A stretch of DNA of 24,393 nt. Source: a virus. Lineage: Duplodnaviria > Heunggongvirae > Uroviricota > Caudoviricetes. Positions within the stretch are counted from its first letter, which is position 1. Each line of letters starts with the position of its first letter. The DNA lies in IMG/VR virus record IMGVR_UViG_2740892232_000011. One strand, 5' to 3'. Positions 1 through 24,393 of this stretch are shown in pieces. Position numbers and translations under genes: made by a program. The notes under the pieces were generated by a model. That model saw only the letters and a list, made by a program, of their open reading frames with translations. It made no database searches and was not told the origin of the DNA.

Positions 1-804
1 GCCATGATGTTCACAGAGGTAGAAAACGCTTTCGGGGCTGTCCTTCTCCCATTTAAGGCCAAAAGGCGTGGACTCATCGCCAAATTTCAGATACTGCGCC
101 TCCCCACAGTGCGGGCAGGGCACATAAAAACGCATGAAATGCGCCGACTCGTTGGCCGCTTTTTCGATCTGGCAGGAGCCTTTTATTTTAGGCGTCGAGC
201 CGCGAATGGATTTTGGCCATACCGAGCCCTCAATACGCTTATCCCCCAGCAGGGTTGGCGAGCCCTCTTTTTCAACATCCGGCTCGAACGAGGAAAGTTC
301 GTCATAGCAGACCACGTCCACGGATTTTTCACGGTAGTTTTTGGCGGCAGCGCCGCCCAGGCACCAGAAGCCCACACCCGATGAAAAGCGTTTCAGCGTG
401 ATGGTATTATCACGATGTTTACGTCCCAGCCAGGGAGAAAGTTTTTTCAGGCAGGGAACATCGCGAATCGTCGCCTCCACGTGAGACTTCATAAAATCTT
501 CAGCGGCAGAATCCGTGGGCTGAAAAAGCAGACTGTTTCGGGATTTATGCTCAATAAAATACCCGGCGACTCCCAGCAACATCTTTGTATAGCCAACACG
601 GGCAGATTTAATCAGATTAACAGTCCGGATCTGATCATTCCCCATGCTGTTCATGATGGCGATCTGGAACGGCAGCGTTTTCCATTCTCCCTCACCATAT
701 GAAGATTCTTTAGGCAGATAATAATTTTGATCAGCCCATTCAACTGGCGTCACCGGCAATGCCCTTATCAGGGGCTGTAATGCTGTTGTGACAGCACTCA
801 TCAT
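1..804 (-). CDS. Terminase large subunit (lambda gpA-like), N-terminal ~267 aa; continues beyond window start
   Basis: Minus-strand translation from ATG at 802-804 reads MMSAVTTALQPLIRALPVTPVEWADQNYYLPKESSYGEGEWKTLPFQ...GSVWPKSIRGSTPK...CPHCGEAQYLKFGDESTPFGLKW, closely matching my recollection of lambda gpA N-terminus. Absent from the ORF track because it is open to position 1. Start lies 1 nt past the Nu1-like stop. Confidence 0.9.
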   Translation of the reverse strand, partial: MMSAVTTALQPLIRALPVTPVEWADQNYYLPKESSYGEGEWKTLPFQIAIMNSMGNDQIRTVNLIKSARVGYTKMLLGVAGYFIEHKSRNSLLFQPTDSAAEDFMKSHVEATIRDVPCLKKLSPWLGRKHRDNTITLKRFSSGVGFWCLGGAAAKNYREKSVDVVCYDELSSFEPDVEKEGSPTLLGDKRIEGSVWPKSIRGSTPKIKGSCQIEKAANESAHFMRFYVPCPHCGEAQYLKFGDESTPFGLKWEKDSPESVFYLCEHHG

Positions 805-805
805 A

Positions 806-1315
806 TTATTCAGTTGTTGCTCTGATATATTCATCGAGTAAATCCGGTAATTTATCCCCCGCCCGCGCACACTGATTTGCCCCCTTCGCAATAAGGGTTT
901 TCAGATGGTCAAGATGGCGCGGTGTTAAATCAGGAAACTGTCGCTGCATGGATAAAGGGATGGAATCAAGCGTACTGGATAACGCCATTGCCAGCTTGCT
1001 GAGGGCAAAAATACAGAACCCGGTGTCAATAAGTTTTCCTTTTGACACCTCATTTTTTAACTGCTGTGTAACAGCCTGTTCTGCTGTCAGTTCCCATCTG
1101 GCAATAAGCAATTTCTCCTCATAGTCGTCTTCGCTATCGCCATCAGGCACATCGTTTTTACTTCTTCTCAGATACGATATGTAAAAATCGCGCCAGGCAT
1201 CCAGATCCAGTTGCCCTCGCTTATTCGATATCGGGGCACCCGGCAATTTCTGCAATCTGCGAAGCTGGCGATCGGTCAGACTTAAATGCCTGGCAACTTC
1301 AGTCTGCGTAGCCAC
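806..1315 (-). CDS. Terminase small subunit (lambda Nu1-like)
   Basis: 169-aa ORF with GTG start preceded by AGGTGAGGA RBS. N-terminal HTH-like segment and C-terminal region (FCIFALSKLA...LPLSMQRQFPDLTPRHLDHL...LLDEYI) resemble lambda Nu1. Sits between cos and the large terminase gene. Confidence 0.85.
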   Translation of the reverse strand: MATQTEVARHLSLTDRQLRRLQKLPGAPISNKRGQLDLDAWRDFYISYLRRSKNDVPDGDSEDDYEEKLLIARWELTAEQAVTQQLKNEVSKGKLIDTGFCIFALSKLAMALSSTLDSIPLSMQRQFPDLTPRHLDHLKTLIAKGANQCARAGDKLPDLLDEYIRATTE

Positions 1316-1359
1316 TCCTCACCTCGCAAAAAACTCTCACCTCACAATCACAACAAAAC

Positions 1360-1520
1360 CGGTCATGTCCGGTTTTAGTGTCTATTTTTTGCGCATGTCC
1401 GGTTCATGGAAAGCATGTTTTTATATTTTTCATATGGTTAACTTGCAGAGAAACCGGACATGGATCCCGGAAAATTTTCATAAATAGTGAAAATCCGCGA
1501 GGTCGCCGCCCCGTAACCGG
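1360..1520 (-). other. cos site: cosN (1500-1511) plus cosB-like region with three CATGTCCGG repeats
   Basis: Minus strand reads GTTACG-GGGCGGCGACCT-CGCGGaTTTTCaCTATTTATGAAAATTTTCC, i.e. the lambda 12-nt cohesive end is exact and about 43 of the next 45 bp match the lambda left end as I recall it. Downstream the sequence diverges. Confidence 0.85.
1364..1462. repeat. Three 9-bp CATGTCCGG repeats between cosN and the Nu1-like start (candidate small-terminase R sites)
   Basis: Copies at 1364-1372 and 1394-1402 (direct, 30 bp apart) and 1454-1462 (inverted). Position and arrangement mirror lambda cosB R1/R2/R3. Confidence 0.6.
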
Positions 1521-1718
1521 TCGGATCGCCGGAAAGGACCCACGAAAATGATAATGATTATCATCTATATAAGGTTTATCACAACATGTGTGTACGCCAT
1601 CAAACCACGAGAAATAATCAATTATGACGCAGGTATCGTATTAATTGATCTGCATCAAATTAACGTAAAAGCAACTTCAGATAATACAAATCAGCAACAC
1701 TGAATATGGGGAAACATT

Positions 1719-1904
1719 ATGTCATCAAAGAACAGAACCCGCAGAACAACAACCCGCAACATCCGATTTCCAAACCAGATGATTGAACAAATTAACATCG
1801 CTCTTGATCTGAAAGGTTCAGGAAACTTTTCAGCGTGGGTTATTGAAGCCTGCAGAAGAAGGCTGTCAACAGAGAGTTCGGGTATGAATTACATAATTAA
1901 GTAA
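1719..1904 (+). CDS. Small ribbon-helix-helix-like protein (61 aa), possibly YlcI/DUF3950-like
   Basis: ATG with GGGGA RBS about 7 nt upstream. Motif IRFPNQMIEQINIALDLKGSGNFSAWVIEACRRRL looks like a beta-strand/helix RHH fold. Opposite strand to neighbours, near cos. Family name is from memory only. Confidence 0.45.
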   Translation: MSSKNRTRRTTTRNIRFPNQMIEQINIALDLKGSGNFSAWVIEACRRRLSTESSGMNYIIK

Positions 1905-2036
1905 CATGGTGTTCACAGAACACGCAGTTACCGGACACATCAGTTTTCCATTCGCTCCCCGGCAGTACAGGCTTCCCCTCTGACGGGATAGCCTGAAAAA
2001 ATAACACAGAAAATTATTTGTTATAATTAATATAAC

Positions 2037-2177
2037 TTACTCAAAAAAAAGCGACGAGAAAATCAGCATCAACGAACAATAAGCGCCAATACGTGATAAC
2101 AAATGGCAGCCATATTTATCTGCAGTATAAGCAATGGACAGGATAACCACACCAGAAACCGTCAGCATAAAATCCAT
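2037..2177 (-). CDS. Candidate 46-aa hydrophobic peptide
   Basis: Hand-translated MDFMLTVSGVVILSIAYTADKYGCHLLSRIGAYCSLMLIFSSLFFE with GGGGAAG RBS upstream; lies in an AT-rich spacer. Below the ORF-track size cutoff, so speculative. Confidence 0.25.
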   Translation of the reverse strand: MDFMLTVSGVVILSIAYTADKYGCHLLSRIGAYCSLMLIFSSLFFE

Positions 2178-2527
2178 TTGAACTTCCCCGGACAAAATCG
2201 ACTCATCTAAAGATTTACAGCTCTTTTTATTATCAATATGTTAAAAGTAAAATAAACAGATGTTCAATAACACGAATACAAAAACGTGCTGAAATTCAAT
2301 GAATCCATTTCTGTGTCATCAATTAATAGTGATAAACATCCGGTTTCTTCCACCATCGCACCGGACAGGCGACTATGAGGGGACAACGCCGCGCTCCGTT
2401 AACGCGGTAAACCCCGGTGTGTATCGTTTTTGATTATCCCCGCACACTCGCGCAGAGGAGTCTCCCTGTCGGGCTGCGGTCTCTGTTAATGAGGGAATAC
2501 AGCGACGATACGGCGCATCAACAAAAC

Positions 2528-2995
2528 TTATTTCAGGCACTGAGTACGGATATATTCCTGCGCCCCTTCCAGTTGCTTCTGCATCGTCATCAGCCGCTCT
2601 CTGAGGGTGAAATAATCCCGTGTAACGGTGTCTGCCAGTTGGGGGCCGGTTGCATTATCCACGCGGGCGGTGCCGGTGGCTTCACGCACGGGACCTGGAC
2701 AGGTGGCGTTGATACGCAGGCGCTTACGACCAGCGGCAACGTCAGCGCGAAGAGTTTCATTTTCAGCTTTCGCATCAGCTAACTCCTTCGTGTATTTTGC
2801 ATCGAGCGCAGCAACATCACGCTGACGCATCTGCATGTCAGTAATTGCCGCGTTCGCCAGCTTCAGTTCTCTGACATTTTTGTCGCGCTGGGCTTTGTAG
2901 GTAATGGCGTTATCACGGTAATGATTCAGCCCCAGACTAAGCGCACCACAGGCCACCAGCAGGGCAATGATGACCACGCACAGTACGCGGTTCAT
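2528..2995 (-). CDS. Rz inner-membrane spanin (i-spanin)
   Basis: 155 aa with N-terminal TM then [56 protein letters not shown]..., matching lambda Rz as I recall it. Contains the embedded Rz1 frame. Confidence 0.9.
2590..2775 (-). CDS. Rz1 outer-membrane lipoprotein spanin (o-spanin), embedded in Rz in the +1 frame
   Basis: 61 aa; signal peptide with lipobox-like VVSAC, proline-rich [30 protein letters not shown] resembling lambda Rz1. Entirely inside Rz, as is classical. Confidence 0.85.
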
Positions 2996-2996
2996 T

Positions 2997-3095
2997 TCAC
3001 CACCAGCGTATCTGACCGATGAAATAACCGGAGGCCATAATCACAAACACCAGCCAGATAAGAATGAACTTCCAGGTGGATAATTTTTCAGCCAT
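2997..3095 (-). CDS. Candidate 32-aa single-TM peptide between endolysin and Rz
   Basis: Hand-translated [32 protein letters not shown]; GGGAG RBS 9 nt upstream; stop 1 nt before the Rz ATG. Not known to me from canonical lysis cassettes. Confidence 0.3.
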
Positions 3096-3170
3096 CACTC
3101 GAATCTCCCGAATCAGTTTGCTAAAATCAAACACACTTTCTCCTTTGACTTTTCCGGAGTCAGGAAACAC

Positions 3171-3210
3171 AAAACCCCGCTTGGTGCCAACAAACGGGGT
3201 TTTTACTTTT
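3171..3210. terminator. Candidate bidirectional intrinsic terminator hairpin between endolysin and the small ORF/Rz
   Basis: AAAACCCCG-cTTGGtgCCAAcaaa-CGGGGTTTTTACTTTT: GC stem with an inner hairpin, T-run on the plus side and a T-rich tail (TTTTGTGTTTCC) on the minus side. Confidence 0.35.
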
Positions 3211-3293
3211 ATTCACTTACGTTTCGCCAGTTCGCAGGATTTCGTGTTATCCGCCCGCGTGGCCATGCCTTATTTTTCAGCAAAATATTCTGC

Positions 3294-3827
3294 TTATCTG
3301 TCGATTCCCCAGCACGCCAGCGCGCTCTCCTGGTCACGACGGGATACCTGACCATAACAGTTATTTGAGCGGACACGGCAGTCTCTGCCACCGTCCTTAA
3401 TCCACCAGCGAATCGCCTCACACGCTCCCCTGCGATCACCTGCATTAATTCGTTTATAAAACGTCGACGGGAAACACTTACCGGGACCAATGTTGTACGG
3501 ACAGAATGACGCGATCCCCGCTTTCTGGGGTTCACTCAATGGCACTCTGATGTTTTTCTCCACCCATGCCAGCGCCTTATCACGCTCAATGGCGTTAACC
3601 CGGTCGCATTTTTCCTTCGACAACTTCATGCCCGGAACGACAGGTTTGCCATCCACCAGGATGGCACCGCGGCAGATGGTCCAGATACCCGCGCCATCAC
3701 GGTATGCCGTGGTGTGGTTACCTTCCTTTTCATCCAGAAACTGGTCGAGAATGTCAGGCGCAGGCGCACCAGCGGCAATCAGCGCCAGAACGGCAGCCGA
3801 CAGGCCGTATCTGATTTTTGCGTTCAT
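3294..3827 (-). CDS. Endolysin, T4-lysozyme-type (GH24), probable SAR (signal-anchor-release) endolysin
   Basis: 177 aa. Hydrophobic Gly/Ala-rich N-terminus (YGLSAAVLALIAAGAPA) typical of SAR domains, then lysozyme-like core (TAYRD..GIWTICRG..). Paired with an S21-type pinholin upstream. Confidence 0.85.
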   Translation of the reverse strand: MNAKIRYGLSAAVLALIAAGAPAPDILDQFLDEKEGNHTTAYRDGAGIWTICRGAILVDGKPVVPGMKLSKEKCDRVNAIERDKALAWVEKNIRVPLSEPQKAGIASFCPYNIGPGKCFPSTFYKRINAGDRRGACEAIRWWIKDGGRDCRVRSNNCYGQVSRRDQESALACWGIDR

Positions 3828-3932
3828 GGATATTTATCAGGATTTATCGGTTTCTGAGCCCTAGATATGTTTATCAGTTCCAGCCTGTTGCCTCAGGCTG
3901 CTAACAGGTCAATACAATCATGAGGATTATTT

Positions 3933-4205
3933 ATGGACAATAACACCATTTCTCTACAGGAGTTGCTCGACAGCATTTCCAGGCTTCGGGAAGACGTGAA
4001 TACCCTTACCGTCGCCTTCTCATATCTGGCATTCTCAATTCCAAGGGAACAGATGCAATCAACGCTGGCATCAATCCAGTTTGAATCATGCAATCCCAAA
4101 TGGTCTCAGGAACAACAAGACTCTTTCAGGCGGCTTGCTGTATTACTGGATGAAAAATATGCTGGTAAAATTACCATTTCGGCGGACTCTTCAGAGAACC
4201 CGTAA
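3933..4205 (+). CDS. Hypothetical protein (90 aa) on the opposite strand inside the lysis cassette
   Basis: ATG with GAGGA RBS 6 nt upstream; non-repetitive, protein-like sequence (MDNNTISLQELLDSISRLREDVNTL...). Converges on the minus-strand YdfR-like gene with about 15 bp 3' overlap. No family recognised. Confidence 0.45.
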   Translation: MDNNTISLQELLDSISRLREDVNTLTVAFSYLAFSIPREQMQSTLASIQFESCNPKWSQEQQDSFRRLAVLLDEKYAGKITISADSSENP

Positions 4206-4727
4206 TTATTCCCGGTAGTTTTCCTCTGTAGGTTATCAACACATCCTGCGCCTCTAAAATTACGGGGCGCTTTTCCGGCGACTGCTCATCCCCTTCACAT
4301 AACCCGGCAGCAACATCCAGGAAGACCTGTCTGATGCTCCTTCTGGCTGCTGCCTCATAAAACTCCAGCGAGGCACCTTCAACACGGTCCAGCGAGATGT
4401 CCAGGTCAAAAATTTCACCGTCAAAGCGTTTTTTGTCCCGTAACGCTAAAGTTACCGTAACTTTATTCTCAAAATTGCGGNNNNNNNNNNTGACTGCTCA
4501 TCCCCTTCACATAACCCTGCAGCAACATCCAGGAAGACCTGTCTGATGCTCCTTCTGGCTGCTGCCTCATAAAACTCCAGCGCGGCACCTTCAACACGGT
4601 CCAGCGAGATGTCCAGGTCTAAAATTTCACCGTCAAAGCGTTTTTTGTCCCGTAACGCTAAAGTTACCGTAACTTTATTCTCAAAATTGCGGATCCCTTT
4701 CACAATCAGTTCATAGTTTTGAGTCAT
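4191..4727 (-). CDS. Small prophage protein between holin and endolysin (YdfR/DUF1327-like by position), interrupted by scaffold gap and duplicated sequence
   Basis: Starts 5 nt after the holin stop; reads MTQNYELIVKGIRNFENKVTVTLALRDKKRFDGEILDLDISLDRVEGAALEFYEAAARRSIRQVFLDVAAGLCEGDEQS up to the N run. The same frame in the left copy continues PEKRPVILEAQDVLITYRGKLPGIITVL to a stop at 4191-4193. True length about 107 aa once the duplicate is collapsed. Family assignment rests on recalled synteny in E. coli Qin (essQ-ydfR-rrrQ). Confidence 0.5.
4279..4698. repeat. Two near-identical ~200-bp copies flanking a 10-N gap (4481-4490): unmerged contig overlap or tandem duplication
   Basis: 4279-4480 and 4491-4698 align with three substitutions and one 1-nt indel (cccgttaacgc vs cccgtaacgc). 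N run marks a scaffold join. Confidence 0.9.
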
Positions 4728-4731
4728 TGAA

Positions 4732-4947
4732 TTACTCTCCCCGTGCAGCCTTACGACGGTCCTCTCTGATTTTGAAATACAGGTTAGTCAGATATGTCAG
4801 CAGCCCAAACAGCAGACTCCCCAGCACGCCTATTGCCGCCCACTGAGACGGGGAAACCCTGTCCAGCAACTGCAGGAACCAGTAGCCCGTTCCCACCGCT
4901 GACGTGGTGTATGACACACCTGTTGTGATTTTTTCCATCTGGTACAT
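4732..4947 (-). CDS. Class II pinholin (phage 21 S21-like) with dual-start motif
   Basis: [71 protein letters not shown]. Two in-frame ATGs 3 codons apart (4945-4947 and 4936-4938) give 71/68-aa products, matching the S21 antiholin/holin arrangement as I recall it. GGGAG RBS upstream. The track ORF extends further upstream to 5025. Confidence 0.85.
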
Positions 4948-5097
4948 ACCCCGTCTCCCGTTATCCGGAAGCTGACAACAATAAAAAAAGCCACCAGTTA
5001 AGTACTGATGGCTCTGATAACTCATGCAGGCATCTCAGACGACCCACTGACACTACCGGTGAGTTTAACGATACCTTCCATTTGGCTGGCTCACTTT

Positions 5098-6951
5098 TTA
5101 TGATGATGCCGGTGCATTTATCTCCAGCACCAGACTTTCTATCTCAACGCCATACGCTGCATTTTTGGTAATATCCGTCAGCGTCAGCGCATTCAGCCCC
5201 AGTGTCAGACTGTCTTTTATGACCTGGAATGCCGGGCCAGCCACTCCATTCAGTTTCGGAGTAACCGTGGCACTGCCGGCGGTGAACACCAGCTCCAGCG
5301 TCTGCCAGTCGTTACTGTAATTCCCGAACTCGCCCAACTTTGTGTTTCCTGCTTTCTTGTGATGCATCAGATTCAGTTTGCCGTCTGTGGTCTGGGTGAA
5401 GAACGACATCAGGAACGGGTTACCAGTCCCGGTCATCGCCACGACGTCAGGTAACGCTACATCGGTATACAGATAAATTCCCAGACCGAACTGGTTGTTG
5501 GTCAGTGCGCCTGACAGTCGAAACTTACAGCTCAGTCTGCCACCCCGTGTCAGCAGGGAGACTGCGTCATCCACCGGGCGCGTCAGGGACCAGGCTTTAT
5601 TGCTCTGCTTGGTGATCTTAAATACACCATCTGACAACTGAATTCCGCCATTCTTAATGCTCCAGCCCTGCGCAGCAGCGTCTCCGGCTGTCGGCAACAG
5701 GGAGATTGTGCGTATGGATGCATCTTCAGACGGCCCCGATGGCGTGTCGCCGCCGGGCGAGGGTTTGATTTCCGGTGCCTTACCACTAATGAAGGCTAAG
5801 GTGCGACCGGCTACGTTCAGAATAGCAGTTGCCATACGATCGGGAATAATGCCACGACGCGCCCATGAGCTGAAATGCGTCGGGCGATTTGATGATACCC
5901 AGTTTTTGTTCGTTCGGGATGCCGAACCGTAATAACCAGACCCGGCAATATCAGGATCTTCTGACGGGTTGTTTGTCGGTGTATTAACTCCGCTACCATC
6001 GGTCATAAAGGGAACAAAATAAATCTGCTGGGATTCTTTACCTTTATATGCACCATATACCACTTCATATTGCGTACCGTGTTCTTGTTTCCACGCGTAT
6101 GTCGTGTCGCCACAAATCCAGGGGACTGATGCCGGACTTCCACCGTGACACTGCGCCGCCAGCCCGGCAAGGTCAGCACGGAACTGCTGTACCATTGCAA
6201 GAAATGCTGCTGGCTGCTGGGCGTAACTGGCATTCGTCATATCGAATTCCCCCTGCATCCAGCATATCGCCAGCAAAACGTTTTTCGGGTTTTTCTGCAA
6301 TGCTGCCTTCGTGCGGAAAAGCAGATCCTGATATAACGGCTTACCCACTCCCCAGCGAGCCGAATCCTGACTGGCTCCCGTGGACTCGCTGAATGTCCCC
6401 TCCGTGCCCTGGGTGAATGCCGAACCACCACGACAGCATGGTACCAGCAGGATCCCCGCATTATTAGGGATATACGGAAGCAGTTTTTTGGCAATATGTA
6501 AGCCCTGTCCGACACAGCCGTACTGCCCTTTGCTCAGGTCAGCCCGGGGATGGTTAATCGTACTCATATCCTGAACATCATGCAGACAATGGTCAGCAGG
6601 AATGATGTCGTTAAATACGCATACTTCACCACCGGGAGTCACTGTGTTACGACGGGCCAGTTGCTTAATGCGCGGATGGGGCGCATCGTATGAATCCGGA
6701 AGCGGAAGCCCTTCACCGTAAGCCATGGCATTGGATTGCCCGGCCAGTACGATGACGTAGTACCACTCCGGCTCAGTTGCACCACTGACGACCACATCAC
6801 CTTCTGCTGCAATCGCCTGCATCAGGGTATAAGGGGTTATGGCCACCGGACTACCAAACGGCTGCCAGCCCTCCTTCAGTTTTTGTGTCAGTCGTTTCGC
6901 AAGGTCTGACGGCGATGCCGCCCTGACCACGTCATAGTGTTTAAATGCCAT
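5098..6951 (-). CDS. nanS: Prophage-type sialate O-acetylesterase (NanS-p-like), SGNH hydrolase with N-terminal DUF1737-like domain
   Basis: 617 aa; GQSN catalytic-serine block (VLAGQSNAMAYG) typical of SGNH esterases; ATG with GGGAGG RBS. Same position (between tRNA/toxin slot and holin) as the large esterase ORF of Stx phages. Assignment from memory of EHEC prophage annotation. Confidence 0.8.
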   Translation of the reverse strand: MAFKHYDVVRAASPSDLAKRLTQKLKEGWQPFGSPVAITPYTLMQAIAAEGDVVVSGATEPEWYYVIVLAGQSNAMAYGEGLPLPDSYDAPHPRIKQLARRNTVTPGGEVCVFNDIIPADHCLHDVQDMSTINHPRADLSKGQYGCVGQGLHIAKKLLPYIPNNAGILLVPCCRGGSAFTQGTEGTFSESTGASQDSARWGVGKPLYQDLLFRTKAALQKNPKNVLLAICWMQGEFDMTNASYAQQPAAFLAMVQQFRADLAGLAAQCHGGSPASVPWICGDTTYAWKQEHGTQYEVVYGAYKGKESQQIYFVPFMTDGSGVNTPTNNPSEDPDIAGSGYYGSASRTNKNWVSSNRPTHFSSWARRGIIPDRMATAILNVAGRTLAFISGKAPEIKPSPGGDTPSGPSEDASIRTISLLPTAGDAAAQGWSIKNGGIQLSDGVFKITKQSNKAWSLTRPVDDAVSLLTRGGRLSCKFRLSGALTNNQFGLGIYLYTDVALPDVVAMTGTGNPFLMSFFTQTTDGKLNLMHHKKAGNTKLGEFGNYSNDWQTLELVFTAGSATVTPKLNGVAGPAFQVIKDSLTLGLNALTLTDITKNAAYGVEIESLVLEINAPASS

Positions 6952-7144
6952 GAATCCTCCCGGGCGGGATAATGTTGTGAGTCAGATAAGGAGCAGGCTG
7001 AAGTCCGGAAGTTACAGGACAATGGCAGAAGGGAGACTACAGCCCGCAATTCGAAAAAGACCGCGCAGTTGCGCAGAGTGATTACTATGGGGTATTATTC
7101 GCCAGCTGAAATATTACTTCACGTTTTATTGTTTATTCCTTGCC

Positions 7145-7173
7145 GCCCGCGTCTCCCAGCGCGGGCTTTTTTT
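7145..7173 (+). terminator. Intrinsic terminator-like hairpin oriented for the plus strand
   Basis: GCCCGCG-tctccca-CGCGGGC followed by TTTTTTT. No plus-strand gene is annotated upstream, so the target transcript is unknown. Confidence 0.4.
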
Positions 7174-7179
7174 GTCCAT

Positions 7180-7885
7180 AAGAAAGCCCCTCCGGAGAGG
7201 GGCTAAAGCCGCGTATCTGTATCATCATGCACATGGTGCCGGGTGCCTCCCGGTGAGTTCAGCCCGGTGCCACTAAACCCGCGTCATTCTCGTTTTGATA
7301 ATCAGAGATTATACCGTCACCAGTCGCCCCTCCGCTCAGGGGGATTCACCATGCGAAATTTTTTTAACAAATGCCCAGTCTGACAGGCAACTGTCAACTT
7401 ACTGAATTGTGAGCAACATAGCATTTAACGGGGAACCTGTTTTCTGCAGTAAAAAGGCCCACCGGAGCGGATGGGCCTGGAAGGATAGCGGTCATGTGAT
7501 GCCGGTTTCCCGGTAACTCAGCACCGGTATCTGAGTCAACGTTTTCTCTACTGGGTCATTTCCGATACGCCCTGCCTGCTGACAGGCTTTCATCACATCT
7601 GAAAATATAGCACCCTGACTGATACTGTAGTACCTAAGGTTCCAGAAACTGTGATGTATCCGGCACAGAAAAGCCCCTCCGGAGAGGGGCTGGAGAGTGG
7701 CGCTATGTGCCATTGCATGGTGCCGGGTGCCTCCCGGTGAATTCAGTACCAGCACCTGAATCCGCGATTATCCCATATACCTACTCGCTGATTGCCCCTC
7801 CGCACAGGGGGATTCACCATGCCAGTTTCTTTTAACAAACTCCCCGCAAACCAGACAACAGTCAACCGCCTGAATTGTGAGACAT
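7180..7885. repeat. Two imperfect direct copies (~7180-7405 and ~7668-7885) of a ~220-bp modular noncoding unit between the tRNA cluster and nanS
   Basis: Shared blocks in the same order: AAAGCCCCTCCGGAGAGGGGCT (22/22), CATGGTGCCGGGTGCCTCCCGGTGA (25/25), GCCCCTCCGC..AGGGGGATTCACCATG, TTTTTAACAAA, CTGAATTGTGAG. Each copy ends (minus-strand sense) with a GC-rich hairpin plus T-rich tail. Confidence 0.75.
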
Positions 7886-7886
7886 T

Positions 7887-7910
7887 TAAAAAAAGCCCGC
7901 AAAAGCGAGC
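7887..7910 (-). terminator. Intrinsic terminator immediately after the tRNA cluster
   Basis: Minus strand: GGCTCGC-tttt-GCGGGC-TTTTTTT (6-bp stem with one G.U, T7 tail). Confidence 0.5.
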
Positions 7911-15169: not shown

Positions 15170-15856
15170 TCACTCCTTCTCTTCTTTATCGTAGTGGAGT
15201 TGACCAATTTTGATAAGAGGGCGTCCCTGAGATTTGCGGTGTAGATTGGTATCGCGCAGAGAATACACACAGCCACAATATTCCTGCTGATAGAATTTTT
15301 CGCGCTTGCTGATTTCAATCATGCGGGACGAGCCGCCCTGCTTGCGCCAGTTATAATCCCAGTACACCATGCCCGGATAATGCGCGACGGCTCGCCGCCC
15401 ACAGTCGTTAACCTGCTGCATATTTTTCCAGCGTGAAATGCCCAGTGAACTGCTGATCACACTGAAACCATTTTCAGCAGCGTACAGCGCTGTCCGCTCA
15501 AAACGCATGTCAAAACACATGGTACAACGGATCCCCCTCTCGGGCTCCCATTCCATTCCTTTGGCACGTTCAAACCAGTTGTCTGTGTCGTAATCAGCAT
15601 CAATAAATGGCACGCCGTGTTGTTCAGCAAAGCGAATATTCTCATCCTTACGAATTAAATACTCTTTCTGAGGATGAATGTTCGGGTTGTAGAAAAAGAT
15701 GGTATAGTCGATTCCCGAGGCCTGAAGCGCCTCCATCACTTCACCGGAACATGGAGCACAGCAAGAGTGCAGTAGTAGTTTGTTTGCCCCGTTTGGGAGC
15801 TCCAATTTAGGCCGTTTGAAATCAGCAATAGTCATAAATATTTTTATTGGGGTCAT
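15170..15856 (-). CDS. QueH-like protein (DUF208 epoxyqueuosine reductase family), tentative
   Basis: 228 aa with N-terminal [15 protein letters not shown] block, which I recall as the conserved Cys cluster of DUF208/QueH, plus further conserved Cys/His ([17 protein letters not shown]). No clear SD before the first ATG. Confidence 0.5.
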
Positions 15857-16037
15857 GAAAATAGCACAGAGTGTAGCATCAGAGCAGGGCTATCGGGAAT
15901 AGATGTCTAAATCTGGTAATATCTGCTTTTGACGCAAAGCAGACAACCACGCTAGCTCAATCCTGTGCCGTGAAAATGTCAATTCACATCTGAACTAATG
16001 CTCTTTAATCTAGTTACGTCTATAAATAACGAAAATT

Positions 16038-16436
16038 TCACTGATAAAATGCCAGTATGCGCTGCATAACTTCGCTCTTCCGGCACTCACAGCAAATTAT
16101 GTTTTGGTGCCTGTCATAACGACGTATTTCTCCGTCAGGTAATGACCAGATAAGGTCCGGATCAACCACAGATGTTTTCTTCGCCTTTGCCCTCGAGAGT
16201 TTTTTGCGGGCGTTTTGCCAGTCCTTACGAGCCTGTTCAGACGGGAATAACCCGTAGCCAGAGTTATATACATCACCACTGGCAACCAGCTCTCTGGCGA
16301 GAACGCTCATCAGATATCTTGTCGCACCTGTCTTGGCTTCCAGTTGCCGTAACGTCTCGCGCCCACTCCGGCGTACTAGCTCAACAACCTGCCCCTTGAT
16401 TTTTTCCCGCTCTTCTTGTGTAAAAACTTTTGCCAC
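16038..16436 (-). CDS. Hypothetical basic protein (132 aa)
   Basis: GTG start with AAGGGGGAC RBS; C-terminal CCECRK Cys cluster; helical, Arg/Lys-rich. Lies where the helicase loader (P) sits in lambda but is too small and shows no Walker motifs. Confidence 0.55.
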   Translation of the reverse strand: MAKVFTQEEREKIKGQVVELVRRSGRETLRQLEAKTGATRYLMSVLARELVASGDVYNSGYGLFPSEQARKDWQNARKKLSRAKAKKTSVVDPDLIWSLPDGEIRRYDRHQNIICCECRKSEVMQRILAFYQ

Positions 16437-16476
16437 AAGTCCCCCTTAAAATTACCTCATGACCTGAAATCAAAAC

Positions 16477-17442
16477 TTATCCTCTGAAACCAGGCGGAAT
16501 TTCTGTATCCGGTTCAGAAATATGATTAACACAACGCTGTACAGGTGAACGCCCCAGGCGGATGACCAGTTCGTCCCATTTTTCGCGGAGCTTTGACGGG
16601 CTCATGATGTTTTTTACCCAGAATGGATCCCGCTGTACCCGACCAAACATTTCACAAATTTGTCTGTGGCTTCTGCCATCCAGCATCCGCATTGTGCGCA
16701 CATCATTGGCCCAGACAGTCCAGTTAGGCTCTTTTGGTCGCATGATCTCGCCATCATCACTTGCGGCCTGTTCGTAGAGACCCACGATCCGCCCCCATAT
16801 CCACTGCGCACACGCCAGATCCTCCTGGCTACCCCACTGGCGTTTTTTCGCACTAAACACAACTGCGCCAGGGTGCCGGATTAAAAAATCCTGTTCAGCC
16901 GTCTGCGGGTCCGGTTGCGAAGCTTCCGGACGAAAAGTGTTTTTATTCTCTGTAGTAATCTCTGTTGTATTCTCTGTAGGATCATCGGGCCATTTTGACC
17001 CGATGACATTGGGTCGTTTTGAACCAATGGAGCGTTTCATTTTGACCTCTTCCATCGTGTCATTTTGACCTGATGGAGCGGCGCATTTTGAACCGATGGA
17101 TTCGCTCAATTTGCCATCATCTAAAAGCTCGCTCCCATAGTTAATCGTGTAGAAATTGGTCATATCGCGCTTTGATTTATTGAGCTTTTCACAACGCAAA
17201 AGCCCCAGCGTTTTCAGACTTGCAAACGCGCGCTTTAACGTTGACTCTGACCAGAATGGGAACTGTTCCAGCCATTGTTCCGTTGTGTTGTAAATCCAGC
17301 GAACACCATCACATTCCATGCCGGAATTGGTATCTCTCAACCAGTAATGCAACTGCTGCAACACAATGGCTTCATTTAAGCCAATCTTCATCGCAAGCTG
17401 TGTGTTTATAACCAGTGGGCGTTCAGCAAAAAGAAGGCTCAT
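16477..17442 (-). CDS. Replication initiator (lambda O-like: N-terminal winged-helix DNA-binding domain, iteron-encoding linker, C-terminal domain)
   Basis: Preferred start is ATG at 17440-17442 (track ORF starts at a TTG at 17496). Internal direct repeats in the DNA translate to an SIGSK-repeat linker. Position after the cro/cII-equivalent genes. Confidence 0.65.
   Translation of the reverse strand: MSLLFAERPLVINTQLAMKIGLNEAIVLQQLHYWLRDTNSGMECDGVRWIYNTTEQWLEQFPFWSESTLKRAFASLKTLGLLRCEKLNKSKRDMTNFYTINYGSELLDDGKLSESIGSKCAAPSGQNDTMEEVKMKRSIGSKRPNVIGSKWPDDPTENTTEITTENKNTFRPEASQPDPQTAEQDFLIRHPGAVVFSAKKRQWGSQEDLACAQWIWGRIVGLYEQAASDDGEIMRPKEPNWTVWANDVRTMRMLDGRSHRQICEMFGRVQRDPFWVKNIMSPSKLREKWDELVIRLGRSPVQRCVNHISEPDTEIPPGFRG
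16988..17110. repeat. Iteron array (about 5 direct repeats, ~23-bp period) inside the O-like gene: candidate replication origin
   Basis: Repeats of CATTTTGA(A/C)C-N-GATGGAGCG starting near 16991, 17015, 17038, 17061, 17084, with a weaker copy near 17106. Confidence 0.65.
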
Positions 17443-17944
17443 AATTCCATCCAGCTTTTTGTTGGTATTGCTGTCGATACGCAAGTTTGAAAGCAATTGC
17501 TTTTTCTATAAGTTCGTCAGTTTCACGATCCACTACGGCAGGATCAGCAAAAAGCAGTCCGGACTCCACCACATCGCCATATTCTTTGTTTAACCCGGCG
17601 ATCATGTACGTGATGCTTTTTCCGTCACTAATTTCACGATACAACCTGAAATCATTAATCCGGATAGCCTCCATAATTGCAGGCACTAGCGCCGTGAACT
17701 TTTCACGCTTATCCCTGGTGTCGATAGCCTTCCAGCGTTCGAATATCTTCACTCGATTAACGCCAAGCGCTCGCTGATCAACCGCGCCACCTTCATCTAT
17801 GACACGCTGAACATCGATGTTCGGGCGTTCTTTCAGAGTCCAGAATGCTTCCGTGATTAATATCGTCGCCTGCTCCTGTGTCATTCCTGGTCGGCATACC
17901 CAGGCATCCAGAGCCTCACAAACCTGTTCAGGGGTGATTTTCAT
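17423..17944 (-). CDS. YdaT-like protein (proposed CII-equivalent regulator in Rac/CP-933P-type immunity regions)
   Basis: 173 aa, immediately downstream of the Cro-like gene with 17-nt overlap. Assignment by synteny (racR/ydaS/ydaT-type layout) and size. Confidence 0.5.
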   Translation of the reverse strand: MKITPEQVCEALDAWVCRPGMTQEQATILITEAFWTLKERPNIDVQRVIDEGGAVDQRALGVNRVKIFERWKAIDTRDKREKFTALVPAIMEAIRINDFRLYREISDGKSITYMIAGLNKEYGDVVESGLLFADPAVVDRETDELIEKAIAFKLAYRQQYQQKAGWNYEPSFC

Positions 17945-18155
17945 TGTTCAACCGCCCCGCCCGCTTTGCCTTACGATATTCGTCATAAACTTTGGGGTCG
18001 TACTGAAGTTCCCCGCCGGATGCCTCTTGCAGGCGCATCGCGCGACCTTCAGGAACCAGTTCACCCCATGCAGCAACACTTGCCAGTTTCACTCCTGCGG
18101 CATTGGCAAGCTTTGTTTTGCTGCCAAAAAAAGTAATTGCGTCAACTTTAAGCAT
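17928..18155 (-). CDS. Cro-like HTH regulator (75 aa)
   Basis: ATG with GAGGGGG RBS; divergent from the repressor gene across an operator-containing intergenic region. FFGSKTKLANAAGVKLASVAAW resembles the Cro/YdaS-type HTH pattern. Confidence 0.65.
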   Translation of the reverse strand: MLKVDAITFFGSKTKLANAAGVKLASVAAWGELVPEGRAMRLQEASGGELQYDPKVYDEYRKAKRAGRLNNENHP

Positions 18156-18167
18156 CAAAGCCCCCTC

Positions 18168-18187
18168 TTGTTAGATATTTCTAACAG
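18168..18187. promoter_or_regulatory. Operator palindrome TTGTTAGA-N4-TCTAACAg between the cro-like and cI-like genes (OR-type)
   Basis: Same half-site as the perfect palindrome downstream of the repressor gene. Confidence 0.5.
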
Positions 18188-18235
18188 TAATGTGCGCGGG
18201 ATACCTAAGTCAAGAAAAATTAGAATTACCTAACT

Positions 18236-18643
18236 ATGGATACAAGAACCCTAGGCCAGCGAGTTCTGGCACGACGAAAAGAATTACGCCTAACACAACG
18301 AGAAGCCGCTCGCCTCGCTGGGGTAGCTCACGTCACAATTTCACAATGGGAAAGAGACGAAACCCAACCAGTCGGGAAGCGGTTGTTTGCTTTAGCTGAT
18401 GCGCTGAAGTGCTCGCCTACATGGCTAATGTTTGGTGACGAAGACAAGGCACCAGTGCCAGCACAAGAACTTCATGTGGAAACCGAGTTAACTCCCAGCC
18501 ACAAAGAATTGATCGAATTATTCGATGCTCTTCCATCCTCCGAGCAGGAAGCCTTGCTGTCTGAAATGCGCGCAAGAGTAGAGAATTTCAATAAACTCTT
18601 CGAAGAAATGCTTAAAGCACGTAAAAACAAATCAATAAAATAA
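18236..18643 (+). CDS. Prophage repressor, XRE-family HTH, without S24 peptidase domain
   Basis: 135 aa; HTH LRLTQREAARLAGVAHVTISQWERDE; no Ala-Gly/Ser-Lys autocleavage module. No SD before the ATG, consistent with a leaderless maintenance transcript. Confidence 0.8.
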   Translation: MDTRTLGQRVLARRKELRLTQREAARLAGVAHVTISQWERDETQPVGKRLFALADALKCSPTWLMFGDEDKAPVPAQELHVETELTPSHKELIELFDALPSSEQEALLSEMRARVENFNKLFEEMLKARKNKSIK

Positions 18644-18678
18644 CACTCCTTTCAGACACTTAGATTCCCTCACTCTTC

Positions 18679-18735
18679 TTGTTAGATCAATCTAACAAAA
18701 AACACTTGCCACATCTGTTAGGTCATTCTAAATTA
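18679..18735. promoter_or_regulatory. Operator palindromes downstream of the repressor gene (OL-type) and likely early-left promoter region
   Basis: Perfect TTGTTAGA-tcaa-TCTAACAA at 18679-18698 and a weaker cTGTTAGg-tcat-TCTAAatt at 18715-18734. Confidence 0.5.
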
Positions 18736-18811
18736 ATCTCCATCAAGACACCGCACGGTGTTCTCAGCAAACAGTTCCGCTACCCCGGCGTTAAGGGGAA
18801 ATGAGGTCAAT

Positions 18812-18967
18812 ATGGATACTATCGATCTTGGCAACAGCGAATCTCTGGTGTGCGGCGTGTTCCCCAACCAGGACGGCACGTTCACCGCGATGACGTATAC
18901 CAAAAGCAAAACGTTTAAAACCGAAAATGGTGCCCGTCGCTGGCTGGAAAGAAACTCAGGTGAGTAA
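18812..18967 (+). CDS. Small early-left protein (51 aa)
   Basis: ATG with GAGGT RBS; MDTIDLGNSESLVCGVFPNQDGTFTAMTYTKSKTFKTENGARRWLERNSGE; stop adjoins next ATG (TAAtATG). Confidence 0.5.
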   Translation: MDTIDLGNSESLVCGVFPNQDGTFTAMTYTKSKTFKTENGARRWLERNSGE

Positions 18968-18968
18968 T

Positions 18969-19544
18969 ATGGATTTCGACACAATCATGGAAAAGGCTTA
19001 CGAAGAATACTTCGAAGGCCTTGCCGAAGGCGAAGAAGCTCTCAGCTTCAGTGAGTTTAAACAGGCACTCAGAATAAGAATGTGCTCTCACAATGACGCG
19101 GAGCACAAATATGAGAAGCAAAATCAGACCGCAGAAAATTTTGTTCTGGAACCCGGAGAAACGCTTTTCAAAATTCCCGTTACGTGCCCCATTTGCGGTT
19201 TTACATCAGAAGAACTTGACGACTCCTGTAACAATCAGGAAACAACCAAGTATGTCGAAGATGATACCGAGTGCGCACGAAGAACGATTATATCCACGAG
19301 TCCAAACTCCAGGACCAATAAATCTCACTTTGAGAGGGTGATTAATCCACTCCCCCAAACCAATAAAAAAGATGCCGGAGGACAAAAAACCCAATGGAAC
19401 AACGGGATATCTGTCAAAAAAAGACGTTCCATTAAAGACAAACAACGCAGCGCCAACAACTGTAAGCGCTTTATACCAGTAATCAATTTTCATGTTCTTA
19501 AGCGGATTTATTGGTGGTTGCGACATTGCTTAATGAATCCTTAA
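18969..19544 (+). CDS. Early-left ORF (191 aa); N-terminal ~100 aa protein-like with CxxC, C-terminal half probably an antisense artefact
   Basis: AGGTGA RBS; acidic N-terminal region with VTCPICGF. From about residue 110 the sequence is low-complexity K/N/Q/R-rich, as expected for the antisense frame of the minus-strand membrane ORF it overlaps. Confidence 0.4.
   Translation: MDFDTIMEKAYEEYFEGLAEGEEALSFSEFKQALRIRMCSHNDAEHKYEKQNQTAENFVLEPGETLFKIPVTCPICGFTSEELDDSCNNQETTKYVEDDTECARRTIISTSPNSRTNKSHFERVINPLPQTNKKDAGGQKTQWNNGISVKKRRSIKDKQRSANNCKRFIPVINFHVLKRIYWWLRHCLMNP
19206..19526 (-). CDS. Small membrane protein (106 aa, about 3 TM), antisense to the early-left operon; possible superinfection-exclusion-type gene
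   Basis: Hydrophobic segments ALTVVGAALFVF, VVPLGFLSSGIFFIGLG, ALGIIFDILGCFLIVTGVV. Opposite orientation to neighbours, as recalled for sieB in Rac. Shorter than known SieB proteins. Confidence 0.4.
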   Translation of the reverse strand: MSQPPINPLKNMKIDYWYKALTVVGAALFVFNGTSFFDRYPVVPLGFLSSGIFFIGLGEWINHPLKVRFIGPGVWTRGYNRSSCALGIIFDILGCFLIVTGVVKFF

Positions 19545-19819
19545 AACTGTGGTGATTTTAAGGATACCACCTCGCCTGACGTGGTTAAAAGCAGGCACAC
19601 AACACGAAAGCGCACGGCGAAGTTCGTCTCACTGTACGGTGTCGTTAAATTTAATTCGACCGTGCGCTTCCGGTTGTGGCAACCCGCAAAATGGCGCGGC
19701 GGTAAGTATGGCGGGGTTATTCCTTCCCTGTTGAGGACACCGAGTTGTCAGGTTGACCATACGCTTAAGTGACAACCCCGCTGCAACGCCCTCTGTTATC
19801 AATTTTCTGGTAACGTTTG

Positions 19820-19862
19820 GCGGTATCAGTTTTACTCCGTGACTGCTCTGCCGCCGTTTTTA
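19820..19862 (+). terminator. Candidate intrinsic terminator in the early-left operon
   Basis: GGCGG...CAGT-tttactccgtg-ACTG...CCGCC followed by GTTTTT; compound hairpin. Confidence 0.35.
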
Positions 19863-20030
19863 AAGTGAATTTTGTGATGCGGTGAATGCGGCTAAGCGCA
19901 CGCGGAACAGTTAAAACCAAAAACAGTGTTATGGGTGGATTCTCTGTATCCGACGTTAATTGTTAACTGGTTAACGTCACCTGGAGGCACCAGGCACTGC
20001 ATCACAAAATTCATTGTTGAGGACGCGATA

Positions 20031-20219
20031 ATGAAAACGTTATTACCAAACGTTAATACGTCTGAAGGTTGTTTTGAAATTGGTGTCACTATCAGTAACC
20101 CTGTATTTACTGAAGATGCCATTAACAAGAGAAAACAAGAACGGGAGCTATTAAATAAAATATGCATTGTTTCAATGCTGGCTCGTTTACGTCTGATGCC
20201 AAAAGGATGTGCACAATGA
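20031..20219 (+). CDS. Small early-left protein (62 aa)
   Basis: ATG with GAGGA RBS; MKTLLPNVNTSEGCFEIGVTISNPVFTEDAINKRKQERELLNKICIVSMLARLRLMPKGCAQ; stop overlaps next start (ATGA). Confidence 0.45.
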   Translation: MKTLLPNVNTSEGCFEIGVTISNPVFTEDAINKRKQERELLNKICIVSMLARLRLMPKGCAQ

Positions 20220-20407
20220 ATTCAGCATTTGCGCTTGTTCTGACAGTTTTTCTTGTTTCCGGAGTGCCAGTTGATATTGCAGTCAGTGTTCACAGGACAA
20301 TGCAGGAGTGTATGACTGCAGCAACCGAACAGAAAACTCCCGGTAACTGTTACCCGGTCGATAAAGTTATTCACCAGGATAATATCGAAATCCCGGCAGG
20401 TCTTTAA
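20216..20407 (+). CDS. Small exported or membrane protein (63 aa) with N-terminal signal/TM segment
   Basis: AGGA RBS; MNSAFALVLTVFLVSGVPVDIAVSV... then Cys-containing hydrophilic tail. Confidence 0.45.
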   Translation: MNSAFALVLTVFLVSGVPVDIAVSVHRTMQECMTAATEQKTPGNCYPVDKVIHQDNIEIPAGL

Positions 20408-20500
20408 AACAGTTCCGTAATAAATATCCGGTTTCATTCTTATATGCCAGCAATGGCAGGGATTTGTTCATCCTTAAATCTGTCATGAGGTTAAAACAAA

Positions 20501-22972
20501 ATGAGTAAAGTCTTTATTTGCGCCGCTATTCCTGACGAACTGGCAACAAGGGAAGAAGGCGCTGTGGCTGTAGCCACAGCCATTGAAGCTGGCGACGAAC
20601 GCCGTGCTCGAGCAAAATTTCACTGGCAATTCCTGGAACATTATCCGGCTGCTCAGGACTGCGCTTATAAATTTATTGTCTGCGAGGATAAACCTGGCAT
20701 ACCCCGCCCTGCCCTCGATTCATGGGATGCTGAATATATGCAGGAAAACCGCTGGGATGAGGAGTCTGCTTCTTTTGTCCCGGTTGAGACTGAATCCGAT
20801 CCGATGAACGTCACTTTTGACAAGCTGGCCCCTGAAGTACAGAACGCTGTCATGGTTAAGTTCGACACATGTGAAAACATCACCGTTGATATGGTTATTA
20901 GCGCACAGGAATTGTTGCAGGAAGACATGGCAACATTCGACGGACATATCGTTGAAGCGTTGATGAAAATGCCAGAAGTTAACGCCATGTATCCGGAGCT
21001 TAAGCTGCATGCCATCGGGTGGGTTAAGCATAAATGTAAGCCTGGTGCCAAATGGCCCGAAATTCAGGCAGAGATGCGCATCTGGAAAAAACGTCGCGAA
21101 GGTGAACGCAAGGAAACCGGAAAATACACGTCTGTTGTTGATCTCGCCCGCGCCAGAGCCAATCAACAGCACACTGAAAATTCAACAGGAAAAATCAGCC
21201 CGGTCATTGCTGCCATTCATCGCGAATACAAGCAGACATGGAAAACACTGGATGACGAACTGGCCTACGCTCTCTGGCCTGGTGATGTGGATGCCGGAAA
21301 CATTGACGGCAGCATCCATCGCTGGGCAAAAAATGAAGTTATCGACAACGACCGCGAAGACTGGAAGCGTATCTCGGCATCAATGCGCAAACAGCCTGAT
21401 GCCCTTCGCTACGACCGCCAGACTATTTTTGGCCTTGTCCGTGAACGTCCGATCGACATTCACAAAGACCCTGTGGCACTGAACAAATACATTACTGAAT
21501 ACCTGACTACAAAGGGCGTGTTTGAAGATGAAGGAACAAATCAGAGCGCAACTGATACTCTCTCGTCGCCAGTACCAGAAACTGATGCAGTGGAAACGGC
21601 AATTCCGGACAACGAAAAAACCGAATGCAAAGTGGAAGTCGAACCATCTGTAGAGCGTGAGGGGCCGTTCTACTTCCTCTTCACCGACAAGGATGGCGAA
21701 AAATACGGTCGCGCAAACAAACTTTCTGGTCTGGATAAGGCGCTGGCTGCCGGGGCTACTGAAATCACGAAAGAAGAATATTTCGCCCGCAAAAACAGTA
21801 CATACTCAGGTTCACAACAAAATACTGGTGCATCTGACACGACCGCACAACCAGAGCCGGTAAAAGTTACCGCTGACGAAGTAAACAAAATTATGCAGGC
21901 AGCCAATATCAGCCAGCCTGACGCCGATAAGTTGCTTGCTGCCTCTCGCGGAGAATTTGTTGCAGGGATTAGCGCCCCGAATGATCCGAAATGGGTTAAG
22001 GGGATCCAGACCCGCGATTCTGTAAACCAGAACCAGCATGAATCGGAACAGAACGACCAGAAAGCGGAACAAAACAGCCCAAATACGCAACAAAACGAAC
22101 CAGAAACGAAACAGCCTGAACCAGTGGCGCAACAGGAAGTGGAAAAAGTCTGCACCGCCTGCGGTCAGACCGGCGGCGGCAATTGCCCTGATTGTGGCGC
22201 GGTGATGGGCGACGCAACATACCAGGAAACATTCGATGAAGAGTATCAGGTTGAAGTTCAGGAAGATGATCCGGAGGAAATGGAAGGCGCTGAACATCCA
22301 CACAAGGAGAACACTGGCGGCAATCAGCATCACGATAGCGATAATGAAACTGGCGAGACGGCAGATCACTCAATTAAGGTGAACGGTCATCAAGAAGTCA
22401 CATCCACCAGCAGGACGTGTGACCATCTAATGATCGACCTTGAAACCATGGGAAAAAATCCTGATGCCCCGATCATCTCAATAGGTGCAATATTTTTCGA
22501 TCCGCAAACCGGAGATATGGGACCGGAATTTAGTAAGACTATCGATCTGGAAACTGCTGGCGGAGTCATTGATCGGGACACCATTAAATGGTGGCTTAAG
22601 CAATCACGCGAAGCGCAATCTGCCATTATGACCGATGAAATCCCGTTAGATGATGCACTGTTACAATTGCGGGAATTTATCGACGAAAACTCCGGTGAAT
22701 TTTTTGTTCAGGTTTGGGGAAATGGAGCCAACTTCGACAACACGATTTTGCGCCGTTCATACGAACGGCAGGGGATCCCCTGCCCGTGGCGTTACTACAA
22801 CGATCGCGATGTACGCACAATCGTTGAGCTGGGGAAAGCCATAGACTTCGATGCCAGAACGGCTATTCCATTCGAAGGTGAGCGCCATAATGCACTTGAT
22901 GACGCCCGTTACCAGGCAAAATACGTTTCAGTTATCTGGCAAAAACTGATCCCGAATCAGGCTGATTTTTAA
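20501..22972 (+). CDS. Large early-left protein (823 aa): unknown N-terminal domain, acidic/Gln-rich linker, zinc ribbon, C-terminal DnaQ-like DEDDh 3'-5' exonuclease domain
   Basis: GAGGT RBS. Exo I MIDLETMG, Exo II GNGANFDNTIL, Exo III HNALDDARYQAKY. Zinc ribbon CTACGQTGGGNCPDCG. Occupies the exo/recE slot of lambdoid early-left operons but no RecT/Bet-like annealase follows. Confidence 0.8.
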   Translation: MSKVFICAAIPDELATREEGAVAVATAIEAGDERRARAKFHWQFLEHYPAAQDCAYKFIVCEDKPGIPRPALDSWDAEYMQENRWDEESASFVPVETESDPMNVTFDKLAPEVQNAVMVKFDTCENITVDMVISAQELLQEDMATFDGHIVEALMKMPEVNAMYPELKLHAIGWVKHKCKPGAKWPEIQAEMRIWKKRREGERKETGKYTSVVDLARARANQQHTENSTGKISPVIAAIHREYKQTWKTLDDELAYALWPGDVDAGNIDGSIHRWAKNEVIDNDREDWKRISASMRKQPDALRYDRQTIFGLVRERPIDIHKDPVALNKYITEYLTTKGVFEDEGTNQSATDTLSSPVPETDAVETAIPDNEKTECKVEVEPSVEREGPFYFLFTDKDGEKYGRANKLSGLDKALAAGATEITKEEYFARKNSTYSGSQQNTGASDTTAQPEPVKVTADEVNKIMQAANISQPDADKLLAASRGEFVAGISAPNDPKWVKGIQTRDSVNQNQHESEQNDQKAEQNSPNTQQNEPETKQPEPVAQQEVEKVCTACGQTGGGNCPDCGAVMGDATYQETFDEEYQVEVQEDDPEEMEGAEHPHKENTGGNQHHDSDNETGETADHSIKVNGHQEVTSTSRTCDHLMIDLETMGKNPDAPIISIGAIFFDPQTGDMGPEFSKTIDLETAGGVIDRDTIKWWLKQSREAQSAIMTDEIPLDDALLQLREFIDENSGEFFVQVWGNGANFDNTILRRSYERQGIPCPWRYYNDRDVRTIVELGKAIDFDARTAIPFEGERHNALDDARYQAKYVSVIWQKLIPNQADF

Positions 22973-23036
22973 TGTTCAACCCCGGTCGTTGCCCACCAGC
23001 TATAGTGGCGGCGACCATGATTAGCGAACGACGCTC

Positions 23037-23285
23037 ATGGCAAGACTTATTCTGCTCACTGAGTGGGCAAAAGAGGAATTCAGTGAACCGGTCCCTACTC
23101 CGAGTACGTTAAGTAAATACGCTAAAGCCGGAATGATATTTCCTCTCCCCAAAAAAGTTGGAAAACGCTGGCGAGTGGATCCGCAAGCTCGCTTTGTCGG
23201 AATGGTAAACAAGCCGGAGGTGATCGCCACAGATCACCCTGCTTTGAAGAGGATACTGGAAGATGGCGCGCCCGCGAAAATATAA
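23037..23285 (+). CDS. xis: Excisionase-like DNA-binding protein (Xis)
   Basis: 82 aa directly upstream of and overlapping int by 23 nt, as in lambda xis/int. Basic, HTH-like. Confidence 0.7.
   Translation: MARLILLTEWAKEEFSEPVPTPSTLSKYAKAGMIFPLPKKVGKRWRVDPQARFVGMVNKPEVIATDHPALKRILEDGAPAKI

Positions 23286-24393: not shown

Follow-up and report, generated by a model that had tools for sequence, protein, structure and literature searches.

The stretch of DNA considered here (IMG/VR record IMGVR_UViG_2740892232_000011, analysed over its whole length of 24,393 nt and hereafter called the window) carries roughly 200 bp of the gene ydfR twice, once on either side of a short run of Ns, which raises the question of whether the repeat is a real duplication, the seam between two different prophages or a product of draft assembly. 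The sole N-run in the window comprises 10 N at positions 4481-4490. Around it, a direct repeat (4280-4480 and 4492-4692) aligns without gaps at a constant offset of 212, and a base-by-base comparison reveals three internal substitutions, at 4306 (G/T), 4371 (A/C) and 4408 (A/T) in the coordinates of the first copy. The outermost base differs as well, C at 4279 being replaced by T at 4491. Alleles of the Rac type, which are described below, also carry T at the position matching 4491; since this T is allele-specific, the blocks are best taken as 202 nt in length (4279-4480 and 4491-4692) with four substitutions (2.0%). Both blocks end flush at the N-run: copy 1 closes the left contig and carries C4279, G4306, A4371 and A4408 (ydfR allele A, this prophage's own allele), and copy 2 opens the right contig and carries T4491, T4518, C4583 and T4620, the Rac-type haplotype. 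The original prediction of an N-run bracketed by a duplicate of about 200 bp is thereby borne out; of the "three substitutions and one 1-nt indel" that it listed, the three internal substitutions were recovered, and the supposed indel gives way to the substitution at 4279/4491 in an alignment free of gaps. Each block also contains one copy of a 19-nt palindrome, TAAAGTTACCGTAACTTTA, within the ydfR coding sequence (4447-4465 and 4659-4677).

The affected gene, ydfR (DUF1327/YdfR family; 4171-4727, minus strand), is split as written by the false duplication; the true gene of 345 nt consists of 4693-4727 followed by 4171-4480, with its start at 4727. Removal of either block restores an intact open reading frame of 114 aa, and the frame is lost only under a literal tandem reading, since a period of 212 nt is not divisible by three. 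The frameshift in one allele that had been expected from the indel is thus mistaken. The two versions of YdfR differ by F36L and S49A only, the remaining two nucleotide changes being synonymous. The protein matches Pfam family PF07041 (DUF1327) over residues 1-111 (E = 1.7e-42; 144 bits against a cut-off of 25), and within a lambdoid lysis cassette the gene is placed between holin and endolysin. Directly upstream of it is a class II (P21 S-type) holin (4732-4947, minus strand; PF04971, E = 9e-33; also annotated in RefSeq); on its other side are a phage lysozyme, the endolysin (3294-3827, minus strand; PF00959), and an Rz-type lysis protein, the spanin (2528-2995, minus strand; PF03245), both likewise annotated in RefSeq. 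An antisense open reading frame of 90 aa (3933-4205, plus strand), which shares 35 nt with the 3' end of ydfR, corresponds to the RefSeq hypothetical protein WP_000369850.1, and a profile search found no Pfam family for it. The same gene order appears in the RefSeq annotations of related E. coli prophages, with the terminase further left. Its position between holin and endolysin, its length of 114 aa and its PF07041 domain are shared with the ydfR/DUF1327 genes of other lambdoid lysis cassettes (Qin, Rac-type and Stx-phage late regions), and no difference from these is left once the artefact has been removed.

Independent assemblies of the same element show what the locus looks like when it is sequenced without a gap. 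For this comparison, the window was collapsed by deleting one block together with the Ns and keeping copy 1, giving 24,181 nt, and a reference was obtained by joining two overlapping loci of contig JBPAZI010000005.1 (5.12 Mb; GCA_050897925.1). The collapsed window aligned with this reference end to end over its 24,181 nt at 99.983% identity, with three mismatches and one 1-nt gap, which lie solely at 274, 8255, 12306 and 18770 and thus not near the junction. The chromosome OZ040161.1 differed from the collapsed window by a single mismatch in 13,827 nt across the junction, and APEC O18 aligned gap-free over 8,480 nt with four mismatches, all outside 3268-8316; because the region 3268-8316 is without mismatch, the YdfR protein is that of the APEC O18 prophage. 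When the two sides were mapped separately onto APEC O18, the left query (3300-4480) matched at 100% and the right query (4492-5900) with three mismatches, and the places to which they mapped overlapped by exactly 201 nt. Copy 1 is identical to APEC O18, OZ040161.1 and GCA_050897925.1 at all four variant sites. Among the related loci, a 40-nt block probe occurred once in 121 of the 130 that were fetched and twice in none, the window alone having two copies, and ydfR was a single 114-aa gene in all ten loci that share the exact lysozyme protein, one of which is OZ040161.1. The pattern spanning both copies, for which the chance expectation is 0, had no match in IMG/VR, GTDB representative genomes or JGI metagenomes, and no GenBank phage record matched the window. 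The prophage of the relatives sits beside ompW, with the left-then-right order of the two contigs as in the real prophage. Given the single copy in relatives and the colinearity of the collapsed window with them, the duplication is therefore not biological, and these sequence comparisons indicate that ydfR would here be a single-copy gene in the lysis cassette of a lambdoid prophage beside ompW.

The remaining prophage shows several further features. The integrase gene (23263-24393, plus strand) terminates the window, which ends at the integrase stop; as ompW is the next gene in relatives, the right edge of the window corresponds to the junction between prophage and chromosome. A Kiwa defence system of two genes (13322-14961, minus strand) encodes KwaB (340-342 aa) and KwaA (204 aa), with Pfam matches PF16162 and PF28043 seen in loci that are 99.9-100% identical to that part of the window. 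Three phage-borne tRNA genes (7926-8175, minus strand) lie between a DNA methyltransferase and an esterase and comprise Arg-tct, Arg-tcg and a tRNA with a CAT anticodon, the last of which is called Met by ARAGORN and Ile in the RefSeq annotation of relatives. A 617-aa protein (5098-6951, minus strand) with DUF1737, SASA (sialate O-acetylesterase) and DUF6645 domains is encoded upstream of the holin, as in Stx-converting phages.

If the element has one ydfR, the bases that distinguish copy 2 must be accounted for. Copy 2 (haplotype T-T-C-T; 201 nt) is matched at 100% by at least 40 complete genomes, among them those of BL21(DE3), REL606, E. coli C and ATCC 8739, and the haplotype is also present in many wild isolates; in the genomes that carry it, it belongs to a Rac-type lysis cassette adjoining trkG. 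All four variant bases of copy 2 are those of the Rac-type haplotype, and copy 1 has the C-G-A-A of near-identical prophages; the four differences therefore represent a natural haplotype and not errors. The extent of the Rac-type sequence can be delimited closely. The right contig matches the Rac type exactly from 4491 to 4746 or 4755 and the A type exactly from 4621 onward, so that the signature found only in the Rac type is confined to 130 nt (4491-4620). Allele A and the Rac type are identical over 4621-4746 (126 nt), or to 4755 (135 nt) against the BL21-type allele, and the switch from Rac-type to A-type sequence in the right contig would, from the alignments, fall inside 4621-4746. A search of 5,426 complete genomes gave no exact match to the right contig's combination of a Rac-type start with an A-type continuation. 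Over the 400 nt left of 4279, the A-type and Rac-type cassettes share 83-91% identity; to the right of this position they share 97-100%, and this jump indicates that the right contig begins at the edge of a shared module and that the left contig ends 202 nt inside it.

Several copies per genome are common in E. coli: the 201-nt query was found at 4,833 places in 3,621 genomes, with up to five per genome. We infer that the second allele resides in another prophage of the same genome. A case of two related lambdoid prophages in one assembly was seen on contig CAXJFM010000023.1 (GCA_964039125.1), where they lie about 245 kb apart, encode identical lysozymes and have near-identical lysis cassettes, both with the ydfR haplotype C-G-C-A. 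Natural intermediates between the two alleles (C-G-C-T, C-G-C-A and T-G-C-T) also exist in NZ_CP148357.1, SCU-172 and a further locus (L011), which points to frequent short-tract recombination among lambdoid ydfR alleles.

Taken together, the second copy is very probably a false duplication of the class termed duplicated overlapping contigs, with one ydfR in the genome and a right contig whose start derives from a second, Rac-type allele. In the sequence of events that we propose, the real genome would hold one ydfR between holin and endolysin, in a lambdoid prophage integrated beside ompW. The 5' two-thirds of this gene and the holin would form a module that recurs at 97-100% identity in a second lysis cassette, of the Rac type, and reads from two such near-identical modules would confuse the assembler. 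The left contig, carrying the prophage's own allele, would stop 202 nt into the shared module, and the right contig would be seeded at the left edge of the module from reads of the second allele; on this account 4491-4620 would certainly stem from such reads, and the sequence up to 4746-4755 might do so as well. The right contig would then cross the identical stretch of 126-135 nt and run on in the sequence of its own prophage. Read pairs would set the correct order of the contigs, four mismatches in the 202-nt overlap would block merging, and the minimum spacer of 10 N would stand for a negative distance. A 10-N minimum is used by some assemblers when a gap is negative, and a search of the literature found no citable statement of this rule; the behaviour of the assembler in the present case is our inference. 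The spacer at 4481-4490 would then conceal a true distance that is negative, the two contigs overlapping by 202 nt. One observation counts against the explanation: the right contig starts exactly at 4491 and not further into the Rac-type left flank.

The class itself is known from the literature. Duplicated overlapping contigs are a form of false scaffold duplication described by Kelley & Salzberg (2010, PMC2864568), and Ko et al. (2022, PMC9516828) count a gap between duplicates on one scaffold among the hallmarks of such errors. The present locus has the corresponding geometry, with duplicated blocks at adjacent contig ends that are separated by the scaffold gap alone, and independent assemblies of this element, free of gaps, have the locus once. 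The flush aligned ends, the intervening gap and the allelic differences that prevent merging are all shared with the published cases (PMC2864568, PMC9516828). These papers deal with diploid vertebrates, in which the two versions are haplotypes, whereas in the present, haploid organism a paralogous prophage gene or a second strain is the most likely source of the second version.

A more specific assembly model was also considered and set aside. An unpopped de Bruijn bubble with its two arms placed one after the other is a Velvet-like behaviour, and with k = 73 the arithmetic fits exactly, the length of 202 being equal to (4408 - 4279) + 73, that is, 129 + 73; the block opens at the first variant site and closes 72 nt past the last. 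A strict bubble, however, requires that the second allele agree with allele A throughout the 72 nt left of 4279. Searches of IMG/VR, JGI metagenomes and RefSeq complete genomes (best 99.5% in RefSeq) found no exact copy of the combination of an A-type left flank with T4279 and T4306 (C4263 with T4279). All 28 loci with T4279 in an IMG/VR control scan carried T4263 and the Rac-type flank, as did both of the RefSeq Rac-type loci that were examined. With no such allele in these collections, the numerical fit at k = 73 is possibly a coincidence.

Among the alternatives to an artefact fed by a second prophage of the same genome, the one that survives best retains the artefact and changes only the source of the second allele, which would come from a second E. 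coli, either through mixed culture or through low-level contaminating DNA (e.g., from a B-lineage laboratory or expression strain) whose reads formed a short dead-end branch on the shared stretch. This is conceivable although rather unlikely. The exact occurrence of the copy-2 haplotype in BL21(DE3), REL606, E. coli C and ATCC 8739 would suit such a source, and a right contig that begins abruptly at 4491, without the Rac-type left flank that always accompanies T4279 (together with T4263) in public data, fits a short and poorly covered branch. The same haplotype is nevertheless found in many wild isolates, multiple ydfR copies per genome are common, and the window bears no other sign of mixture.

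It is distinctly improbable that the source strain, or a part of its population, carries a recombinant ydfR, in which a Rac-type gene-conversion tract of 130-270 nt lies in the prophage at the ompW site and the assembler wrote out both the converted and the unconverted version. The intermediate haplotypes C-G-C-A and C-G-C-T do occur with A-type flanks, which makes a naturally recombinant allele possible somewhere in the genome. If this reading were true, the allele would be one that is absent from the 5,426 complete genomes, IMG/VR and the JGI metagenomes.

The artefact of overlapping contigs should also be weighed against a chimeric join, in which the left contig (endolysin, spanin and terminase) and the right contig (holin through integrase) come from two prophages. 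Much of the original prediction that led to this idea has held: the placement of endolysin, spanin and terminase left of the gap agrees with the Pfam matches and RefSeq annotation; the view that unmerged ends of two contigs from the same gene meet at the gap is supported by blocks flush at the N-run and by the single-copy ydfR of relatives; and the two alleles of an often multi-copy lambdoid late-region gene are recognised as that of the ompW-site prophage (copy 1) and an exact Rac-type allele (copy 2). Two alleles do meet at the junction, and lambdoid late regions are multi-copy and mosaic. The further step, of assigning the whole left side and the whole right side of the gap to different prophages, is not supported and appears very improbable: both flanks lie contiguous and near-identical in one prophage in GCA_050897925.1, OZ040161.1 and APEC O18, the first of these an independent assembly with which the collapsed window is colinear throughout. 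In addition, all three complete genomes with the exact left flank also have the exact right flank, and the Rac-type signature is limited to 130 nt.

A real partial tandem duplication of ydfR, with a small unsequenced gap and later conversion of one copy by a Rac-type paralogue, takes the literal sequence, which does have two copies in tandem, at its word. We rejected it as extremely improbable: the gap falls exactly between the copies, both of which are flush to it, so that the junction itself is replaced by Ns; no tandem was seen in 121 related loci; the 212-nt period would destroy the reading frame; and each of the four differences would need to match an allele that already exists. Finally, sequencing errors at low-coverage contig ends, with no second allele, can be dismissed as next to impossible, for although contig ends are often error-prone, the four differences reproduce in position and base a natural haplotype with exact matches in 40 or more complete genomes, an outcome for which we estimate a random-error chance of roughly 1e-10.

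The duplicate is thus an ordinary draft-assembly artefact of a known kind and no real biological feature. Its only importance is one of data hygiene, because the sequence as written splits ydfR in two and suggests a duplication or a chimeric prophage. Deletion of 4481-4692 (or of 4279-4490) corrects the record, leaving ydfR whole, at 114 aa, in a prophage that is colinear with those already known. Among 77 IMG/VR loci with an A-type flank, eight whole draft contigs stop or start in ydfR or within about 250 nt of it (4189-4737 in single-copy coordinates), marking the gene as a point at which short-read assemblies of E. coli break repeatedly. More broadly, short near-identical modules are common to lambdoid prophages and, in short-read assemblies of E. 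coli, lead to recurrent contig breaks and to small paralogue-derived patches at contig ends.

Follow-up and report, generated by a model that had tools for sequence, protein, structure and literature searches.

The prophage and the neighbors of queH

The whole stretch of DNA analyzed here (the window, 24,393 nt) is an E. coli lambdoid prophage, the center of which is identical to a Qin-type prophage of E. coli MS 85-1; its other parts share 94-98% identity with prophages of MS 21-1, APEC O18, and CE10. The ORF list places two minus-strand ORFs at the locus of interest, one at 15170-15856 that codes for 228 aa from its first ATG and is assigned below to queH, and a second that codes for 132 aa. 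On the upstream side of queH lie a CI-like repressor gene on the plus strand and then, on the minus strand, genes for a Cro-like protein, a YdaT/CII-like protein, an O-like replication protein, and a DUF977 protein. The order on the downstream side is KwaA/KwaB cassette, hok/sok, DUF968, RusA, Q, and DNA methylase, followed by three tRNA genes, a SASA esterase, lysis genes, and terminase. This gene order agrees with the first-pass annotation, which had placed the gene in the replication/nin region next to the cassette. The tRNA genes occupy a position between methylase and esterase like that in Stx-type phages, and the prophage tRNA with the CAU anticodon is annotated as Ile in related genomes. 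In the immunity-left region, an ORF of 205 aa (18927-19544, plus strand) has no match in Pfam. Coordinates of the features are collected in Table 1.

Table 1. Features of the prophage window, with position, strand, and the evidence or remark attached to each.
Feature	Position	Strand	Evidence or remark
Carbohydrate esterase, 617 aa	5098-6951	-	DUF1737/SASA/DUF6645; late-region slot
STnc100 sRNA, two copies	7174-7383 and 7661-7851	-	Rfam, above gathering score
Three tRNA genes (Arg-UCU, Arg-UCG, CAU)	7926-8175	-	Between DNA methylase and esterase
N6/N4 DNA methylase, 349 aa	8225-9274	-	Upstream of the tRNAs
sok antitoxin RNA	12909-13083	-	Beside hokD; Rfam, above gathering score
Kiwa cassette	13097-15074	-	kwaB 13322-14350, kwaA 14347-14961
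queH CDS, 221 aa	15170-15835	-	PF02677, PDB 7lc5, AlphaFold model, PGAP 666-nt CDS
Conserved short leader	15836-15884	-	With queH in all prophage backgrounds; alignment of six alleles
Variable rest of DUF977-queH spacer	15885-16037	-	Differs between prophage types; homology breaks in HannyBb and a Rac-type locus
DUF977 gene (YdaW/LygF type), 132 aa	16038-16436	-	PF06163, phrog_142; usual upstream neighbor of queH
DicF	19805-19856	+	Rfam, above gathering score

The 132-aa neighbor, previously left unassigned, belongs to the DUF977 family. It matches PF06163 over profile positions 1-130 of 134 with an E value of 5.9e-29 and a score of 101.3 bits (cut-off 22.1 bits), and it matches phrog_142, labeled 'Ren-like exclusion protein', at E 4.3e-44; in Rac-type phages the DUF977 protein is annotated as LygF. 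Genes of this family are common after the replication genes in Rac/Qin-type prophages; 4065 E. coli genomes were matched, most of them through DUF977. Of 80 IMG/VR proviral loci (the best 80 of 216 contigs), 70 have a DUF977 gene upstream of queH. No solved structure related to the DUF977 protein was found. Neither this protein nor QueH matches a defence model in PADLOC, and membership of either in a defence system was rejected on that ground.

The cassette on the other side of queH is a Kiwa system, in which PADLOC identifies the adjacent genes for KwaA (E 1.3e-101) and KwaB (E 1.5e-159); the Pfam score for KwaB is above its cut-off, and the NCBIfam equivalog scores of the Kwa proteins are below theirs. 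The cassette has a GC content of 29-36% and has inserted between queH and hok/sok. Direct repeats of 41 nt, 80% identical to each other (13056-13096 and 15075-15115), border it on both sides, and cassette-free prophages have a single copy of this 41-nt element. The cassette is an independent insertion, unrelated to queH, because only 6 of the 80 IMG/VR proviral loci with queH (again the best 80 of 216) carry Kiwa. A functional link between queH and Kiwa was rejected on this count together with the separate, low-GC, repeat-flanked character of the insertion.

The queH product and its reading frame

The first-pass annotation had associated the 228-aa ORF, by an N-terminal cluster and further Cys/His positions, with the QueH/DUF208 family, and had proposed a search with PF02677 and an alignment to characterized QueH; both bear out the assignment. 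The product, which has its N-terminal Cys cluster at residues 27-37 and further RCTMC and YCGCV motifs, has a PF02677 (QueH) hit with an E value of 1.9e-65 and a score of 220.6 bits, far above the curated cut-off of 23.5 bits, over practically the whole profile (positions 1-174 of 175). QueH of Thermotoga maritima (PDB 7lc5) matches the product at E 5e-22 over residues 27-203, and PGAP names the identical 666-nt CDS 'epoxyqueuosine reductase QueH'. The AlphaFold model of the product, built from a 39-sequence alignment, has a mean pLDDT of 95 and a pTM of 0.91, and superposes on 7lc5 and on the queuosine complex 9deu with a TM score of 0.92 (target-normalized) and an rmsd of 1.2 Å. T. maritima QueH, the queuosine complex among its entries, takes all of the first five places in the PDB search with the model (rmsd of 1.2-1.3 Å over 179 columns), after which only distant folds of the PP-loop/TtuA type appear, with E around 1e-4.

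The 39-sequence family alignment covers 35-86% identity and has 15 invariant columns, all of which are conserved in the prophage protein: C25, C26, C29, N52, R62, E99, R103, C104, C107, R111, K137, Q184, C187, G188, and C189, numbered according to the 221-aa form described below. The family-invariant cysteines among them (C25, C26, C29, C104, C107, C187, and C189) make up the motifs CCxP[C/D], CxxC, and CxC. These cysteines presumably hold an Fe-S cluster and an extra iron, an assignment of ligands that draws on PDB entry titles. At one motif position the protein seems to depart from the T. maritima enzyme, the Asp13 of which corresponds to Cys in the prophage protein (CCAPD versus CCAPC). When this column was counted on 150 family representatives clustered at 50% identity, Cys was found in 114 and Asp in 3 of the ∼122 that cover the position; on these counts CCAPC is the family norm and the T. 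maritima Asp is the minority state. The loss of Cys/Asp ligands that the first-pass annotation had named as evidence against its assignment is therefore not seen. According to their entry titles, C9S and D13N mutants of T. maritima QueH have been deposited in the PDB, so the depositors evidently judged those positions to be mechanistically important.

By sequence, predicted fold, and conserved residues the prophage ORF is thus a bona fide, full-length member of the QueH family. It shares with T. maritima QueH (7lc5, 7lc7, 9deu) the full-length domain, the fold, and the CC.../CxxC/CxC cysteines, but is only ∼30% identical to that crystallized enzyme, has Cys for Asp13, and is encoded by a prophage rather than a chromosome. 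A 25-residue C-terminal tail, common to enterobacterial QueH, also distinguishes it from the T. maritima protein. The earlier suggestion of a diverged family member with another substrate finds no support, given that all invariant residues are kept and that identity to the chromosomal QueH of other Enterobacterales is 83-92%.

The ORF is present as listed, 228 aa long from the ATG at 15856, but the conserved gene is shorter: it starts at a second ATG, at 15835, and encodes 221 aa. In a Rac-type allele ATT stands in place of the first ATG, phage HannyBb diverges over residues 1-7 of the longer form, and the second Met is the start both in chromosomal homologues and in the PGAP call. Alignment of six alleles reveals a 14-nt block, CTCTGATGCTACAC (15883-15870, minus strand), that is kept upstream of queH in every one of them and that may be a promoter element, a leader, or a recombination joint. 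This block is retained even in one background with otherwise unrelated flanks.

No Shine-Dalgarno sequence was seen in the leader ahead of queH. A scan of the minus strand from 15857 to 16037 found neither a sigma-70-like promoter nor a terminator, and a promoter or terminator of its own for queH was rejected on this basis; an extended -10 element read by hand upstream of the gene (TGcTATTTT) is weak and is not kept in the Rac-type allele. Because no such signal of its own was detected, queH is probably transcribed by read-through from the early-right operon. The variable part of the spacer contains an 8-bp hairpin, TCTGCTTT-gcgtc-AAAGCAGA (minus strand), and the spacer folds slightly better than its shuffles, with a z of -2.0. 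A riboswitch or other RNA element was considered and rejected, as the region upstream of queH matches no Rfam family at gathering or relaxed thresholds and the spacer z is only -2.0. On the far side of the gene, 4 nt past the queH stop, begins a six-codon ORF, MEHLSY (15165-15145, minus strand), with AAGGAG ∼8 nt upstream; it is probably a chance occurrence.

Distribution and origin of prophage queH

Of 5426 complete E. coli genomes, 995 (∼18%) carry a queH gene, at 92-100% nucleotide identity and nearly always as a single chromosomal copy. The same 5426 genomes all have queG, in agreement with the first-pass statement that E. coli uses QueG, so that QueH, wherever present in this species, comes in addition to another enzyme for its step. 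RefSeq lists the exact 221-aa protein, on at least 1000 contigs, as 'MULTISPECIES: epoxyqueuosine reductase QueH [Escherichia]', and UniProt has a QueH entry for the 228-aa version. Since both enzyme family and exact protein already bear the name QueH in RefSeq and UniProt, the identification alone is not new. The description of such a gene as unexpected in a lambdoid prophage accords with a 2019 survey of viral genomes, in which QueA, QueG, and QueH were encoded by no virus (PMC6884629) and with which the phage carriage seen here is at odds, but sits less well with its presence, already named, in 18% of E. coli genomes. No paper on phage-borne QueH turned up in the literature searched, which did not include the original QueH papers.

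Among the carriers are an O104:H4 strain, in which a Qin-type prophage has the order DUF977-queH-hokD; a Rac-type prophage with the order racR-ydaSTUV-DUF1627-DUF977-queH; E. albertii; and the isolated temperate phage HannyBb, in which the gene is labeled 'hypothetical'. The queH slot is identical in Qin-type prophages, Rac-type prophages, and HannyBb. A relative is present on 216 viral contigs in IMG/VR, and the best 80 of these reach 99-100% protein identity. Short fecal contigs, 280-380 kb 'phages', and tiny Listeria/Staphylococcus records with QueH look like chromosomal contamination and are left out of the phage counts. The corresponding phage family, PHROG 3217 ('unknown function', 188 aa), aligns to residues 41-228 only, and phage pipelines leave queH unnamed because this family begins at Met41: phage gene calls then start there too, cutting off the N-terminus and with it the CCAPC motif.

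Outside Escherichia the nearest relatives of the protein are in Scandinavium (92%), Kluyvera (91%), and Enterobacter (88-90%), with QueH of Erwinia, Providencia, Photorhabdus, Pantoea, and Serratia at 79-86%; the closest chromosomal queH genes of other Enterobacterales encode proteins 83-92% identical to that of the prophage. Chromosomal QueH from Enterobacter, Kluyvera, Scandinavium, Erwinia, Providencia, Photorhabdus, and Pantoea has the same length and residues as prophage QueH, but its gene sits among ordinary genes, whereas prophage queH occupies the lambdoid slot. The chromosomal contexts include purL-queH-glrK in Erwinia, a position beside tmcA and purC in Providencia, and surrounding metabolic genes in Enterobacter and Scandinavium. 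In 80 species loci, DUF977 lies within 5 kb of queH only in E. albertii. Nucleotide similarity between prophage and chromosomal genes ends at the CDS boundaries, which argues that the phages captured a bare gene. Lambdoid phages thus appear, from these sequence comparisons, to have taken queH from a chromosome elsewhere in the Enterobacterales. Among prophages the module is compact, the Rac-type background being homologous to the window from 15884 to 15166 only.

Prophage alleles have a dN/dS of 0.05-0.06 at dS of 0.10-0.44. All 80 full-length IMG/VR copies examined (the best 80 of 216 contigs) are intact, and their 19 nucleotide alleles encode 7 proteins that differ only at residues 3, 41, 144, 211, and 216, with no invariant residue altered. 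The low dN/dS and the 80 intact copies indicate that queH is in use and is not a decaying passenger.

A proposed role in queuosine formation

QueG needs cobalamin and E. coli makes no cobamide de novo, so a prophage-encoded QueH would free queuosine (Q) formation from the supply of B12. The E. coli queuosine pathway is fully described (PMC5372724), and its last step is stated to be cobalamin dependent by Frey (1988), as cited in PMC4646009. QueH is a non-orthologous, iron-dependent replacement for QueG (PMC5372724; PMC13443448). E. coli QueG shares its reaction and its tRNA substrates with QueH, but has an unrelated fold with cobalamin and two [4Fe-4S] clusters, whereas QueH is iron-dependent and cobalamin-free (PMC13443448; PMC4646009). 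The coexistence of the two enzymes in ∼18% of E. coli genomes has a counterpart in S. aureus (PMC13443448).

On the strength of sequence and predicted structure, we consider it likely that the prophage gene encodes a working, cobalamin-free Fe-S epoxyqueuosine (oQ) reductase of the QueH type, which would make Q formation in the host independent of B12. The enzyme would reduce oQ34 to Q34 on the host tRNAs for Asn, Asp, His, and Tyr, which have GUN anticodons. The host Tgt and QueA would supply the oQ-tRNA, with the prophage bringing the last step only; as no other gene of the pathway lies in the window, the oQ-tRNA must be made by the host. The gene would have been captured from an Enterobacterales chromosome to become single-gene cargo after the replication genes (DUF977-queH-hok/sok). 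Completion of Q without B12 could act in the lysogen, in phage development, or in both. The enzymatic activity, the B12-bypass benefit, and the expression timing of prophage QueH are inferred, and the benefit is conjectural, as no E. coli phenotype that separates oQ from Q is established and queG deletion left growth unchanged in one study (PMC11841063). The three prophage tRNAs (Arg-UCU, Arg-UCG, and the CAU tRNA) include none with a GUN anticodon, and phage tRNAs as substrate, one of the earlier suggestions, were accordingly rejected.

A broader and more tentative possibility is that a temperate phage rewrites the tRNA modification of its host, the oQ reductase uncoupling Q maturation from B12 to the advantage of lysogen or phage. 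Such uncoupling might matter where B12 is scarce, or where pressure from phages or colicins has selected btuB mutants, and the gain could be a translational or stress-response advantage for the lysogen or the developing phage. In Shewanella, conversion of oQ to Q rises on phage infection (preprint 10.64898/2026.03.05.709803); by analogy, a regulated oQ-to-Q step in phage infection fits with a phage rewriting host tRNA modification. The preprint indicates that this step can be limiting and phage-relevant, and has no direct bearing on prophage queH.

It is also conceivable, and we think rather unlikely, that QueH serves the phage only in lytic development, tuning host tRNAs from oQ to Q with no benefit to the lysogen, whether by favoring the translation of phage genes or by manipulating a Q-dependent host response to infection. 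This explanation would suit the position of queH in the early-right operon, past the Cro, CII-like, O-like, and DUF977 genes with no promoter or intervening terminator detected, as well as the retention of the gene by the isolated phage HannyBb and the Shewanella observations. However, the prophage genes use NAU/NAC codons in an ordinary way, with U-ending fractions of 0.48-0.62 that hint at no phage-specific need for Q, and a good many of the carriers are likely to be defective prophages of Qin/Rac type, which would rarely be lytic, yet queH is strongly constrained. Nor is oQ known to differ from Q in its effect on decoding.

That queH has no function and hitch-hikes, or is a remnant decaying in defective prophages, is very improbable: it does duplicate a host function encoded by the universal queG, and loss of Q maturation is without clear phenotype (PMC11841063), but a dN/dS of about 0.05 at dS up to 0.44, the intactness of every copy examined with only peripheral substitutions, and the maintenance of one slot across prophage backbones and in a viable phage all argue against it.

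Least probable of all, to the point of being scarcely credible, is a role in DNA modification or anti-restriction, in which QueH would act on a 7-deazaguanine derivative such as deoxy-epoxyqueuosine in phage DNA. Phages are known to use Q-pathway enzymes on DNA (PMC6884629), but the window has no DpdA/TGT, QueA, or preQ0 synthesis gene, dQ was absent from every phage DNA tested in that survey, the protein is close to housekeeping-type chromosomal QueH, and the prophage already has an N6/N4 DNA methylase. The first-pass annotation had raised this function and proposed a search for partner genes; TGT/DpdA, QueA/C/D/E/F, and FolE are absent from the sizeable ORFs of the window, outside which the structural-gene end of the prophage lies, and from the PGAP annotation of near-identical prophages. 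Phages 9g and CAjan, in which FolE/QueD/QueE/QueC accompany DpdA, modify their DNA and are reported without QueA/G/H (PMC6884629). Such systems have in common with the window the carriage of a Q-pathway gene by a phage, but they need DpdA, whereas the window holds just the last step of the pathway, which is specific to tRNA, and no DpdA was found in it.

For the reading preferred here, that of a cobalamin-free QueH completing Q on host tRNAs, the under-reported part is the context, namely a queH gene under strong purifying selection on lambdoid prophages in about one fifth of complete E. coli genomes, including O104:H4. If the enzyme is active, carriers grown without B12 would be expected to contain Q in place of oQ, and would offer a natural system in which to ask what the difference between oQ and Q does and whether phages exploit it. 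If the rewriting of host tRNA modification were true as well, it would amount to a phage-driven lysogenic conversion of the epitranscriptome.

Follow-up and report, generated by a model that had tools for sequence, protein, structure and literature searches.

We analysed a 24,393-nt stretch of DNA (24.4 kb; referred to as the window), IMG/VR record IMGVR_UViG_2740892232_000011, and report here on its O-like replication initiator gene and on the repeats embedded in that gene (Table 1). The initiator is the third gene of a leftward row, preceded by a Cro-like and a YdaT/CII-like gene (17423..18158, minus strand), and it is followed by a DUF977/Ren-like gene and then by QueH. Its start was taken as the ATG at 17442, the TTG at 17496 in the list of open reading frames not being the annotated start, and in RefSeq the product is labelled 'hypothetical protein' (WP_000054487.1). 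Since the initiator is third in its row, early transcription would cross the putative origin described below, as in lambda; a consensus promoter scan near the cro-like gene gave nothing informative and did not locate a promoter reading through the origin. No DnaA boxes with ≤1 mismatch were found in 16400-17600.

Table 1. Features at and around the initiator gene, with positions in the window
Feature	Position	Strand	Description
DUF977/Ren-like gene	16038..16436	-	132 aa, next downstream of the initiator; Pfam DUF977 5.9e-29; PHROG 142 'Ren-like exclusion protein' 4.3e-44
O-like replication initiator gene	16477..17442	-	321 aa, ATG at 17442, 966-nt CDS
Disordered C-terminal tail, coding region	16480..16542	-	aa 301-321, VQRCVNHISEPDTEIPPGFRG, matches DnaT C-terminus
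Helical C-terminal domain, coding region	16552..16896	-	aa 183-297, homologue of the lambda O C-terminal domain
GC-rich inverted repeat	16909..16931	-	GTCCGG-N11-CCGGAC, far side of the AT-rich block
AT-rich block, three tandem 12-mers	16940..16982	-	TACAGAGAATAC / AACAGAGATTAC / TACAGAGAATAA (gene strand); presumed DNA-unwinding element
Iteron IT5	16983..17005	-	CATCGGGTCAAAATGGCCCGATG; adjoins the AT-rich block; dyad arm matches 9/10
Iteron IT4	17007..17029	-	CATTGGTTCAAAACGACCCAATG; dyad arm matches 8/10
Iteron IT3	17030..17052	-	GAAGAGGTCAAAATGAAACGCTC
Iteron IT2	17053..17075	-	CATCAGGTCAAAATGACACGATG; dyad arm matches 8/10; identical in 7/9 aligned relatives
Iteron IT1	17076..17098	-	CATCGGTTCAAAATGCGCCGCTC
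Iteron IT0	17099..17121	-	GATGATGGCAAATTGAGCGAATC (gene strand); weakest unit; in 23-bp register with the other units
N-terminal winged-helix domain, coding region	17122..17442	-	aa 1-107, presumed iteron-binding domain
YdaT/CII-like gene	17423-17944	-	Pfam YdaT_toxin 1.2e-05; PHROG 163 'CII-like' 2.4e-40
Cro-like gene	17928-18158	-	Pfam P22_Cro 2e-13
Divergent HTH repressor gene	18236-18643

The initiator matches PHROG 391 'replication initiation O-like' over its full length (3.5e-92; protein positions 35-339 on profile positions 11-298 of 298), and its C-domain is homologous to the C-terminal, P-interacting region of lambda O (BLASTP, 34% identity, aa 147-294 on lambda O 135-270, E 3e-27). 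Scanned with Pfam it gave zero families at E<=0.01; specifically, Phage_rep_O (PF04492) is absent at this threshold, compared with 5.8e-36 for lambda O in a like scan, and there is no match to Pfam RepA_N or DnaD_N. The only usable yield of the Pfam and NCBIfam scans was a 20-residue match of the tail to DnaT. The fold of the N-domain is the winged helix of the iteron-binding RepA_N/DnaD N-domains, and as this domain falls outside the Pfam lambda O family the parallel with DNA binding by lambda O rests on fold and architecture. Between the N- and C-domains lies a predicted disordered linker (aa 108-178), to which AlphaFold2 gives low confidence at aa 110-180 and with which the putative origin segment coincides.

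About five direct repeats at ~23-bp spacing had been described in this part of the gene in the earlier note. Five cores with the sequence CATTTTGA (one copy CGTTTTGA) do start there, at 16991, 17015, 17038, 17061 and 17084 on the plus strand and with spacings of 24, 23, 23 and 23 bp, and we refine the array to six abutting 23-bp units (16983-17121) with the dyad-symmetric consensus CATCAGGTCAAAATGACCCGATG. Tandem Repeats Finder reports a 23-bp period across 17017-17100. The 20-nt pattern of the earlier note has three matches at ≤3 mismatches against 0.01 expected from shuffles, and of the eight TCAAAAYG sites in the window five are packed into 94 bp of a single strand, whereas clusters in 500 shuffles never went above 2. 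The dyad is clearest in the unit at 16983-17005 (CATCGGGTCA-AAA-TGGCCCGATG, gene strand); arm matches are 8-9/10 in IT2, IT4 and IT5 and poor (5-6/10) in IT0, IT1 and IT3, and at the position of IT0 the relatives keep GGTCAAAGTGA. As in a lambda-type ori, at least four direct repeats with internal dyad symmetry thus lie within the initiator gene.

The earlier note had asked for a check for an AT-rich unwinding element near the iterons, and an AT-rich element is present: the three 12-mers abut IT5 on the side towards which the gene is transcribed, as in a lambda-type ori, were detected as a period-12 repeat and have the lowest GC content in the gene (0.30, whole gene 0.48). The same 12-mers also come after unrelated iteron types and occur within the DnaD-type initiator gene of another locus (L009). 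The arms of the inverted repeat are invariant in 9/9 aligned relatives, including a Klebsiella phage gene that diverges directly after it.

The repeats might be a by-product of a low-complexity SIGSK-repeat linker peptide and have no function as DNA. The SIGSK linker of the earlier note stands in part, since three units in frame 0 encode (S/V)IGSK, and the region does encode a disordered linker; the part that did not hold concerns two cores, which read in frames 1 and 2 give EEVKMK and APSGQND. One DNA core is therefore read in all three frames (0, 0, 1, 2, 0), and a spacing of 23 bp does not divide into whole codons. Moreover, among six relatives whose flanking domains are only 62-86% identical in nucleotides, third-codon positions are invariant at 62% in the iterons and 100% (14/14) in the 12-mers, compared with 16% in the N-domain and 10% in the C-domain. 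The codon frames and the third-codon conservation refute the peptide explanation, to which we give a vanishingly small probability: the constraint acts on DNA, and not on a peptide repeat. The outcome that would have spoken against the earlier note, protein-level repeats with no periodic DNA conservation in relatives, is thus the reverse of what is seen.

The six units at 23-bp spacing and the 12-mers are kept in relatives from E. coli, Citrobacter, Salmonella and Klebsiella. In seven relatives the same N-domain type is paired with the same iterons; in Hafnia phage yong2, with an N-domain that is 49% identical, the 23-bp spacing is kept and the unit has changed to GGACAAATTGTCC, and the SfIV and FORC_043 genes have unrelated N-domains and 15-bp iterons instead. 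As in a lambda-type ori, the iteron sequence changes along with the DNA-binding domain of the initiator. The junction of the mosaic with FORC_043-type genes lies just past the 12-mers, and N-domain and iterons therefore travel as one module. Tandem repeats are present at about nt 300-580 of the gene in 77 of the 97 genes that share this C-domain. Two MAG records with 100% identity (L020 and L021, labelled Bacillota and Veillonella) are almost certainly mis-binned E. coli contigs and were not used for host range.

It could be argued that the array is a cluster of regulatory binding sites, for autorepression, copy control by titration or handcuffing, or exclusion, and not a site of initiation, or that it is a non-functional relic in a defective prophage. 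Plasmid iterons also act in copy control. Furthermore, lambda-type phages are subject to exclusion by plasmids that carry a portion of the lambda replication region (PMC3349717), and in NCTC9022, where the prophage is 100% identical, the lysis genes contain frameshifts. We nevertheless consider such a role or state very unlikely in view of the full lambda-type set of elements in lambda order, the DNA-level constraint on iterons, AT-rich repeats and inverted repeat, and the isolated phages HannyBb, PhiR42_1 and mEp460_ev081, which carry the origin module at 97% identity; regulation and initiation are, besides, not mutually exclusive. Because the repeats are beyond chance, are constrained as DNA, keep their architecture in relatives and lie in the linker of a protein with lambda O C-domain homology, the segment 16909-17121 is very probably the replication origin of a Qin-like lambdoid E. 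coli prophage, placed inside its own initiator gene. This agrees with the proposal in the earlier note that iterons within an O-like gene mark the probable origin and mirror lambda, for which the PHROG 391 match, the C-domain homology and the order iterons, AT-rich block, inverted repeat are the sequence-based grounds.

The second half of the problem is how the helicase is loaded. In the lambda O family the partner gene P lies directly downstream, whereas here the next gene is DUF977, the product of which is not a recognisable helicase loader. Profile searches of all ORFs in the 24.4-kb window detected no P, DnaC or DnaB homologues, in keeping with the claim that no P/DnaC-like loader gene follows the initiator. 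HannyBb has the same gene order as this phage, cII-O-Ren, and no P is annotated within 6 kb downstream. A DUF977-type gene does not replace P, because at one locus (L012) it comes after a P gene.

The C-terminus of the initiator, ...SEPDTEIPPGFRG, is that of E. coli DnaT. In phmmer searches of PDB sequences, aa 301-321 align with the last 21 residues of DnaT from E. coli (2ru8, 9zbt) and K. pneumoniae (6aep), with 15/21 residues identical and the peptide terminal in both proteins; the match is limited to these 21 residues and has marginal E-values (0.006-0.04). The NCBIfam DnaT model (NF002770) is matched at positions 160-179 of 179 only, with 16.2 bits against a cut-off of 201, the pLDDT of the tail is <50, and neither profile search nor fold search linked the C-domain to the C-terminal domain of DnaT. 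Judged by sequence, the initiator is not a DnaT, and the tail alone is in common. No earlier description, either of the motif PPGFRG and its variants or under the term 'DnaT-like', was found in the full-text literature searched.

Among the 97 loci, surveyed without phylogenetic correction, a P gene comes after 45/45 lambda-type tails, while an intact P accompanies DnaT-type tails in 0/34; a phage DnaC-like gene is immediately downstream of four of the latter, and in 29 both genes are missing. Counted by clusters made non-redundant at 90%, the figures for intact P are 0/24 for DnaT-type and 39/39 for lambda-type tails (Fisher p = 6e-18). One apparent exception with a DnaT-type tail and P (L034) was set aside, its 'P', which lies 900 nt downstream, being a fragment of 73 residues and no intact gene. 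Mutual exclusion of this kind, together with the DnaT-type tail, is consistent with use of a host loader or of a different loading mechanism, as the earlier note had suggested.

The exclusivity could reflect only linkage in mosaic exchange, with the tail playing no part in loader choice and an unrecognised loader of the DUF977/YfdN type, or the C-domain alone, doing the work. The codons for the tail touch the next gene or run into it, the survey figures carry no correction for phylogeny, and downstream of most initiators with a DnaT-type tail lies a gene for a small winged-helix protein of the DUF977 or YfdN/PerC type, which may be an unrecognised helper. However, the genes next to DnaT-type tails are of eight or more unrelated kinds, and all these tails keep a GFR-type ending, mostly IPxGFRG, which stays at the extreme end even where the preceding 15 residues vary. 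The same tail is moreover found on a 'replisome organizer' of the DnaD type, the C-domain of which is unrelated, DUF977 also occurs after P, as noted above, and the motif recurs in a cellular protein that serves to deliver DnaB-DnaC. Linkage as the whole explanation is on these grounds decidedly improbable.

A further reading accepts the origin and has the tail dock on PriA and/or PriB or in the pocket for the SSB C-terminus, the helicase being loaded via the PriA pathway. The SSB tip needs the carboxylate of its terminal Phe, whereas in the initiator tail the Phe is followed by Arg-Gly. With acidic residues and then I-P-P-G-F the tail does loosely resemble that tip, D-D-D-I-P-F, which binds PriA (PMC4129139). 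In the preprimosome the DnaT C-terminal domain sits on PriA via a hydrophobic surface that is conserved, while PriB is contacted by the linker of DnaT, and no DnaT-DnaC contact is shown there (PMC13377028, PMC11087952). Against such docking, a phage DnaC-like gene comes directly after the four initiators with a DnaT-type tail, and dnaC comes after dnaT in their common host operon (PMC13377028); this pairing of initiator and dnaT with DnaC-type genes points to DnaC, and we hold docking on PriA, PriB or the SSB pocket to be unlikely.

We propose, instead of linkage or PriA/PriB docking, the following course of initiation at this locus. The N-terminal winged-helix domain would bind as dimers to the six 23-bp iterons, of which IT5, IT4 and IT2, nearest the AT-rich block, are the best matches among the units, and the bound iterons would form an O-some-like nucleoprotein complex, the strain of which would open the adjacent 43-bp AT-rich block, bounded by the GC-rich inverted repeat. 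Through its C-terminal half the initiator would then bring in the host replicative helicase; its tail end, a copy of the DnaT C-terminus, could recruit host DnaB-DnaC directly and so take the role that the lambda O tail plus P have in lambda. As a whole, origin together with tail-mediated helicase recruitment is in our view probably the best explanation of the data; the recruitment of DnaB-DnaC by the tail, taken separately, is a real possibility that we put forward with reserve. More tentatively still, IPxGFRG might be a portable DnaB-DnaC (or DnaC) handle common to DnaT and many enterobacterial phage initiators, which would account both for loader-free phages and for the missing link of the preprimosome. 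In a 2026 structural paper on the preprimosome the recruitment of DnaB/DnaC by DnaT is stated to be unknown, and the DnaT N-terminal domain, not the tail, is proposed as the recruiter (PMC13377028).

The design of the origin is of a known kind, the lambdoid origin within O, with a new specificity, and it adds one more specificity class to this well-known design. It is also a clean case in which a DNA element that acts in cis prevails over evolution at the codon level within a gene, and the third-codon-position test can be reused as a computational detector of gene-embedded origins. Helicase loading is the more useful lead: the C-terminal types of the initiators sort perfectly with the loader available, lambda-type tails with P and DnaT-type tails with a DnaC-type loader or none, and a phage initiator that copies only the last residues of DnaT singles out that peptide. 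If true, recruitment by the tail would explain loader-free replication in a very common group of E. coli prophages whose initiator is annotated 'hypothetical protein'; phages with IPxGFRG would get by without encoding a loader, and it would be through this motif, as the missing link, that the PriA-PriB-DnaT preprimosome recruits the helicase.

Lambdoid origins have iterons and an AT-rich tract in the middle of O; lambda has four iterons and Stx phages have six, and the iterons closest to the AT-rich tract matter most (PMC7466680, PMC6022878). Like those of lambda and the Stx phages 933W and P27, the putative origin described here lies mid-gene, where the linker that joins a DNA-binding N-domain to a C-domain is encoded, in a gene that comes after cro- and cII-like genes. 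It consists of dyad-symmetric direct repeats, each of which presumably takes up one dimer of the initiator, and, next in the direction of transcription, of an AT-rich unwinding block that measures 43 bp here and 39 bp in lambda (PMC7466680, PMC6022878). The C-domain is shared with lambda (34% identity) and the number of six units with the Stx phages. It differs from lambda in that the N-domain is not Pfam Phage_rep_O, in iteron sequence and length (here 23-bp abutting units with a GGTCAAAATGAC core), in an AT-rich block made of three conserved 12-mers, and in that no P follows and the tail is of the DnaT type and not of the lambda ...TDWIYGVDL type. The Gram-positive RepA_N plasmid initiators (pSK41 / pTZ2162 RepA; PDB 4pta, 4pql, 5kbj) show no sequence-family match to the initiator and have another C-domain and another host range, and they belong to plasmids, not phages. 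With E. coli DnaT (primosomal protein i) the initiator shares the last 21 residues (15 identities, both ending IPPGFRG-COOH), the proposed place of action just ahead of DnaB-DnaC delivery, and a DnaC-type gene downstream, dnaC after dnaT and a DnaC-like gene after four phage initiators with a DnaT-type tail (PMC13377028); the searches linked the initiator to none of the N-domain, linker and three-helix C-domain of DnaT, and the initiator is a putative sequence-specific origin binder, whereas DnaT is part of a structure-specific restart complex. A published example of the combination is DopC, a domesticated lambda-O-like protein of Cellvibrionales and Oceanospirillales, in which a 'DnaT C-ter motif', seen by HHpred against 2ru8, comes together with an O-like N-terminal HTH (Brezellec et al. 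2017, PMC5509034). The gene for DopC is on the chromosome, has no iterons and has a P-like partner, DopE, whereas the gene described here is a phage gene, rich in iterons and with no P.

The O-like initiator gene of the window does carry the repeat array that the earlier note had described (about five direct repeats at ~23 bp): five cores were found, spaced by 24, 23, 23 and 23 bp, together with a weaker sixth unit, and Tandem Repeats Finder gives a period of 23 bp. The pattern given in that note has three matches at ≤3 mismatches against 0.01 expected. Moreover, the window has eight TCAAAAYG sites, of which five fall inside 94 bp on one strand, and the largest cluster in 500 shuffles never exceeded two. 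On the gene strand the iteron unit is a dyad-symmetric 23-mer and the units abut; the consensus CATCAGGTCAAAATGACCCGATC (30 units from five non-redundant relatives) is close to the dyad-symmetric CATCAGGTCAAAATGACCCGATG of the best units, with A2, CAAA9-12, G15 and T22 invariant or near-invariant (positions 11 and 12 have a single exception each).

Features of the replication locus and of the surrounding prophage
Feature	Position	Strand	Remarks
823-aa "exonuclease"	20501-22972	+	C-terminal Rv2179c-like 3'-5' exonuclease domain, Pfam 2.3e-67
DicF sRNA	19805-19856	+	Rfam
DicA-like HTH repressor gene	18236-18643	+	
Cro-like gene	17928-18158	-	
YdaT/CII-like gene	17423-17944	-	
O-like gene holding the iterons	16477-17442	-	RefSeq: ATG start at 17442, 321 aa, "hypothetical protein"
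Weaker sixth iteron unit	17099-17121		
Iteron cores	starts 16991, 17038, 17061, 17084	+	CATTTTGA
Variant core	start 17015	+	CGTTTTGA
Clearest dyad	16983-17005		CATCGGGTCA-AAA-TGGCCCGATG, arm matches 9/10
Three 12-mers	16940-16982		TACAGAGAATAC, AACAGAGATTAC, TACAGAGAATAA
GC-rich inverted repeat	16909-16931		GTCCGG-N11-CCGGAC
DUF977/Ren-like gene	16038-16436	-	
QueH gene (epoxyqueuosine reductase)	15170-15856	-	Pfam 1.9e-65
Kiwa anti-phage defence pair	13322-14961	-	nin-like region of prophage
KwaA-like membrane protein	14347-14961	-	
KwaB	13322-14350	-	Pfam KwaB 3.6e-16
sok antitoxin RNA	12909-13083	-	Rfam
Three-tRNA cluster, Arg(tct), Arg(tcg), Met(cat)	7926-8175	-	late region of prophage
sRNA STnc100, two copies	7174-7383 and 7661-7851	-	Rfam
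Tandem pair of 212-bp unit	4276-4692		93% identity

The five cores lie in codon frames 0, 0, 1, 2 and 0, and their DNA is translated variously as GSK, VKMK and GQND; the "SIGSK repeat" proposed earlier therefore holds for three units and fails for the rest. Nine same-specificity genes were aligned (E. coli, phages HannyBb and mEp460_4F5, a Klebsiella phage, Citrobacter, Salmonella and two metagenomic contigs), and invariant columns were counted per codon position in six of these. Third-codon positions were invariant in 62% of cases in the iteron segment and 100% (14/14) in the 12-mer block, compared with 16% in the N-domain and 10% in the C-domain. Nucleotide identity of the aligned relatives to the window is 83-86% for the iterons, 86-95% for the 12-mers, 70-80% for the N-domain and 40-69% for the C-domain. 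The possibility raised against the origin, a protein-level repeat lacking DNA conservation, disagrees with the third-codon figures and, judged from these alignments, the selective constraint on iterons and 12-mers acts on DNA.

A nearby AT-rich element, which the earlier note had suggested looking for, is present: directly past the last iteron unit along transcription lie three 12-mers, a block with the lowest GC content of the gene (30%). The arms of the inverted repeat beyond them are invariant in 9/9 aligned relatives; the Klebsiella phage gene keeps the arms, and all similarity ends just past them. The 12-mer block is found after several unrelated iteron types, and occurs with 95% identity across 40 nt in a DnaD-type initiator gene at locus L009; that gene carries GGGAAACCC repeats of its own, and DnaC-like and DnaB genes come after it. 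The block is a self-contained module. Initiator genes whose iterons, and in some cases protein families, are unrelated share the AT-rich 12-mer ACAGAGAATACA, which codes for TENTTEITTEN-like peptides (L009 at 2500-2556, L015/L016 and many other surveyed loci), and this sharing suggests that the 12-mer may be a portable unwinding element recombining independently of the iterons.

An AlphaFold2 model of the initiator, built on a 24-sequence alignment, comprises a confident N-domain (aa ~10-105, pLDDT 75-89), a disordered linker (aa 110-180), a confident helical C-domain (aa 183-297, pLDDT >90) and a disordered tail (aa 299-321); the origin elements (gene nt 322-534, aa 108-178) coincide exactly with the linker. 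The C-domain shows homology to residues 135-270 of lambda O (34% identity, E 3e-27), and none of the solved structures matched it significantly. In a species-wide sample of 97 genes sharing this C-domain, at least 77 have tandem repeats at gene nt ~300-580, a lower bound because the repeat finder misses lambda itself. Across the compared genes the same N-domain goes with the same iterons. Hafnia phage yong2 (N-domain 49% identity) keeps the 23-bp spacing with the unit changed to CCATTGGGACAAATTGTCC. In SfIV and E. coli FORC_043 the N-domains differ, being of HTH_36 type, and the iterons are 15 bp long (GTCAAAATCTGACCC and TTGACCCGTC, respectively), with C-halves related to that of the window (46% identity and 86% nucleotide identity, respectively); the nucleotide match of FORC_043 to the window starts at gene position 497, just past the 12-mers. 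Since iterons covary with the N-domain, the two travel together, resembling classical lambdoid replication-specificity modules.

The window belongs to a Qin-like lambdoid E. coli prophage. Over 2.8 kb spanning the origin it is 100% identical to the NCTC9022 chromosome, where this piece is surrounded by dicB, ydfA, hokD, rem, cold-shock genes and an integrase adjoining rspB. QueH lies directly past the replication module, as in FORC_043 and NCTC9022; the NCTC9022 prophage, identical in other respects, has hokD and rem directly after QueH in place of the window's Kiwa pair. The 823-aa "exonuclease" has a long low-complexity middle and sits where Rac-like prophages have recE. Contigs L020 and L021, from MAGs assigned to Bacillota and Veillonella parvula, are 100% identical to the O-like gene, and these assignments most likely reflect binning contamination.

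The genes past the O-like gene encode a 132-aa DUF977/Ren-like protein and QueH, and searching all window ORFs with a DnaB seed and with profiles built on P and DnaC-like proteins gave no match, in agreement with the earlier statement that no P/DnaC-like loader follows. The O-like gene is carried at 97% identity by the isolated phages HannyBb, PhiR42_1 and mEp460_ev081, and HannyBb (gene row cII-like, O-like, Ren-like) has no annotated loader within 6 kb downstream of it; the loader-less arrangement is therefore not due to decay. Other relatives' initiators are followed by genes for YfdN/PerC-type proteins, Dam or MT-A70 methylases, and RusA.

The last 21 residues of the initiator (VQRCVNHISEPDTEIPPGFRG) align to the last 21 of E. 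coli and K. pneumoniae DnaT, the similarity being limited to this tail. Loader-less relatives end in IPxGFRG though the residues before it vary (...KYECDTRIPEGFRG, ...DNVDYSQIPAGFRG), and in other Qin-like prophages the identical tail is found at the end of a DnaD-type "replisome organizer" whose C-domain is unrelated. In P0034, a close relative (75% identity) with the same iterons, the C-terminus reads ...SGDWNSADGWEDVL and the next gene belongs to Pfam Phage_lambda_P; the lambda O terminus is ...DLTNTDWIYGVDL. We surveyed the tails at 80 loci from distinct species (C-domain profile) and 17 earlier loci. An intact P gene lies downstream of the lambda-type tail in 45/45 loci and of the DnaT-type tail in none of 34, where four (L019, L023, L024, L025) have a phage DnaC-like gene, 29 neither, and one insufficient flank. 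Three loci with a Duganella-type tail have a DnaC-like gene downstream. A third, W-N-S-I-W type (11 loci in Proteus, Morganella, Sodalis, Acerihabitans and Edwardsiella; L050-L053, L057-L062, L064) is an extension of ~60 residues ending ...RQAWNSIWKQ..., with no P or DnaC-like gene found downstream (three with insufficient flank). Clustered at 90% identity, 0/24 DnaT-type versus 39/39 lambda-type initiators have P (Fisher p = 6e-18, kinship ignored); a rival reading takes this partition as mere linkage. With the two probably mis-binned MAG contigs set aside, DnaT-type tails in the survey are confined to enterobacterial genera, all of which should have DnaT and DnaC.

We propose that early transcription would run leftward from the cro-like side through the O-like gene, as the gene order suggests; a promoter scan found no promoter for leftward transcription through the origin. 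Initiator dimers would then bind the iterons via the winged-helix domain (from the fold, dyad symmetry and covariation), the complex may open the AT-rich 12-mer block by analogy with lambda, and the C-terminal part would recruit the helicase. For this last step the tail might instead dock on PriA or PriB, or an unrecognised helper protein might act. Our proposal, based on the tail-loader partition and dnaT-dnaC synteny, is that with no phage loader present the DnaT-type tail would engage the host DnaB-DnaC complex. The loader question thereby becomes a specific, testable hypothesis about the tail; our literature search found neither the terminal motif nor its mutual exclusion with P described in published work.

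The published lambda origin has iterons, an AT-rich tract and a palindrome within the initiator gene, with four iterons of 18-bp hyphenated symmetry and a 39-bp high-AT region, and Stx phages have six iterons, those closest to the AT tract being most important (PMC6022878, PMC7466680). The window has the same elements in the same order within its initiator gene and under constraint at the DNA level, which supports the earlier reading of a probable origin. The origin itself is ordinary, and is a new specificity class of the known lambdoid origin-within-O. Compared with lambda, the lambda-O C-domain is kept, whereas the N-domain is of RepA_N/DnaD-N fold, P is absent and the protein ends as DnaT does. 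An O-like protein with a DnaT C-terminal motif has been noted once, in the domesticated, chromosomal DopC, which, unlike the initiator of the window, has a P-like partner protein and no iterons (PMC5509034).
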